Below, one piece after another: positions 1 through 64,000 of a stretch of 64,000 nucleotides of DNA (its first letter is position 1; the number at the start of each line of letters is the position of its first letter). The notes under the pieces were generated by a model. The model had not been told where the DNA came from, did no database searches, and saw only the letters and a program-made list of their open reading frames with translations. The translations under genes were made by a program, and so were the position numbers. The stretch lies in the NCBI GenBank assembly GCA_045659905.1, contig JAZRCT010000039.1, positions 8,331 through 72,330 of the forward strand. Reading direction: 5' to 3'. The stretch comes from Eubacteriales bacterium (GTDB taxonomy: Bacteria; Bacillota; Clostridia; Oscillospirales; CAG-272).

Positions 1-1
1 C

Positions 2-1708
2 GGCAAGTGGGTCAAGCGAGGCGGTAGGCTCGTCCATTATGAGGATATCCGATTCCTTAAAGAAGGCTCGGGCAACCGAGAGCTTTTGCCACTCGCCACC
101 CGAAAGCTCAATTCCATCCTCCTCGAAAAGACGGGTAAGAGGCGTATCGAATCCAAATGGAAGCTTCTTAATATAGTCAATAGCGCCCGCTCTTTCGGCG
201 GCAAGAGAAATATTCTCTCTCGAATACTCACAGTCCACGTCGCCGAAGCGGATATTTTCGTCAGCCGTATCGGCGTACTTTCCAAAATCCTGAAAAATGA
301 TGCCGTACATATCGTAAAGCTTCTTGGTGTCGTACTCACGAATATCAATTCCATCAAGCAAAATTACTCCCTCGGTCGGGTCGTAAAGCCTTGTAATCAG
401 CTTGACCAGCGTAGATTTTCCTGCGCCGTTAAGTCCGACGAGGATCACGCTTTGTCCCGTCTTCAGTGTCAGGCTAAGATTGTTGATTACGTTTTTCTGA
501 CTGCCGGGATATCTGAAGCTAACGTTGCGAAGCTCTATCGTATGCGCTTTTCCTCGACCGGGCTCTTTCGGCTCGTCAAGAAGCGGCACGACGGTAGTAG
601 GCTCTTTCATAAAATCTATCATATTTTCTATGAAAAGCGTTCCTTCATAAATTGTAGCGGTTGCAGTAACCAGCGTGCTGACGTAGGAAGAAATTGAGGT
701 AAGCGCACCGGTATAAAGCGAGTAATCACCGATTTCGCCCTTGCCTGTAACCACGTTATACGCTACGTATACAAAAAGCCCCGTGCTCGCTAAAACCGTA
801 AGCAGGCTTACAAGCACCTGCGACATACCCTCACGTATGATTATACGCTTAAGTCCTTTATAATATTTGCCGAATGCGCCCTTATACTTTTCGGTAAAGG
901 TATCGCCAAGAGATAAAAGCTTTACCTCCTTCGCATAATCCTTGTTGGTCATTATTGACGAATAATAATTCATCTTGCGGCGCTCTTTTGAGTGTCTGCG
1001 TATGTAATTAAAGCTACGATTTTTATAATAATAGTTTACAAAAGCGCCCGGGATTGAAACGACTATAATTATCAATGGGGCATAGGGACTTAGGGTTGCA
1101 AGAACTACGATAAACGAAACTACCGATATTACCGCACTTATTACTTTAAAGGTTGCACTTAGAATGCCTATCGGACGCATTCCCGCTTCTCTATTGGCAT
1201 TTTCAAGCTTCTCATAGAACGACGGACTGTCAAAGGAGCGCTGGTCTACCGTCTTTGCCTTGGTGATTATCATAAGCTTTATATGATTCACGACAAGCTC
1301 GCCTGCAATCGCAGTCACCATCGAGTTAATTTTTGCAAGCACTCGTTTCAAAAAGTGATGTATCATCTGAAGTAAGAACAAGAACAGCACGGGAGAAAGC
1401 AGCTTAAAAACGCTCTCGCCGTACGCAGCGCCGCCATCCTGAATTAGCTTTGCTATGCCGTTAAGAAGCTCACTCGAAATATAAGCGCCGATAACGGGCA
1501 ACAAACCGTCAAGCAGGCAAAAAAGCGATAAGGCTATCAGCACAAGAGGCGATGCCTGCCAGACTAATCCGATTATATAAAAAAGTCTTGTGAAAAATCC
1601 TCTTACTTTTTTGTATAAATACAAAGGAAGCTCTTTAAGCCGCTTTGGCTTTGGCACTCCATCGCCGCCGGGCTTTTTCATAGGCGGCATACCCATAGGA
1701 ATCTGCAT
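2..1708 (-). CDS. ABC exporter, fused permease/ATPase (3'-partial, runs off the window start; missing from the ORF track)
   Basis: Manual translation from ATG at 1708 (GGAGAG RBS): MQIPMGMPP..., TM domain, Walker A VGLNGAGKST, signature ELSGGEWQ, Walker B ILIMDEPT. Confidence 0.92.
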   Translation of the reverse strand, partial: MQIPMGMPPMKKPGGDGVPKPKRLKELPLYLYKKVRGFFTRLFYIIGLVWQASPLVLIALSLFCLLDGLLPVIGAYISSELLNGIAKLIQDGGAAYGESVFKLLSPVLFLFLLQMIHHFLKRVLAKINSMVTAIAGELVVNHIKLMIITKAKTVDQRSFDSPSFYEKLENANREAGMRPIGILSATFKVISAVISVVSFIVVLATLSPYAPLIIIVVSIPGAFVNYYYKNRSFNYIRRHSKERRKMNYYSSIMTNKDYAKEVKLLSLGDTFTEKYKGAFGKYYKGLKRIIIREGMSQVLVSLLTVLASTGLFVYVAYNVVTGKGEIGDYSLYTGALTSISSYVSTLVTATATIYEGTLFIENMIDFMKEPTTVVPLLDEPKEPGRGKAHTIELRNVSFRYPGSQKNVINNLSLTLKTGQSVILVGLNGAGKSTLVKLITRLYDPTEGVILLDGIDIREYDTKKLYDMYGIIFQDFGKYADTADENIRFGDVDCEYSRENISLAAERAGAIDYIKKLPFGFDTPLTRLFEEDGIELSGGEWQKLSVARAFFKESDILIMDEPTASLDPLA

Positions 1709-1863
1709 AAAACTCTCCATTCTGTCATAAATACGACCGCAGTTTAAAAGATATTTTTAGAAAAAGGCTTGTACATCAACCTAAATTTACGAAAGTAAAG
1801 AGCGCTTTACGATAAAAATGCGCTTAAGCTTAAATTGAAGCAGATATCAAGGACGAAAAGTAA

Positions 1864-2469
1864 CTACTTTAACTTTTTAAAGCCCGACCAAAGTAAAATT
1901 ATAAGCTCTGCGGGTATTCCAAGAATAAATATGAGCCAAAGATTATGCCCTAAAGCATAATAAAGCGTCATATAAACCGTCAAAAGCAACGTCCATACCA
2001 TAACCGATATAATAAGATAATTAAGTCGGCGCAAGCCCCATATTGAATTAAATATGAGTAAAACCGTAAAGGCTGCGGGAATTGCGTAAATAAACACAAG
2101 CCAAGACGGTATTTGCGAATCGGGAAGAGATATATTAAGCTCAACGAACAAAAAGGTAGCAACAAACCACACTAAGAAAAATGCAAGTCCTGTAATAATA
2201 AAATTATTGCGCTTCGTTGCACGTGATTTATTTCTGCGCTTTTCGTCATAATCCTGATGCTCGGCAGTGAGAAGATAATCAACCGTGACGCCAAAATAAT
2301 CTGCTATCTTTTTTAGCACGGTAACATCGGGAAGCGATTCTCCCCTTTCCCATTTTGAAACCGCCTTGTCAGAATAATTAAGTACCTGGGCGAGCTTCGA
2401 CTGAGTAATACCGTCTTCGCATCTAAGCTCGGATATGTTGTTTGCGATAATTTCACGAAGCTCCTTCAT
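1864..2469 (-). CDS. XRE-family HTH regulator with C-terminal multi-TM domain
   Basis: N-terminal Cro/C1 HTH (TQSKLAQVLNYSDKAVSKWERGESLPD) followed by about 4 hydrophobic helices. Confidence 0.9.
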   Translation of the reverse strand: MKELREIIANNISELRCEDGITQSKLAQVLNYSDKAVSKWERGESLPDVTVLKKIADYFGVTVDYLLTAEHQDYDEKRRNKSRATKRNNFIITGLAFFLVWFVATFLFVELNISLPDSQIPSWLVFIYAIPAAFTVLLIFNSIWGLRRLNYLIISVMVWTLLLTVYMTLYYALGHNLWLIFILGIPAELIILLWSGFKKLK

Positions 2470-2501
2470 AAAAATCCCCCTTCTTTTTGTTCGTTTTCTT
2501 C

Positions 2502-2530
2502 ATTATAACACACATATATATCTTTTTCAA
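2502..2530 (-). promoter_or_regulatory. sigma-A promoter of the XRE gene
   Basis: Minus strand TTGAAA-N17-TATAAT with extended TG. Confidence 0.7.
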
Positions 2531-2541
2531 TAGGAAATTCA

Positions 2542-2636
2542 ATAAATTCTACTGCCGGTAGAGGGGTTTTCGATAAATTCTACTCACTCTCTACCCGTAG
2601 AATTCGCCGTAGAGAGAGGTAGCCTGAAAGTAGAAT
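2542..2636. promoter_or_regulatory. Cluster of TCTAC/GTAGA half-sites, candidate operator array
   Basis: ATAAATTCTACT at 2542 and 2573; TCTAC at 2548, 2579, 2590; GTAGA at 2558, 2597, 2609, 2630; GTAGC at 2619. Confidence 0.5.
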
Positions 2637-2654
2637 GCATATTTAAAGTGTAGG

Positions 2655-2683
2655 GTGACATTCTTAATTTTGTGGTTTATAAT
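2655..2683 (+). promoter_or_regulatory. sigma-A promoter, divergent from the XRE gene
   Basis: GTGACA-N17-TATAAT. Confidence 0.65.
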
Positions 2684-2687
2684 GTAT

Positions 2688-2790
2688 ATGAAAGCAAGAC
2701 CGGCTTACACAGTACCAAAGCCAAGGCTTGTATAACAGCGTTGAATCAGCCGTATTCCACCACACCTTCGGCGAGTCAACGCTTTTTTAT
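2688..2790 (+). ncRNA. Candidate small RNA or leader (contains 15-codon ORF MKARPAYTVPKPRLV) ending in an intrinsic terminator
   Basis: Lies between a consensus promoter and a GCGTTGA/TCAACGC stem followed by a T-tract; no family recognised. Confidence 0.4.
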
Positions 2791-3088
2791 TTTTATGCTA
2801 AAAATCCGACTTGAATCGGTCAACCGATACAAATTCAAGCAACTTGAAAAAGGAAATACGGAATCAGAGCTAAGAGGCGTCGTTATACTCGCTTTGTATA
2901 TTGTGCCTAGGCAAGAGCAGCAACGAAAAATACTTTAAATGCATTTTCAAAGCAGATAATCACAATGCAAAGCGCCCTTAAAACAAACGGACAGTAAGGG
3001 TATCCTTAGATGGAAAAGCGACAAAAAAACGGCAGAAAGCGTAAGTGATAGCGATGCTCAAGCGGCAACAGTGCTATAAGGATTTTTC

Positions 3089-3117
3089 TTGACAAAGCTT
3101 CTCCCAAGAGGTAAAAT
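3089..3117 (+). promoter_or_regulatory. sigma-A promoter of the YbaK/EbsC gene
   Basis: TTGACA-N17-TAAAAT. Confidence 0.65.
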
Positions 3118-3143
3118 AAAAGAAAAACAGGCGGTATGATTAT

Positions 3144-3617
3144 ATGGCTATTGAAAAGGTAATTGAATATTTTAAAGCTCTTGATAAGGAAGATCTTATA
3201 ATGCAATTTGATATTTCCTCCGCTACGGTTGAGCTTGCTGCTGAAGCGATTGGCTGTGATGGGGCGCATATTGCTAAGACTATGTCTTTTATGGTTGATG
3301 GCGCACCGGTTTTAATCGTAACAGCCGGTGATATGAAGATTGATAACTCAAAATTCAAAGCGACTTTCCACACCAAGGCAAAGATGCTCACGCCCGACGA
3401 GGCGCACAATCTTATCGGTCACGACGTGGGCGGTATTTGTCCGTTTGCGGTAAACGACGGCTGCAAGGTATATCTCGACGAATCTCTCAAAAGATTCAAT
3501 ACCGTTTATCCTGCGGCAGGTAACGCCAGCAGCGCAGTAAGACTTACTATCCCCGAGCTTGAGGCTTTCTCAAGGTATATCTCTTACGTAGACGTATGTA
3601 AGCCAAGAGAAGCTTGA
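3144..3617 (+). CDS. YbaK/EbsC aminoacyl-tRNA editing family protein
   Basis: IAKTMSF, GHDVGGICPFA and YPAAG motifs; 157 aa. Confidence 0.88.
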   Translation: MAIEKVIEYFKALDKEDLIMQFDISSATVELAAEAIGCDGAHIAKTMSFMVDGAPVLIVTAGDMKIDNSKFKATFHTKAKMLTPDEAHNLIGHDVGGICPFAVNDGCKVYLDESLKRFNTVYPAAGNASSAVRLTIPELEAFSRYISYVDVCKPREA

Positions 3618-3852
3618 CCTTTCACATTTTTTTAAGAATAGAATTTAATGCTTATGTAATTTCATTCGCTTATGTTTATGTTTATTATTCACATATTTTA
3701 GCAAAAAATTTGTTGCTTTTTATCCTAGAAAATCTACATATAATATGTTAAAATATTATACGGAAAGCGTTGAAATGACAAAAAATGCTCACTTTTGACA
3801 CACGTGTACTCTTTATTGCCGCAAAAAATCTTGTACCCGAGAGGTAACAAAT

Positions 3853-4524
3853 ATGAACATTCCAAAGACAACAGAGCTTTTTGACCTCGAGCATACTCTG
3901 GCAAAGCCTTTGCTTATGAAATTTGAATCAGATGTGCCGTATCTTGCGCTTCCCTTGATTAAGGACTTTATTAAGGAGCTTCAAAAAACTCTCCCGCTTG
4001 ACGAATATGATGAAATTGACGACGGCGTGTTCGTGGCTAAAGGAGTGAAAATTCCAAAAACCGCAACGATAGAAGCACCCGTTATAATCGGAAAAAACAC
4101 AGAGATACGCCCCGGCGCTTACATAAGGAGCGCATCTCTGATAGGAGAGGGCGTTGTTGTCGGAAACAGTACGGAAATCAAAAACGCTATTATATTTGAC
4201 GGAGTGCAGATTCCTCACTACAACTACGTTGGAGATTCGATACTCGGATACAAATCGCATATGGGCGCAGGCGCTATCGCCTCGAATTTCAAGCTTGACG
4301 GTTCGAATATAAACGTAAGGACCGACGAGGGGCCTGTCGCTACGGGGCTTCGCAAGTTTGGCGTTATGCTTGGCGACCACGCAGAAGTAGGCTGCAACAG
4401 CGTGCTCTTTCCCGGTACGGTAGTAGGCAGAGGCTCTGCAATATATCCGCTCTCACGGGTGAGGGGCGTAATCCCGGAAAATCATATACTTAATATGGAC
4501 GGAAAGCTTATCAAAAAAAAATAA
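3853..4524 (+). CDS. Stand-alone GlmU-like hexapeptide acetyltransferase (no uridylyltransferase domain)
   Basis: Hexapeptide repeats, PHYNYVGDSILG...GAGAIASN; directly upstream of glmM. Confidence 0.78.
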   Translation: MNIPKTTELFDLEHTLAKPLLMKFESDVPYLALPLIKDFIKELQKTLPLDEYDEIDDGVFVAKGVKIPKTATIEAPVIIGKNTEIRPGAYIRSASLIGEGVVVGNSTEIKNAIIFDGVQIPHYNYVGDSILGYKSHMGAGAIASNFKLDGSNINVRTDEGPVATGLRKFGVMLGDHAEVGCNSVLFPGTVVGRGSAIYPLSRVRGVIPENHILNMDGKLIKKK

Positions 4525-4546
4525 TCAATAATAAACGGAGATTTTT

Positions 4547-5902
4547 ATGAGAAGATTATTTGGAACTGACGGTGTAAGAGGTATCGCAAACGAATATTTA
4601 AGCTGCGAAAGAGCCGTACAGATTGGCAGAGCGCTTGGTACGGTACTATCCTCCAACAATAAATACAGACCTACGGTCATTATCGGTATGGATACGAGAA
4701 TTTCCTCAGAGATGCTTTGCTCCGCTATTGCGGCGGGACTTTGCTCGGTTGGTAGCGACTGCATCACTCTTGGTGTAGTTCCTACTCCTGCGGTCGCCTA
4801 TCTCGTACAGAAATACGGCGCTAAGGCGGGCGTAATGATTTCGGCATCTCATAACCCCTACCCCTACAACGGCATTAAGATTTTCGGCTCGGAGGGCTAT
4901 AAGCTTTCTGACGAGCTTGAAGAGCAGATAGAATCCATAGTTCTTGATAATACGCCCCCACCAAAGACGGCATCTGCCGAAAGGATAGGCACGAGGCGTG
5001 ACGAGCCTAATGCGATTTCCGACTACATCGAGTATCTTAAATCAACAGTCAGCACAGATTTTGGCGGACTGCGAATAGCAATTGACTGCGCTAACGGCTC
5101 ATCAAGCGTTACCGCAAGAGCATTATTTGCCTCTCTTGGCGCTGAATGTCATATGCTTTCGGCATCTCCTGACGGAATAAACATCAATGAAAAGTGCGGC
5201 TCTACGCATCTTGAAGCGCTTCGTGAATACGTAATCAAGAACGAATGCGACCTTGGCATTGCCTTCGACGGCGATGCTGACAGATGCCTCGCTATTGACG
5301 AATGCGGAAATGAGGTAGACGGCGATTTTATTATGGCAATACTTGCACTTGATTTGAAAAGTCAAGGCAAGCTCAAGCGCAATACCGTCGTTGGAACTAT
5401 AATGACCAACTATGGCTTCCCTAAATTCTGCGAGGCTAACGGTCTTAGCTTCGTAGCAACCAACGTTGGCGACCGATATGTGCTTGAAACGATAAACCGT
5501 GAGGGCTATTGCTTCGGCGGCGAGCAGTCGGGACATATAATTTTAAGAGAATTTGCCACTACGGGTGACGGTCAGCTTACGGCGCTTGCGCTTTTGTCCT
5601 GCTTAAAGAAGTCGGGAAGGAAGCTCTCGGAGCTTTGTCAGGTTATGAAGCGTTATCCACAGCATATCGTAAATATTGAAACGACTCCGGGCGGAAAAAT
5701 CGCAATGTTCACCGACGAGGACGTCAAGGCGATCGTAAAGGAAGCCGAAGCACGCCTAGAGGGTAAAGGCAGAATAGTAGTCCGTCCCTCCGGCACTGAG
5801 CCTGTCATAAGAATTATGATTGAAAGCGAGGACGAAAAGGAAACCGTCACGCTTTGCGAGGATACGGCTCGGAGGATAGCCGAAAAGCTGAAGAATTATT
5901 GA
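4547..5902 (+). CDS. glmM: Phosphoglucosamine mutase
   Basis: LFGTDGVRG, active-site MISASHNP, AFDGDADR, GGEQSGH, VRPSGTEP. Confidence 0.95.
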   Translation: MRRLFGTDGVRGIANEYLSCERAVQIGRALGTVLSSNNKYRPTVIIGMDTRISSEMLCSAIAAGLCSVGSDCITLGVVPTPAVAYLVQKYGAKAGVMISASHNPYPYNGIKIFGSEGYKLSDELEEQIESIVLDNTPPPKTASAERIGTRRDEPNAISDYIEYLKSTVSTDFGGLRIAIDCANGSSSVTARALFASLGAECHMLSASPDGININEKCGSTHLEALREYVIKNECDLGIAFDGDADRCLAIDECGNEVDGDFIMAILALDLKSQGKLKRNTVVGTIMTNYGFPKFCEANGLSFVATNVGDRYVLETINREGYCFGGEQSGHIILREFATTGDGQLTALALLSCLKKSGRKLSELCQVMKRYPQHIVNIETTPGGKIAMFTDEDVKAIVKEAEARLEGKGRIVVRPSGTEPVIRIMIESEDEKETVTLCEDTARRIAEKLKNY

Positions 5903-6039
5903 TAGGATTTTTATAGGGGCTTTCGCATTTAGCATAACCGAATAAAAACGAGGGTTATTGTGAAAGAAACACAGTACCCCTCCCGATAATAAGCGTATTT
6001 TTCGGATACGATATATGAATCTTTTTATAAATTAATAGC

Positions 6040-6085
6040 AAAAAGCCATCAGCGGGACTAAAATTCTCGGTGATGGCTTTGTTTT
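6040..6085. terminator. Bidirectional terminator-like hairpin between convergent glmM and phosphoesterase genes
   Basis: AAAGCCATCA/TGATGGCTTT stem with A- and T-rich flanks. Confidence 0.55.
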
Positions 6086-6102
6086 ATCAATTAACAAGCG
6101 GC

Positions 6103-6672
6103 TTAAAGGAGCTTGCCGTGAGAAAAAAGAGGCTCTTTATTCTCGGCAAGAGTAAGGATTCCGTAGGTGGGCACTCCGTCACGGTAGGAAATGCTGCCCG
6201 GATTAAAGAGATAATAGGGCTTAGCCTCACACTCAGCGTCTATTAAGTCCCGCTCGGTAAGGCTTGTCTTAGCGAGCTTATATTCCTCGCTTTCTGTGGA
6301 TACGAAAATTTCTGTCGGTATATGAGTATGCCCGAAAAGGACTATATCGGCATTTCGCATTATCGCCATCGAGGAGAGGTCCTGCGTCGTGCTTTTGGCA
6401 TTATAGAGGTCGCCGTGGGTAAAGACTATTCTTCTGCCAAGCAGGACTACCTCGTCGGTTTTCTTTACCGACGAATCATACGAGGAATATCCCCAATCGC
6501 AATTTCCCTTTACTTTAAGGTAAGCGCCAAAAAAAGAGCGATTGACGGCATCGTCGGCATCAACAAGACCGTCACCCAGAAAAAAGAGGACCTCTGCATC
6601 CTTGTGCTTCAGTATAGCACGTCTTATATATGAGGTATCTCCGTGAGAATCGGAAAAAACAAGACATTTCAT
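6103..6672 (-). CDS. YfcE/MJ0936-family metallophosphoesterase
   Basis: SDSHG, FLGDG, GNCD, FTHG, FGHTH and NPGS motifs. Confidence 0.92.
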   Translation of the reverse strand: MKCLVFSDSHGDTSYIRRAILKHKDAEVLFFLGDGLVDADDAVNRSFFGAYLKVKGNCDWGYSSYDSSVKKTDEVVLLGRRIVFTHGDLYNAKSTTQDLSSMAIMRNADIVLFGHTHIPTEIFVSTESEEYKLAKTSLTERDLIDAECEAKPYYLFNPGSISYRDGVPTYGILTLAENKEPLFSHGKLL

Positions 6673-6755
6673 AATTTATTCTCCGTTTTGGTAGCAAAAA
6701 AATATTTTTTGAATATAATCCTAATAGTAAATTAAAAAGAGAGGGTAAATGATAA

Positions 6756-6980
6756 ATGAAAATTGACAAAGATAAGCTTCGCGCTATGTCTATGCTATCC
6801 GACGAGGAGCTTTGGAAAATAATACGTCAAATAGGCGATGCACACGGTATAAAGACGCCCGAAGCCGCTCCTTCAGGCGGTGATATGCAAAGAATTAAAT
6901 CGGCGCTCAGGGATGCAGATAAAATCAATCTTGTAGGTGCGCTGAAAATTATAGATAATCACAGAAAGGGGCAATGCTGA
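6756..6980 (+). CDS. Small hypothetical protein
   Basis: RBS (GAGAGGG); first of three tightly coupled genes. Confidence 0.7.
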   Translation: MKIDKDKLRAMSMLSDEELWKIIRQIGDAHGIKTPEAAPSGGDMQRIKSALRDADKINLVGALKIIDNHRKGQC

Positions 6981-6981
6981 T

Positions 6982-7302
6982 ATGGATAGCACTCCCGATA
7001 TTTCTAAGGTAGTAAATCTTATAATGGAAAACCCCGAGCTTATTGCCAGCATAAAATCTATCCTTGGAAAAGAAAAAGCGGAAGCGGCAGAGTCAAACGA
7101 TGAAAGCGAAGCGGCAGAAAAAGAAGCAAAGGAAGCAGAAGTCATAGCAACCGTAGCAGAGCCGGAGCCAAAAACCGACACAAGAGGTCGAAGAAACGCA
7201 CTCTTACGAGCGCTGAAGCCCTACGTGTCTGGCGAAAGAGCCAAAGCGATAGATACGATGATGAGCTTAGCTGACGTGATGGATATAATCAAGGGAGGAT
7301 AA
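6982..7302 (+). CDS. Hypothetical protein
   Basis: Starts 1 nt after the upstream stop; RNALLRALKPYVS...AID motif of a kind I associate with clostridial small proteins. Confidence 0.72.
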   Translation: MDSTPDISKVVNLIMENPELIASIKSILGKEKAEAAESNDESEAAEKEAKEAEVIATVAEPEPKTDTRGRRNALLRALKPYVSGERAKAIDTMMSLADVMDIIKGG

Positions 7303-7304
7303 AA

Positions 7305-7697
7305 ATGTATACCAGAAGCTATTATGACAGCGACGGTGCGATACATAATCTTCCGAGTCAAGGCTACGACGGCACTGCGCTTCAGGACACCCCGCCGACA
7401 GAGCAAATACAAACCGCATCTATAATCAAGGAAGAATCAAAGCGGGAAACGAAGATATCTCCAAAGAACGATTTACCCGCCGAAGAAATTGAGGAAAGCT
7501 CTGCAAAACCGTCGGGATTTCGGCTGGGAGATTATTTCAAGGGATTGATTAAGAGAGATATTTTCCCTTTTAGCTTACCTCGAAAATTCGATTTTGAGGA
7601 TTTGCTGATTTTAGGAATTGCAGCATATTTGCTGTTCTCAAAATCAGGTGACAAGGAATGTGCTATTCTGCTTGGTTTGCTCATTTTCATTAAATAA
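7305..7697 (+). CDS. Hypothetical protein with C-terminal hydrophobic hairpin
   Basis: GGAGG RBS; C-terminal EDLLILGIAAYLL...AILLGLLIF. Confidence 0.72.
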   Translation: MYTRSYYDSDGAIHNLPSQGYDGTALQDTPPTEQIQTASIIKEESKRETKISPKNDLPAEEIEESSAKPSGFRLGDYFKGLIKRDIFPFSLPRKFDFEDLLILGIAAYLLFSKSGDKECAILLGLLIFIK

Positions 7698-7727
7698 TGA
7701 ATACTTTTATTTACAAAATATTGATAT

Positions 7728-7775
7728 TTTGGCGTGAATAGAGATTGAAAATTCTATTCACGCCAAAGCTTTTTT
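7728..7775. terminator. Bidirectional intrinsic terminator
   Basis: 15-bp perfect stem TTTGGCGTGAATAGA/TCTATTCACGCCAAA between convergent genes. Confidence 0.8.
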
Positions 7776-10700
7776 AGAAGAATGAAATCTGATTGGTTCT
7801 CGAAAGATTGCCAAGCGCCCCGTTATTATAAAGAAGCTCTATTACCGCATTTGAAACTCCTGAAAATTCACGAAGCTCCTGCATAGAAAGAATAGTATGC
7901 TTATTTCTTGCTTCTACCAGCTTCTCACCTGCCGTATCTCCAAGACCGGGCAAGGAATTTAGGGGCATTCTGATTTTACCGTCCTCGGGAAGGAAGGCTT
8001 TTGCGTCGGATTTCCAGAGGTTGACGGGAAGAAACTCAACGCCTCTTGCCAGCGCTTCTCTTACGAGCTGCATTGTGGCAAGCATTTCGTTGTCCTTAGC
8101 GGTTGCCTCCTGACCTTTCTTTTCTATTTCCGATATCGCCTCGCTTACAGCGGTATACCCTTTAGCAACTATTTCGGCATTGAAGCCGCCGGGTGCTACC
8201 GTAAAGAACGCTGCATAAAATTCCATAGGATAATAAATCTTATACCAGCAAAGACGGATAGCAGACATAACGTATGCGGCGGCGTGCGCCTTAGGGAACA
8301 TATATTTTATCTTTTTGCAGGACGCTATATACCAATCGGGCACGTCGTGCTCACGCATTATAGCCTCCCACTCTGGGGTAAGTCCCTTACCCTTTCTTAC
8401 CGATTCCATTATTTTAAATGAGGTGGAGTCGTCGACGTTGTGACGGATAAGATAAAGCATTATACCGTCACGAGTGCCTATAACCTCGGAAATCGTACAA
8501 ATTCCCTGCTTTATTAAATCCTGACCGTTGCCAAGCCAAACGTCAGTGCCGTGCGTAAGTCCCGATATCTGAAGAAGGTCGGCAAAGGTCTTGGGCTGTG
8601 CGTCTATCAGAACCTGCTGAATAAACTTAGTACCCATTTCGGGGATTCCGAACGTACCGAGCTGAACTCCGCCTATGTCCTCGGGAGTAATACCCAGCGG
8701 CTTTGTAGAGTGGAACAGCTCATATATGCTCTTATCGTTCATTTTGACGTCAAGTACGCTCGTACCAGTATACTTTTCGAGCATCTTGTATTTCGTCGGC
8801 ATATCGTGTCCAAGCTCGTCGAGCTTAAGGATTGTATCGTGAAGATAAGAGAATTGATAGTGCGTCGTGATAATATCCGAATTCGGGTCGTCGGCGGGAT
8901 GCTGTATGGGAGAGAAATCGTAAATCTCATATTCGGTGGGTACTACTATTATACCGCCGGGATGCTGGCTGGTAGTTCTCTTAATACCAACCATTTTGGT
9001 AACCATATAATCAATTTGCGCCTTGGGAATAGCAATTCTCTTCTCCTCAAGGTACTTATTGACGTATCCCCAAGCCGTCTTATCGGCAAGCGTACCGATA
9101 GTTCCCGCTCTGAAAACGTGCCCCTCACCGAAAAGCTCCTCGGTGTATTTATGCACCTTACCCTGGACGTCGCCTGAGAAATTAAGGTCTATATCGGGCG
9201 ATTTATCGCCGTAAAAGCCAAGGAAGGTTTCAAATGGGATATCGTGACCGTCCATTATAAGCGGCTCGCCACAAACGGGGCAATTCTTATCGTCAAGGTC
9301 GAAGCCCGAGCCTACGCTGCCGTCGGTGAAAAATTCGCTGTAACGGCATTTCGGACACCTATAATGCGGCGGCAAGGGATTTACCTCGGAAATTCCCGAC
9401 ATAGTAGCAACGAACGACGAGCCGACCGAGCCTCTTGAGCCGACGAGATAACCTAACGATTCGGAATACGCAACGAGCTTTACTGCAATCATATAAAGCA
9501 CGGCAAAGCCGTTGCCTATAATAGAATCAAGCTCCCTTTTAAGTCTTTTCTCGACGACCTCGGGCAAGGTATCGCCGTACCAGTCGTGAGCACGCTTCCA
9601 GCAGGATTCGGTAAGCTCCTCGGCTGCGCCGTCGATATTCGGCTCGTATCTGCCCTTAGGAATAGGACGGATTTTCTCGCACATATCGGCAATTTTATTG
9701 GTATTTTCAACTACTACCTCAAAAGCTGCCTCCTCGCCAAGATATTGAAACTCCTTCAGCATCTCGTCGGTGGTACGAAGATATATAGGGAGCGGCTTAT
9801 CAGCATCCTTGAATTTCATACCTGCAAGCAAAATTCTGCGGTATAGCTCGTCCTCCTTATTTAAGAAGTGCGCATCGCAGGTGGCGACTACCGGCTTTCC
9901 GAGCTTCTTTCCAAGCTCGTAAATTTTCTTGTTGATTTGACGAAGTCCCTCCTCGTCTGCGACCTTGCCCTCTGCAATAAGGAAATTATTGTTGGCTATC
10001 GGCTGAATCTCAAAATAATCGTAGAACGAAGCTATATCTTCAATTTCCTGCTCGCTTCTTCCGTCAAGAATAGCTCTAAACAGCTCTCCTGCCTCGCACG
10101 CAGAGCCTATAATCAACCCCTCTCTGTGCTCATCGAGCACGGATTTCGGTATTCTGGGATTTCGCTTATAATAATTGAGATAGCTCAGCGAAATAAGCTT
10201 ATAAAGATTCTTTAAGCCTACAAGATTCTTAGCAAGTATTATCATATGATAGCTTGGAAGCTTCAGGGGGTCGGACTTCTCGCTCATCATATTCATCATA
10301 TAGTCAAAGGTATCAACACCCTCGCTTTTTAAGCGTGAGATCATTTCAAAGAATATATACGCAAGTACGGTAGCATCGTCGGAGGCTCTGTGATGGTGGA
10401 AATCTCCAAGCTTATAATATTCCGCTATCGTATCAAGCTTATGATTTTTAAGGTCGGAATTCACGTATTTTGAAAGTCCTACCGTATCAAGATAGGAATT
10501 CGTAAACTCGTATCCGCACCTCTCTGCGGCAACTCTTATGAAGCCTACGTCGAAGGCGGCGTTGTGTGCTATCAGCATTCTGTCGCCAACGAAATCGAAA
10601 AACTGTAAAAGCGCCTCCTTCTCCTTGGGAGCGCCCTTTACCATATCGTCGGTAATAGAGGTAAGCTCGGTAATTTTTGCAGGTATAGGCTCTTCGGGGT

Positions 10701-12183
10701 CGACGAATATATCCATCGTATCGAGGATTTCGCCGTTTTTGATTTTTACAGCTCCGATTTCTATAATTTTGCAGGTTCTGTTGGAAAGCCCCGTAGTCTC
10801 AAGGTCGAATACTACCATTTCGTCCTCAAACGACGGATAATTGCTACCAAACATACATCTTGCGGTATCGTTGACGAAATACGCCTCCATACCGTAAAGC
10901 ACCTTAAGGCTCTTGCCGTCTGACTCCGCCTTATCCACCTCAAGCATTATTTCGGGAAAGCCCTGCACGTTGCCGTGGTCGGTAACGGCGATAGCCGAAT
11001 GCCCCCATCTTATGGCGGTAGTTACAAGCTCCTTTGGCGTTATAAGAGCGTCCATCTGCGACATATTGGTATGTAAATGAAGCTCTACACGCTTTTTCTC
11101 TGCGATATCCTGTCGCTCCTCTACCGAAATTTTCATACAGGAGCGTATAGATATAAAGGGCTCGTTGTCAAATCTATCGTTCATAAGCTTGCCGAAGACT
11201 GCAATATGCATTCCCGGCTTAAAGGATTTTACTACCCCTTTTTCCTCAATTTGTAAAGATTTCTTAGCATATATGCCAGCCGAGCCATCTGATATACCTA
11301 TTGTAAGCGTGATTCTATCACCGCTTCTTGATTCTTTTCCGTCGACGCTGAACACCGTTCCTAAAAAAACTGCGTTGCCTCTTGATGAGCTTATATCCGA
11401 AAGCGGCACAGCCTCCTCTATAACGAAGCTTTCTCCGTACAGCTCGCTTGGCGCACTCGTATCGTATACCGTCGCACCTCGCTTGAATTTGGTATCCGAA
11501 ATATCCGAATTCATACCAGTAGCCATTGATATTCCCGAGCGCTTCTCAAAATCGTAATGCGGATCATTGGCTCTTGCCTCCGCTTCTCTTTGCTCCTTTA
11601 TACGAAGGAACTCCTCACGGGCGCTTCTTTTCGCCTCCTCCTGTGCATTGCGAAGTCTGGTGGCTCTCCGTCTTTCAATTTCCTCGGCTCTAATTGCCGC
11701 ATAAGCGCCCTCTTTTATGGATATTTTACGCTCGACGCCGTATCGGCTTCTCAATATATTACTCAAAATCACTTCGGTATTAGCGCTTTTTACAAAATCT
11801 ATTCCGCAAGAGTAATACGGAAGCTCTACGGTGACTGTATCCCCATCGTCTGAATACTGCGCTCCCGAAAAGAAGCCGTTAGTGACCGCTCCGCAAAGCG
11901 ATGCTTCGGTGGTAATTTCGGAAAAATATCCTATTTCAAATATTTCCTTTGGGAAATGAGGCAGAATTTTAAAGCTTGCCGCATCGTAAAGAGCGCAGCA
12001 CTCGTCCTCTATTTCATATATAAGCTCGGCATCCTCGTGAGAATCAAAGCTTAGCTCGACCTCTACTCGCATAGGGTCCTTTGTGTATCTGAATTTCGCG
12101 TCCTTGCCACGGTTAAGCAAAGCCTTTTTTTCTTCGTCAGGCTTGTACCTAAGAAAGACGTCAAAGAAATTTTTATCTGCCAT
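7774..12183 (-). CDS. polC: DNA polymerase III, PolC-type
   Basis: PHP domain (ELHLHTNMS, TDHG), embedded DEDDh exonuclease (VFDLETTG), SPDIDLNFSG, YMFPKAHAAAY; 1469 aa. Confidence 0.97.
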   Translation of the reverse strand: MADKNFFDVFLRYKPDEEKKALLNRGKDAKFRYTKDPMRVEVELSFDSHEDAELIYEIEDECCALYDAASFKILPHFPKEIFEIGYFSEITTEASLCGAVTNGFFSGAQYSDDGDTVTVELPYYSCGIDFVKSANTEVILSNILRSRYGVERKISIKEGAYAAIRAEEIERRRATRLRNAQEEAKRSAREEFLRIKEQREAEARANDPHYDFEKRSGISMATGMNSDISDTKFKRGATVYDTSAPSELYGESFVIEEAVPLSDISSSRGNAVFLGTVFSVDGKESRSGDRITLTIGISDGSAGIYAKKSLQIEEKGVVKSFKPGMHIAVFGKLMNDRFDNEPFISIRSCMKISVEERQDIAEKKRVELHLHTNMSQMDALITPKELVTTAIRWGHSAIAVTDHGNVQGFPEIMLEVDKAESDGKSLKVLYGMEAYFVNDTARCMFGSNYPSFEDEMVVFDLETTGLSNRTCKIIEIGAVKIKNGEILDTMDIFVDPEEPIPAKITELTSITDDMVKGAPKEKEALLQFFDFVGDRMLIAHNAAFDVGFIRVAAERCGYEFTNSYLDTVGLSKYVNSDLKNHKLDTIAEYYKLGDFHHHRASDDATVLAYIFFEMISRLKSEGVDTFDYMMNMMSEKSDPLKLPSYHMIILAKNLVGLKNLYKLISLSYLNYYKRNPRIPKSVLDEHREGLIIGSACEAGELFRAILDGRSEQEIEDIASFYDYFEIQPIANNNFLIAEGKVADEEGLRQINKKIYELGKKLGKPVVATCDAHFLNKEDELYRRILLAGMKFKDADKPLPIYLRTTDEMLKEFQYLGEEAAFEVVVENTNKIADMCEKIRPIPKGRYEPNIDGAAEELTESCWKRAHDWYGDTLPEVVEKRLKRELDSIIGNGFAVLYMIAVKLVAYSESLGYLVGSRGSVGSSFVATMSGISEVNPLPPHYRCPKCRYSEFFTDGSVGSGFDLDDKNCPVCGEPLIMDGHDIPFETFLGFYGDKSPDIDLNFSGDVQGKVHKYTEELFGEGHVFRAGTIGTLADKTAWGYVNKYLEEKRIAIPKAQIDYMVTKMVGIKRTTSQHPGGIIVVPTEYEIYDFSPIQHPADDPNSDIITTHYQFSYLHDTILKLDELGHDMPTKYKMLEKYTGTSVLDVKMNDKSIYELFHSTKPLGITPEDIGGVQLGTFGIPEMGTKFIQQVLIDAQPKTFADLLQISGLTHGTDVWLGNGQDLIKQGICTISEVIGTRDGIMLYLIRHNVDDSTSFKIMESVRKGKGLTPEWEAIMREHDVPDWYIASCKKIKYMFPKAHAAAYVMSAIRLCWYKIYYPMEFYAAFFTVAPGGFNAEIVAKGYTAVSEAISEIEKKGQEATAKDNEMLATMQLVREALARGVEFLPVNLWKSDAKAFLPEDGKIRMPLNSLPGLGDTAGEKLVEARNKHTILSMQELREFSGVSNAVIELLYNNGALGNLSRTNQISFF

Positions 12184-12211
12184 TTCTACTCCCTAGCTAC
12201 GAGGGAATACC

Positions 12212-13288
12212 TCATAGCCTTTTTATTTCGTCAATAAGAGCATCTATCAGCTGCTCTTCCCTTACCTTTTTGTAAATCTCGCCGTGCTTGAATATAAGCC
12301 CCTCGCCGGCTCCGCCTGCAATTCCTATATCAGCCTCACGGGCTTCACCGGGACCGTTTACCGCACAGCCCATAAGAGCAACCTTTATATTTTTGGAATA
12401 CAACCCCTCTTGCTTCGCTCTTCGTTCAAACTCTCTTACGAGCGGTATTAGGTCAATTTTGGTTCTGCCGCAGGTAGGACAGGATACAATATTCATTCCG
12501 CCATCGCCTAAAAGGTCAAGGGCTGTGAGGATTGACCTTGCCGCCGCAACCTCCTCCTCCGGCTTATCGGTAAGAGAGACTCTCACCGTATCGCCTATTC
12601 CCAGAGACAAAAGCGTGCCTATGCCGATTGAGCTTTTAATAAGACCTGCATTGCCAAAGCCAGCCTCGGTCACACCGAGATGTAAGGGATAGCTTGTCCT
12701 TTCTGCTAAAATTCGATTAGCCTTTATCATCATATTGACGTCCGATGCCTTAACCGAAATAACTATATCCTGAAAATCAAGCTCACGCAGCATATCGGCG
12801 TGATAAAGAGCGCTTTCGACTAAGGCTTCGGCAGTAACGCCCTGATACTTTTTTAATATATGAGCCTCAAGCGAGCCTGAATTTACGCCTATTCTTATCG
12901 GCACTTTATTCTTACGGCACGCTGCAACTACCTCTTTTACCTTATCGGAAGAGCCGATATTTCCGGGATTTATTCTTATCTTATCCGCACCCATTTCGGC
13001 TGCGGCTATTGCTATCTTATAATCAAAATGAACGTCCGCAACGAGCGGGATTTCTAAGCCCTTATCCTTAATATACTTAAAGGTGCGGCAAGATTCTATG
13101 CTCGGCGCTGTAAGACGCACTATATCGCACCCCGCACGGAAAAGGCTTAAAACCTGATTCAGGGTAGCTTCTCTATTCTCCGTATCGGTATTCGTCATTG
13201 ACTGTATAGCAATTTTTGCATTTGCGCCTATTTTGATTTTACCGACGCCAACTTCACTGCTCTTTCTGCGGTAAGAATTATAATCCAT
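12212..13288 (-). CDS. ispG: HMBPP synthase (flavodoxin/ferredoxin)
   Basis: IQSMTNT, RINPGNIG, CPTCGR...MGCAVNGPGE; start taken at ATG 13288 behind GGGAG. Confidence 0.96.
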   Translation of the reverse strand: MDYNSYRRKSSEVGVGKIKIGANAKIAIQSMTNTDTENREATLNQVLSLFRAGCDIVRLTAPSIESCRTFKYIKDKGLEIPLVADVHFDYKIAIAAAEMGADKIRINPGNIGSSDKVKEVVAACRKNKVPIRIGVNSGSLEAHILKKYQGVTAEALVESALYHADMLRELDFQDIVISVKASDVNMMIKANRILAERTSYPLHLGVTEAGFGNAGLIKSSIGIGTLLSLGIGDTVRVSLTDKPEEEVAAARSILTALDLLGDGGMNIVSCPTCGRTKIDLIPLVREFERRAKQEGLYSKNIKVALMGCAVNGPGEAREADIGIAGGAGEGLIFKHGEIYKKVREEQLIDALIDEIKRL

Positions 13289-13327
13289 AAGAAAAGCTCC
13301 CTTCATAAAATAAATATAAAAAACAGA

Positions 13328-14389
13328 TTATCCAATCAGCGTAACTATATCCTTCACCATTATTACCGCCGAAAGTCCAAGCAGAAGCACAAGACCTACA
13401 CCGTTGATAATACCCTCCACCTTTGGTGGCAGCTTCTTTCTCGTAATCATTTCAAAGAGTATCATAAGCAGCCGTCCGCCGTCAAGAGCAGGTAGCGGCA
13501 AAAGATTCATTACGCCAAGATTTATGCTGATTAGCACCACTATATACAAAAGCGAAGCAAAGCCTGCGCTTGCAGCCTCGCCTATTGCGCTTGAAATTCC
13601 AACAGGTCCTGACACCGCAGCAATAGTATATCTTCCCCGTATAAGGTCAATTATCGATTCCCAGCACATTCTTACTATGAGTACAGATTTACGCCACGAA
13701 TATTTCATAACCGTGCCAAAATCCTTATCCTTGGCGTACACCAAAAAATCTCTTACGCCAAAGGTTTGTCCCTGAGATTCCTCGGTGGGAAATACGACGT
13801 CGTAAAGCTCTACGGTCTCTCCGTTTCTTATAACGGTAAGGTCAATCGGCTTATTTCCGTTACGCATAATTTCGTAAGAAAGCTCGTCGAGTATAGCTAC
13901 ACGCTTTCCCTCGACTCTTATTATTTCGTCGCCAATCATAAGCCCTGAATCCTCAGAGGAAATAATATAGCCGGATTCTTCCTCAGTATAAAACTTACCT
14001 ACCGTGGTATCACCGATATTGATAATAGCCGTAAGAAGTATCATAGCTAAAAATCCTGCTATGATATTAACAGCTGCGCCCGCAAGGACTACTATAAATC
14101 TTTTAAATGCAGGCTTTTTATCAAATGTATTGGGGTCGCTTGCATACGCCTCGCTTTCGCCGTCCTCTCCCGGCATCATAACGAAGCCGCCTATTGGGAA
14201 CATCGCAAGCGAATATATTATTTTGGTCTTTTTCGATTCGTAGGAAAGCAGCCTTGGGCCCATTCCTATTGAAAATTCTTCTATCGTAATATGGAAAAGT
14301 CTTGCGGTGATGTAATGTCCGAATTCGTGTATAAAAATCAGAAATCCAAACACCAATATTGCCGAAACAACGGTAATAACTGTACTCAA
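13328..14389 (-). CDS. rseP: RIP metalloprotease (M50) with PDZ domain
   Basis: HEFGH and NLLPLPALDGG motifs; conserved position. Confidence 0.94.
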   Translation of the reverse strand: MSTVITVVSAILVFGFLIFIHEFGHYITARLFHITIEEFSIGMGPRLLSYESKKTKIIYSLAMFPIGGFVMMPGEDGESEAYASDPNTFDKKPAFKRFIVVLAGAAVNIIAGFLAMILLTAIINIGDTTVGKFYTEEESGYIISSEDSGLMIGDEIIRVEGKRVAILDELSYEIMRNGNKPIDLTVIRNGETVELYDVVFPTEESQGQTFGVRDFLVYAKDKDFGTVMKYSWRKSVLIVRMCWESIIDLIRGRYTIAAVSGPVGISSAIGEAASAGFASLLYIVVLISINLGVMNLLPLPALDGGRLLMILFEMITRKKLPPKVEGIINGVGLVLLLGLSAVIMVKDIVTLIG

Positions 14390-14391
14390 TC

Positions 14392-15546
14392 CTATATTCT
14401 CCTTAAAATTTCGAGGGCTACCGAGCGAGCCTCACGATCCATTTCTATTATTCCGTCAAGGCTATTTACGCTCTCCTTGCCACCTATGGCGTCGTAGGTA
14501 GCGATAACTGCCTCGCTGATTTTGGTAAATTTGATTTTTTCATTTAAAAATGCCTCGACACACACCTCGTCAGCAGCATTCATTACTGCGCAGGACGCAC
14601 CTCCGTCCTTCATAGCACGGGCGCTGAGAGAAAGCAGCGGAAACGCCTCAAAATCAGGCTCAAAAAAGCTGAGCTTGCCTATCTTGATAAGGTCAAGCTG
14701 CTCCGATACCGCAGGCATTCTGTCGGGATAATCGACTGCGTACTGCACGCACATACGCATATCGGGAACGGAAAATTCACCTATTATACTGTTATCTATA
14801 TATTCAACTGCCGAATGAAGTATGCTTTCTCTGTGAATAACAACCTTTATTTTATCGGCGCTTACCGAAAACAGATGCGCAGCCTCAACTATCTCAAAGC
14901 CCTTATTCATAAGTGTTGCCGAATCAATAGTGATTTTCCTGCCCATTTTCCAGGTGGGGTGCGCAAGCGTATCGGCAAGGGATACGCCCTCAAGCTCTGC
15001 CCTAGTCTTACCGAAAAAAGGACCTCCCGATGCTGTGAGTATAATATTCTTTATTTCGCTCCGCTTGCCCGATTTCAACGACTGATAAATTGCCGAATGC
15101 TCGCTGTCAACCGGCAAAATCTCAACGCCATTCGCTCTCGCCCTTGCCATAACTATATTTCCCGCAATTACCAGCGATTCCTTGTTGGCAAGTGCAAGTC
15201 TTTTCTTAGCATCAATAACGGCAAGAGTGGGACGTAAGCCCGCTTCGCCAAGTATGGAATTGACTGCCACCGAGGACTCCGAGCGCAAAATACCCTCTAT
15301 AATTCCCTCGTCAGAGGACAAAACCTCAATATTCGTATCAGCAAGTCGACACTTCAAATCCTGTGCCGCACGCTCGTCTTGCATAGCGACAAGCTTCGGC
15401 GAAAACTCTCTTGCAAGCTTCTCCATAAGATCCGCATTTTTGCCTGCCGTAAGCAGGTCAACCTTATAGCCTCTGGCTCTTGCAACGTCGAGCGCCTGAG
15501 TGCCAACCGAGCCCGTAGCGCCAAGCACGCTTATAATTTTGCTCAT
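14392..15546 (-). CDS. dxr: 1-deoxy-D-xylulose-5-phosphate reductoisomerase
   Basis: LGATGSVG, LANKESL, PVDSEHSA, TASGGPF, HPTWKMG; start taken at ATG 15546. Confidence 0.96.
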   Translation of the reverse strand: MSKIISVLGATGSVGTQALDVARARGYKVDLLTAGKNADLMEKLAREFSPKLVAMQDERAAQDLKCRLADTNIEVLSSDEGIIEGILRSESSVAVNSILGEAGLRPTLAVIDAKKRLALANKESLVIAGNIVMARARANGVEILPVDSEHSAIYQSLKSGKRSEIKNIILTASGGPFFGKTRAELEGVSLADTLAHPTWKMGRKITIDSATLMNKGFEIVEAAHLFSVSADKIKVVIHRESILHSAVEYIDNSIIGEFSVPDMRMCVQYAVDYPDRMPAVSEQLDLIKIGKLSFFEPDFEAFPLLSLSARAMKDGGASCAVMNAADEVCVEAFLNEKIKFTKISEAVIATYDAIGGKESVNSLDGIIEMDREARSVALEILRRI

Positions 15547-15591
15547 AAATCCCCCAGTATAAAAGAGGTTGCGCTTCACGCAACCCTTTTA

Positions 15592-16431
15592 TTATTTTAC
15601 AATGAATATCGGGAACAGGTAGGAAATTGCCAGAAGCGGCATCGTAATTGCTATTATTGAATCGAATCGGTCAAGAATACCGCCGTGTCCCGGAAGCAAA
15701 TAGCCGTAGTCCTTTATTCCTCTTTCTCGCTTAACTGCCGAGGCGAATAAATCTCCAATCTGAGAAGCAATCGACAAAATCGGCGCAAAAATAGCAAGAG
15801 AAACGTAATTAACGCTTAAATTGGTGTCAATAAGCGTCACTATCAAGGCAAAAAGGAAGCAGCAGCCCGTACTGAAAACCACTCCTCCTATCGCACCCTC
15901 AACGGTCTTCTTAGGACTTATCACAGGAGCGAGCTTATGCTTGCCGATAAGGAATCCCGTAAGATATGCAAAAACGTCGGTAAACCAAGCTACTACGAAT
16001 ATAAGCATAAAGAGTGCAAAACCGACGCCCTCTATATTCCTTATAAGCGACATAGCCGAAAAGGAAACCACTACGTAAAGCATCATTACGAATACGCCTG
16101 AAAGCTCGGTATATTTATACTGACAATGGCAGAACACCGCAAGCACGAAATAGTAAATCATAAACGCAAACAGCGACAGTGCCATTGAGATAAAGAATAC
16201 CGTGAGGTCATTTTTAAGTACGTATGCAAGCACGGGCAGACCTGCGCTGATAAGATAAGCAGCGACGGATGGCAGAATCTTCTTTTCCAAAGAAAAGCAC
16301 TTAAGCACCTCGTATGCCGCAATAAAGCTCAGCAAGGCTACGATTATCGGGTAAAGAACCGTATGCGACAGAAATACAAACGGCAATGTAAAAAGCAATA
16401 TTGCCGCCGCTGTTAAGGTCCTGGTCTTCAC
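15592..16431 (-). CDS. cdsA: Phosphatidate cytidylyltransferase
   Basis: ISPKKTVEG, GDLFASAVKR, PGHGGILDRFDS. Confidence 0.95.
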   Translation of the reverse strand: MKTRTLTAAAILLFTLPFVFLSHTVLYPIIVALLSFIAAYEVLKCFSLEKKILPSVAAYLISAGLPVLAYVLKNDLTVFFISMALSLFAFMIYYFVLAVFCHCQYKYTELSGVFVMMLYVVVSFSAMSLIRNIEGVGFALFMLIFVVAWFTDVFAYLTGFLIGKHKLAPVISPKKTVEGAIGGVVFSTGCCFLFALIVTLIDTNLSVNYVSLAIFAPILSIASQIGDLFASAVKRERGIKDYGYLLPGHGGILDRFDSIIAITMPLLAISYLFPIFIVK

Positions 16432-17168
16432 GACTCATCCTCCTGATTCAAACCGCCAAATCGGCGTTTTCTCGAATAAAATTCCTTAATACAGTATTCG
16501 ATATCCTCTCTGCCAAAATCAGGCCAGAGGGTATCAATAAAAATAAGCTCCGAATATGCGCTTTGCCAAAGCAAGAAATTGGAAAGCCGTAGGTCGCCGC
16601 CCGTCCTGATTATAAGGTCGGGATCGGGTGTACCTGCGGTGTAGGTAAATCGAGAAAGATTTTCCTCGGTAAACTCAAGTCCCTCGGCAAAAATCCTGCT
16701 TGCGGCGTGAAGTATCTCGTCTCGTCCGCCGTAATTTATAGCAAGATTGCATACGAAAGGACGGTCTTTCGCCATATTCTCTATTTCTATGCATTTATTG
16801 CGAAGCTTCTCGGGTAAAACCGATTTATCTCCGAGAAATTTCATACAGAATTCGTCATCCTCACGAATTCTTTTGATAACCACCTCGTCAAGATATTTAT
16901 AGACGAGATTCATTATCGTATCTACCTCTTCCTTTGGTCTTTTCCAATTCTCGGTAGAAAAGGCGTAAAGCGTAACGCAATGAACGCCGTACTCTCTGAA
17001 TATTTCAAGCACACGCTCGATTATCATAGCGCCGTGCTTATGTCCAACGGTTCTCGGCATCAGCCTGCGCTTTGCCCATCTACCGTTGCCATCCATTATT
17101 ATTGCGACCGAATTAAGGCGTCCTTCGGCGTTTAATGACAGGTCGCCTTTTGAAGAGCTCTTTTTCAC
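16428..17168 (-). CDS. uppS: Undecaprenyl diphosphate synthase
   Basis: IIMDGNGRWA, FSTENWKRP, RTGGDLRLSNFLLWQ. Confidence 0.96.
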   Translation of the reverse strand: MKKSSSKGDLSLNAEGRLNSVAIIMDGNGRWAKRRLMPRTVGHKHGAMIIERVLEIFREYGVHCVTLYAFSTENWKRPKEEVDTIMNLVYKYLDEVVIKRIREDDEFCMKFLGDKSVLPEKLRNKCIEIENMAKDRPFVCNLAINYGGRDEILHAASRIFAEGLEFTEENLSRFTYTAGTPDPDLIIRTGGDLRLSNFLLWQSAYSELIFIDTLWPDFGREDIEYCIKEFYSRKRRFGGLNQEDES

Positions 17169-17174
17169 AGAAAC

Positions 17175-17729
17175 TTAAATCTCCATTATTTCCTTCGTTT
17201 TAGCAGAGGTAACAGCATCTACCTCCTTGATGTACTTGTCGGTGAGGTCCTGTATAGCCTTGTCGCTGCTCTTTGCCTCGTCCTCGGTCATCTCGGACTT
17301 CTTCTTCATATCCTTGGTCTTGTCGTTAGCGTCACGGCGGATATTTCTTATGGCAACCTTAGCGTCCTCGCCGAGCTTGGATACCTGCTTCGAAAGCTCC
17401 TTTCTTCTCTCCTCTGTCATAGGGGGGAAGGTAAGTCTTATGCAAGAGCCGTCATTCTGAGGGTGTATACCAAGGTCGGATGTGAGAATTGCCTTCTCTA
17501 TACCCTTCATTGCGCTCTTATCCCAAGCGGTGATGGTGAGCGTTCTCGCATCGGTAACCTTTATTTCAGCGATAGAGGAAATGAGCGTAGGCGCACCGTA
17601 ATAATCAACCTCTATCTTCTTAAGCACGTCAGGTGTGGCTCTTCCTGCACGGATTGTAGAAAGATTCTCCTTATATGAGCTAACGCTCTTGGTCATTCTT
17701 ACTTCATAATCTTTTGTATTGAGTTTCAT
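17175..17729 (-). CDS. frr: Ribosome recycling factor
   Basis: IRAGRA, PPMTEERRKEL, AKVAIRNIRRD. Confidence 0.97.
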   Translation of the reverse strand: MKLNTKDYEVRMTKSVSSYKENLSTIRAGRATPDVLKKIEVDYYGAPTLISSIAEIKVTDARTLTITAWDKSAMKGIEKAILTSDLGIHPQNDGSCIRLTFPPMTEERRKELSKQVSKLGEDAKVAIRNIRRDANDKTKDMKKKSEMTEDEAKSSDKAIQDLTDKYIKEVDAVTSAKTKEIMEI

Positions 17730-17764
17730 AAAATCTGTCTCCTTAAATAATTATCTGGTTTAAA

Positions 17765-18478
17765 TTATTCAGCGGTAACAACAGTACCTGCATAGTCCTC
17801 GCATACCGCTCTTACTATATCATCGGGGTCTTTAAGCCCGAACACTCTTATCGGCATTGAGGACGAAAGGCAAAATGCGGTAGCGGTAGCATCAATAGCC
17901 TTAAGATTCATAGCCAGAACCTCCGACGCCTTGACGCTTTCTAGCTTGACGGCGCTTTTGTCCTTTCTCGGATCTGCTGTGTATATGTAGTCTATATTCT
18001 TTGCCATAAGCATAGCGTCTGCGTCAATTTCGGCTGCTCTTACAGCGCCTGCAGTATCAGTGGAAAGGAAAGGAATTCCAAGTCCTGCTCCAAATATAAC
18101 CAGTTCTCCTGACGCAAGATATTCCTTAGCCTTATCGGAGGTGTAATTTTCGGCAAACGGCGACATAGCAACGGCGCTCATAACTCTCGCCCTTCCTCCT
18201 GCCCTCTCGAATGCATCCTTAAGGCAAATAGAATTAATCACCGTAGCAAGCATTCCCATTCGGTCGGCAGACGTACGGTCCATATCCTCGCTCTGTCTAC
18301 CTCGCCAGATATTGCCCGCTCCGACAACGACTGCGATTTCATAACCTCGCTTAGTGCATTCAAGAAGCGCAAGAGCAACTCTGTCAACGAAGCTCATATC
18401 ATAAATTTCACCGCTTCCCGCCGACAAAGCCTCTCCCGAAAGCTTAAGCAATACTCTCTTGTTTTTAATATCAGACAT
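17765..18478 (-). CDS. pyrH: UMP kinase
   Basis: LLKLSGEAL, GAGNIWRG, DRMGMLAT. Confidence 0.95.
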   Translation of the reverse strand: MSDIKNKRVLLKLSGEALSAGSGEIYDMSFVDRVALALLECTKRGYEIAVVVGAGNIWRGRQSEDMDRTSADRMGMLATVINSICLKDAFERAGGRARVMSAVAMSPFAENYTSDKAKEYLASGELVIFGAGLGIPFLSTDTAGAVRAAEIDADAMLMAKNIDYIYTADPRKDKSAVKLESVKASEVLAMNLKAIDATATAFCLSSSMPIRVFGLKDPDDIVRAVCEDYAGTVVTAE

Positions 18479-18545
18479 ACAGCTCTCTCCCGTATCTTTT
18501 AGTATATTACCCTTTTTGGTATTAATTTACAACGAATTGTTCAAA

Positions 18546-19499
18546 TTAAAAAGAACTTATTTTGCTCCCAATGCTCTTGCGAGCCTTATCCGCTATATTC
18601 TTTGAGGTAAGTCCGTATATTTCAAGAAGCGCAGGAACGTTGCCGCTTCTGCCATAGGCATCCTCAACGCCTACTCTAAATACCGGCACAGGACAGCTCT
18701 CACAAAGAGCCTCGCAAACCGCAGAGCCAAGTCCGCCGATTACGCTATGCTCCTCAGCGCATACGACAGCGCCCGTCTTTCTTGCCGAGGACACTATGAT
18801 TTCCTTATCGAGAGGCTTTATCGTGTGAATATTGATAACCTCTGCGCTGATGCCCTCTTCCTTAAGAATATCCGCAGCTTCAAGCGCAAGATGCACCATA
18901 TATCCGGTAGCAACGATGGTAACATCGCTGCCCTCACGCATAAGCACGCCCTTGCCAAGCTCGAATTTGTAATCCTTGACAGATGATGTGATATTAGGAA
19001 CGGCAAAGCGTCCGAATCTCAGGTACATAGGACCATAGGTATTTATAGCAGCCTCAACCGCAAGGTAGGCTTCGTCCGCATCGGCAGGGTTGATAACCGT
19101 CATACCGGGAATTGTGCGCATAAGCGCTATATCCTCGTTGCACTGATGGGTTGCGCCGTCCTCACCTACGGTGATACCTGCGTGAGTTGCACCGATTTTT
19201 ACGTTAAGATGGGGGTATCCTATCGAATTTCTTACCTGCTCGAATGCTCTGCCTGCCGCAAACATTGCAAAGGTAGATGCAAATACCGTCTTGCCCGTAG
19301 CCGCAATTCCTGCCGCTACGCTCATCATATTGCCCTCTGCTATACCGCAGTCAAAAAATCTTTCGGGAAACTTCTTCTTGAACATTCCCGTCTTGGTAGC
19401 CGCAGCAAGGTCTGCGTCAAGAACGAGGAAATCGTATTTTTCTCCGAGAGTAGCAAGCGCCTGACCGTAGCTCTCCCTGGTAGCCTTCTTATCTGCCAT
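18546..19499 (-). CDS. Transketolase, C-terminal subunit
   Basis: GIAEGNMMSVAAG, GEDGATHQ, pyrimidine-binding and C-terminal domains. Confidence 0.93.
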   Translation of the reverse strand: MADKKATRESYGQALATLGEKYDFLVLDADLAAATKTGMFKKKFPERFFDCGIAEGNMMSVAAGIAATGKTVFASTFAMFAAGRAFEQVRNSIGYPHLNVKIGATHAGITVGEDGATHQCNEDIALMRTIPGMTVINPADADEAYLAVEAAINTYGPMYLRFGRFAVPNITSSVKDYKFELGKGVLMREGSDVTIVATGYMVHLALEAADILKEEGISAEVINIHTIKPLDKEIIVSSARKTGAVVCAEEHSVIGGLGSAVCEALCESCPVPVFRVGVEDAYGRSGNVPALLEIYGLTSKNIADKARKSIGSKISSF

Positions 19500-19514
19500 T
19501 TCAGTATCCTCCTA

Positions 19515-20354
19515 TCACTTTAAGCTCTCGGCGATTTTGCTGAGGTCGTCGATAGCGACCTTGTAAAGGTCTTCCTTGGGAGCTTGTCCGTGCCATTCGC
19601 AGGAATCCTCCATATAAGAAACGCCCTTGCCCTTTACAGATTTTGCTATAATGGCAGTAGGCTTACCCTTGACCGTCCTCGCCTCGGCAAAAGCCGCTTC
19701 AATTTCGTCAAAATTGTGGGCATCGATAACGATAACGTGCCAGCCAAAGGCTCTGAACTTCTCGTCGTGAGGAGTGGGATTCATAACCTCGGTGATTCTT
19801 CCGTCAATCTGAAGACCGTTAAGGTCGAGAACGCATACGAGATTGTCAAGCTTGTAGTGAGCTGCAAACATTGCTGCCTCCCAAACCTGCCCTTCCTCGC
19901 TCTCGCCGTCGCCGATAACAGTATAAACACGGTAATCTTTACCGTAGGTCTTGCCGCTGAGCGCCATACCGCACGCAGTGGATATTCCAAGTCCAAGTGA
20001 GCCCGTCGACATATCTACTCCGGGTACACCCTTCATATCGGGATGTCCCTGAAGTCTTGAATCAACCTTACGGAGAGTCTTGAGCTCCTCCTTGTCAAAA
20101 AATCCCTTTTGAGCAAGAACCGAGTAAAGTGCGGGTGCTGTATGTCCCTTAGAAAGAACGAATCTGTCTCTGTCCTCCCACTTCGGATTTTTGGGGTCTA
20201 CTTTCATTTCCTCAAAATAGAGGTAGGTCATAATATCGGCAATGGAAAGCGAGCCGCCCGGATGTCCGCATCCTGCGCTGTAAACGCCCTCTATAATACC
20301 GAATCGAACGTCATTTGCAAGCCTTGCAAGTGCAACTCTTTTCGAATTGTCCAT
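19515..20354 (-). CDS. Transketolase, N-terminal subunit
   Basis: GHPGGSLS, DRFVLSKGH, TPP motif GDGESEEG...N. Confidence 0.94.
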   Translation of the reverse strand: MDNSKRVALARLANDVRFGIIEGVYSAGCGHPGGSLSIADIMTYLYFEEMKVDPKNPKWEDRDRFVLSKGHTAPALYSVLAQKGFFDKEELKTLRKVDSRLQGHPDMKGVPGVDMSTGSLGLGISTACGMALSGKTYGKDYRVYTVIGDGESEEGQVWEAAMFAAHYKLDNLVCVLDLNGLQIDGRITEVMNPTPHDEKFRAFGWHVIVIDAHNFDEIEAAFAEARTVKGKPTAIIAKSVKGKGVSYMEDSCEWHGQAPKEDLYKVAIDDLSKIAESLK

Positions 20355-20389
20355 TTCGTTCTCTCCTTAGAATTATTTATTTCTATAAT

Positions 20390-20418
20390 ATTTTACAATA
20401 AAATATTTTAATTGTCAA
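20390..20418 (-). promoter_or_regulatory. sigma-A promoter of the transketolase genes
   Basis: Minus strand TTGACA-N17-TAAAAT. Confidence 0.65.
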
Positions 20419-20524
20419 CACTGTAACCGCTATTTTTGTAGATATTGGTAAGATTTTTTCGCAAGCACTTTATGCTGCAAGTACGAAAAAAAAGACCGTC
20501 CTGAAAACCAAGACGGTCGATTAT

Positions 20525-21247
20525 TTAATATCTGACTCTCGTCTTGTACTGGAATATAAATCCAAGCACGCCTACGAGAAGTATAAGCACGAGTTCTGCA
20601 ACCCAGCCGAACTCTCCAAGGAAGCCGAGCGCTCTGTAATCGAAAAGAGCGATTATAGACTTCGAGAGGAAATATCCGCCAAGAACAGACGTACCAAACA
20701 TTTCAAGGTACTTGCGAAGCACAAGCGCAAGAACTATGAATGCCGCAGCGATAACGATAGCTATGAAATAATTGCCCTTTGTGATAGGAGCCAAAAATTC
20801 TATGTAAAGACCGCTGAAAGACAAGAGATATCCCGTATAACCTGCGGCAAGAACGTAGAATAAAACGTATATAAACTTGCAAAGCACCGCCGCAACGATG
20901 GCAATGACCGCACCCGATATGTAATCAGGCAAGGTAAATATCTGATTGATAAGCGGCGATATGTAGGTAGCTCCAACGCAATATCCTATCAATACGCAGA
21001 ACAAGAATTTCTGAAAATTGAGGATTCGCTTACCGCACAAAATCTCCACAATGGAAAGAAGAATTATAATGAACGGGACTACTGCAGAAATCCCCGAAAG
21101 CGCCGAGGTGATACCGTTCCATATATAAGATACCGAGGGACTTTGCGCCATTGCACCAAAGGTGCTTCTGAAAAATTCTCCGATACTCTCGAAGGTAAAT
21201 TCAGCATGTACCACAGAAGCGAAAAACGCACCGATTTGCTCAAACAT
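20525..21247 (-). CDS. Multi-pass membrane protein (DUF4203/TMEM198-like)
   Basis: About 7 hydrophobic segments, GTSVLGGY and ...FIFQYK C-terminal pattern; start taken at ATG 21247. Confidence 0.65.
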   Translation of the reverse strand: MFEQIGAFFASVVHAEFTFESIGEFFRSTFGAMAQSPSVSYIWNGITSALSGISAVVPFIIILLSIVEILCGKRILNFQKFLFCVLIGYCVGATYISPLINQIFTLPDYISGAVIAIVAAVLCKFIYVLFYVLAAGYTGYLLSFSGLYIEFLAPITKGNYFIAIVIAAAFIVLALVLRKYLEMFGTSVLGGYFLSKSIIALFDYRALGFLGEFGWVAELVLILLVGVLGFIFQYKTRVRY

Positions 21248-21498
21248 AACCTTAAGCCTTCCTTTCTTACAATGCAATATAAATGCAATCGTATAGATTA
21301 TATCACACAAAATATAAAAAATCAAGCGGTAAAGAAAAATTTAGAGCTTTTTTTGAGGTCTAATGAAAAAAGCTGTCGAATTATTGGAAAATTATTTCAA
21401 ATTTTACTTATTTTCCTTTTGAGAAAGTATGATTAAAAACAGATAAAAACCGCCAAATATGACAACTTTAGCTATCATATACGACGGTTATTATAATA

Positions 21499-23400
21499 TT
21501 ATTCCAACTCAAACGCTCCTGTGTAAAGCTGATAATAAGTTCCTCGCTCGGCAATCAGCTTTTCGTGGCTGCCTCGCTCTATTATCCTACCCTTTTCAAG
21601 CACCATAATCACGTCGGAGTTCCTGACAGTGGAAAGTCTGTGGGCTATTACGAAAACGGTTCTGCCCTCCATAAGCTTATCCATTCCTCTCTGTACTATT
21701 GCCTCGGTCCTGGTATCTATTGACGAGGTTGCCTCGTCGAGTATCATTACGGGCGGGTCGGCTACTGCCGCTCTTGCGATAGCGATAAGCTGCCTTTGAC
21801 CTTGAGAAAGATTGGCGCCGTTATTCTGAAGCTCCGTACTATATCCGTCGGGCAATCTTCTTATAAAGTCGTCAGCGCCTGCCAGCCTTGCGGCGGCAAT
21901 GCACTCCTCGTCGGACGCCTCAAGCTTTCCGTACCTTATATTATCCATTACAGTACCGAAGAAAAGATTGGTCTCCTGAAGCACGATACCGAGAGAGCGT
22001 CTTAAATCGCTCTTTTTGATTTTATTTATATTTATTCCATCATAGCGGATTTTGCCGTCGGCTATATCGTAGAAGCGGTTTATCAGGTTGGTTATAGTGG
22101 TCTTACCTGCTCCCGTTGCTCCAACGAAGGCAACCTTTTGTCCCGGTTCGGCATAGACGTCTATATTGTATAGCACCTGCTTATTTTCGTCGTAGCCAAA
22201 ATCGACGTCGTTAAGTCTGACGTCGCCTTTCAGGGGAACGTAGGTTACTTCACCGTTTTCGTGAGGATGACGCCAAGCCCAAAGCCCCGTTCTTTCTTCA
22301 GCCTCGGTAAGACTGCCGTCAGGAAGCTCCCTTGCGTTTACCAGCGTAACGTAGCCGTTATCCTCCTCGGGCTTCTCGTCTATAAGCTCGAAAATTCTGC
22401 CTGCTCCCGCCATAGCCATTACTATCGAATTGATTTGCTGTGACACCTGATTTATATTACCGGTAAACTGCTTCGTCATATTAAGGAACGGAATAATAAT
22501 GCTTATACCAAACGGTATTCCCGAAAGCGAAAGATTGAAAAATCCGTCAATCAGCATAAAAACTCCGCCGACCGTCGCTATAATGACGTACATTATATTT
22601 CCGAGATTCATTATTATAGGCCCCAGCATATTCGCATAAGCATTGGCACGGTAGCTCTGCTCAAAAAGCTCTCCGGCTACTGCCTCAAACTCGGATTTGC
22701 ACTTCTCTTCTCTGCCAAAGACCTTTATAACCTTCTGACCGTTCATCATTTCCTGCGCATAGCCCTCAAGCTCGCCTACCGAGCGCTGAAGCCGCACGAA
22801 ATATTTTGCAGAGCCGCCGCCAAACTTCTTTGATACGAGAAGCATCACCAAAACTCCGACGAGAAGCACGAGGGTAAGCCATATGCTGTAATAAAGCATA
22901 ATGAAAAGCACTGACAGAACTATTATACCCGAGCGCAAAAGCGTAGGCAGCGATTGCGATATGAGCTGTCTCAGAGTATCGACGTCGTTGGTGTAATAGC
23001 TCATTATATCGCCGTGCTTGCGGGTGTCAAAGAACTTTATCGGCAAATCCTGCATACCGTCAAACATTTTACCTCGCATTTTAGCAAGAAAGCCTTGGGT
23101 TATATAGGCGGAAAGCTGAGTCTCTACCGTTATAATTATTATAGAAACAAGATAAATGCAGGCGAGCAGAATAATCATAGGCACGATAGTGGGCGCCGCT
23201 TGCGAAAAGTCGCCAAGCTTTGCGTATTTTTCTATTGCCTCAATTATTCTTTGCATAAAGATTGCGGGGATTGCCGCTACGACTGCGCCGAATATAATGC
23301 TGAATATAGAAATCGGCAAAAGTCTTGGGTATTCCTTAAACAAAAGCTTTATCAGGCGGGAAAGAACGTTCTTTTTACTTACAGATTGATTTTTATTCAT
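21499..23400 (-). CDS. ABC exporter subunit with consensus nucleotide-binding site (heterodimer partner)
   Basis: GATGAGKT, LSQGQRQ, ILDEATSS, AHRLST; start taken at ATG 23400, overlapping the upstream stop. Confidence 0.93.
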   Translation of the reverse strand: MNKNQSVSKKNVLSRLIKLLFKEYPRLLPISIFSIIFGAVVAAIPAIFMQRIIEAIEKYAKLGDFSQAAPTIVPMIILLACIYLVSIIIITVETQLSAYITQGFLAKMRGKMFDGMQDLPIKFFDTRKHGDIMSYYTNDVDTLRQLISQSLPTLLRSGIIVLSVLFIMLYYSIWLTLVLLVGVLVMLLVSKKFGGGSAKYFVRLQRSVGELEGYAQEMMNGQKVIKVFGREEKCKSEFEAVAGELFEQSYRANAYANMLGPIIMNLGNIMYVIIATVGGVFMLIDGFFNLSLSGIPFGISIIIPFLNMTKQFTGNINQVSQQINSIVMAMAGAGRIFELIDEKPEEDNGYVTLVNARELPDGSLTEAEERTGLWAWRHPHENGEVTYVPLKGDVRLNDVDFGYDENKQVLYNIDVYAEPGQKVAFVGATGAGKTTITNLINRFYDIADGKIRYDGININKIKKSDLRRSLGIVLQETNLFFGTVMDNIRYGKLEASDEECIAAARLAGADDFIRRLPDGYSTELQNNGANLSQGQRQLIAIARAAVADPPVMILDEATSSIDTRTEAIVQRGMDKLMEGRTVFVIAHRLSTVRNSDVIMVLEKGRIIERGSHEKLIAERGTYYQLYTGAFELE

Positions 23401-25141
23401 TCTCGTCCGCCTCCTTTGCGCCCTCTGTCTGTCCCTCGTAAACCTCTTTGTAAATTTCAGAGGTAGAAAGAAGCTCCTCGTGCTTTCCTGCGGCAACGAG
23501 CCTTCCACCGTCGAGCACCAAAATCATATCCGAATCCATAACCGAGGAAATGCGCTGGGCTATTATTATCTTCGTGGTCTCGGGAATGAACTCCGAAAGC
23601 CCTTTTCTTATTTGTGCGTCGGTCTTCGTATCAACTGCGCTGGTCGAATCGTCAAGAATGAGTATTTTAGGCTTTTTGAGGAGTGCTCTTGCAATACAAA
23701 GTCTCTGCTTTTGTCCGCCCGACACGTTTGTGCCGCCCTGCTCTATTTTGGTGTCGTAGCCGTCGGGGAAGGAGGAAATAAAGCTATGCGCCTCGGCAAG
23801 CTTGCAGGCTTCTGTCATTTCTTCGTCGGTTGCGTTCTCGTTACCCCATTTCAGATTTTCCTTGATTGTGCCTGAAAAGAGCAAATTCTTTTGTAAGACT
23901 ACCGACACCTCCTTGCGGAGCGAATCTATATCGTAGCGCTTTACGTCGACACCGCCGACCTTAACACAGCCAACGGTAGCATCGTAAAGGCGGGATATCA
24001 GGCTTACTAGGGTGGTTTTGCTTGAGCCGGTTCCTCCGATTATACCAACGACAGCACCCGACGGAATGTGGATATTTATATCGGAAAGCGCATATCTGTC
24101 CGCCATAGCGCTGTATTTGAAGCTTACGCCCTCAAAGTCGACCGAGCCGTCCTTTACCTCGTATATTGGGTTATCACAGTTTTTAAGTGCGGTTTCCTCG
24201 GTAAGCACCTCGTTTATACGCTTAAAGGATTCTGTTGACATCGTAATTATTACGTATATCATAGAGAGCATCATAAGCGACATAAGAATCTGCATACCGT
24301 AGGTAAGCATTGCAGAAATCTGTCCTACGTCGACGCCGCTCGTCCCCTCAATTGCCATTTTAGAGCCTACGAAAAGCACGAATACCATATTGAAATAAAG
24401 GCAAATCTGCATAAGCGGCGTATTTAGCGCTACTATTCGCTCTGCCTTGGTAAAATCACGCTTTATATCCTCTGCCGCCTCGTTGAACTTCTGCTTTTCG
24501 TATTCCTGCCTTGAAAAGCCCTTTACTACCCTGACGCCTCGGACGTTTTCCTCAATAGATTCATTTAAGCGGTCATACTTTTTAAAGACGCTGCGGAATG
24601 CCGGCATCGCCTTTTTAGCGATAACGAGCAGTCCGAATACGAGCACGGGAACTACTACTACAAAAGTGCCTGCAAGTCCGCCGCCCATAACGTACGCCAT
24701 AACTATTGAGAATATGAACATAAGTGGGCTTCTTACCGCTGTTCTTATTATCATCATATACGACATTTGCGCATTATGGACGTCGGTGGTGAGTCTAGTA
24801 ACCAGCGAGGTTGAGGAAAATTTATCTATATTTTCAAACGAATAGGTCTGAATTTTAGAAAACAAATCCACTCTCAAATTCTTCGCAAAGCCCGACGCCG
24901 CCTTTGCACTCGTAAAGCCTGCCACTCCTCCGCAAGCAAGCGAAAGCAGCGCCATTACAATAAGAAGCACGCCGGTAGACAGAACCTCGGAATAATCCGT
25001 GCCGCTCTTTATTTTATTTACTAAATTGGCAGTGATAAAGGGGATAAAGGTCTCTATCGCAGCTTCCCCCACCATAAGAATGAGGGTAACTATACTAAGA
25101 GCCTTGTATTCTCTTACGCTGCCAAGCAAGCGCTTAAGCAT
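23393..25141 (-). CDS. ABC exporter subunit with degenerate nucleotide-binding site (heterodimer partner)
   Basis: GGTGSSKT, VSGGQKQ, ILDDSTSA (Asp at catalytic Glu), AQRISS (Gln at switch His). Confidence 0.93.
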   Translation of the reverse strand: MLKRLLGSVREYKALSIVTLILMVGEAAIETFIPFITANLVNKIKSGTDYSEVLSTGVLLIVMALLSLACGGVAGFTSAKAASGFAKNLRVDLFSKIQTYSFENIDKFSSTSLVTRLTTDVHNAQMSYMMIIRTAVRSPLMFIFSIVMAYVMGGGLAGTFVVVVPVLVFGLLVIAKKAMPAFRSVFKKYDRLNESIEENVRGVRVVKGFSRQEYEKQKFNEAAEDIKRDFTKAERIVALNTPLMQICLYFNMVFVLFVGSKMAIEGTSGVDVGQISAMLTYGMQILMSLMMLSMIYVIITMSTESFKRINEVLTEETALKNCDNPIYEVKDGSVDFEGVSFKYSAMADRYALSDINIHIPSGAVVGIIGGTGSSKTTLVSLISRLYDATVGCVKVGGVDVKRYDIDSLRKEVSVVLQKNLLFSGTIKENLKWGNENATDEEMTEACKLAEAHSFISSFPDGYDTKIEQGGTNVSGGQKQRLCIARALLKKPKILILDDSTSAVDTKTDAQIRKGLSEFIPETTKIIIAQRISSVMDSDMILVLDGGRLVAAGKHEELLSTSEIYKEVYEGQTEGAKEADENE

Positions 25142-25297
25142 AAAAAAATCTCCATTTTCCTGAATTTCAGGATAATTATACCATTGCAAAATGGCAAAGT
25201 CAACTAAATATTTTAAACATTTCCCCTAATATTCTTTTCCATATAGGACGAAATAATCAAGGTTAGATTTATTTTAACAAAAAAATAAAAAATAGCC

Positions 25298-25326
25298 TTG
25301 ACAAACCTACATTTTTCGAGTATAAT
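25298..25326 (+). promoter_or_regulatory. sigma-A promoter of tRNA-Trp
   Basis: Perfect TTGACA-N17-TATAAT. Confidence 0.85.
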
Positions 25327-25338
25327 ATTACGGTACAC

Positions 25339-25414
25339 AGGGGTATAGCTCAGTTGGTAGAGTACTGGTCTCCAAAACCATGGGTCGTGGGTTCGAGTCC
25401 TTCTGCCCCTGCCA
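25339..25414 (+). tRNA. trnW: tRNA-Trp (anticodon CCA)
   Basis: 76 nt, AGGGGTA/TGCCCCT acceptor stem, D-arm AGCTCAGTTGGTAGAGT, anticodon loop CTCCAAA, TTCGA T-loop, encoded CCA end. Confidence 0.97.
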
Positions 25415-25449
25415 AAAAAATCGGCAAGTTTCGACTTGTCGATTTTTTT
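25415..25449 (+). terminator. Intrinsic terminator of tRNA-Trp
   Basis: TCGGCAAGT-TTCG-ACTTGTCGA followed by T7. Confidence 0.85.
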
Positions 25450-25623
25450 ATCCAAGCCGCAGGCTTGGTATGGCATCACGCCTTAGCGTGTATGTAATCG
25501 CCAAAGGCGCATGGCATCACCAAAGGTGCATTTTCTGCGGCTTGATTCCATACGATTGCTTTGCAATCAATTCCATACCGCAACAAGTTGCGGATTCCAT
25601 ACACGCCTTACGGCGTGATTTGC
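25450..25623. repeat. Two-armed array of short hairpins joined by TATGG(A/C)AT linkers (REP/BIME-like, family unrecognised)
   Basis: Seven C...G-closed hairpins; linkers TATGGCAT, TATGTAAT, CATGGCAT on the left and ATTCCATA x3 (the reverse complement) on the right. Confidence 0.75.
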
Positions 25624-25714
25624 TACGTGGGTTTAAGTAAAAATATATATTTCAAGGAAGGCACAAGAAGCTTTACCGATTGCTTAATTAGAAATTTTAG
25701 AGAAAGGGGCTTAT

Positions 25715-26701
25715 ATGCGAGAGCTTAAAATATCTAAAAACGATGCAGGTCAGCGCCTCGATAAATTTATAACCAAAACGCTCGATTTGCCTATGAGCCT
25801 GCTCTATAAATCTATACGCTTAAAGAAAATCAAGGTCAACCGCAAGCGAGCCGAGGTCGGTATGATGCTTTGCGAGGGGGACACGGTTCAGTGCTTTTTG
25901 GCGGAGGAATTTTTCGAGCGCGGCAAGAAGAACGGCGAAGAAAATACAAGGCTCTCACAGCGTGAGCTTTCGTCTATAAGGTCAAAGCTTAATATAGTTT
26001 ACGAAGACGAGAATATAGCTTTGATAAACAAGCCTGTCGGACTTTCGGTGCACGAAGACGAAACGAGCAAGAAAAACACGCTTATTTCATACCTTCAAAG
26101 CTATCTTTACGAAAAGGGTGAATATAATCCAGACAAAGAGCAATCCTTTGCCCCTGCGCTTTGCAACAGACTTGACCGAAACACGGGCGGCATAGTTATT
26201 GCCGCAAAGAATGCCGAAGCGCTCAGGGTAATGAATGAAAAAATCAAGCAAAGAGAGATTGATAAATTCTATCTTGCGGCGGTTCACGGCACGCCGTCAC
26301 CCAAGGAGGCCACACTCAAGGGATATCTTCTTAAGGACGAAAAAAGCAATACGGTAAGAGTGTACGACAAAAATCCTCCAAAGGCCGCTAAGGAAATTAT
26401 AACGAAATACAAGGTTATTGCGACGTCAGGGGGCATATCGCTTATCGAGGTAGAGCTGCTTACAGGCAGAACGCATCAGATAAGAGCGCATATGGCGCAT
26501 ATCGGGCATCCGCTTCTCGGCGACGGCAAATACGGCAAAAATAAAGCAGACCGAGAGCTTGGCTACAAGCATCAGGCTCTTTACTCGTACAAGCTGAGAT
26601 TTTCGTTTAAAAATGATACCAAGAGTGCGCTTGACTATCTTGATGGCAAGGAATTCTCCGTCTCAAAGAAGGATATTTATTTTACAAAGGAATTCTTTTA
26701 A
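25715..26701 (+). CDS. RluA-family pseudouridine synthase with S4 domain (RluC/D type)
   Basis: QRLDKF S4 start, catalytic NRLDRNTGG, TGRTHQIRAH, PLLGDGKYG. Confidence 0.94.
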   Translation: MRELKISKNDAGQRLDKFITKTLDLPMSLLYKSIRLKKIKVNRKRAEVGMMLCEGDTVQCFLAEEFFERGKKNGEENTRLSQRELSSIRSKLNIVYEDENIALINKPVGLSVHEDETSKKNTLISYLQSYLYEKGEYNPDKEQSFAPALCNRLDRNTGGIVIAAKNAEALRVMNEKIKQREIDKFYLAAVHGTPSPKEATLKGYLLKDEKSNTVRVYDKNPPKAAKEIITKYKVIATSGGISLIEVELLTGRTHQIRAHMAHIGHPLLGDGKYGKNKADRELGYKHQALYSYKLRFSFKNDTKSALDYLDGKEFSVSKKDIYFTKEFF

Positions 26702-26879
26702 GACGCTTATAATATTTGCCTTGTCAGCAAGGCGCTTTTTGATACCGCATTCGGCTGCAAGGCTAAAAATAAAGCTTAATCATTCGTATAAATAAAAAGC
26801 ACGCTACGCTTCGCATTGCGGAGAATAGTGTGCTTAATTTTATAATATCTAAAATTTTCTTTGTATCTTAGCGCTGATG

Positions 26880-28121
26880 CTACCCGTCTATAAATTTTGA
26901 ATATCTTCCGTAAGCTAAAAGCGAAAATACAGCTCCAAGCATAGCTATAATTATCCAGGAGCAGGCGGAAGCGCTCCAGCCGATGCCGTCGGCGATAGCT
27001 CCTATGCCGTACATAGATATTGCAGCACCGACGTAGGTGCAGGAATTGGCAAATCCGCTTGCCGTCGCTGCTCTGCCGAATTTTGCAAATCTTGCGGGAA
27101 GACAGGATATGAAAAAGAAATTTATAGCGTGCATACATCCGCAAACCAAGGCGGCAAGAATCAAGCAAACCAGCTTAAATGCCGACTGCTCGAAATTTAT
27201 AAGGATTGCTATCGGTATACAAAGAATAGCTGCGCAGACGAAAAGAATCATTGCGCCTCTGGCTTCATTATTAAAAAGCTTTCTTTTGTGAATCGGCAAA
27301 ATCGACACCGTGCTGATTATCGAAATCACGGGAATTATTGCCGAAACGAGAATTGCCTCCTCGGCGGTAGTGCCAAAGGCTTATCCGTAAAGAGTGGGAA
27401 GCCATGATTCTATGCCGTCACGCAAAAAGCCCATCATTATAATCGAGAAGAAAATCGACACTATACCCGATTTTAAGAATAGCGGCATAAATCCGCCTCG
27501 CTCAGCAGGTCTCGTGTCAGTATTTACTTCATTTGCCTCATTCTTTCCGAGGGTAATAAAAAGCATTGAGATTATGAATATAACAAATACTGTCAGAGAA
27601 AGAATAGATGCTGCAAAGAATACTCCTTGCCAATCAAAGAATTTCACGCATAAAGGCACGAATAAGTAAAGTATTATTGTCGAAATGTGAGCAGAACTCG
27701 TCACTACAAGATTCGCAGTCAAAAATTTATCGCCCGAAAGATTATCGGCAAGTATTCTCACGATAGGCGGCCAGAGCATAGCGTGAGCGAAGCCGTTGAG
27801 CGCCCAGACGGGTATCATAAGAGCCATAGACGGCACGAGGGGCATAACCAAATTGCACAGTGCGGTGGTAAAAAGTCCCGACAGTAAAAGAACCGTCGGC
27901 TTTATTTTATCTCCAAGATAACCGCTTACCAGCTGACCTATGCCGTAGCAAATAAAAAGTCCCATTCCGATAAAGCCCGAAAGCTGCTTATCAAGCACTC
28001 CGTCCCGTAGCATTACTGCCATTACTGCTGCAAAATCTTTCCTTGCAAAATAGCTTACGAAATACACGAGTGCGCAAAGAGCAACTACGGCTATCGCATT
28101 GCTTTTAGTTTTAAGTTTCAA
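26880..28121 (-). pseudogene. MFS transporter (GlpT/UhpT-like) interrupted by one in-frame TAA at 27381-27383
   Basis: The two track ORFs share one frame; ...WLPTLYG*AFGTTAEEAIL... is continuous, 413 codons in total. Confidence 0.75.
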
Positions 28122-28151
28122 ATCGTCACCTCTTTGGAGCTTGCGCTTTCC

Positions 28152-28595
28152 TTATTGCTTACCTGTGCTGCCGAAGCCGCCAACGCCTCGTACGGTGTCG
28201 GAAAGCTCGTCAGCCTCTTCAAAATCCGCCTTAAGAAACGGCACGATTGATATCTGAGCTATACGCTCAAAGCACTCTATTGTAACAGCGATATCTGTGT
28301 GATTATGCAAGGCTACCATTATTTCTCCGCGGTAGTCAGCGTCAACTACTCCTACCTTGTTGGCAGGCGCAAGTCCTCTTTTGCAGGCGAGACCGCTTCT
28401 TGCGAATATAAGTCCTGCATATCCCATTGGTATTTCCATAGAAATTCCGGTATGTACCATAACGGTCTTATGAGGCTCTACCGTTATAGGTGTGTCAGAA
28501 AGCGCATAAAGGTCTGCGCCTGCAGAAAATTCGGTGCCGTAGGTAGGCATTTTAGCTCTTTCGTCGAGCTTTTTGACTTTAATCTTAGTATTCAT
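28152..28595 (-). CDS. dut: dUTP diphosphatase
   Basis: SAGADL, ARSGLA, GVVDADYRGEI, RIAQI, RGVGGFGSTG; start taken at 28595 behind GAGGAG. Confidence 0.96.
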   Translation of the reverse strand: MNTKIKVKKLDERAKMPTYGTEFSAGADLYALSDTPITVEPHKTVMVHTGISMEIPMGYAGLIFARSGLACKRGLAPANKVGVVDADYRGEIMVALHNHTDIAVTIECFERIAQISIVPFLKADFEEADELSDTVRGVGGFGSTGKQ

Positions 28596-28625
28596 ATCAG
28601 TTAACTCCTCTTGCAAATCTTAATG

Positions 28626-29189
28626 TCAGTTATTAGCGGTGGAATAGGCACGGTCGAGCTCACAGCCCTCCCATATTACTATTTCGCCCTGCTCACGGGT
28701 TTTGTTCATATCTATTATACGCTGGTTTGACGAGCCTCGAAAACGAAGTCCGAGGCTCTTTTTTTCTTCCTCGTATCTTCCGTCGATAAGGATATCGATT
28801 AGAGATAACAGCTCTTCGGTTTCGGGAATACACTTATAATGATTCCCTACGCCAGAGGTCAGCTCCTCGTAAAGATTTCCCGTAAAAAGCCATAGCGTCT
28901 TATTTGGAAAGCGTCTTTTGAATTCACGCAAAAACGGCAAAAGCTCGACCTGATTTTCAGGCTCCATCGGCTCGCCGCCAAGCACGGTAAGTCCGGATAA
29001 AAAGTGATTTTCAAAGGAACAATAGATTTTTTCCTTTACCTCCTCGGTAAACGGCTCGCCGTAATCAAACGCCCAGGTTTCGGGCTGAAAGCAATTCTTG
29101 CATTTATTTCTGCAGCCGCTGACGAAAAGCGTGGTTCTCACGCCCTCGCCGTTGGCTATATCGTTAAATTTAATGGCTCCGTAATGCAT
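28626..29189 (-). CDS. nrdG: Anaerobic ribonucleotide reductase activating protein (radical SAM)
   Basis: NGEGVRTTLFVSGCRNKCKNCF, LGGEP, DGRYEE...FRGSSNQR. Confidence 0.93.
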   Translation of the reverse strand: MHYGAIKFNDIANGEGVRTTLFVSGCRNKCKNCFQPETWAFDYGEPFTEEVKEKIYCSFENHFLSGLTVLGGEPMEPENQVELLPFLREFKRRFPNKTLWLFTGNLYEELTSGVGNHYKCIPETEELLSLIDILIDGRYEEEKKSLGLRFRGSSNQRIIDMNKTREQGEIVIWEGCELDRAYSTANN

Positions 29190-29191
29190 AT

Positions 29192-32020
29192 TTACCTCTT
29201 AAGCTTCTCACGCAAAAATGCGCCGGTATAGGATTTTTCGCAAGTTGCGACCTCCTCGGGAGTACCCTTGGCAACTACCTCGCCTCCCCCGTCGCCGCCC
29301 TCGGGACCCAGGTCGATAATATAATCGGCAGTCTTAATAAAATCAAGATTGTGCTCTATCGTAATTACGGTATTACCGCCATCGACAAGGCGCTGAAGAA
29401 TAGCTATAAGCTTTGATACGTCCTCGGTGTGAAGTCCCGTCGTAGGCTCGTCAAGTATATAAACCGTCTTTCCCGTAGAGCGCTTTGAAAGCTCGGTAGC
29501 AAGCTTGACTCTCTGAGCCTCACCACCCGAAAGAGTGGTCGAGGACTGACCGATTTTTATATACCCAAGTCCTACGTCGTAAAGAGTTCTCAGCTTCTTT
29601 TCAAGCTGCGGAAGCTCGGAGAAGAAATGAAGTCCCTCCTCTACCGACATTTCGAGGACGTCGTATATATTTTTATCCTTGTATTTGACGTCAAGGGTAT
29701 CTCTGTTGTAGCGCTTGCCGTCACACACGTCGCATTTTACGTAGACGTCGGGCAGGAAATTCATTTCGATACATTTCACTCCGTCGCCCTCGCACGCCTC
29801 GCATCTGCCGCCTCTCACGTTAAACGAAAATCTGCCTGCATCGTAGCCCTTGGCTCTTGCGTCCTTGGTCTTGGAAAAAAGATTTCTTATATCGGTGAAA
29901 AGTCCCGTATAGGTAGCGGGATTTGAGCGTGGGGTTCTTCCTATCGGGCTTTGGTCGATAGCTATTACCTTATCAAGCGCTTCAAGACCGCTGATTCTCT
30001 TTACCTTACCCGGAAAAGTGACAGCCCTGTTAAGGTCACGGGCAAGGGTATTATAGAGTACCGAATTTATCAAGGAGGATTTGCCGCTGCCCGAAACGCC
30101 CGTAACGCATACGAAGCAGCCGAGCGGGATTTCAACGTCAACGCTTTTGAGGTTGTTTTCCTCCGCACCCTCGATTTTAAGGAAGCTTCCGTTACCCGGA
30201 CGCCTTTTCTCGGGGACGGCGATTTTCTTTCTGCCGGAAAGATAGTCACCCGTAACCGAGCCTTCGCACGCCGCAACCTCCTTTGGCGTTCCTACGGCGA
30301 CAACCTCGCCGCCGTGTATTCCTGCGCCTGGGCCTATATCTACTATAAAATCCGCCTCGCGCATAGTATCCTCGTCGTGCTCGACTACTAATACGCTGTT
30401 GCCGAGGTCTCTTAAGCTTTTAAGAGTATCTATGAGCTTACCGTTGTCTCGCTGGTGAAGTCCTATGCTTGGCTCGTCGAGTATATAAAGAACTCCCGTA
30501 AGCGCCGAGCCGATTTGCGTTGCAAGCCTTATTCTCTGAGCCTCGCCGCCCGAAAGCGTACCTGCCTGACGGGCTAGATTAAGGTAGCTGAGACCTACAC
30601 GCACGAGGAAATTAAGCCTCGCCTTTATTTCCTTTATAACCTCCTTGGCTATTTTAGCCTCGGTGTCGGTAAAGGAAAGATTTGAAACGAACTCAAGCGC
30701 ACGCTCTATCGAAAGCTTACAGAATTCGTCGATATTGAGACCTCCGACGGTAACAGAAAGGACGAAATCCGAAAGTCTTCTGCCCTTGCATCTGGGGCAG
30801 GCTACCTCCTCTACGAATTCCTGATAGTAATCTCCGCCAGCCATTCGCATACGCTTCTCAATTATATTGACTATTCCGTCAAAGGCGGCAAGCTGACGCT
30901 TACCCTCCTTACCGAAATATCGCATAACGTCGTATTTTTTGCGGGTTTTGTCGCCATACATCAGCACGTTTAGCGCTTCCTCCGAAAACTCCGAAATCGG
31001 AGTATCAAGCGTAAAGCCGTAATCCTTACCCACGGCGGCAACGAGAGGTCCTGTCCACGAATCCTCCGTCATAGTCTTAAAGCCGTTGGCGTTGATTGCG
31101 CCCTCTCGCAGTGAAAGATGCTTGTGCGGTATAAGCTTTCTTACCGATATTCTCTGCATATTACCAATGCCGAGACACTCGGGACACGCTCCTATCGGAT
31201 TGTTGAAGGAGAACATTCTCGGCTCTAATTCGGGAAAGCTTATGCCGTGCTCCTCGCAGGCGTATTTCTGCGAGAACTCAAGCTCCTCGCCCTCGCCCTC
31301 TCTCGGTACGGTAACTACCGTAACTCTGCCGTCGGACGCTTTTATAGCGCTTTCGACAGAATCCGAAAGTCTTGAGCGTATATCGCTTCTGACAACCAAG
31401 CGGTCGAGAACAATATCTATATCGTGCTTTTTATTTTTATCAAGCTTTATTTCCTCGGTGAGGTCGTAAAGATTTCCATCTACTCTAACTCTTGCATAGC
31501 CCGATTTTCTCGCATCGGCAAACACCTTTTCGTGCATACCCTTTTGCGCCTTGACTACGGGAGATAATACCATAATTCTCTCGCCCTCGGGAAGCGCTAG
31601 GATCTTATCGACTATCTGGTCCTGCGTCTGCTGAGTAATTTCCTTGCCGCACACCGGACAATGCGGCTTTCCTACTCTTGCATAAAGAAGTCTCAGGTAA
31701 TCATAAATCTCGGTGACCGTACCTACCGTTGACCTTGGGTTCTTGGAGGTTGTCTTCTGGTCTATTGATATTGACGGGGAAAGTCCCTCAATCAAATCAA
31801 CCTCGGGCTTATCCATTTGTCCTAGGAACATTCTTGCGTATGACGAAAGGCTTTCGACGAAGCGTCTGTGTCCCTCGGCATAGAGCGTATCAAACGCAAG
31901 CGAGGATTTTCCGCTGCCCGAAAGTCCTGTAAGAACTACGAGCTTATCTCTTGGAATTATCAGGTCAATATTCTTTAAATTATTAACTTTAGCGCCTTTT
32001 ATGACGATATTTCTTGACAT
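29192..32020 (-). CDS. uvrA: Excinuclease ABC subunit A
   Basis: Two ABC ATPase modules ([18 protein letters not shown]), Zn fingers, LSGGEAQR x2. Confidence 0.98.
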
Positions 32021-32039
32021 TTTCCGTTGTTTTCCGTTT

Positions 32040-34004
32040 CTATTTCAAAATTCTTAATTCTTTGATTCTGTCTCTCAGGAATATAGCCTTTTCAAATTCA
32101 AGCGTCCTTGACGCCTCCTTCATTTCAGCCGTAAGCTGCTCTATCAGGCGCTCTAGCTCTGCCTTGGACATTTTCTTCTTTCCGTCCTTTTCCTTAGCGC
32201 TTATTCCTATTTCTATGATATCCATTACTCGCTTTTTGACAGTTTGCGGAGTGATACCGTGCTCCTCGTTGTAGCGCATTTGTATTTCTCTACGGCGGTT
32301 GGTCTCGTCTATTGCGCCACGCATAGAGCGGGTTACTGTATCTGCATACATTATTACGTGACCGTTGATATTTCTCGCCGCACGGCCTACCGTCTGTATA
32401 AGCGAGGTTTCACTTCTCAAAAAGCCTTCTTTGTCGGCGTCGAGGATTGCAACGAGCGACACCTCGGGAATATCAAGTCCTTCTCTCAGCAGGTTGATTC
32501 CGACAAGCACGTCGAATTCGCCAAGACGCAAATCCCTTATTATCTGCATTCGCTCTATGGTCTCAATCTCGTGATGGATATATTTAACCTTGATTGAATG
32601 AACCGAGAGATATTCGGTAAGATGCTCTGCCATTTTGGTCGTAAGCGTAGTAACGAGCACCTTTTCGCCTCGCTCGACGGTCTTTCTGATTTCACCTATA
32701 AGGTCATCAATCTGTCCTTCTATCGGTCGCACCTCAACCATAGGGTCGATAAGTCCCGTCGGTCTTATAAGCTGCTCAACCATCGAAGAGCTTTCCTGCT
32801 TCTCGTATTCGCCAGGCGTTGCGCTTACGTAGATTATCTGATTAAGCTTTGATTCAAATTCTTCAAAATAAAGCGGTCTGTTGTCAAACGCAGACGGCAG
32901 ACGGTATCCAAAATCCACAAGATTCTTCTTCCTTGCAAAATCTCCGCCGCTCATACCCCTTACCTGAGGCAGGGTAACGTGCGATTCGTCTATAAACATT
33001 ATGAAATCCTTAGGAAGATAATCGAGGAGCGTATACGGCGTAGAGCCTGCAGGTCTTCCTGCCAGAACTCTTGAATAATTCTCTACTCCCGAGCAAAAGC
33101 CGACCTCCCTCAGCATTTCTATATCGTATCTCGTTCGCTCCTCTATGCGCTGAGCCTCGATAAGCTTTCCCTGCGAGCGGAAAAACTCCGCGCGCTCCTG
33201 CATTTCGGCTTCTATTTCGGCTAACGCCTGCTCACGGCGCTCGTCGGATACGGCGTAGTGTGTGGCGGGAAAGATTGGGGCGTAGGACAGATGCTCCATT
33301 ATATCGCCCGTAACGATATTTATCTTTGAAACTCTGTCAATTTCGTCGCCGAAAAATTCAACTCTGATAGCGTAGTCCTTAGCTGATGCGGGGAAAATTT
33401 CCACGACGTCGCCACGGACTCTGAATTTATTTCTCGCAAATGCAATGTCGTTGCGCTCGTAATTTATCGACACGAGCCCTGCCAAAAGCTCGTCGCGCGA
33501 CATCTGCATACCCGGTCTTACCGAAACGAGAAGGTTGCTGTATTCAGCAGGATCACCGAGCGAATATATGCAGGAAACCGACGCAACTATTATAACGTCA
33601 CGCCTCTCAAAAAGCGCAGAGGTGGCGCTATGACGAAGCATATCTATTTCGTCGTTGACCATAGCGTCCTTTTCTATATAGACGTCCTTGCCCGGAATAT
33701 AAGCCTCAGGCTGATAGTAATCGTAATAAGAAACGAAATATTCAACCGCATTTTCGGGAAAAAAGGAGCGGAACTCGGTACAAAGCTGAGCCGCAAGCGT
33801 CTTATTGTGCGCCAAAACCAAAGCAGGTCTTTTCGCTCTTGCTATTACGTTTGCCATAGTAAAGGTCTTGCCCGAGCCTGTAACACCAACGAGTGTCTGC
33901 GCACGCTCACCCGCTAAAATACCGTTTACAAGCCTGTCTATTGCCTGCGGCTGGTCGCCGGTTGGCACGTAATCGCTTTTAAGCTTGAAATCCGCATCCT
34001 GCAT
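32040..34004 (-). CDS. uvrB: Excinuclease ABC subunit B
   Basis: [38 protein letters not shown]; start taken at ATG 34004. Confidence 0.98.
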
Positions 34005-34208
34005 AGCTTTGCTCCTTTCCTCTTTATGCATAGTATATCACCATATATTATACAATATTATTTAACGCTTGTAAAGAAGGAAAAAGTAAAAATCGACACT
34101 CTTTTTTGATTTTTAAAAGTCCACGAAAAAAGGATACCGGACAGCTTGCCGCCGTAAGACAACAAGTCGTTTGATATCCTTTTCGCTTTTTATTCAAGCT
34201 GCGTATTA

Positions 34209-34949
34209 TCAGCGCCTGCCACGGCTTCCGCCGCCACCCGACCTGCCGGAGGGTGACGAATTAGAGCGGATTTTAACTCTCGTAACGAATTTTCCAAGAA
34301 AGGTATCGTGAGATACGTTGAGGCGCAGATTAGTGTATCTTTCGAGAGGATAGGACGCCGATTTAAGCTTTCGTTTATAGCCTGCTATTATTATTGCGGC
34401 AAAAATCAGAGCCACAACCAAGCCGACTATAAGAGCAGGAACGAAGGCTTCAATAAAGCTTTTCCTGAGAGCACCCGTAAGCGCAACGGCGCTTAAGGAA
34501 AGCGCTCTTTTGACACCCGTCACAACGTTTCCTCCCTTTATATTCGTATATACGGTATCGTCGTCAAGGATGCGCCCGCTCTCAGCTTCGCTGATTTCCT
34601 CGTTCGCACTGCCGTAGGTGATAAGCTCGTAGTAAAGAACACCGTCCTCACGCTCGACGAATATAATAGTAACGCTGTCGGTATAGGAAAGGTCAAGCTC
34701 ACTTAGGATTCGACGATCATAAAATCCGTCGGTGTCATCGGATATAAACACTCTGTGCAGATGCCCCGAGGATTTCTCCGCTTCCCGTGCCGCAAGCTCA
34801 AGCTCCTCTATGTCAGAAGCGGAAAGTATGCCTGCCAAATCAACTACACGCACGCTTGACTCTCCGAGCGCAAATGAAGCTATTGCAAGAGCAGCTGAAA
34901 GCAGAGCAATCAGGCATAAAACAGATGAAATTCTAACAATTGTTTTCAT
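34209..34949 (-). CDS. TPM-domain membrane protein (YdjH-like)
   Basis: Signal peptide, VVDLAGILS TPM start, TM helix, Gly/Ser/Arg-rich tail. Confidence 0.75.
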   Translation of the reverse strand: MKTIVRISSVLCLIALLSAALAIASFALGESSVRVVDLAGILSASDIEELELAAREAEKSSGHLHRVFISDDTDGFYDRRILSELDLSYTDSVTIIFVEREDGVLYYELITYGSANEEISEAESGRILDDDTVYTNIKGGNVVTGVKRALSLSAVALTGALRKSFIEAFVPALIVGLVVALIFAAIIIAGYKRKLKSASYPLERYTNLRLNVSHDTFLGKFVTRVKIRSNSSPSGRSGGGGSRGRR

Positions 34950-34960
34950 TTTCGCCCTCC

Positions 34961-36010
34961 TTAAAAGAAAAACCAGGATAGGAGAGTGATAATCGCTGTA
35001 ACGGCAAGCATAATAGCTCCCGAGGTCAAAAGAAGCTTCAGGGGGCTTACGGGAAGCTCACCGTAGAGCTTTCCTGTGTTGCCGTTCATAGCGTAGGTGT
35101 AGTTCTTCTTACCACGCTTGTAATTGAGAACCCATATAGGCATCAGGGTATATTCCCAATGACTCTTATGAACTCTCATATTAAGACTTTCACCGCTTAC
35201 CGAATTGTATCCTCTTACGGTATCAAGCAGCATAGTGCGAGCGTAAGAATCCATACGTGCTCTCGCTTCGGAAGAAAGAGCTTCACGCTCTATATTACGC
35301 TTCTTTGCCGCAAAGCCCTGGAGGTAAGGAATAGAAAAGTCGATATGCGAATCCGACGGATAAGGAAGTATGCCTTCAAGCATCTTTTTATCCTCCTCGG
35401 AAATAGCCGACATAACTATATCCTCAAAATGAATATCGCCCGAGCGAAGAATGGCAAACCGTGAGGTCTCGGTATAGGCGTAGCTGCCCATTCTCCAGGT
35501 GCGGATCCGCTTTGCGCTGGCATCAAGGTCTGCCTCGGCATCTGCATCTACCACCCAGAAGGGATAGTATATACCGGTGATTTTGTCGGCGTTTATATCC
35601 GAAAAATAATCGCTCGGCGCAAATTTCTTCTTTCTTGCATACCTTAAGAAAATATCCTTAGCCTCTGCCTTATCGAACTTAAAAGGAATTATTTTATTGG
35701 GACGAAGGCCGCCCGAAACCTTATCGGAAAGCACCACTGGATTGTGGCAATAATAGCACTCGGAGGCTACCGTGCTTTCGTCGGTAATGATTTCAGCTCC
35801 GCACGACGAGCAAAAATATTCTTTAACTCCTGAATCAAATTCACGGTCTGCCTTAACACGCTCCTCTTCCCTTTTCCTATTGTCGTCGGAAAGCAGCTCC
35901 TCCTCGGTAAAATCGCTAAGACAGAATTCACATACGAATTTTTGCTTACCTGCGTCAAAGGTAAGCCCAGCCTCGCAGTTGGGGCACTTATATGTAACGA
36001 CGCTTTCCAT
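34961..36010 (-). CDS. Multi-zinc-ribbon protein with C-terminal TM (YdjG-like)
   Basis: CPNC, CEFC, CSSC, CYYC; YYPFW, PIW, MNGNTGKLYGELP. Confidence 0.8.
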   Translation of the reverse strand: MESVVTYKCPNCEAGLTFDAGKQKFVCEFCLSDFTEEELLSDDNRKREEERVKADREFDSGVKEYFCSSCGAEIITDESTVASECYYCHNPVVLSDKVSGGLRPNKIIPFKFDKAEAKDIFLRYARKKKFAPSDYFSDINADKITGIYYPFWVVDADAEADLDASAKRIRTWRMGSYAYTETSRFAILRSGDIHFEDIVMSAISEEDKKMLEGILPYPSDSHIDFSIPYLQGFAAKKRNIEREALSSEARARMDSYARTMLLDTVRGYNSVSGESLNMRVHKSHWEYTLMPIWVLNYKRGKKNYTYAMNGNTGKLYGELPVSPLKLLLTSGAIMLAVTAIITLLSWFFF

Positions 36011-36012
36011 TA

Positions 36013-37287
36013 TCAGCCCTTCTTATTTCCGCAATTCGAGCAGAATTTTGCTGCAGCGGAATTCTTCTCGCCGCACTCGGTGCAGAACCAATCACCCTCG
36101 GGACGGCGGCTTCCGCACTCCGAGCAGAATTTGCCCGTACATACTGCACCGCAGCTGCATTTCCAGCTGTCAGCACTCTTTTCCTCAGGGCGTCTGCCGC
36201 CGCATTCCGAGCAGAACTTACCCTCGGCAGTAGCTCCGCAGGAGCATTTCCAGGAATTGGCAAAAGCCTTTTCCTCCGCTGCCCTTTCCATCTGCCGTCT
36301 ATTAGTCTCGGACGCAGTGCTCATAAAGCCGCCTGCGCCGTTCATTCCTATGCCCATACCCATAAATGCAGTCGCAGCACCGCCTGAATTTGAGCCTGCG
36401 TTTTCAAGTCCTCTTGCGATTGCGCCCTGAACGTAACCCTCTCTTACCGATGGGTCGCCAAGCATAGCGCCCTGATTGCGCATATTGATAAGCTTCTTGG
36501 ATTCCTCGTCGTAGGAAACGCTGGCTATACCGACAGAAAGCACCTCAAAGCCGCGAAGCTCCTTCCAATCTGAGTCAAGCTCCTCAGCCATATAGCGTGA
36601 AAGCTCTCTTGACTTGCTTGCTACGTGCGATATACGGATTCCGTCCTGCGACATTTTGTTGATAGACGCAGTAAGACCTTCAAGGAATTCCGATAAATAC
36701 TGCTCGTTGATTTCATTTATATCAACCCTCTCTGCATTCTTGGGAATTACCTCGGTGTAAAACTTAACAGGGTCGGTAATCTTAATAGAATAAGTACCGT
36801 GCGCTCTTAAGAAAAGCTCACTGTTGTAAAAATTATCGAAGTAGTTGACGGGCGTACGAGTGCCGAACTTAATGCCCTTTATCTCCTGAAGATTAATAAA
36901 GTACGCTTTCTGCGAATAGGAAGGAACGCCGCCGAACTTAATGCGCTTGAAGGCGTCGAGTATAGACTTGCCGAACTGTCCCGCAAAAAGCGAGGGAGCG
37001 GCGGAATTGTCTACCTTATAATAGCCCTCCTCGGCGGTGAAGTCTATAATCTTACCGCCCTCGACGAGCATCATAAACTGTCCCGGGTAGACGTGAATTA
37101 CCGAGCCGTTTGAAATTACGTCGTCAGTACCCTTCTTATTATTATTATTTCTCTTATCGTTCTTTCTTACCTTGACACCCTTAGAAAAAACCGTGGTGTC
37201 GCTCATATTGTCGGCCTCGAGTACCTCGAGCCAAGAATCCGCAAGATTTCCTCCTATTGCCTGAAAAGTAGCCTTGATTATACCCAT
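36013..37287 (-). CDS. SPFH/band-7 domain protein with three C-terminal zinc ribbons (YdjI-like)
   Basis: ISNGSVIHV, FGTRTP, WKCSCG x2, FCSECG x2, FCSNCG. Confidence 0.85.
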   Translation of the reverse strand: MGIIKATFQAIGGNLADSWLEVLEADNMSDTTVFSKGVKVRKNDKRNNNNKKGTDDVISNGSVIHVYPGQFMMLVEGGKIIDFTAEEGYYKVDNSAAPSLFAGQFGKSILDAFKRIKFGGVPSYSQKAYFINLQEIKGIKFGTRTPVNYFDNFYNSELFLRAHGTYSIKITDPVKFYTEVIPKNAERVDINEINEQYLSEFLEGLTASINKMSQDGIRISHVASKSRELSRYMAEELDSDWKELRGFEVLSVGIASVSYDEESKKLINMRNQGAMLGDPSVREGYVQGAIARGLENAGSNSGGAATAFMGMGIGMNGAGGFMSTASETNRRQMERAAEEKAFANSWKCSCGATAEGKFCSECGGRRPEEKSADSWKCSCGAVCTGKFCSECGSRRPEGDWFCTECGEKNSAAAKFCSNCGNKKG

Positions 37288-37316
37288 TTTTATTCTCCTT
37301 CGTTAAATGTTATATA

Positions 37317-37817
37317 TCAGAAAATTAATTTATATATTAAGTAGCCGATAGCGGCAACGATAACTACGCCGATAGTCCAGGTTGTGGCGGTGTCAAATAT
37401 TTTAGCGTACCTTTCCTTTTTAAGGCGCTTCTCTCTTTCTTCCTCGCTCTCCTCGGCTTCCTCCTCGATTAGGAGGTCGGCTTCTTCAAGCTCCGAATCA
37501 TCCGGGGATTCCTCGTCCAAGGAAAAATCGTAGCTGCCGTCACGGATTGCTTCGGCTCTGGCGGTTGCTCTTTCTATAATTACGCCCGCCTCGTCTATAA
37601 CCAGCTCGTCTTCAACGCCCGAGGACTCCATTTTGCCTCCTATCTTAGAAACGGCGTCCTTGATTTCTGAATATTCCTTTGCCTTAAGAGCAGAAGTAAA
37701 ATCAGCGTCGCAAGAGTCGCACAGATATCTTGGATTTCCAAAGCTGCTTACGGTAAGCACGGCGGGATTTTCAGTTTCAATGCGTGCTTTACAAATACAG
37801 CAGATACGCTCGCTCAT
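37317..37817 (-). CDS. Hypothetical protein: C4 zinc finger, acidic linker, C-terminal TM
   Basis: CCIC...LCDSC, Glu/Asp-rich stretch, terminal hydrophobic helix; GGAGG RBS. Confidence 0.72.
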   Translation of the reverse strand: MSERICCICKARIETENPAVLTVSSFGNPRYLCDSCDADFTSALKAKEYSEIKDAVSKIGGKMESSGVEDELVIDEAGVIIERATARAEAIRDGSYDFSLDEESPDDSELEEADLLIEEEAEESEEEREKRLKKERYAKIFDTATTWTIGVVIVAAIGYLIYKLIF

Positions 37818-37975
37818 TTTTTGTCCTCCTTTATTTCTCCTCTTATCGCCGCTCTGAAATAAGCGATATACTCACGGCGAAGCTCTGCCTGCTCGGCAAG
37901 CTCTGCTTCGGTAAGATCACGCCTTTTCTTCTCGGCGGCAAGAAAATTTATTCTGTCAATCTTTTCCTTTTCCAT
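37814..37975 (-). CDS. DUF896 (YnzC-like) small protein, 53 aa (missing from the ORF track)
   Basis: MEKEKIDRINFLAAEKKRRDLTEAELAEQAELRREYIAYFR; stop overlaps the next ATG (ATGA). Confidence 0.85.
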   Translation of the reverse strand: MEKEKIDRINFLAAEKKRRDLTEAELAEQAELRREYIAYFRAAIRGEIKEDKK

Positions 37976-37978
37976 TTT

Positions 37979-38548
37979 TTATCTCCGTTTAAATTTAAGC
38001 CTTTCGGCAATTATGTATGCTAAAAAAATCTTTACTATATCGGGCAGGATAAACGGTACTACCGTAACCAACAGCGCCGACAAATAGGCTCCAAATCCCT
38101 GCGATAAGTAAACTAAAGTGTACCAAAGAGAACCACATAGGTAAAGAAGCACCAGCGATATAGCAGTATAGACTACCCTACGCTTTCCGCTAGCTCCAAA
38201 CGCAAATTCAAGAAGCGCATAGAAAAGCGAGTAGACAATAAAGCCAAACAGAAAGCCGCCGCTTGCAGATGCAAAATGCCCAATGCCTCCGACAAATCCT
38301 GAAAACACCGGCAGTCCTACTGCACCAAGCGCCAGATAAAGCGTCACCGCAAGTGAGGTAAAGATACCACCGTAGGTATAAAGCGAAAGCGTGAGCGCAA
38401 AAAGCTGAAGCGTAATAGGTGGGTAGATTGGAATTGAAATATAGGAGCATACGGCGATAAACGCCGCAAAAAGAGCCGCACGGACGGCATCTTTCAAATT
38501 TAGCTTATACTTACGCATAAAGTATGCCGCCTTTGCCTTTTTAATCAT
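37979..38548 (-). CDS. bioY: Biotin ECF transporter S component
   Basis: PPITLQ, YLALGAVGLPVFSG, GGFLFGF, PFILPDIVK; true start may be 38518. Confidence 0.88.
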   Translation of the reverse strand: MIKKAKAAYFMRKYKLNLKDAVRAALFAAFIAVCSYISIPIYPPITLQLFALTLSLYTYGGIFTSLAVTLYLALGAVGLPVFSGFVGGIGHFASASGGFLFGFIVYSLFYALLEFAFGASGKRRVVYTAISLVLLYLCGSLWYTLVYLSQGFGAYLSALLVTVVPFILPDIVKIFLAYIIAERLKFKRR

Positions 38549-38552
38549 TACA

Positions 38553-38581
38553 ATTATAGTTTACTTCAGGCATATTGTCAA
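38553..38581 (-). promoter_or_regulatory. sigma-A promoter of the bioY operon
   Basis: Minus strand perfect TTGACA-N17-TATAAT. Confidence 0.75.
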
Positions 38582-38650
38582 GAAAAAAGCCCTATTTTTT
38601 CCCAGGCTGCCGTGCTTATGCTCAAAATTAGCAAAAATTTGTGTTTTCGG

Positions 38651-38679
38651 TTGACTTTGTCTCATTTGTGGTATATAAT
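38651..38679 (+). promoter_or_regulatory. sigma-A promoter of cmk-argS-yebC
   Basis: TTGACT-N17-TATAAT. Confidence 0.72.
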
Positions 38680-38713
38680 ATTTAAGTTAATTAACCGATT
38701 TAAGGAGAATGCT

Positions 38714-39532
38714 ATGTTCGAGAAGATATCGCTGGCAGGTGACCTCGGCAGCGGAAAAAGCACCGTTTCCGACCTCTTAATAAAGCTTCTTGACGCTGAA
38801 TACTATTCAACGGGTGCGATAGTCAGGTCTATCGCAGAAAAGCACGGAATGAGCGTCGTAGAGCTTAACAGATATATGGAATCTCACCCCGAAATAGACC
38901 ACGAAATCGACGACGGACTTAAGGCGCTTTCAAACGAAAGCCGCCGGCTTATTATAGATTCAAGAATGGCGTGGCATTTCACGGAGGGCACTTTTAAGGT
39001 GTATCTTTCTACCGATATTGAAACGAGCGCAATAAGAATTATGAACGCAAAGCGGCGTGGGGAGCATTCGGCTACGCTTGAAGAAACGATAGCCGACACG
39101 AAGGCGAGGCGTGAAAGCGAGAAAAAGAGATACCGTGAGCAATACGGCGTTGACATAAAGGACCTCAGCAACTACTCGTTGATTGTCGACACTACATACG
39201 CTACTCCTACGGAAATCGCTGACTGCATCAAGACGGCATTCGAGCGTTGGCTTGCGGACAAGTCCTACTCCTGCGTATATCTTTCACCGTTCAGGCTTAA
39301 TTTCCCCGACGGAGAGCCGAATCAGGAGCTTATGCTAAGATATTCGGATATGCTTGATACGGGAATGGAAATTCCTATGCCTGAGGTGTTTGAAAAGGAC
39401 GGAGAGTTTTACTTAAAGAGCGGTCACGAGGCGGCTCTTGCCTATACACTTTCCGACGCAAGCTTTATTCCCGCAAGGCTTGTCCTCGGTGAGATAACCC
39501 GAGAATTCGTAAAAATGAGAAATTCATTCTGA
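38714..39532 (+). CDS. cmk: Type II (archaeal-like) cytidylate kinase with an extra C-terminal domain
   Basis: GDLGSGKST, IIDSRMAWHF, RESEKKRYREQYGVD; start taken at 38714 behind AAGGAG. Confidence 0.78.
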   Translation: MFEKISLAGDLGSGKSTVSDLLIKLLDAEYYSTGAIVRSIAEKHGMSVVELNRYMESHPEIDHEIDDGLKALSNESRRLIIDSRMAWHFTEGTFKVYLSTDIETSAIRIMNAKRRGEHSATLEETIADTKARRESEKKRYREQYGVDIKDLSNYSLIVDTTYATPTEIADCIKTAFERWLADKSYSCVYLSPFRLNFPDGEPNQELMLRYSDMLDTGMEIPMPEVFEKDGEFYLKSGHEAALAYTLSDASFIPARLVLGEITREFVKMRNSF

Positions 39533-39551
39533 GAAGAAAAAGGAAATAGAA

Positions 39552-41306
39552 ATGCTGAAACTGAAGAAAAAGACAGCCGATATACTTGCCGAAGCGATAA
39601 AGAGCGCTTTTGGTGAGGGACTAATCGGCGCTGAAGAAATTTTTTCGATGCTTGAATATCCGCCCGATAAGGATATGGGCGATATTGCGCTTCCCTGCTT
39701 CAAACTTTCACGTGCGCTGAGGAAAGCGCCCCCTATGATTGCAGAGGCTCTTTGCGCCGCTATCAACGATAGCACCTTTGAGGCAGTAACGCCCCTTGGC
39801 GGTTACCTTAATTTAAAAGTCAACAAGACCGCCTTCGCAAGACGTGTTGCTTCCGACATAAAGGCACTTGGGGAGAGCTACGGCTCACCTAACGTCGGCG
39901 GCGGCAAGACCGTCGTGCTTGACTATTCCTCGCCAAACGTTGCAAAGCCCTTCCATATAGGACACCTCGGCACTACCGTAATCGGTCACTCGCTCAAGCT
40001 TATTCACGAATTTGCAGGCTACAAGTGCGTCGGTATAAATTATCTTGGCGACTGGGGCTCTCAGTTTGGCAAGGTTATAGTAGCGTACAAGCACTGGGGC
40101 AGCAAGGAGCTTGTTGAAAAGGGCGGCGTTGACGAGCTGGTATCGCTTTACGTAAAAATCAACAATGCGATAAAAGCCGAGGAGGAAGAAAGCTTAAAGG
40201 GCTTGACGGAGGGAGCGAAGCCCCACTCGGCGCTCGGTGACGAGGCACGCTCGGAATTTGCAAAGCTTGAGGCAGGCGATGAAGAAAATCTTGCTCTTTG
40301 GCGCTGGTTCGTTTCGGTAACCCTTGCCGAATATGAAAAGACCTACAAGCTTCTCGGTATCACCTTTGACAGCTACAAGGGCGAGAGCTTCTACACCGAC
40401 AAGATGCCCGAGCAGGTAGAAAAGCTCCGCAATATGGGACTTCTCACAATTGACGACGGCGCTTCTATCGTAAATCTTGACAAGTGGAATATGCCCGTGT
40501 GCCTTATTCTTAAGAGTGACGGCACTACGCTTTATCCTACAAGAGATATTGCCGCTGCCGTATACAGAAAGAACGAATACGATTTTGACAAGGCTATATA
40601 CGTCACGAGCGCAGGACAGTCGCTTCATTTTGCACAATGGTTCAAGGTAGTTGAGCTTATGGGCTACGATTGGTACGACAAGCTCGTTCACGTTCCCTAC
40701 GGAACGGTAAGCATCAACGGCTCGAAGCTTGCAACAAGAACCGGCAACGTAATTCTTCTTCGTGACCTTTTTGACGAAGCAATTAAGAGAGTATACGAAA
40801 TCACGAAGGAAAAGCACCCCGACGAGGAGGAATGCAGAAAAATCTCGGAAAAGGTTGGCGTAGGTGCGGTAATTTTCTACTACCTTTCCAACAACCGAAT
40901 CAGAGATATCAACTTCGTAATGGAGGATGCGCTGTCCTTCGACGGCAACACCGGTCCTTACGCACAGTACACATACGCAAGAGCCTGCTCGGTGCTTGAA
41001 AAGGCAGCGTCAGAGGGTGAGATTAACGACGCTCCTCTCGGCGAGTTTGAATTCGAGCTTGCGAAGGTGCTTTCGGTATTCCCCGAAAGAGTAAAGAGTG
41101 CACTCGACGAATACGAGCCCAGCGTAATCACGAGATATATTCTTGACCTGTGCGCCATATTCAACAGATTCTATCACGACTGCAAGATTCTTACCGCAGA
41201 GGACGAAAAGCAGAGAAGCGCAAGGCTTGCGCTTTGCGCCTCAACGAAGCAGGTTTTAAAGACGGCGCTTCGCCTTATCTGCCTCGATTCACCCGAAAAA
41301 ATTTAA
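39552..41306 (+). CDS. argS: Arginine--tRNA ligase
   Basis: DYSSPNVAKPFHIGH, GDWGSQFG, GNTGPYAQY, DALR anticodon domain. Confidence 0.97.
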   Translation: MLKLKKKTADILAEAIKSAFGEGLIGAEEIFSMLEYPPDKDMGDIALPCFKLSRALRKAPPMIAEALCAAINDSTFEAVTPLGGYLNLKVNKTAFARRVASDIKALGESYGSPNVGGGKTVVLDYSSPNVAKPFHIGHLGTTVIGHSLKLIHEFAGYKCVGINYLGDWGSQFGKVIVAYKHWGSKELVEKGGVDELVSLYVKINNAIKAEEEESLKGLTEGAKPHSALGDEARSEFAKLEAGDEENLALWRWFVSVTLAEYEKTYKLLGITFDSYKGESFYTDKMPEQVEKLRNMGLLTIDDGASIVNLDKWNMPVCLILKSDGTTLYPTRDIAAAVYRKNEYDFDKAIYVTSAGQSLHFAQWFKVVELMGYDWYDKLVHVPYGTVSINGSKLATRTGNVILLRDLFDEAIKRVYEITKEKHPDEEECRKISEKVGVGAVIFYYLSNNRIRDINFVMEDALSFDGNTGPYAQYTYARACSVLEKAASEGEINDAPLGEFEFELAKVLSVFPERVKSALDEYEPSVITRYILDLCAIFNRFYHDCKILTAEDEKQRSARLALCASTKQVLKTALRLICLDSPEKI

Positions 41307-41324
41307 CGAAAAGAGAGATTTTTT

Positions 41325-42050
41325 ATGTCAGGACATTCAAAATGGAACAATATAAAGCATAAGAAGGAAAAATCCGATGCGGCTAAGGCTAAGATTTTTA
41401 CCAAGATCGGCAAGGAGATGGCAGTAGCTATCAAGGCGGGCGGTCCCGACCCTAACAACAACTCAAAGCTCCGTGACCTTATCGCAAAGGCTAAGGCTAA
41501 CAACGTGCCTAACGACAACATTCAGCGCACCATAAAGAAATTTACCGACAACAGCGATATCAACTTTGAGGAAATCACCTACGAGGGCTACGGTCCGTCG
41601 GGAGTTGCTATTATCGTAGAGACCTCAACCGACAACCGCAACCGCACCGCAGGCAACGTAAGAGCCGCATTCAACAAGTACGGCGGAAATATGGGACAGA
41701 ACGGCTGCGTATCCTATCTCTTTGAGGAAAAGGGCGTCATTACCATTATGGACGAGGACGAGGAGATTGAGGAGGACAAGATGATGGAGGATGCGCTTGA
41801 AAGCGGCGCCGAGGACCTCAAGTGCGCTGACGGCGAATACTCTATTTACACAGCCCCCGACGACCTTGACACCGTGCGTGACGCTATAATCGCACTCGGC
41901 TACAAAATCGACACTGCCGACCTTGCAAAGGTCCCCTCTACCTACGTTGAGCTTACAAGCGACGAGGACGTAGAAAATATGGAAAAGATGCTCGACAAGC
42001 TTAACGAGGATGACGACGTAAACGCAGTTTATACCAACTGGGACAACTAA
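41325..42050 (+). CDS. yebC: YebC/PmpR family protein
   Basis: MSGHSKWNNIKHKK, YEGYGPSG, TDNRNRT. Confidence 0.96.
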   Translation: MSGHSKWNNIKHKKEKSDAAKAKIFTKIGKEMAVAIKAGGPDPNNNSKLRDLIAKAKANNVPNDNIQRTIKKFTDNSDINFEEITYEGYGPSGVAIIVETSTDNRNRTAGNVRAAFNKYGGNMGQNGCVSYLFEEKGVITIMDEDEEIEEDKMMEDALESGAEDLKCADGEYSIYTAPDDLDTVRDAIIALGYKIDTADLAKVPSTYVELTSDEDVENMEKMLDKLNEDDDVNAVYTNWDN

Positions 42051-42053
42051 AGA

Positions 42054-42100
42054 TAAATGCGGAAGCTTTTTACCGATAAGGTGTTAAGCTTCCGCATTTA
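42054..42100 (+). terminator. Long-stem hairpin after yebC
   Basis: 15-bp perfect stem TAAATGCGGAAGCTT/AAGCTTCCGCATTTA. Confidence 0.65.
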
Positions 42101-42217
42101 CAAACATACTGTTTATTAGTTTTCAGTGTAAACAGAGATGCCACCCGGAGTTATGTTAGAGCCAAAACCCAACACAATTACTTGATTTTTAATCACTTTA
42201 CTTAAAGGAGAAATTTT

Positions 42218-43228
42218 ATGAATAATCCATTGAACAAAGCAAAAGATGCAGTTGCAAATTTATTAAGAAGAGCTTACATAAATTTGAAGTCTGCAAAAAT
42301 TTCACAAAAGATTACAGGGCTTGTAATTTCAATTGGAATGGCTTTAACTCTTGCAGGTTGTGATGAAGCCACACTCCCAAACCCTGACATAAATCCTGGC
42401 GGAGAACCTCCAACACACGATGAAGCTCCTGCAAACCCAATGTATGAAGAATATTCAGAACTTCTTCAAAACATCATGGCAAACAAAAGATATGATGAAC
42501 TCGTTGATCAAATTTTCATCAACAATAAAGCAATCCTACAATCTGGCGAAGTTGAGCCTCACCCTTATGCTTTCCTTGAAGATGAAGGTTATGATGTTGA
42601 AGCAATTAAAAAAGGTAACGATTTAGCATACACAATGAGCTATGTTCTTGATGAAGAACCAAACAATCTTTATATGTATACGCGCGTGTTAAACAATGAT
42701 CATTATGTTAACTATCTTTTAAAATATGAATTAACCGATGAAGAAATGGACGATTATAATTTATTACACCGCCCAGACGGTTCAGCACATTTTTATTTAC
42801 AATCAATTTTCATGAACAATGAAATTTCGAAAACAAGAAACCCAGAAATTGTTGGCAAAACAAAAATCACGGTTGATGCTTTTGATAAATTAACAACAAA
42901 TATTCAGTATGCATCATCAACTATTGATCGAAACTCATGTAACTTTATTTTGTTAAGCACGAATGAAGAAACTGACACATTTGAAACTATTATTATTCCA
43001 AGATTATATCAAGACAACTACATGACCATGTTAAGCAAAATTAGCAAAGCATCTTTCCAGTCGGCTTATGACTTAGCAATGAAAGATGATATATTTACAA
43101 AACCAACAGACAAACAATCTTTCATTGGATTATCAGCAACACAAAAAGAAGCCACCTTCTATTTCTCGCAAGAAGCTAATCTAGCTTTCGTGAGAGCACT
43201 ATCTTTTGAAACAAAGGCTTCGAACTAA
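42218..43228 (+). CDS. AT-rich putative lipoprotein of unknown function
   Basis: AAGGAG RBS, lipobox LAGC, Pro-rich linker; composition and codon usage differ visibly from neighbours. Confidence 0.8.
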   Translation: MNNPLNKAKDAVANLLRRAYINLKSAKISQKITGLVISIGMALTLAGCDEATLPNPDINPGGEPPTHDEAPANPMYEEYSELLQNIMANKRYDELVDQIFINNKAILQSGEVEPHPYAFLEDEGYDVEAIKKGNDLAYTMSYVLDEEPNNLYMYTRVLNNDHYVNYLLKYELTDEEMDDYNLLHRPDGSAHFYLQSIFMNNEISKTRNPEIVGKTKITVDAFDKLTTNIQYASSTIDRNSCNFILLSTNEETDTFETIIIPRLYQDNYMTMLSKISKASFQSAYDLAMKDDIFTKPTDKQSFIGLSATQKEATFYFSQEANLAFVRALSFETKASN

Positions 43229-43229
43229 C

Positions 43230-43297
43230 AAAAAAGCACCACAGTTGGTGCTTTTTTTCAAATAAAAGAGGCTGTCTCATTAAGACAGCCCCTTTTT
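43230..43297. terminator. Two adjacent terminators between convergent genes
   Basis: AAAAAAGCACCA-CAGT-TGGTGCTTTTTT and GGCTGTCT-CATTA-AGACAGCC, each with T-rich flanks. Confidence 0.7.
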
Positions 43298-43394
43298 GTT
43301 GTATCGTTATAAGCTGTATTTTTTATGGCAAGACATCAACGCTGTTTTTCGCATTTCCCTCTATATATATAACCTATTATTGGCATTAAGCCTG

Positions 43395-44219
43395 TTATTC
43401 TTCCGGATAAAGCAAATTTAAATTTCGTTCCAGCACTGCCCTACCACGCCAGGAAAAAGCACGATTTCCAAACTCATCGTCGCTCATAGCATCAAGCGTC
43501 TCCTTGGTGAGAAATTCGATTCTGTCATTGTAAAAATGCGGTATCGGCGTGAGCCTTGGTGATTTATTGTGCGGGCAAGAAAGCGAACAGATATCGCAGC
43601 CCCACACCGTGCTGTGTTGCTTCATAAGAGCAATTTCGCCGTCATCAAGCTCGCCCTTCTTCTGCGTGATTGCAGAAAGGCATTTATCCCCCTTGCCGCA
43701 GAGAATTCCCGTGGGGCAGGCAGTCCTGCACGCTCCGCAGCCCTCGCATCTTTTTATTTCAAGGGGTGCGTCGCAGTCAAGCTCGTCAGGCGGTACGTCG
43801 GTAATAACATCGCCTATAAATACGAACGAGCCATATTCCTCATTTATAAGAAGTCCGTTGTCTCCAAGGATACCAAGACCTCCTATAAGAGCCGCAGAGC
43901 GCTCGTCTATCGGGGAATGGTCTCCAAAGCCGAGAGCCTTATATTTTCCGTCTGCTTCTATAATTGACGTGAGCGCCTCTGATATCTCTCTTATAACCGA
44001 ATGATAATCAACCGATGCTGCGTACACTGATAAATTCTTCGTGAAGCCCGCAAAGTAAGGAATAAGATATACTATCGCACTTTTCGGCTCAAAGCCCTCC
44101 TTCCTTACGAGGCGGGGCTTTACCTCCTTAAGATGGCGGTAATCAAGCATACAAAAGCTTGTAATGCCCTTATCAAGGAGCGCACTTGCTATATTTTCCC
44201 GCAAAGTCGTATAAATCAC
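43395..44219 (-). CDS. queG: Epoxyqueuosine reductase QueG-like 4Fe-4S protein
   Basis: YAASVDYH, GILGDNGLLI...GSFVFIG, CEGCGACRTACP, WGCDICSLSCP. Confidence 0.75.
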   Translation of the reverse strand: MIYTTLRENIASALLDKGITSFCMLDYRHLKEVKPRLVRKEGFEPKSAIVYLIPYFAGFTKNLSVYAASVDYHSVIREISEALTSIIEADGKYKALGFGDHSPIDERSAALIGGLGILGDNGLLINEEYGSFVFIGDVITDVPPDELDCDAPLEIKRCEGCGACRTACPTGILCGKGDKCLSAITQKKGELDDGEIALMKQHSTVWGCDICSLSCPHNKSPRLTPIPHFYNDRIEFLTKETLDAMSDDEFGNRAFSWRGRAVLERNLNLLYPEE

Positions 44220-44298
44220 CTCTTTCGTAGGATATGCGTCACAATTGCAGTTATTAAGACTATTATACCTCAGCTGACGGCAAAATGCAATATAATTC

Positions 44299-44327
44299 TT
44301 GACTTTAGCTTCCCGTTAGTGTATAAT
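44299..44327 (+). promoter_or_regulatory. sigma-A promoter of the DUF3006-plsY operon
   Basis: TTGACT-N17-TATAAT. Confidence 0.7.
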
Positions 44328-44355
44328 AATTTTAATAATTATTTAGGGGGCGGCT

Positions 44356-44595
44356 ATGAATATTAAGCGATATTCGGTAGACCGAATAAACGACGGCATA
44401 ATAACGCTTGTCGGCGACGACGGTACTATTCTGAAAATCAAATCTGCGGAATACGAGCTTCTTGTAAACGATATCGTTGATATTGAATTTTCGGGTGAAA
44501 GCATCCTATCGGTACGAAAAAACGAAGCTGAAAAGCAAAAGCGTCTTCGTGCAAACAGCGCTTTGTTCAATTCCCTTTTTAAAAAGAAGGGATAG
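44356..44595 (+). CDS. DUF3006-like small protein
   Basis: YSVDRI start, basic helical C-terminus ending LFK. Confidence 0.7.
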   Translation: MNIKRYSVDRINDGIITLVGDDGTILKIKSAEYELLVNDIVDIEFSGESILSVRKNEAEKQKRLRANSALFNSLFKKKG

Positions 44596-44679
44596 CTTTA
44601 CTCCGTTCTTCGCTTTATCATTAGCGTTTTATTAGCCCGAGGCGAGATTTGCCTCAATAAGAAAGGAAAGGTCACAGAT

Positions 44680-45447
44680 ATGAATCTTCAGGAAGGACTT
44701 TTGGGATATCTTTTTTACAACGTGTTCGATAAGAATGCGGGTGATATGAGATTTTTATTTTTGCAGGTAGGCGCAGCGCTATTCACTATGGTAATTGCCT
44801 ATCTTCTCGGTAGCATCAATTCAGCAATTCTGACGTCAAAGGTGCTTTTCGGTGACGACGTCAGGCGTCACGGAAGCGGCAACGCAGGTCTTACGAATAT
44901 GCTGAGAACCTACGGAAAGCGTGCTGCGGTATTTACGCTGCTCGGCGATTTACTTAAAACTGCGCTTGCTATATTCATTGCAGGCGTTATCGGCGGCTTC
45001 GGCTACGTAGGCGGAATTGCGGTCGGCTTTACTCAGGTAATTCCTATGGTATACCTTGCGGCGCTTTTTTCGGTGCTGGGACATATCTTCCCTATCTACT
45101 ACAAATTCAGGGGCGGCAAGGGCGTGCTTTGCACTGCCGTAGCGGCGCTTATACTTAATCCTATTGAATTTGCTATACTTATTGCTATATGGATTCTTAT
45201 GGTGGTGCTTACAAAGTACGTGTCGCTGGCTTCTGTAACGGTAGCAATCCTTTACCCGATAGTGGTGCACGGACACTTTTCGATTGCCTTTGGCGGTCAG
45301 GAGCACGGAATTCTGGCGCTCGTAACCATACTTCTCGCTATTATAATCGTATACTGCCACAGAGAAAATCTGAAGCGTATCAGTGAAGGCACTGAAAGAA
45401 AAATCTCAATAGGAAAGCCTCCTAAAGGGGACGGCGACGACAAGTAA
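44680..45447 (+). CDS. plsY: Glycerol-3-phosphate acyltransferase
   Basis: YLLGSIN, GSGNAGLTN, GHIFP...FRGGKGV, HRENLKRI. Confidence 0.95.
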   Translation: MNLQEGLLGYLFYNVFDKNAGDMRFLFLQVGAALFTMVIAYLLGSINSAILTSKVLFGDDVRRHGSGNAGLTNMLRTYGKRAAVFTLLGDLLKTALAIFIAGVIGGFGYVGGIAVGFTQVIPMVYLAALFSVLGHIFPIYYKFRGGKGVLCTAVAALILNPIEFAILIAIWILMVVLTKYVSLASVTVAILYPIVVHGHFSIAFGGQEHGILALVTILLAIIIVYCHRENLKRISEGTERKISIGKPPKGDGDDK

Positions 45448-45453
45448 GCTTAT

Positions 45454-46617
45454 ATGAACGATTTTGTAAATCTTATTCTTGATGCTTTCAAAAAGGGCGC
45501 ACTGAATAAGCTTATCTTATCTCGCCCGACCGATAAGACATACCCTAAAAAGATTTCAGCAAGGCTTTGCGCACACAGAGGGCAAAAAATTCTCGCCGCC
45601 GAATACTCTCTTGAGGGAAATACCGTTTCGCAAAAAAACGTAAGAGAGGACGGGCTTTCCGCATTTATCGGCGAGGAGCTGCCGAGATATTTGCAGGCAA
45701 ATCTTCTGACACATCTTGGCGATGCAGAGCTGAAGGTCGACAAAAGCGGCAAAGCTGTAATCCTTGGCGGCGATAAGCTAAAAAGAAAGCTTTTGTCGGG
45801 CACGCCCGAATTCGGCATAAGGTTCGATTCGCTCGACAGAGCGAAAAAGCGAATACTCACGGGCAACGAGGATTTTCTTATAAAGCTCGGAATAAGCGAT
45901 AAAGGCGGCCGTGTGCACGACAAGAGACAGGGCAAATTCCGTCAAATAAATAAATTTCTCGAGTATATCGAGGAGATTTATAACGAGCTTCCAAGGACAG
46001 GAAAAATCACCGTCTACGACCTTTGCTGCGGAAAAAGCTATTTAAGCTTTGCGGTGTACTACTATCTCACCAAGCTCAAGGCCCGTGAGGTATATATGCT
46101 TGGAATAGATCTTAAGCGTGACGTTATGGATTACTGTAACGGCGTAGCAAGCGAGCTTGGCTTTAGCAATATGCACTTTATCACCGACAACATCGAAAAC
46201 ACACCGTCGGATACAGCTCCCGATATGGTGATATCGCTTCACGCCTGCGATACCGCAACCGACGTCGTGCTTACGCATGCGGTGAGGCTTCGTGCAAGGG
46301 TAATACTTTCTACCCCCTGCTGTCACAAAAAATTATCGGACGTTATAGCTTGCAAGGCGCTTGAATTTACCACGAAATATCCAAAGCTAAAGGGTAAGCT
46401 TTGCGAGGCTATTACCGATGCTTTGAGGCTTGAATACCTTAAATCCCACGGCTACTCGGTCAGCGCAACCGAGCTTACAGACCCCGATGATACTCCAAAA
46501 AACACGCTTCTCCGTGCTATTAAGACGGGAGAATTTTCAGGAGAAAAATACGGAGAATATCTCAATTATCTTAAGTTCATAACTGCGGGAAATTTTGATA
46601 AATTTCCGCTAAAATGA
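45454..46617 (+). CDS. Class I SAM-dependent methyltransferase
   Basis: KFRQINKF, DLCCGKSYL, SLHACDTATD, PCC, TPKNTLL. Confidence 0.85.
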   Translation: MNDFVNLILDAFKKGALNKLILSRPTDKTYPKKISARLCAHRGQKILAAEYSLEGNTVSQKNVREDGLSAFIGEELPRYLQANLLTHLGDAELKVDKSGKAVILGGDKLKRKLLSGTPEFGIRFDSLDRAKKRILTGNEDFLIKLGISDKGGRVHDKRQGKFRQINKFLEYIEEIYNELPRTGKITVYDLCCGKSYLSFAVYYYLTKLKAREVYMLGIDLKRDVMDYCNGVASELGFSNMHFITDNIENTPSDTAPDMVISLHACDTATDVVLTHAVRLRARVILSTPCCHKKLSDVIACKALEFTTKYPKLKGKLCEAITDALRLEYLKSHGYSVSATELTDPDDTPKNTLLRAIKTGEFSGEKYGEYLNYLKFITAGNFDKFPLK

Positions 46618-46635
46618 CAATTACGGTATACAAAA

Positions 46636-47085
46636 ATGCAGATAAATTACACTTCTAGCTCTACTAAAGATACAGAGAATATTGGTAAAAAGCTCGCCGA
46701 AATTCTCGTTAATTACAATATATCACGCAGCTTCATTGCGCTTTTCGGCGAGATGGGTGTCGGAAAGACCGCCTTTACGAGAGGCTTCTGCTCCGCTTTT
46801 GGAATCGACTCGGTAAAAAGCCCCACCTATACCGTGCTTAACGAATACAAGGGAAGCGCACTCGTGCATCACTTTGACTTTTACCGCATTACGGACGAGG
46901 ACGATTTATATTCGATAGGCTACGACGACATTCTGGATAGCGACGGCTATTGCATCGGAGAGTGGTCGGAGAATATTCAAGGAATGCTTCCAGACGCTTA
47001 CGTATCGGTGAAGATATCAAAGACGGACTTTTCGTCCGACGCAGAGGGAAAAAGAACTATCGAAATCACGATTCCCGAGCTTTAA
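46636..47085 (+). CDS. tsaE: t6A biosynthesis ATPase
   Basis: GEMGVGKTAF, SPTY, HFDFYR, EW. Confidence 0.93.
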   Translation: MQINYTSSSTKDTENIGKKLAEILVNYNISRSFIALFGEMGVGKTAFTRGFCSAFGIDSVKSPTYTVLNEYKGSALVHHFDFYRITDEDDLYSIGYDDILDSDGYCIGEWSENIQGMLPDAYVSVKISKTDFSSDAEGKRTIEITIPEL

Positions 47086-47127
47086 GTCTCCGCACTCTCT
47101 CAAAATTCATTTATATAGGAACGAAAA

Positions 47128-47865
47128 ATGATTACACTTGCTTTTGACAGCACCGCCAAGGTGGCAACGGTCGCAGTAGCCTCCGACGAAAAAATTATAG
47201 CTTCATATACCGTCGATAACGGATTCACGCAGAGCGAGCTTCTTTTGCCTATGGCGGAGGATATGCTTCGCTCGCTTGCTCTCGATCTATCAAAAGTCGG
47301 GCTTTTAGCCTGCTCAGTCGGTCCGGGCTCCTTTACGGGTGTCAGAATAGGTGCGGCGCTGGTAAAGGGACTTGCCTTTGGCAAGAATATTCCCTGCTGC
47401 GAGGTTTCCTCGCTCGAGGCGCTGGCTTACAATTTGCTCGGCACCTGCCAAGGCATCGTCGCTTCCGTTATGGACGCAAGGCGCGGACAGGTATATACCG
47501 CTATTTTCAGGCTTACCGAAGACGGTATCGAAAGGCTTACCGAGGATTCAGCCCTCTCGCTTGAGGAGCTTTGCTCGCTACTCCGAGAGTACGGGGGCGA
47601 TAATATATATCTCGTCGGTGACGGCTATGATATAGCCTATTCCTATTGTACCTCCGGGGGACTTAAGCTTGCGGGCACGCCCTTGATTCTTCGCAATCAG
47701 AACGCTGCCTCCGTAGCAAGAGCCGCAGTAAGGCTTTACAAGGACGGAAGCTTCGTCGACGACGTTAAGCTTGCCCCAACTTATTTAAGACTGCCGCAGG
47801 CAGAAAGAGAAAGACTTGAAAAAGCATCGAATCAGCTGATTAATAAAATCAAACACTCAATATAA
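47128..47865 (+). CDS. tsaB: t6A biosynthesis protein
   Basis: LAFDST, GPGSFTGVRIG, MDARRGQVY, PTYLR. Confidence 0.94.
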   Translation: MITLAFDSTAKVATVAVASDEKIIASYTVDNGFTQSELLLPMAEDMLRSLALDLSKVGLLACSVGPGSFTGVRIGAALVKGLAFGKNIPCCEVSSLEALAYNLLGTCQGIVASVMDARRGQVYTAIFRLTEDGIERLTEDSALSLEELCSLLREYGGDNIYLVGDGYDIAYSYCTSGGLKLAGTPLILRNQNAASVARAAVRLYKDGSFVDDVKLAPTYLRLPQAERERLEKASNQLINKIKHSI

Positions 47866-48084
47866 ACCAAAAAAGCGTCGTGATAAGGCACCGTTTAAGC
47901 TTGTGCCTCCGACGCCTTTTTATTTCCTCAAGCTTCTTTATGTGAAATATACAAGAGGGCTTACAAAAGATTGTTTATTTTATCCAATTGAAATCGGCAC
48001 TCTTATATGATAAAATATTTATAAGCAAATTTATTTTATTTTGTTTATAATATGAGATTCTCAGAAGAAGAAAGGAACAAAAAC

Positions 48085-51000
48085 ATGAAAAAAGGCTCAA
48101 AGATTCTGATTCTCGCACTTTGCATTGCTCTTTTGCTTTGCGGTACCGTTATTGCTATAAACGCAGCCGACGGTAACGTATGCAAAATCGGCGACGTTGA
48201 ATATGCAAGCATCGGCGAGGCTGTCGAGGCAGCTGCGGACGGCGACACCGTCAAGCTGACGGCAAACGCAGAAATAAAGGAAAGCATCTCAATTACGAAA
48301 AATCTCACGCTTGATTTGAACGGCAAAACACTAAGTAATACAGTAGTTGCTTTCACGATTGATGCCGACAATATTAATTTCACCGTTACTGGTAACGGAT
48401 ATATCAACGCAAGCGCAATGCTGCTCGACGTTACGAAGTCCGCAAACGTAGCGGTTACGGGAACGAATCAGGGTATCGTAGTAACGCAAAGCGGCTCTAC
48501 CGTGCTTAAGGCGGCTGAGAGTGCTGTCGTTAGCTATACAAACGTTTTCGTTTTCGCTAAATCAACGAGCAAACAGTATTTCGTGCTTTCGAATAACGCA
48601 AGCTTTATCGGTAATAAATTTAACTTTGAGCTTGATTCCGCATTGATTCCCAAAAAGAATGCTAATTTCAGCTTGGCCACGCCCTTCAATCTTCGTGATA
48701 ACGTTTACATAAAGCTTACCGACTCCTCAATCAGGACTGCAGGCGGAGTTATTACCGGAGAACCAAAATACACAGCTTACAGACCGGGTCAGGAAAATAA
48801 GTCTAACTACGGTGACGCAGTAGATTTTGAAAACGTCAACGTGTATGCGAACGCTATCGTTTTCTTCGGCGATAATATCAACAATTACTATTCCTACGAA
48901 ACCGATAACTCAGACGAAACTACAGACAGCGTATACGGCGACAATTTTTCAATCGCAGGTAATATCAATATTAACGGCGGTACTCTTACCTCCTTCTACC
49001 GTACATTCGTATCTAACCTTTCGCAGGACAACGTCACGACGACGGACCCCACCAAGAGCCTTAAGATTTCACTTAAGAATTCTACTATAATCAGCGTAAG
49101 AAACGATTCTTACCTTTTCCTCCGTAAGAATCTCGCTATGAGCTTTGATAATTGCCGAATTCGTCTTGAGACCGATATCCTTGCGCACAACGGCGGCACA
49201 CCTCCAAAGGATACCGAGGGTAATGAACTTAAAGCACTTACCGATGCTCATAGCGGCGCGGTAACGCTTTTCCCCGGCACGAGACTTACTAAGAAGCCTA
49301 ATGCAAGCAGCTTTAACTACACCTACAGCGACGGCTCTACAGGCGCTGACAGCACTACCTACGAAATAGCCTTTGACCCTGCGGGCGACCGCCAGTTTCC
49401 TTGGGTTGTAGTGGCTAAGGGTACTATACCCGCCACAGACAAGGCGTATTTCCATCCCGTATACAAGATTTCAGGAAATATCTGGTCTGAAATGCCCGCG
49501 CATCAAGCCACTAAAGTTCCAAGCGTAGAGAAGTTAATCACTGTAAAGGATTACAACGGCAACTTATATAACAAGTATTACCTCTCGCCTGAGGGATATG
49601 AAAACGGTGACGTTATAAGATTCAAGAACTTCCCCGGCGCAGAAAATAATACGAAATGGGACTCGTTCTACACAATTGGTTGCTCAGAAGCAACTAAAGT
49701 AGAAAATAGCAATGCGTTGAATTTGCTTAACAACAAGGTAGTAGTATATAACATTAATATTTCTTCCGGAAGCGAGTGGGGCTTCATAAACGCAGACATG
49801 TATATACAGTTGAGAAATGCTACTGATGGAAATAAGAAGGCAAATCTTAAGCTTGAGAACAATACTCTTTATAATTCCGACAAAACCAAGTCAATCGAGC
49901 TTGATCCTTTCAAGTGGTATACAGTCACCCTGCTTTTGGACGTGGCTAACAACAAAGCCTTCTCTTACCTGAACGGGGAATTAATGGGTTCGGGTACTAT
50001 ATACTCGAGAAGCTTGACCGATAAGTCTTTTTTACAGGGACTCAGATTCAACCCCTACAACGGCGCAGACCAGATTGTTGGCACTTCGCTCCTTTTCGAT
50101 AACCTTTCAGGCGCTACCTATCCCGAAGGAATATATACCGACAGCACAAACACGACGCTTGACGCATCGAAATACGTAGACCTTGACAACAGCGGCAAGA
50201 TGGTATCGGTTACGGGTGAGGACGGAAGCGTTGCAAGCTTCAAGGCTAACGGTCTTTACTACACCGAAATCGATAACGCTCTCGCTAATGGCACTGTAAT
50301 ACTTGCCGAGAGCAATCTTAACGATACTAAGGCTTCCAACGACGGCTACATTTTTACAAACGGATACTTGCTTAAGGTAACGTCGGATTCCGACGCAATA
50401 CTTTCTTCGGGAAGCAAATCCGACCCTCTCGGAATCCTTTTCAAGGTTGACGAAAGCTTAAACGACCTTACGCTCGACGTATATTGGTACGTCGGCGGCT
50501 CTGCGGGTGACAAAAGCGACCTTAACAACCAGAACGGCACTAACTACGTAAAGACTACCGTAAAGCCCGGTCAAATCCCGACCTTTACAGGCGGCGAGGT
50601 AGCTAAGGTGTTTGACAGAAAGACCTCTACGGTAGGTAATTTCAGCGGCGGATTTGCTCTTGCATTCTGCGCAGCCGAAGCGCTTGAAATGAAGCCTATC
50701 TCGGTAAACGAGATTATGTACTATCAGGAAAGCGGCGAATTCCTTACCTACTACGCTCACTACGACTTCTCGCCTCTAGATTATGAGATAACCAACTCGC
50801 TTGACGCCGACTTCTACGACGGCGGCGCAGGCGGAGACGCTCTGCACACCTCGCTTAATAATCTTAAAAACGGCGATACGGTTAAGCTTCTTAACGACGT
50901 TGAGATTATTAACAAGGATGTTATCACCTACAACAGCTCCAAGACGACGGCTCCTTCGGATATTGCAATTGACGACGACTACACCGAGCAGGAGCTTGCA

Positions 51001-53142
51001 GCTCTTAAGGACTATGCGGATAAGATTGCTATTGACCTTGCAGGTCATAAGCTTACTTGGACTACCTCAACCAATAATAGCTCGATATTCTTTATCCAAT
51101 CCAATACCGTTCTTAGCGTATATTCCTCAGAGGCAGGCGGCGTTATCGAAAAGCTTGGACGAAACAACACTACGGCGTTCAATAACGTACGAGCCTTCGG
51201 TATCGTAGCAAACGATGGCTGGGGCACGTATAATGCTCACCTTGAAATCGGCGAATACAAGGGACAGTACACAGGTAATATCACTACCTACACCGCAGTT
51301 CTTGCAGAGGCAATGTCGGGCGACAGCTCCTGCTCTATGACTATCAGCGGCGGTACCTTCGTAAGAGCAACGACCGACGACTCTAATTCGCTCTTTATGT
51401 TCAGACTCTATAACGGCTCAATGACACTTTCAAACGGCATATTCGTTTTGGCGCACAGTAACCTATTCCAGGCGAGAAACGCTGATGAAACTTCAGGTAC
51501 GGCAACGAAATATACCGAAGCTAATTTGCCTCACGGTATTAAGCAAAAGGTGCTCGTAGAGAATAGCTATATTATTATGAACTCAAACGGCGCAAATATT
51601 CTTGACAACCCCGGTATGAGTATGACTGTCGGCGGTGTGACGACCTATTCGGAATTTACCTATAAAAACGTTTATACCAACGCAAGAGTAAATCCCGGCG
51701 CAGCGTACAACGGCACGGTTTCCGGTAACGGAAAGGTTTTCGTTGAGGGCGCTATTTATTCGCCTACCGTAAGCAATCCCGTAAAAAGCACTAAGAGCGG
51801 AGTTAATTGTCTTGTAGTTAAGGCAAATCTTCCCTTCTCGCTTCCCGGCGGCGTCGACTATATAACCTATCCCACTCAGTATCTTCAGAGCGGCACGGTT
51901 AAAAGCGGTATGGGATACATAAAGCTTGCGGGCGCTGAAGCTCCCGAGGGTGATTACATCAGAACCACTACTCTTCCCGAATTCTTCGAGATAGCAATCA
52001 CTCCTGCCGATAATACCGTAACGGCGACCTTTAAGGATAACGAGGGTAACGAGCTTTCGAGCGAAGCTATCGTAAAGGGCGGTAACATTGTTTACAACGG
52101 TGCTGCTATTGCAGATATTCCGGGAACTATCTACAAGCAGGTTCATAACGGTGAGTGGAGCGCTTCTCTTACTAACTTGACCGAGGATACCGTATTTACT
52201 CCCGTTATGGATAAGGAGCTTAGCGTTCAGGGCTTCAAGCTTGCGCTTTCGCTCTATTCCGAATTCTCTATCAACCTTTACATTCCCGCAAGCTACGTTG
52301 ACGACGGCTACGTTGTAAGCACAGGCGATTACACAATGCTTGAAAACAAGGTCAGCATAGGTACGGACGAATACTACGTGCTTACCCAGTGGGTTAAGCC
52401 CTACGAAGCAACCCGTGACTTTACGTTCACGCTTGGCTTCAAGGACGGAGAATTTGAAGGCAGCTGTAGCTTCACGTACAGCATACTTAAATATGCAAAG
52501 ACAATTCTTGAGGATACCTCAAGCGCCTTCACCGCAGAGGACCAGAGCCTTATCTGGTATATTCTCAACTACGTTCACGAGACCTACAGGTATATAGCAG
52601 TTCCTCACACTCCTTACGCAGACGAGCTTGAGGCAGTATCCACCGTGCTTAACGCAAACGCATCGAAGAAGATTGCTCACAGCGCATACACCTTCCCGAG
52701 CAAGCTTGCGGCTGTCGACCTTGGTGACGTATTCAAGGGCGCAACGGTTATGCTCTCCTCTGCACCTAAGTTCGTATTCGTGCTTAACGACGGCTTCGTC
52801 GGTGAAATCACGGTAAGCTACGTCAAGAAAGATACTACGACTGCCACCCTTAGCTTTACCGAGGCTGACGCTATTACCGTTGACGGCGAAAAGTGCATCG
52901 TAATCGAAGGAATGAAGGCTTACGAATTTCTTGGCAACCTTACCGTAAGCGCTGACGGCGTGATTGACGGTGAGGCAGCGACGGTGACCGAGGCTGTATA
53001 CAACCTTGACACCTTTGCAAGCTTCCACAACGAGAATGCGCTTGACAGCGAAAGCGATACGAAGGCTGAGAGTGAAAAGTGCCTTGCACTTGTAAACGCC
53101 TTCTATGCATTCGTTACTGAAGCAAAGGCTTACGCAAATTGA
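48085..53142 (+). CDS. Very large secreted/surface protein (~1685 aa): beta-helix-like segments, LamG-like sandwich, InlB-B-like repeat, duplicated C-terminal module
   Basis: Sec signal peptide MKKGSKILILALCIALLLC..., GDTVKL motif twice, KWYTVTLLLD...YLNG; no LPXTG, SLH or TM anchor seen. Confidence 0.8.
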   Translation: MKKGSKILILALCIALLLCGTVIAINAADGNVCKIGDVEYASIGEAVEAAADGDTVKLTANAEIKESISITKNLTLDLNGKTLSNTVVAFTIDADNINFTVTGNGYINASAMLLDVTKSANVAVTGTNQGIVVTQSGSTVLKAAESAVVSYTNVFVFAKSTSKQYFVLSNNASFIGNKFNFELDSALIPKKNANFSLATPFNLRDNVYIKLTDSSIRTAGGVITGEPKYTAYRPGQENKSNYGDAVDFENVNVYANAIVFFGDNINNYYSYETDNSDETTDSVYGDNFSIAGNININGGTLTSFYRTFVSNLSQDNVTTTDPTKSLKISLKNSTIISVRNDSYLFLRKNLAMSFDNCRIRLETDILAHNGGTPPKDTEGNELKALTDAHSGAVTLFPGTRLTKKPNASSFNYTYSDGSTGADSTTYEIAFDPAGDRQFPWVVVAKGTIPATDKAYFHPVYKISGNIWSEMPAHQATKVPSVEKLITVKDYNGNLYNKYYLSPEGYENGDVIRFKNFPGAENNTKWDSFYTIGCSEATKVENSNALNLLNNKVVVYNINISSGSEWGFINADMYIQLRNATDGNKKANLKLENNTLYNSDKTKSIELDPFKWYTVTLLLDVANNKAFSYLNGELMGSGTIYSRSLTDKSFLQGLRFNPYNGADQIVGTSLLFDNLSGATYPEGIYTDSTNTTLDASKYVDLDNSGKMVSVTGEDGSVASFKANGLYYTEIDNALANGTVILAESNLNDTKASNDGYIFTNGYLLKVTSDSDAILSSGSKSDPLGILFKVDESLNDLTLDVYWYVGGSAGDKSDLNNQNGTNYVKTTVKPGQIPTFTGGEVAKVFDRKTSTVGNFSGGFALAFCAAEALEMKPISVNEIMYYQESGEFLTYYAHYDFSPLDYEITNSLDADFYDGGAGGDALHTSLNNLKNGDTVKLLNDVEIINKDVITYNSSKTTAPSDIAIDDDYTEQELAALKDYADKIAIDLAGHKLTWTTSTNNSSIFFIQSNTVLSVYSSEAGGVIEKLGRNNTTAFNNVRAFGIVANDGWGTYNAHLEIGEYKGQYTGNITTYTAVLAEAMSGDSSCSMTISGGTFVRATTDDSNSLFMFRLYNGSMTLSNGIFVLAHSNLFQARNADETSGTATKYTEANLPHGIKQKVLVENSYIIMNSNGANILDNPGMSMTVGGVTTYSEFTYKNVYTNARVNPGAAYNGTVSGNGKVFVEGAIYSPTVSNPVKSTKSGVNCLVVKANLPFSLPGGVDYITYPTQYLQSGTVKSGMGYIKLAGAEAPEGDYIRTTTLPEFFEIAITPADNTVTATFKDNEGNELSSEAIVKGGNIVYNGAAIADIPGTIYKQVHNGEWSASLTNLTEDTVFTPVMDKELSVQGFKLALSLYSEFSINLYIPASYVDDGYVVSTGDYTMLENKVSIGTDEYYVLTQWVKPYEATRDFTFTLGFKDGEFEGSCSFTYSILKYAKTILEDTSSAFTAEDQSLIWYILNYVHETYRYIAVPHTPYADELEAVSTVLNANASKKIAHSAYTFPSKLAAVDLGDVFKGATVMLSSAPKFVFVLNDGFVGEITVSYVKKDTTTATLSFTEADAITVDGEKCIVIEGMKAYEFLGNLTVSADGVIDGEAATVTEAVYNLDTFASFHNENALDSESDTKAESEKCLALVNAFYAFVTEAKAYAN

Positions 53143-53236
53143 TTTAAACCATATTAAATAAAACGAGAGCGTCTCGTAGACGCTCTCAAAAGGAAACGAG
53201 TGGGGCGGTTTTTCCGTTCCACTCGTTTCGTTAATC

Positions 53237-53327
53237 TTCAAATCTTAATCGCTAAACTCACGTAAATTTCCAATCTTAATTGTTCAATACACGTAAAATT
53301 CAAGCTTATCGCTAAGGTCAAGTAAGC
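53237..53327. repeat. Three degenerate ~31-bp tandem repeats
   Basis: TTCAAATCTTAATCGCTAAACTCACGTAAAT / TTCCAATCTTAATTGTTCAATACACGTAAAA / TTCAAGCTTATCGCTAAGGTCAAGTAAGC. Confidence 0.55.
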
Positions 53328-53905
53328 CTTATGAGCTTTTCTAAGGCGTCCTTCTTCGTGAGCCTTTCGCAATGCTCTATTATGTAGGGATAAGAGCTTT
53401 GCGGAATCTGCTTTCCAAATTCGATAAGCCTTGAGTATTCGGACAGCGCCGCGCGCCCCGAGCCTCTTTCTACAAGCTCAAGATAATACTCACCGCTTTC
53501 GTCAAGATAGACGTCGCTTTCCTTGACACGCTCGTTGGCTAACAGCTTTACGGCGCAAAGCAGCGAATCAAAGTCCGAGAATCGGTACATCACACGGCTC
53601 GCCTGGAGCAGAGTGATTCTGTTTGAGCGTGATATTGCGCGCTCGGTTGCAAGCGGAAGAAGTCCGAGCTTCGTGACGAAAAGCTCACAACCTCCCTCCT
53701 TATCGGGGTAATACTGTATTAAAAGCTTATCGCCCTCGGCGTCAAAGCCGTGGGTTTGCTTTACCGAATCTAATATTTTAAAAAAGCTTTTTCTCACGCT
53801 TGAATTATTATAATCTATGTTATCAGCCGAAAGTCCAAAGTCTCTCATATCCAATGCGCTCAGCATCAGCTTCAGCTTTGAGTCGTTTATTTTTAAAACC
53901 TCCAA
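53318..53905 (-). CDS. mecA: ClpC adaptor MecA-family protein
   Basis: MEVLKINDSKLKLMLS...D N-terminus, ELFVTK, YRFSDFD, EFG. Confidence 0.78.
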   Translation of the reverse strand: MEVLKINDSKLKLMLSALDMRDFGLSADNIDYNNSSVRKSFFKILDSVKQTHGFDAEGDKLLIQYYPDKEGGCELFVTKLGLLPLATERAISRSNRITLLQASRVMYRFSDFDSLLCAVKLLANERVKESDVYLDESGEYYLELVERGSGRAALSEYSRLIEFGKQIPQSSYPYIIEHCERLTKKDALEKLIRLT

Positions 53906-54078
53906 GTCCTATATCTCCTTTTATTTATCTACAACCATTATATCAAATCTTAAGAATTTTTGATACTTGTAAATTTTGATAGAGGAGGATTTTTATGGTG
54001 CTGCTTTTGCTTTGATAATTTAAGGTATAAAAGGAAATATTCTTCTCTTTTTTGTTCGTTTATTTTTTAAATTAATGT

Positions 54079-54107
54079 TGCTTTTCCTTTTATATTATGA
54101 TAGAATA
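54079..54107 (+). promoter_or_regulatory. sigma-A promoter of queT
   Basis: TTGCTT-N17-TAGAAT with extended TG. Confidence 0.55.
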
Positions 54108-54140
54108 TAGGAGCGTCGGCAAATGCCAACGCTCCTAAGC

Positions 54141-54183
54141 GGTGAGTTCGAGACCTTCCTCACCTAAAACAAAACTAAAGGAG
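54141..54183 (+). promoter_or_regulatory. preQ1 class I riboswitch
   Basis: GGTGAG-TTCGAGACCTTC-CTCACC stem-loop plus A-rich tail TAAAACAAAACTAAAGGAG overlapping the SD, directly upstream of a QueT gene. Confidence 0.82.
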
Positions 54184-54193
54184 AAACGAAAAA

Positions 54194-54706
54194 ATGAAAA
54201 AAAACAACAGCTACGCAAGAATTGCGCTTATTACCACGAGAGGAGCTATGGTCGGCGCACTTTACGTGCTGCTCACTATGCTATCCTCGTTTCTAGGACT
54301 TGCAAGCGGTGCGATACAGTTTCGGCTTTCGGAAATGCTTTGCGTTATGCCGATATTCTTCCCTGAGGCTATCCTCGGACTTTTTATCGGCTGTGCTATC
54401 GCTAATTTCATTACTGGGGCTGCGCTGTGGGACATAATTTTCGGCAGTCTGGCTACGCTTATCGGAGCTATCGGCGCATACCTTATGCGAAGGCTTCCAA
54501 AGAAGCTTAAATGGCTTGCCACCCTGCCTACGGTAATTGCTAACGCTCTCATTATTCCGCCCGTACTGATTTTCGTATATCAGGTGCCTGATGCATTCTA
54601 TCTTCTTATGCTTTTCCTCTTTATAGGGGAAGCCGTGTGTGCGGGAATACTTGGCTCTATGCTTTACTATGCAATAGATAAAACCAGAATTTTCTCGGTA
54701 AAATAA
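54194..54706 (+). CDS. queT: QueT-family preQ0/preQ1 transporter
   Basis: GAIQFRLSEML, GLFIGCAIAN, DIIFGSLATL; riboswitch upstream. Confidence 0.9.
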   Translation: MKKNNSYARIALITTRGAMVGALYVLLTMLSSFLGLASGAIQFRLSEMLCVMPIFFPEAILGLFIGCAIANFITGAALWDIIFGSLATLIGAIGAYLMRRLPKKLKWLATLPTVIANALIIPPVLIFVYQVPDAFYLLMLFLFIGEAVCAGILGSMLYYAIDKTRIFSVK

Positions 54707-54720
54707 ACAACCGATAAATA

Positions 54721-54758
54721 AAAAATATGCAGATTTAAATTAGGTCTGCATATTTTTT
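54721..54758. terminator. Bidirectional intrinsic terminator
   Basis: AAAAATATGCAGA/TCTGCATATTTTT. Confidence 0.8.
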
Positions 54759-54791
54759 ATTCTAGCATTTAATCGGCATATTTGTAACTAA

Positions 54792-56213
54792 TTATTTACT
54801 TTTAATATAATTATCTATTGCTTTTGCAGCTATCTTTCCTTGTCCCATTGCTGAGATTACGGTAGCGGCTCCGGTTACGGCATCGCCGCCTGCATAGACG
54901 CCGTCAAGGCTGGTTTTTCCTGTGTCCCCCTCGACAATTATGCAGCCGCGCTTATTGACGTTAAGTCCGTCGGTGGTTGATTTTATCAGAGGATTTGGCG
55001 TCGTGCCTATTGACATAATTACGGTATTTACCTCAAGCGCAAATTCGCTGCCCGAAATCGGGATAGGTGAGCGTCTGCCACGCTCGTCGGGCGCACCAAG
55101 CTCCATTTTGATGCATTTGATTCCCACGACAGTGCCGTTTTTGGAGTCACGCTTATCATCCTTATTTTCATATCCGAGGATTTCCACAGGATTCGTAAGA
55201 AGCATAAGCTCAATTCCCTCCTCCTCGGCATGCAGAACCTCCTCACGTCTTGCGGGAAGCTCCTCTCTGCCTCGGCGGTATACGATATATACCTTGTCAG
55301 CGCCAAGTCTGAGAGCGCATCTTGCGGCGTCCATAGCAACGTTGCCGCCGCCTACAACCGCAACCTTACCTCCCTTCATTATCGGGGTGTCGGAATCCTC
55401 GTTGTATGCCTTCATAAGATTGCATCTCGTAAGAAATTCGTTGGCTGAATAGACGCCCTTTAGGGATTCTCCCGGGATGTTCATAAATGCAGGAAGTCCT
55501 GCGCCTGAGCCTATGAATACAGCCTCATAGCCCATACCGAAAAGCTCGTCGATATTAAGCGTCTTTCCAATTATGACGTTAGTCATAAATTCTACGCCGA
55601 GCGCTTTAAGATTTTCAACCTCTGTATTTACTATGCGCTTTGGCAGACGGAATTCCGGGATTCCGTAGACGAGCACGCCGCCCGCCGTGTGGAGCGCCTC
55701 AAATACGCTAACGTCGTAGCCGAGCCTTGCAAGGTCACCTGCGCAGGTAAGTCCTGTCGGACCTGAGCCTACTATTGCAACCCTGTGACCGCATTTCTCT
55801 ATTTGCGCTACCGATTTATTTGCATGCTCGTTGTGATAATCGGCAACGAAGCGCTCGAGTCTGCCGATAGCGACAGCTTCACCCTTGATGCCTCTTACGC
55901 ATTTTGCTTCGCACTGATTTTCCTGAGGGCAGACACGTCCGCAGACCGCAGGAAGCGCCGAGGTAGCCGATATAATTTCGTACGCACCCTCAAAATCGCC
56001 CTCCTTTACCTTAGAAATAAAGTCGGGGATTCTTATATTTACAGGGCAGCCCGATACGCAGGGCATATTTTTGCAATTCAAGCATCTTTGCGCCTCGTCA
56101 ACAGCCATCCTTTCGGTGTAGCCCAAGGCTACCTCCTTAAAATTCGAGCGTCTGTCGGCGGCGGACTGCGTCGGCATCGGATTTCTATTTAAGCTCATAT
56201 TAGGCTTTGCCAT
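54792..56213 (-). CDS. nfnB: NfnB / GltD-like NADPH-dependent oxidoreductase (often annotated gltA)
   Basis: CLNCKNMPCVSGCP, CGRVCPQENQCE, GSGPTG, GGGNVAMD, GGDAVTG. Confidence 0.88.
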   Translation of the reverse strand: MAKPNMSLNRNPMPTQSAADRRSNFKEVALGYTERMAVDEAQRCLNCKNMPCVSGCPVNIRIPDFISKVKEGDFEGAYEIISATSALPAVCGRVCPQENQCEAKCVRGIKGEAVAIGRLERFVADYHNEHANKSVAQIEKCGHRVAIVGSGPTGLTCAGDLARLGYDVSVFEALHTAGGVLVYGIPEFRLPKRIVNTEVENLKALGVEFMTNVIIGKTLNIDELFGMGYEAVFIGSGAGLPAFMNIPGESLKGVYSANEFLTRCNLMKAYNEDSDTPIMKGGKVAVVGGGNVAMDAARCALRLGADKVYIVYRRGREELPARREEVLHAEEEGIELMLLTNPVEILGYENKDDKRDSKNGTVVGIKCIKMELGAPDERGRRSPIPISGSEFALEVNTVIMSIGTTPNPLIKSTTDGLNVNKRGCIIVEGDTGKTSLDGVYAGGDAVTGAATVISAMGQGKIAAKAIDNYIKSK

Positions 56214-56214
56214 C

Positions 56215-57069
56215 TCACTTACCCGCCTTTCTCATAAGATTACAGCTTTTCTCATATGCGTGGCGCTCAAAATCACGGTATGCTGAGGAGCGTGAGATAG
56301 CCTCGTCGAAATCGACCTCGTAGCCGTCAAAATCAGGACCGTCGACGCAGGCAAATTTAACTACCCTCTCGCCGTCTTTGATAAGAGTAAGCCGACAGCC
56401 GCCGCACATACCCGTGCCGTCTATCATAATGGGATTCATTGATACGACGCAGGGCACGCCCTTGCGCTTGGCGCTCGCTACTACGAATTTCATCATAATG
56501 AGCGGTCCTATCGTAATGATTTTGTCAAATTTTCTGCCGCACTCAAGCATTTCGTCAAGCGGAACGCAGACGTTGCCCGCTCTGCCGTAGCTTCCGTCGT
56601 CGGTCATTACCGTAAGCTCGTCGGAGCAAGCTTTGAACTCGTCTTCAAGAATTACTATATCCTTTGAGCGGAAGCCTATTATCGAGGTAACCTCGCAGCC
56701 CATACTCTTAAGCTTCCTTGCGATAGGAAGCGCAATAGCGCAGCCCACGCCGCCTCCGACGATGCAAGCGCTTTTGAGTCCGTCAAGCTCGGTAGGAACT
56801 CCGAGAGGTCCTGCGAAATCGGATATATATTCGCCCTCGTCCTTCATATTAAGCTTATTCGTAGTAGCTCCGACGACCTGAAAAATCACCGTCACCGAGC
56901 CCTTTTCTCTATCGTATCCCGCAATAGTAAGCGGTATACGCTCTCCGTCCTCCGATACACGCAGAATTATAAACTGTCCCGCCTCTGCCTTTCTTGCGAC
57001 GAGCGGCGCTTCTATTTCCATTTGCGTAACGGTAGGATTAAGACACTTTTTCTTTAAAATCTTATACAT
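56215..57069 (-). CDS. nfnA: NfnA (PyrK-like FAD/NAD-binding 2Fe-2S subunit)
   Basis: ERIPLTI, GGGVG, MIDGTGMCGGCR, CVDGPDF; start taken at ATG 57069. Confidence 0.88.
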   Translation of the reverse strand: MYKILKKKCLNPTVTQMEIEAPLVARKAEAGQFIILRVSEDGERIPLTIAGYDREKGSVTVIFQVVGATTNKLNMKDEGEYISDFAGPLGVPTELDGLKSACIVGGGVGCAIALPIARKLKSMGCEVTSIIGFRSKDIVILEDEFKACSDELTVMTDDGSYGRAGNVCVPLDEMLECGRKFDKIITIGPLIMMKFVVASAKRKGVPCVVSMNPIMIDGTGMCGGCRLTLIKDGERVVKFACVDGPDFDGYEVDFDEAISRSSAYRDFERHAYEKSCNLMRKAGK

Positions 57070-57160
57070 TTTGATAAGGAGTACCTTTCCTTGCAAGCGA
57101 TATTCTCTATTGTAACACAAAATTTGTCGTATTTCAAGGATTATTTACACAATTTTCGCC

Positions 57161-57189
57161 TTGACAACAGATTATATTGGTGCTATAAT
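57161..57189 (+). promoter_or_regulatory. sigma-A promoter of the yidD-like operon
   Basis: Perfect TTGACA-N17-TATAAT (the track's TTG start is this -35 box). Confidence 0.78.
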
Positions 57190-57226
57190 GAATATGTATA
57201 TTTATAAATTAACGGAGGCAGTCGGT

Positions 57227-57601
57227 GTGAAAGGCAGAATTCGGGAAATTCGCATCCTCGATCTTATCTTGTATTTTCTCGTGCCGCTGCTCGCTTTATG
57301 CCTTACCTCCGTCGGATGCGTCCTCTTTTGCGTTTTCGTAAAGGAGGTACATATTGCATTCCCGATTATTTCGGCGGTTATCATTTCTTATTTTCCGCTC
57401 AAATACTTCGCAATAGGACTGGTTCTTGTTTACAAGGCTTTCGCTCCGCTTTCGGTGCGTGAGCGCTGCCGTTTTCAGCCGACCTGCTCGACTTATATGA
57501 TTATGGCTATACAGAAATACGGTCTTATACGGGGAGTATTTAAGGGATTTAAGCGGCTTTTAAGATGCAAGCCTCCAAACGGCGGGCAGGATTTGCCCTG
57601 A
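57227..57601 (+). CDS. YidD-like protein with N-terminal TM extension
   Basis: CRFQPTCSTY, IQKYG, RLLRCKP, GGQDLP; GTG start 8 nt after GGAGG. Confidence 0.8.
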   Translation: MKGRIREIRILDLILYFLVPLLALCLTSVGCVLFCVFVKEVHIAFPIISAVIISYFPLKYFAIGLVLVYKAFAPLSVRERCRFQPTCSTYMIMAIQKYGLIRGVFKGFKRLLRCKPPNGGQDLP

Positions 57602-57634
57602 TTTATTTTCGTTAACATATAAAGGAGATACAAA

Positions 57635-60184
57635 ATGGAAGACAACATGCTTTACTTAACCGGTCTGTGCCCCTACTGCTCCTGCGCTCTTGATTACTCA
57701 GAGGACGCAAAGGCAGTAAAATGCCATTCCTGCGGAGCTATCATTCCTACTCTTAAGCTTGAGCTTGCCGATACCGCACTCGATGCAGGCAAGGAGAGCG
57801 ACTCTGAAAAAAGAATTGCCGAGGGGGTTATCTCTGCTGAGGCAGGTCTTGCCTATATCGGCAACGTTTTTGAGGACTACGATTGGGCAGGCTTTGCAGA
57901 AACCGAGAATTTGACTATTCCGCCTCTTGACGCTATTGCAGAATCCTGCAAGGTGAAGTTCTCTACCGACCCTATCACATATATTCTTGATTTCAGACGC
58001 ATAGCTGTTCCCGTAATCAAAAAGGTTGAGGGACTTGAGCTTCTTGAAATAGAAATCATACGCAATTACAAGAGCGACGACGTATCGGATTACTTTGAGT
58101 ATTTCGACACCTACGCATCTATCACTCGTGCAATCGCCGACAGCCGTGAGGCTATCTGCGATGAGCTTGCCGCAAATATCCGTCTTGCAAAGAAATTCGG
58201 AGCAGACGAGCTTATTATAGACGACCTTGAGCGCTCGCTTGAAGCTTTCAGGGAAATGGTTGCCAAGGTAAAGGCGGTTACTCACATTTCCGAAATTGAA
58301 AGCTACGGCAAGGCAAAGGCGGTAAAGGACCAGAAGCTTGTCGAAAAGCTCCGTGAAGGAAAAATCGACGCAAAGAAGACCTACGAAAAAGCACTCGAGC
58401 TTCTCGACGCTGGTGAAATTGACAATGCGCTTCACCTGCTTAACGCAATTTTCGGATACGGCGATTCCGAGGAAATTATAAGAAAGCACTCAACTACCTT
58501 CACCTTCAACAGCGAGCTTGTTGAAATGGCGGGCAAGCGCTATCTTATGGTAAACAGAGAAATTCCCGAATTCGACGTTAAAAACCCCGACCAATACGGA
58601 ATTGAGTTCGTAAGCACGCTTCACGAAATCAAGGATGGCGTTCCCGAGAGCGCACCTGCCGTATCACAGATTTCAAGACTTATCGGCTGCTACGGCACTA
58701 AGATTTATTTCGTAAGAAACAACGAAAAAATCTGCTATTTCGATACGCTTGATACCGAGCTTTATGCAAACGTTGTCGACCTTGACACTACTCAAAGAGG
58801 CGATTACGTTATAGACGAGTATCACCCTATAAGATTTTCTTCTGACAGAAGCAAGTTCTTCATTTGCAAGAAGCTTCGTGACGAAATGCGCCGAGGCTGC
58901 TTCGGCAGAAAGAAAAAGGTTAAGAACGGCATAAGCCGTCAGAATAATTACTCGGTAGTGCTGGTTGATATGAATAGCTGCACCTCTCGCACTATTCTTC
59001 CCGCCATTATCGACGTAATGGATTTCTTCGACGACAAGCTTTTCTATACCACGGTATCCGAGGGTAGCGCGCCTTCGTTCCGCATATGCAATATCGAGGA
59101 CGGCACAAACGATTCTATACTAGATGCTGATTGCGTTATCCACAATGTTTCCGACGGAAGGATTATATATTCTCTTTGGGCGCCCAGCCGCTACAATATG
59201 GATATATACTCTATCGATATTGAAACTAAGGAAAAATCGCTCATTGACACCAACATAAGAGATTATTACACTACCTTCAATCAGAAGGTATATTACACCG
59301 TCGGCAACGACAGCTACAACCGTCTTTACTCGGCTAACTACGACGGCAGCGAACGTCTTGAAATTATGGAAAATGCAGGCAGAATCTGCATGCTCCGTGC
59401 AGGCTGGATATACTACGTAAGCGGCGAGGGGCGCAACGCCTGCCTTATGAAGGTAAGCACAGACGGAAGGCACAATCTCCTCGTTGCATCAAAATTCGAC
59501 CGTCTTGTAAAAATGGCAAACGGCTTCATTTACTACGTAAGCACGGCAGACGAGCTTCGTGTAGTTCGCTCCGACGGACTTTGCAACAAGCGCATTACCG
59601 ACTCGGTTGCTAAGGAGCAGATTATAATCGACGAGAATAACGTATACTGCTTAAGATACGAATTCGTTGGCGAGCTTGACGGCGATGCCGAAGGCAAGGC
59701 TTACTCGCTCTACTCAACCGACCTTGAGGGCAAGAATCTTCGCAAGGTTGCCTTTGGCGTAGTATCTATGAAGGAATACGACAAGTCGGCTATTTATCTT
59801 TGCAAGAAGAACAACGTTGATTACGTAGTCACCACCCCCGTAGGCAAGAAGGGCTCTAAGGTTGAGAATATTACCCGTGAGATTACCACCTACTGCTCGT
59901 TTGATAAGAGCACACGAAAGCTTGAAACGCTTGTCACGCTCGGAATACCTACCGCATCCTCTATCACCGTAAGAAGCGGATGCCTGCGCCGCAAGAAGGT
60001 AAGAAAAGCTACCGTTAACGAATTGCCCCACTCGGCAAGATACGTAAGAGTAGGTCTTTCAAAGCAGGGAGCGGTTCTCGACGAGGAATACCGTGAGCGT
60101 GAGGCTCTTAAGCAGGCGAAGATTGACCGCAAGAATGAAAGAAAGGCAGAAAAGGCGAGAATCAAGGCCGCAAAAAAGGCTTAA
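57635..60184 (+). CDS. 849-aa protein: N-terminal Zn ribbon, helical/TPR-like region, DUF5050-like beta-propeller, basic tail
   Basis: CPYC..CHSC, YEKALELL...GYGDSEE, repeated IYY/VYY/GWIYY blades; AAAGGAG RBS; no signal peptide. Confidence 0.75.
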   Translation: MEDNMLYLTGLCPYCSCALDYSEDAKAVKCHSCGAIIPTLKLELADTALDAGKESDSEKRIAEGVISAEAGLAYIGNVFEDYDWAGFAETENLTIPPLDAIAESCKVKFSTDPITYILDFRRIAVPVIKKVEGLELLEIEIIRNYKSDDVSDYFEYFDTYASITRAIADSREAICDELAANIRLAKKFGADELIIDDLERSLEAFREMVAKVKAVTHISEIESYGKAKAVKDQKLVEKLREGKIDAKKTYEKALELLDAGEIDNALHLLNAIFGYGDSEEIIRKHSTTFTFNSELVEMAGKRYLMVNREIPEFDVKNPDQYGIEFVSTLHEIKDGVPESAPAVSQISRLIGCYGTKIYFVRNNEKICYFDTLDTELYANVVDLDTTQRGDYVIDEYHPIRFSSDRSKFFICKKLRDEMRRGCFGRKKKVKNGISRQNNYSVVLVDMNSCTSRTILPAIIDVMDFFDDKLFYTTVSEGSAPSFRICNIEDGTNDSILDADCVIHNVSDGRIIYSLWAPSRYNMDIYSIDIETKEKSLIDTNIRDYYTTFNQKVYYTVGNDSYNRLYSANYDGSERLEIMENAGRICMLRAGWIYYVSGEGRNACLMKVSTDGRHNLLVASKFDRLVKMANGFIYYVSTADELRVVRSDGLCNKRITDSVAKEQIIIDENNVYCLRYEFVGELDGDAEGKAYSLYSTDLEGKNLRKVAFGVVSMKEYDKSAIYLCKKNNVDYVVTTPVGKKGSKVENITREITTYCSFDKSTRKLETLVTLGIPTASSITVRSGCLRRKKVRKATVNELPHSARYVRVGLSKQGAVLDEEYREREALKQAKIDRKNERKAEKARIKAAKKA

Positions 60185-60339
60185 TTCAAGTCTGTGGCGC
60201 AATAGCGCTTAATCTACTACACCGCAATTAAACTACGGCGCACGAGCGTTGTTACTTACGCCGCTTTTGGACTTTGACCTTGGATTACGGTTTGAAGAAC
60301 GAAAGCGGCGTATTATTTAAATTTTTTAGCGAGGGTTAT

Positions 60340-61275
60340 ATGGCAAAAATATATAACGGTATCGACGAGCTTATCGGCAATACTCCGCTTCTAAGGCTTA
60401 AAAGGCTTGAAAAAGCTATAAATTCTAACGCAAGAATACTTGCAAAGCTTGAAAGCTTCAATCCTGCGGGAAGCGCAAAGGACAGAATTGCCAAAAATAT
60501 GCTCGACCAAGCTGAAAGGCAGGGAAAAATAAACAAGGACACGGTAATAATCGAGCCGACCTCGGGCAATACGGGAATCGGACTTTGTATGCTCGGTGCT
60601 ATAAGAGGCTATCGGACGGTTATAGTTATGCCCGACAGTATGTCAATGGAAAGACAGATTCTTATGAAGGCATACGGCGCAGAGCTGGTGCTTACCGACG
60701 GTGCGCTTGGAATGAAGGGAGCTATTGCCAAGGCTGAGGAATTAAAGGCAGAGCTTGGCAACGCTTTTATTCCGTCGCAGTTTGAAAATCCCGACAATCC
60801 CCGCTCACACTATCTCACGACCGCAAGGGAAATATATCTTGACACCGACGGCGAGGTAGATTTTTTCGTCGCAGGAATAGGCACGGGCGGCACTGTCAGC
60901 GGTGTCGGAAGATATTTAAAGGAGAAAAATCCCCATATACGCACGATAGGCGCAGAGCCTGCTGATTCTGCGGTGCTATCGGGTAAGAAGGCGGGCGCAC
61001 ACAAGCTTCAGGGAATAGGCGCAGGCTTTATCCCCACAACGCTAGACCTTGGTGTAGTCGACGAGATTATGACGGTGACGACCGAGGACGCCTACGAATA
61101 CGCAAGAATGCTTGCAAAGGAGGAGGGCGTGCTTTGCGGAATTTCCTCGGGCGCTGCGCTCTACTGCGCAGCCACCGTTGCAAGTAGGGAGGAAAGCCGC
61201 AATAAGACGGTAGTCGTGCTTCTTCCCGATACGGGTGAAAGATATTTATCCTCCGAGCTTTTTTCGGATATTTGA
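60340..61275 (+). CDS. cysK: Cysteine synthase A
   Basis: GNTPLL, NPAGSAKDRIA, EPTSGNTG, GIGTGGT, HKLQGIGAGF, GERYLS. Confidence 0.96.
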   Translation: MAKIYNGIDELIGNTPLLRLKRLEKAINSNARILAKLESFNPAGSAKDRIAKNMLDQAERQGKINKDTVIIEPTSGNTGIGLCMLGAIRGYRTVIVMPDSMSMERQILMKAYGAELVLTDGALGMKGAIAKAEELKAELGNAFIPSQFENPDNPRSHYLTTAREIYLDTDGEVDFFVAGIGTGGTVSGVGRYLKEKNPHIRTIGAEPADSAVLSGKKAGAHKLQGIGAGFIPTTLDLGVVDEIMTVTTEDAYEYARMLAKEEGVLCGISSGAALYCAATVASREESRNKTVVVLLPDTGERYLSSELFSDI

Positions 61276-61307
61276 CAGCATTTGTTTACAGTAAAGGAAT
61301 AATTGAT

Positions 61308-61853
61308 ATGGCAAAGCCCCTACCATTTGAAAAAGAAAAGCTGATACTCGGCGTTCTTTATTATAACGAGGATATATATAATAAAGCCTTGTCGATACTT
61401 AAGGAGCACTTCGGGGAAACCGATTTTGAGACTGAGGAATTTTCCTTCTCGGAAGAATTCTCCGACTATTACGACGGCGAGCTTGGTGGAGCTGCAAGAC
61501 GCAAAATATTCAGCTTTGAAAATACGGTAGACCCATCAAGGCAGGCAGAAATCAAAAAGCTCACCAATGCGCTTGAATTTGAGCTTTCACGAGGCACGGA
61601 AAGAAAAATAAACCTAGACCCCGGATTTATGAGCCACGGCAGGGTTATGCTCGCAACTACTAAGGCTTCGGGCTTCCGCTTCCCGCTTGAGGACGGTATT
61701 TATACCGAACTTACGCTTTATTACGCCTCGGGAAGATGGCAGAAGCTGCCCTGGACCTACCGTGACTATCAGTCGGAAAGGGTACAAAGCTTCTTATATA
61801 AGGTCAGAAAGAAATATTTAACGCAAAGAAAAAGTGAAAAGATAGCAGAATAA
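61308..61853 (+). CDS. DUF4416-like protein
   Basis: SDYYDGELG, RKINLDPG, LATTK, GIYTELTL, LPWTYRDY. Confidence 0.75.
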   Translation: MAKPLPFEKEKLILGVLYYNEDIYNKALSILKEHFGETDFETEEFSFSEEFSDYYDGELGGAARRKIFSFENTVDPSRQAEIKKLTNALEFELSRGTERKINLDPGFMSHGRVMLATTKASGFRFPLEDGIYTELTLYYASGRWQKLPWTYRDYQSERVQSFLYKVRKKYLTQRKSEKIAE

Positions 61854-61900
61854 TAATATTAACACTCATAAGGCGCATACTCTTTTATTGGAGGTGCTTT

Positions 61901-63172
61901 ATGAGTGTTATTTCTTTTTTGCCTATCGTAATAGCTCTTGGAGGCTTTTATTTTCTTATAAAGCTCCGAGGTTTTTTTCTTCTGCACCCGAAATTGATAT
62001 TAAAAGAAATTTCGGCTGAATTAAAAAAGCCGAGCGCCTTTTCCTCGCTTATGCTGGCGCTTGCGGGTACGCTCGGCGTCGGGAATATAGTCGGAGTAGC
62101 TGTCGGCATATCGGTCGGGGGAATAGGCTCTGTATTCTGGCTTCTTTTATCCTCGCTTTTTTCCTCGGTGATAAAATATTGCGAGGTCGCAATCGCTACT
62201 GACAAATCAGCTGTGGGAATGGCTGCCGTAATAAGCAGGAGCTTTCGCCTGTATGGAGGTGCGCTTGCGAAAATTTACACCGTCCTATGCCTTTTACTCT
62301 CCTTGAGTATGGGAACTGCGCTCCAAGCAAGAAGCATCGGCGAGATTGCAGAGTTATCTTTTGGCGTTGCGCCTGAGGTTCTTGTGATACCACTTGTTGT
62401 CTTTCTTTTATTCTTTATGCTTGGCGGCGCTTCACTTATAGAAAAAGGCGTAAAATACATAATACCTGCGACTACTATTCTTTACATTTTAATGTGCTTA
62501 TGCATAATAATCCCCAATTTTTTCGGTATACCTGCGCTTGTATGTGATATCCTAAGCTCAGCATTTCGTGCAAGGAGTGCGTACGGCGGATTTTTAGGCT
62601 TTATCACAAGTAGTGCTCTCAAGGAAGGCTTTGCAAGGGGTATGCTTTCAAACGAGGCCGGAGCGGGCACTAGCGCTCTTGCGCACGCAAGGGCTGAAGA
62701 AAGAAGCGCCTTTACCGGGGGGCTTTTGGGTATGCTTGAGGTGCTTTTCGACACGGTAATACTCTGCCCTCTTACTGCCTTTGCCATTTTGCTTTCGGGA
62801 ATTGATTTTAACGGAATCGTTCCTGCGGCGGCGATAATCCTAGGCTTTAAATCGAGGATATTTTTCGGCGATATTTTGCTCTTTATCTGCATTCTTTTCT
62901 TCGCTTTATCCACGATTCTTTGCTGGTATTATTACGGCAGCTTTTGCTGTGAGGATTTATTCGGCAAAAGAGTCAGGGGTATTTTCGCCGTGCTGTTTAT
63001 TCTTTCCTGCATTGTCGGGCTTTTCTTCTCAACCTCGGGGCTGATATCTATATCCGATACAATACTTTTCCTTATGACGCTGATTACGCTTATAACGCTT
63101 TTTAAAAATTCGGGCAGAATATCAGAGCTTACCGATAATTTTATAAAAGAAAAAAGAGGATATCACAAATAG
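61901..63172 (+). CDS. Alanine/glycine:cation symporter family (AGCS/AlsT-like), divergent
   Basis: LAGTLGVGNIVGVA, FSNEAG-like LSNEAGAG, FDTVILC, FALSTILCWYYY. Confidence 0.85.
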   Translation: MSVISFLPIVIALGGFYFLIKLRGFFLLHPKLILKEISAELKKPSAFSSLMLALAGTLGVGNIVGVAVGISVGGIGSVFWLLLSSLFSSVIKYCEVAIATDKSAVGMAAVISRSFRLYGGALAKIYTVLCLLLSLSMGTALQARSIGEIAELSFGVAPEVLVIPLVVFLLFFMLGGASLIEKGVKYIIPATTILYILMCLCIIIPNFFGIPALVCDILSSAFRARSAYGGFLGFITSSALKEGFARGMLSNEAGAGTSALAHARAEERSAFTGGLLGMLEVLFDTVILCPLTAFAILLSGIDFNGIVPAAAIILGFKSRIFFGDILLFICILFFALSTILCWYYYGSFCCEDLFGKRVRGIFAVLFILSCIVGLFFSTSGLISISDTILFLMTLITLITLFKNSGRISELTDNFIKEKRGYHK

Positions 63173-63200
63173 GCAGTGATATCCTCGCTGAAACTAAAAA

Positions 63201-64000
63201 TTAAAGCATTCTTATTCTTGATTTTATACTCATATGAAGAGAAGCAACCTTTTCCTCGAACTCGCTCTCGCTCATCTTACCCGTAATAAATACAACCTCG
63301 TCGGCAGTCGTGGGAATAAACTTTGCATCCTTAAAAACTCTGACAACGTCCTCTCTTGAGCCCTCGGTAGCTACGTAATTTCTGCATTCAAATTCCGAAA
63401 AAGCTCTCGGCGCTTTTATTCTCACAAAGGCGGGAGTTGCGGTATTGATTCCCGAGCGCATTATCTGCATAAGGTCACCGACGACGGCAGAGGCGGTAGC
63501 ACCTGCGCCTGCGCCCTGACCGTAGAACATTACGTTGCCTATCGGGTCGCCTATTACCTCAATAGCGTTATAGACTCCCTTGACGGAGGAAAGCGGCTCC
63601 TCGTCGGGAATGAGGAAGGGGGATACCATAACGAAGGGAAGCTTGCCCTCCTCTGCTATGCATCTGCCTACCAGCTTAATACTGCAGCCAAGCTTTGAAG
63701 CCGCACTGACGTCCTCGCCTCTTATAGCGGTAATTCCCTCGGTGTGAACGCTATCGGGAGAGACGAGCTTTCCTGTGATAAGAGCTGTAAGAATAACTAT
63801 CTTACGGCAAGCGTCTATACCGAGAATATCCGCATCGGGATTTCTTTCGGCGTAGCCTCTGGCTTGCGCATCGAGAAGCGCCGATTCAAAGCTGTCGCCA
63901 AGAGAAAACATTTTAGTAAGTATATAATTCGTAGTACCGTTGAGAATACCTCGGATTTCGCTTATTTTATTCTGCTTTACACAGCTTATAATAGGCGAAA
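63201..64000 (-). CDS. hom: Homoserine dehydrogenase (5'-partial, starts beyond the window end)
   Basis: Reading continues upstream of the track ATG: GILNGTTNYILTKM; GYAERNPDAD, YGQGAGAGATASAV. Confidence 0.93.
   Translation of the reverse strand, partial: SPIISCVKQNKISEIRGILNGTTNYILTKMFSLGDSFESALLDAQARGYAERNPDADILGIDACRKIVILTALITGKLVSPDSVHTEGITAIRGEDVSAASKLGCSIKLVGRCIAEEGKLPFVMVSPFLIPDEEPLSSVKGVYNAIEVIGDPIGNVMFYGQGAGAGATASAVVGDLMQIMRSGINTATPAFVRIKAPRAFSEFECRNYVATEGSREDVVRVFKDAKFIPTTADEVVFITGKMSESEFEEKVASLHMSIKSRIRML

Follow-up and report, generated by a model that had tools for sequence, protein, structure and literature searches.

Hairpin-linker arrays located just after tRNA genes of gut Clostridia: an uncatalogued repeat family whose complete copies carry a four-helix-bundle protein gene

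The array of small hairpins behind the tRNA-Trp gene of the window (the whole 64-kb stretch of DNA that was analysed) is a member of an uncatalogued repeat family of gut Clostridia which is located just after tRNA genes. The genome contains four copies, which begin immediately behind the terminators of four different tRNAs (Trp, Arg-CCG, Leu-CAA, and Cys). Complete 'master' copies of the family consist of an array with a small PF05635/TIGR02436 gene directly after it, and the family is a sister of the orphan Rfam motif Gut-1. We see about an even chance that the array in the window represents a solo copy of a cassette-junction element linked to tRNA genes, with the linkers between its hairpins serving as multivalent words for the four-helix-bundle protein. 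That the array belongs to a dispersed, uncharacterised, non-coding repeat family had already been proposed in a first-pass annotation. This is borne out by the four copies and by further ones in relatives.

In the window, the tRNA-Trp(CCA) gene is found on the plus strand at 25339-25414 (ARAGORN; 59.6 bits with the Rfam tRNA model), behind a promoter with 12/12 consensus at 25298-25326 (plus strand, promoter scan). The array element starts immediately 3′ of the CCA encoded in this gene. Its first part is H0 (25414-25451, plus strand), an inverted repeat made up of an A-run, a hairpin and a T-run (to 25449), followed by AT. An inverted-repeat search places the stem at 25421-25429 and 25434-25442 with the loop TTCG, and H0 is a bidirectional hairpin that resembles an intrinsic terminator. 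The seven hairpins and six linkers which follow (25452-25617) are all present at the positions given in the first-pass annotation. Hairpin H1 (CCAAGCC-GCA-GGCTTGG, 25452-25468, plus strand, inverted repeat) leads into the left arm (25469-25534, plus strand). There, the linkers L1 (TATGGCAT, 25469), L2 (TATGTAAT, 25491), and L3 (CATGGCAT, 25510) alternate with the hairpins H2 (CACGC-CTTA-GCGTG, 25477-25490), H3 (CGCC-AAA-GGCG, 25499-25509), and H4 (CACC-AAA-GGTG, 25518-25528), and the arm ends in a truncated word, CAT, plus TTT. The centre (CTGCGGCTTG, 25535-25544, plus strand) is the reverse complement of the 5′ arm of H1 plus its loop; the complementarity noticed earlier extends over 10 of 10 positions (25453-25462). 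The right arm (25545-25620, minus strand) shows, in plus-strand reading, the linker ATTCCATA at 25545 (R1), 25570 (R2), and 25594 (R3) and the hairpins H5 (25553-25569), H6 (25578-25593), and H7 (25602-25617, then a tail ATT). On the minus strand its order is H7′ - TATGGAAT - H6′ - TATGGAAT - H5′ - TATGGAAT and its grammar is identical to that of the left arm; the two arms are inverted and do face each other.

All hairpins had been described as perfect and closed by C...G, which is correct for six of the seven, while H5 has the closing pair C-A. The stems are all different within the window copy, as had been claimed, but family-wide they come from a limited recurring repertoire which drifts by compensatory changes. 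The hairpin-linker pattern exceeds chance: both strands of the array fold with a z score of about -4.3, none of 200 shuffled sequences was equally stable, and the 64-kb window has seven TATGGMAT words, four of them clustered within 133 nt. The copy has no adjoining gene of the PF05635 type and is followed by an ordinary housekeeping gene.

Copies of the family were found in 23 of 41 relatives. In a scan of the Oscillospirales, which gave no match with the reversed pattern as a control, copies occur in 35 of 301 genomes and in 20 of 152 genera, with 1 to 15 copies per genome. At least 120 stretches of DNA from GTDB species representatives contain a match, and the carriers among the matches listed are MAGs from gut and rumen that belong to the Acutalibacteraceae, Oscillospiraceae, and Ruminococcaceae. 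The distribution is patchy among uncultured gut and rumen Oscillospirales. More than half of the assessable copies (58%, 71 of 123) begin 27-45 nt past the end of a tRNA or tmRNA, which confirms the suspected enrichment at tRNA 3′ ends; more than 30 anticodons are represented among the tRNA-linked copies, and the orientation is always the same. Genes downstream of the copies are co-directional in 59 and convergent in 24 cases (n = 83), a bias which we consider to be within the ordinary range; all four-helix-bundle genes are co-directional. Many copies are situated at contig ends, and the arrays fragment MAG assemblies at tRNA loci. Only one match was obtained among 2.9 million viral contigs. 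A literature search returned nothing on arrays of this kind or on an association with PF05635.

Throughout the family, the unit consists of the H0 terminator hairpin and two arms in inverted orientation, in which mini-hairpins clamped by C..G are connected via an 8-nt word. The TATGG(A/C)AT linker had been called conserved; this applies to the window copy, but the family-wide word is YAT-NNN-AT, with ATC, GTA, and GGA/GGC as the three main types. When at least four uninterrupted Watson-Crick pairs from the very ends of a segment are required, 57% of the segments flanked by a linker word on either side qualify as hairpins, as compared to 0.7% of shuffled segments (family-wide). An architecture of H1 plus three hairpins is found in 87 of 99 parsed members. 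H1 is the most conserved hairpin and the signature of the family. Its loop is always GNA, its stem occurs in compensatory variants (GCC/GGC, TCC/GGA, GTC/GAC, ACC/GGT), and family-wide there is a three-way covariation between the 5′ arm of H1, its 3′ arm, and the centre, loop base included. Over 343 distinct hairpins, 95% of the stem positions are Watson-Crick paired. The proposal that the 8-nt linker is a guide beside one conserved hairpin is not supported; the linker is the constant part, and the hairpins vary.

The linker word is uniform inside each element: 2.3-2.5 of its three middle bases agree, whichever arm or register is compared, while the value between elements is 1.57. Register-specific covariation between left and right linkers was not found across the family (nested register 2.41, other registers 2.39 of 3 bases). 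A rod of stacked four-way junctions (L1:R3, L2:R2, L3:R1) was rejected, as the nested register is no better than the others and agreement within an arm is equally high. An invertible switch using the inverted repeat of one H1 half and the centre was also discarded; the flipped form is absent from all loci and from the genome. A sponge for a CsrA-type protein, which would recognise GGA, was dropped because other family members use the words ATC or GTA, without GGA.

The arms are strand-asymmetric, each carrying the grammar on its own strand, 5′ to 3′ toward the centre. Left-arm loops are of the GNA type in 49 and of the TNC type in 6 cases, and of the GNRA type in 18 cases with no TYNC loop. 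In the right arm, read on the plus strand, there are 2 GNA and 72 TNC loops and no GNRA but 11 TYNC loops; its TNC and TYNC loops are GNA and GNRA loops on the minus strand. Mismatches point the same way: the ratio of G.T-type to A.C-type is 32:13 on the left and 11:24 on the right (Fisher p = 6e-4). The assignment of the folding strand comes from loop identity and G.T excess, as nearest-neighbour energies do not reproduce the asymmetry: they differ by about 0.3 kcal/mol between strands, and the sign is opposite under DNA parameters.

The array had been taken to be separate from the tRNA terminator. This has to be revised, as the H0 terminator hairpin belongs to the repeated unit and travels with the array in relatives. 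An identical H0 sequence is found in one relative (G085) after five different tRNAs and at internal cassette junctions, and tandem duplicates in another (G028) include H0. Copies are homogenised within a genome.

About one in eight copies (17 of ~134) has an ORF of ~115 aa directly downstream. In the source genome, the one gene-bearing copy is that behind tRNA-Cys on contig C21, where the array (1179-1395) lies upstream of a four-helix-bundle gene (1416-1781, encoding 121 aa; PF05635, 65 bits; TIGR02436, 68 bits). A cognate nuclease had been envisaged earlier, but the accompanying gene codes for a PF05635 four-helix-bundle protein, which is not a nuclease. Its predicted model (pLDDT 94.7) has TM scores of 0.74-0.82 to 2RLD, 2GSC, and the Avd structures 4DWL and 8UB7. 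The closest solved relative is BT_0352 (2RLD) with 33% identity, identity to Avd being 18-19%, and the solved relatives are pentamers. Annotation of anti-phage defence genes with PADLOC gave no match for the protein.

Among 30 PF05635 loci in relatives, at least 25 are preceded by an array, and the PF05635 paralogues go with clade-specific array words (ATGTAAT/ATGGAAT, ATATCAT, ATATCAC, ATATCGC, ATTTCAC, ACTTCAT, and others). The linker type tracks the protein clade. In 9 of 9 cases ATC linkers are paired with the 'REANYGQSK' clade, and in 8 of 8 cases GTA/GGA linkers are paired with the 'SEAQYPQSL' clade, a match which plain co-inheritance also predicts because gene and array are physically linked. 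Genome G028 has a single gene and 12 arrays, all of the GTA type, and the arrays of G085, at least 13, are all of the ATC type, its genes belonging to the ATC clade. A cognate gene is present in 15 of 23 array-bearing genomes and in 1 of 18 array-less ones. Solo arrays occur together with a gene of a mismatched type (G008, G024, G026) or without any cognate gene (G006, G011, G017, G021, G031), but these cases are not decisive because the genomes are MAGs and may be incomplete. Within the genus, the cassette of tRNA-Cys, array, and gene has 77-82% nucleotide and ~90% amino acid identity, while the neighbouring housekeeping gene rlu has 64-69%; we count this as support for the cassette being under selection.

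Of what had been proposed for the array, a multivalent protein-binding scaffold of RNA or single-stranded DNA fits the data best, and the binding is what we infer from them. The linker words would be single-stranded between rigid mini-hairpins, which would act as spacers, and would offer multivalent sites to a ring-shaped four-helix-bundle protein. The nucleic acid being read is more likely to be DNA, in single-stranded or extruded form, than one RNA. The complex of protein and array may mark the junction at which copies of the element enter behind tRNA genes, and in some genomes this junction may also receive copies of whole cassettes of small genes. On this view, the copy in the window would serve as a platform for binding or be a relic, having no gene of its own. 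In the RNP of a diversity-generating retroelement (DGR), all five Avd protomers contact one RNA stem-loop via flipped-out bases (bioRxiv 10.1101/2023.10.23.563531), and this is a precedent for a four-helix-bundle protein gripping a structured nucleic acid. A much wider reading appears rather doubtful to us: Gut-1, the present family, and their sisters would all be cis sites of an undescribed cassette system at tRNA 3′ ends. An Avd-like ring would read the words on extruded or single-stranded DNA, one arm per strand, and so mark the junction for the copy-in of units or cassettes, in an integron-like manner but without an integron integrase.

The array could instead act at the RNA level, being reached by read-through of the tRNA terminator and serving as a stable 3′ trailer, as a decoy RNA, or as the 5′ leader of the four-helix-bundle mRNA, to which the protein would bind for its own regulation. 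We consider this rather unlikely, but several observations speak for it. Gut-1 shares the grammar and is catalogued as an RNA, and a genuine copy of it lies in tRNA-sense orientation behind tRNA-His in the source genome (contig C12, 52.1 bits; gathering threshold 50 bits). Avd binds an RNA stem-loop, and the left arm, with its GNRA loops and its wobble of the G.U type, suits an RNA of tRNA sense. A promoter scan detected no promoter between array and gene in C21-type cassettes, so that the array may be an mRNA leader there; as the gene has no promoter of its own, its transcription has to start at the 12/12 consensus tRNA promoter and run through the array, which favours the RNA-level reading for the left arm at least. 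Metatranscriptome contigs join the tRNA end, terminator, and array, and also array and gene leader; however, DNA carry-over is possible in these RNA runs because the depth profile over the array equals that of DNA metagenomes, with flanks uncovered. The signature of the right arm is the complementary one (UNC loops, A.C excess), so that this arm appears to be optimised on the opposite strand, for which there is mostly no gene or promoter to transcribe it (59 of 83 downstream genes are co-directional). As left and right linkers lack register-specific covariation, there is no L:R helix, and a strong terminator of A-run, hairpin, and T-run ends 2 nt before the array. It is unlikely, too, that the window copy is simply a decaying, functionless remnant of a cassette insertion or gene conversion, in which hairpins persist through youth. 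The missing gene, the mismatched closing pair of H5, the broken hairpins in other copies of the genome (H2 and H4 on contig C53; a shortened copy on C31), and the solo arrays in genomes without a matching gene are what a remnant would show. Nevertheless, a related strain with ~96% identical flanks has kept the array at the same locus (7 differences in 423 nt), H7 has changed in a compensatory manner between copies (CACGCC/GGCGTG in the window, CACGGC/GCCGTG on C53), the H1 variants preserve the hairpin across copies, and pairing is nearly complete in the 343 distinct hairpins.

Two further explanations concern mobility. The folded array might be an integron-like site at which a recombinase inserts small gene cassettes behind tRNAs, with the four-helix-bundle gene as no more than frequent cargo or an accessory factor. 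Islands behind tRNAs do consist of repeated units of H0 plus array, promoter, and small gene. Different units carry unrelated cargo (DUF3916, ADP-ribosylglycohydrolase, methyltransferase, NTP_transf_2, DUF4288, orphans), and a conserved motif of ~50 nt, with two direct repeats, is found upstream of internal H0s. Moreover, structure is kept while sequence varies, as in attC sites, and the family is taxonomically patchy but homogeneous within a genome. We nevertheless regard this as quite unlikely. An unsystematic look revealed no recombinase beside the arrays or co-occurring with them and neither an IntI-type integrase nor R/L core boxes, and no pair of empty and filled sites, circular cassette, or target duplication was seen at the loci compared. 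Most copies, including that in the window, lack cargo, and the genes that come next are ordinary housekeeping genes. Target duplications are not visible at the ends of the four copies of this genome, and the arms, when examined for terminal inverted repeats of the MITE type, proved to be inverted in grammar only and not in sequence. An empty allele was not found because synteny breaks at the tRNA and the related strain is also filled at the window locus: rlu orthologues in 28 genomes of the same genus have no tRNA-Trp upstream. A tRNA-Gly/Arg(ACG) locus is filled in genome G019 and array-less in G000, but homology stops at the tRNA so that the boundary is unreadable. The mobilisation of a REP/BIME-type element by a RAYT (Y1 HUH) transposase, which the first-pass annotation had proposed, is highly improbable and has been largely refuted. 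The arrays share with REP/BIME elements the extragenic location after terminators, hairpins with a short conserved flank, and inverted arms. However, the only Y1 transposase locus of the genome (PF01797, C37:4050-4405) is a frameshifted IS200-like element with different hairpins of its own and no YAT-NNN-AT units, the arrays lack a GTAG-type motif, their hairpins are short (11-17 nt) and variable in sequence, there are four copies and not hundreds, and the accompanying gene is of the PF05635 type.

With the description of the arrays as a family with a defined grammar, a niche at tRNA 3′ ends, a master-plus-solo organisation, and a protein partner that tracks the 8-nt word, two orphan families become jointly testable: arrays of the Gut-1 type, catalogued in 2010 and so far not assigned a function, and PF05635/TIGR02436 proteins. 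If the cassette-system reading is true, this would be the first function for the 23S rRNA intervening-sequence proteins and for PF05635 proteins other than those of DGRs. If binding is confirmed, the arrays would represent a new way to display short recognition words between structural mini-hairpins, and perhaps a new route for small accessory genes behind tRNA genes in abundant gut bacteria.

Among known systems, REP/BIME elements and REPIN-RAYT systems of Enterobacteria and Pseudomonas are likewise extragenic palindromes in inverted pairs or clusters after operon ends, and they also have one coding 'master' locus with many gene-less copies, homogenised in the genome. They are built, however, from one conserved imperfect palindrome of 20-40 nt with a GTAG-like 5′ tetranucleotide and reach tens to hundreds of copies. 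The arrays do not fit this definition, as their hairpins are much shorter and variable, the linker is constant, copies are few (1-15) and specific for tRNA 3′ ends, and a RAYT/HUH gene is lacking. The BOX elements of Streptococcus pneumoniae (boxA-boxB(n)-boxC) resemble the arrays in being modular, structured, non-coding, and dispersed with a variable number of internal units, but their modules are 45-59 nt long and conserved in sequence, and they have no hairpin/linker alternation, tRNA link, or dedicated protein gene. Reading of a short, regularly spaced single-strand word by a ring-shaped homo-oligomer is exemplified by TRAP on the (G/U)AG repeats of the trp leader in Bacillus. The TRAP ring has 11 subunits of beta-sheet fold, the 3-nt words it reads are separated by 2-3 unstructured nt, and its function in attenuation is proven, whereas the arrays have hairpins as spacers and offer putative binding sites. 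Avd of diversity-generating retroelements (PF05635) has the same fold as the C21 protein (TM ~0.75 to 4DWL/8UB7). It forms pentamers of positive charge, in which identical residues of several protomers hold on to a structured nucleic-acid stem-loop. No reverse transcriptase, template repeat, or variable repeat was noticed next to the arrays that were read. To our knowledge, Avd is the only understood member of the very large PF05635/TIGR02436 family ('four helix bundle / 23S rRNA IVS protein'). Integron attC sites also keep structure over sequence, have imperfect inverted repeats, and form the boundaries of tandem promoter-poor or orphan small-gene cassettes; the arrays differ in preceding the genes and in being anchored at a tRNA 3′ end and not at attI.

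The closest resemblance is to the Gut-1 RNA motif (Rfam RF01706; Weinberg et al. 2010, PMC2864571), in which small variable hairpins are likewise joined by a constant short linker and which occurs in uncultured gut Clostridia directly after terminators and tRNA genes. A second Gut-1 match in the source genome, on contig C24, reaches 35.1 bits, and Gut-1-type arrays, too, are followed by a PF05635 paralogue of their own, as on C24 and at L190/L192. An Rfam scan, as suggested in the first-pass annotation, found no family that matches the array: the covariance model of Gut-1 has no match in the window at 24800-26200 (E ≤ 10), nor to the array on C21 (E ≤ 1-10), and none at L001 or L171 (E ≤ 1). 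The linker of Gut-1 is GTGAAAT-like, as opposed to YAT-NNN-AT, and the H1 hairpin with its complementary centre is distinctive of the present family. While Gut-1 is described in Rfam as a one-armed RNA of unknown function, the family reported here has two arms, a link to tRNA genes, and a link to a protein gene.

All seven mini-hairpins (H1-H7) and six 8-nt linkers reported in the first-pass annotation are present at window 25452-25617. Six of the hairpins are perfect, as had been claimed for all of them, while H5 is imperfect, with a C-A closing pair. Three linkers are read on the plus strand (TATGGCAT, TATGTAAT and CATGGCAT), and the remaining three read ATTCCATA, which is TATGGAAT in reverse complement. 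Complementarity between the centre, CTGCGGCTTG, and the 5' arm plus loop of H1 extends over 10 of 10 positions. The array starts 2 nt past the terminator (A-run, hairpin, T-run) downstream of the tRNA-Trp(CCA) gene (25339-25414), and both strands fold far better than shuffled sequence (z ~ -4.3). An Rfam scan of the window array gave no match even at E<=10. At 25169-25326, two near-consensus promoters lie back to back, that of tRNA-Trp (TTGACA-17-TATAAT, 12/12 consensus) and, on the minus strand, that of a divergent 598-aa gene (TTGACT-17-TATAAT with TG extension).

The array is not single-copy. A scan of its own genome (1.77 Mb in 58 contigs) yielded four copies, on contigs C39 (the window), C53, C31 and C21, and all four start right after terminators of different tRNAs (Trp, Arg-CCG, Leu-CAA and Cys). 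By BLAST, the element occurs in 23 of 41 relatives, with 1-13 copies per genome and modular lengths. Enrichment at tRNA 3' ends, raised earlier as a possibility, is evident: in 71 of 123 assessable copies, the start lies 27-45 nt past the 3' end of a tRNA or tmRNA. The orientation is identical in all of these, and more than 30 different anticodons are represented. Of the other copies, many represent a second unit lying another 150-500 nt downstream. Even sampling of the order gave 35 carriers among 301 genomes (20 of 152 genera), and a reversed-pattern control gave 0 matches. When an H1-based pattern was applied to GTDB species representatives, the matches listed were all gut or rumen MAGs, assigned to Acutalibacteraceae, Oscillospiraceae, Ruminococcaceae or 'Eubacteriales'. 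Only one match was found among 2.9 million viral contigs.

Family members have the standard form H0 (the terminator hairpin with A-run and T-run) - AT - H1 - (word - hairpin) x3 - truncated word - centre - (word' - hairpin) x3-4 - ATT, where the word is the 8-nt linker YAT-NNN-AT. Its flanks are almost invariant, and three main types (ATC, GTA and GGA/GGC) are distinguished by the triplet in its middle. About 90% of the hairpins carry a C..G clamp; most stems span 4-8 bp and most loops 3-4 nt, and 95% of stem positions in 343 distinct hairpins are Watson-Crick. Of the segments bounded by two words, 57% form a hairpin that starts at their outermost bases, compared to 0.7% after shuffling, a test that is not circular because the segments are set solely by the flanking words. 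Within an element, triplets agree at 2.3-2.5 of 3 bases in any arm or register, compared to 1.57 between elements. Nested pairing of left with right linkers was rejected, its agreement (2.41) being no better than that of other registers (2.39). The uniform triplet and the lack of register preference thus indicate that the linkers are copies of one word and not partners of a specific helix. The two arms of H1 and the centre show three-way covariation, and the H1 loop base that pairs with the centre covaries too.

The two halves of the array differ in the strand that appears to fold. Read on the plus strand, GNA and TNC triloops number 49 and 6 in the left arm and 2 and 72 in the right arm, GNRA and TYNC tetraloops 18 and 0 and 0 and 11, and mismatches of G.T and A.C type 32:13 and 11:24 (Fisher p = 6e-4 for the mismatch contrast). 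From loop identity and wobble excess we infer which strand folds: each arm reads C-stem-GNA/GNRA-stem-G + YATNNNAT on the strand running 5' to 3' toward the centre. Mini-hairpins of the type d(C-GNA-G) are exceptionally stable. Nearest-neighbour energies did not reproduce the asymmetry. A single RNA across both arms is hard to reconcile with these contrasts. They point either to a DNA-level reading, of single strands or of extruded hairpins, or to convergent transcription, which is not anticipated here given that most downstream genes are co-directional (59 vs 24). Metatranscriptome contigs span the terminator-array and array-gene-leader junctions. Their depth profile over the array equals that of the DNA metagenome and single-copy flanks are absent, so that array-containing contigs cannot show transcription. 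C21-type cassettes have no promoter of their own; their gene is therefore likely transcribed from the consensus tRNA promoter by read-through, so that the left arm may still act at the RNA level.

This gene, an ORF of ~115 aa directly after the right arm, accompanies 17 of ~134 family copies. In the genome under study it lies behind the tRNA-Cys array (C21:1416-1781). A second protein, 43% identical to the first, is encoded directly downstream of a Gut-1-type mirror array (GTGAAGTT x4, then AACTTCAC x5; C24:33807-34400, minus strand), which is preceded by a protein-coding gene instead of a tRNA and has an Rfam Gut-1 score of 35 bits, below threshold. Both proteins exceed the thresholds for PF05635 and TIGR02436 (Avd-like four-helix bundle). 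The AlphaFold model of the partner protein (pLDDT 94.7) superimposes on BT_0352 (2RLD), Xcc0516 (2GSC) and Avd (4DWL, 8UB7) with TM 0.74-0.82; several chains are listed in each of these entries, as many as A-E, and Avd has been described as a pentamer (bioRxiv 10.1101/2023.10.23.563531). We consider the finding real and non-trivial; the window copy belongs to a larger system but lacks the gene.

In relatives, an array with a clade-specific word stands upstream of essentially every PF05635 paralogue. Within the array family of the window, one protein clade is paired with ATC linkers (9/9) and the other with GTA/GGA linkers (8/8), a match that physical linkage alone also predicts. A cognate gene is present in 15 of 23 genomes with arrays vs 1 of 18 without, and in the two best-sampled genomes (G028 and G085) every solo array, having no adjacent gene, matches the type of the resident gene. 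Counter-evidence comes from several MAGs with solo arrays but no type-matched gene. In relatives, many array copies are located no more than a few hundred bases from the end of a contig; MAG assemblies seem to be interrupted by these repeats at tRNA loci, and such breaks may hide gene-bearing copies.

Across the genus, the tRNA-Cys-array-gene cassette retains 77-82% nucleotide and ~90% amino-acid identity (64-69% for the neighbouring rlu), which suggests a locus under selection and inherited vertically. The solo arrays behave differently. The window array shares 92% identity with one located behind tRNA-Arg(ACG) in a different species, and 90% with the C53 copy of its own genome. Inside one genome, copies hardly differ in H1 type, linker type or hairpin set, or even in H0 sequence, although they lie behind different tRNAs; H0 is thus part of the copied unit, which spreads or homogenises within genomes. 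In some genomes, units behind a tRNA are interleaved with promoters and with small genes that are unrelated (DUF3916, ADP-ribosylglycohydrolase, methyltransferase, NTP_transf_2, DUF4288 and orphans), a layout resembling a cassette island. Tandem units of this kind, [terminator hairpin + array] - promoter - small gene, occur behind tRNA genes at L020 (G003:C37, 560-2460, minus strand) and at loci L213-L219 of G085; at these loci, a ~50-nt conserved motif with two direct repeats (TACTTTTAGTCG...) just precedes each internal unit. No empty site or target duplication was found at the compared loci, and no recombinase was noticed beside arrays in the loci read.

Other structured elements share this niche. 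Further hairpin-linker families occupy tRNA 3' flanks of the same genome outside the window (C12:~84900-85020, C32:~60-180 and C14:~4200-4330), with (G)AAATCC-linker arrays behind tRNA-His and tRNA-Leu(GAG), the former a true Gut-1 copy (Rfam 52 bits), and an ATGAAGC-linker array behind tRNA-Gln(TTG). A distinct element of ~90 nt, with a conserved T-arm-like motif GGTTCGCAT(A/T)CC and a terminal CAAGC..GCTTG hairpin, recurs there after many terminators: tRNA-Ser(GGA) on C12, tRNA-Val(GAC) (C39:520-620, outside the window), tRNA-Met on C54, tRNA-Gln(CTG) on C55, tmRNA on C14, tRNA-Lys on C19 and tRNA-Thr(CGT) on C48. Among relatives, tandem arrangements of arrays from different linker families occur at L087 (1700-2350; tRNA - Gut-1 array (GTGAAAT) - terminator - YATNNNAT array) and at L136, where an AATGATG/CATCATT array lies downstream of the four-helix-bundle gene.

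As to class, the initial assignment to REP/RAYT elements fails. The same genome carries, at C37:4050-4405, an IS200-like Y1 transposase (PF01797) that is frameshifted, with two in-frame TGA; it has flanking hairpins of its own and is unrelated to the arrays. Membership in Gut-1 was rejected by a covariance-model test; what the two families have in common is their grammar and genomic niche. The best-supported mechanism that we can predict is that the repeated words, held out between mini-hairpins, would be bound by a ring-shaped Avd-like protein. A precedent is Avd of diversity-generating retroelements, where all five protomers grip one RNA stem-loop (bioRxiv 10.1101/2023.10.23.563531).
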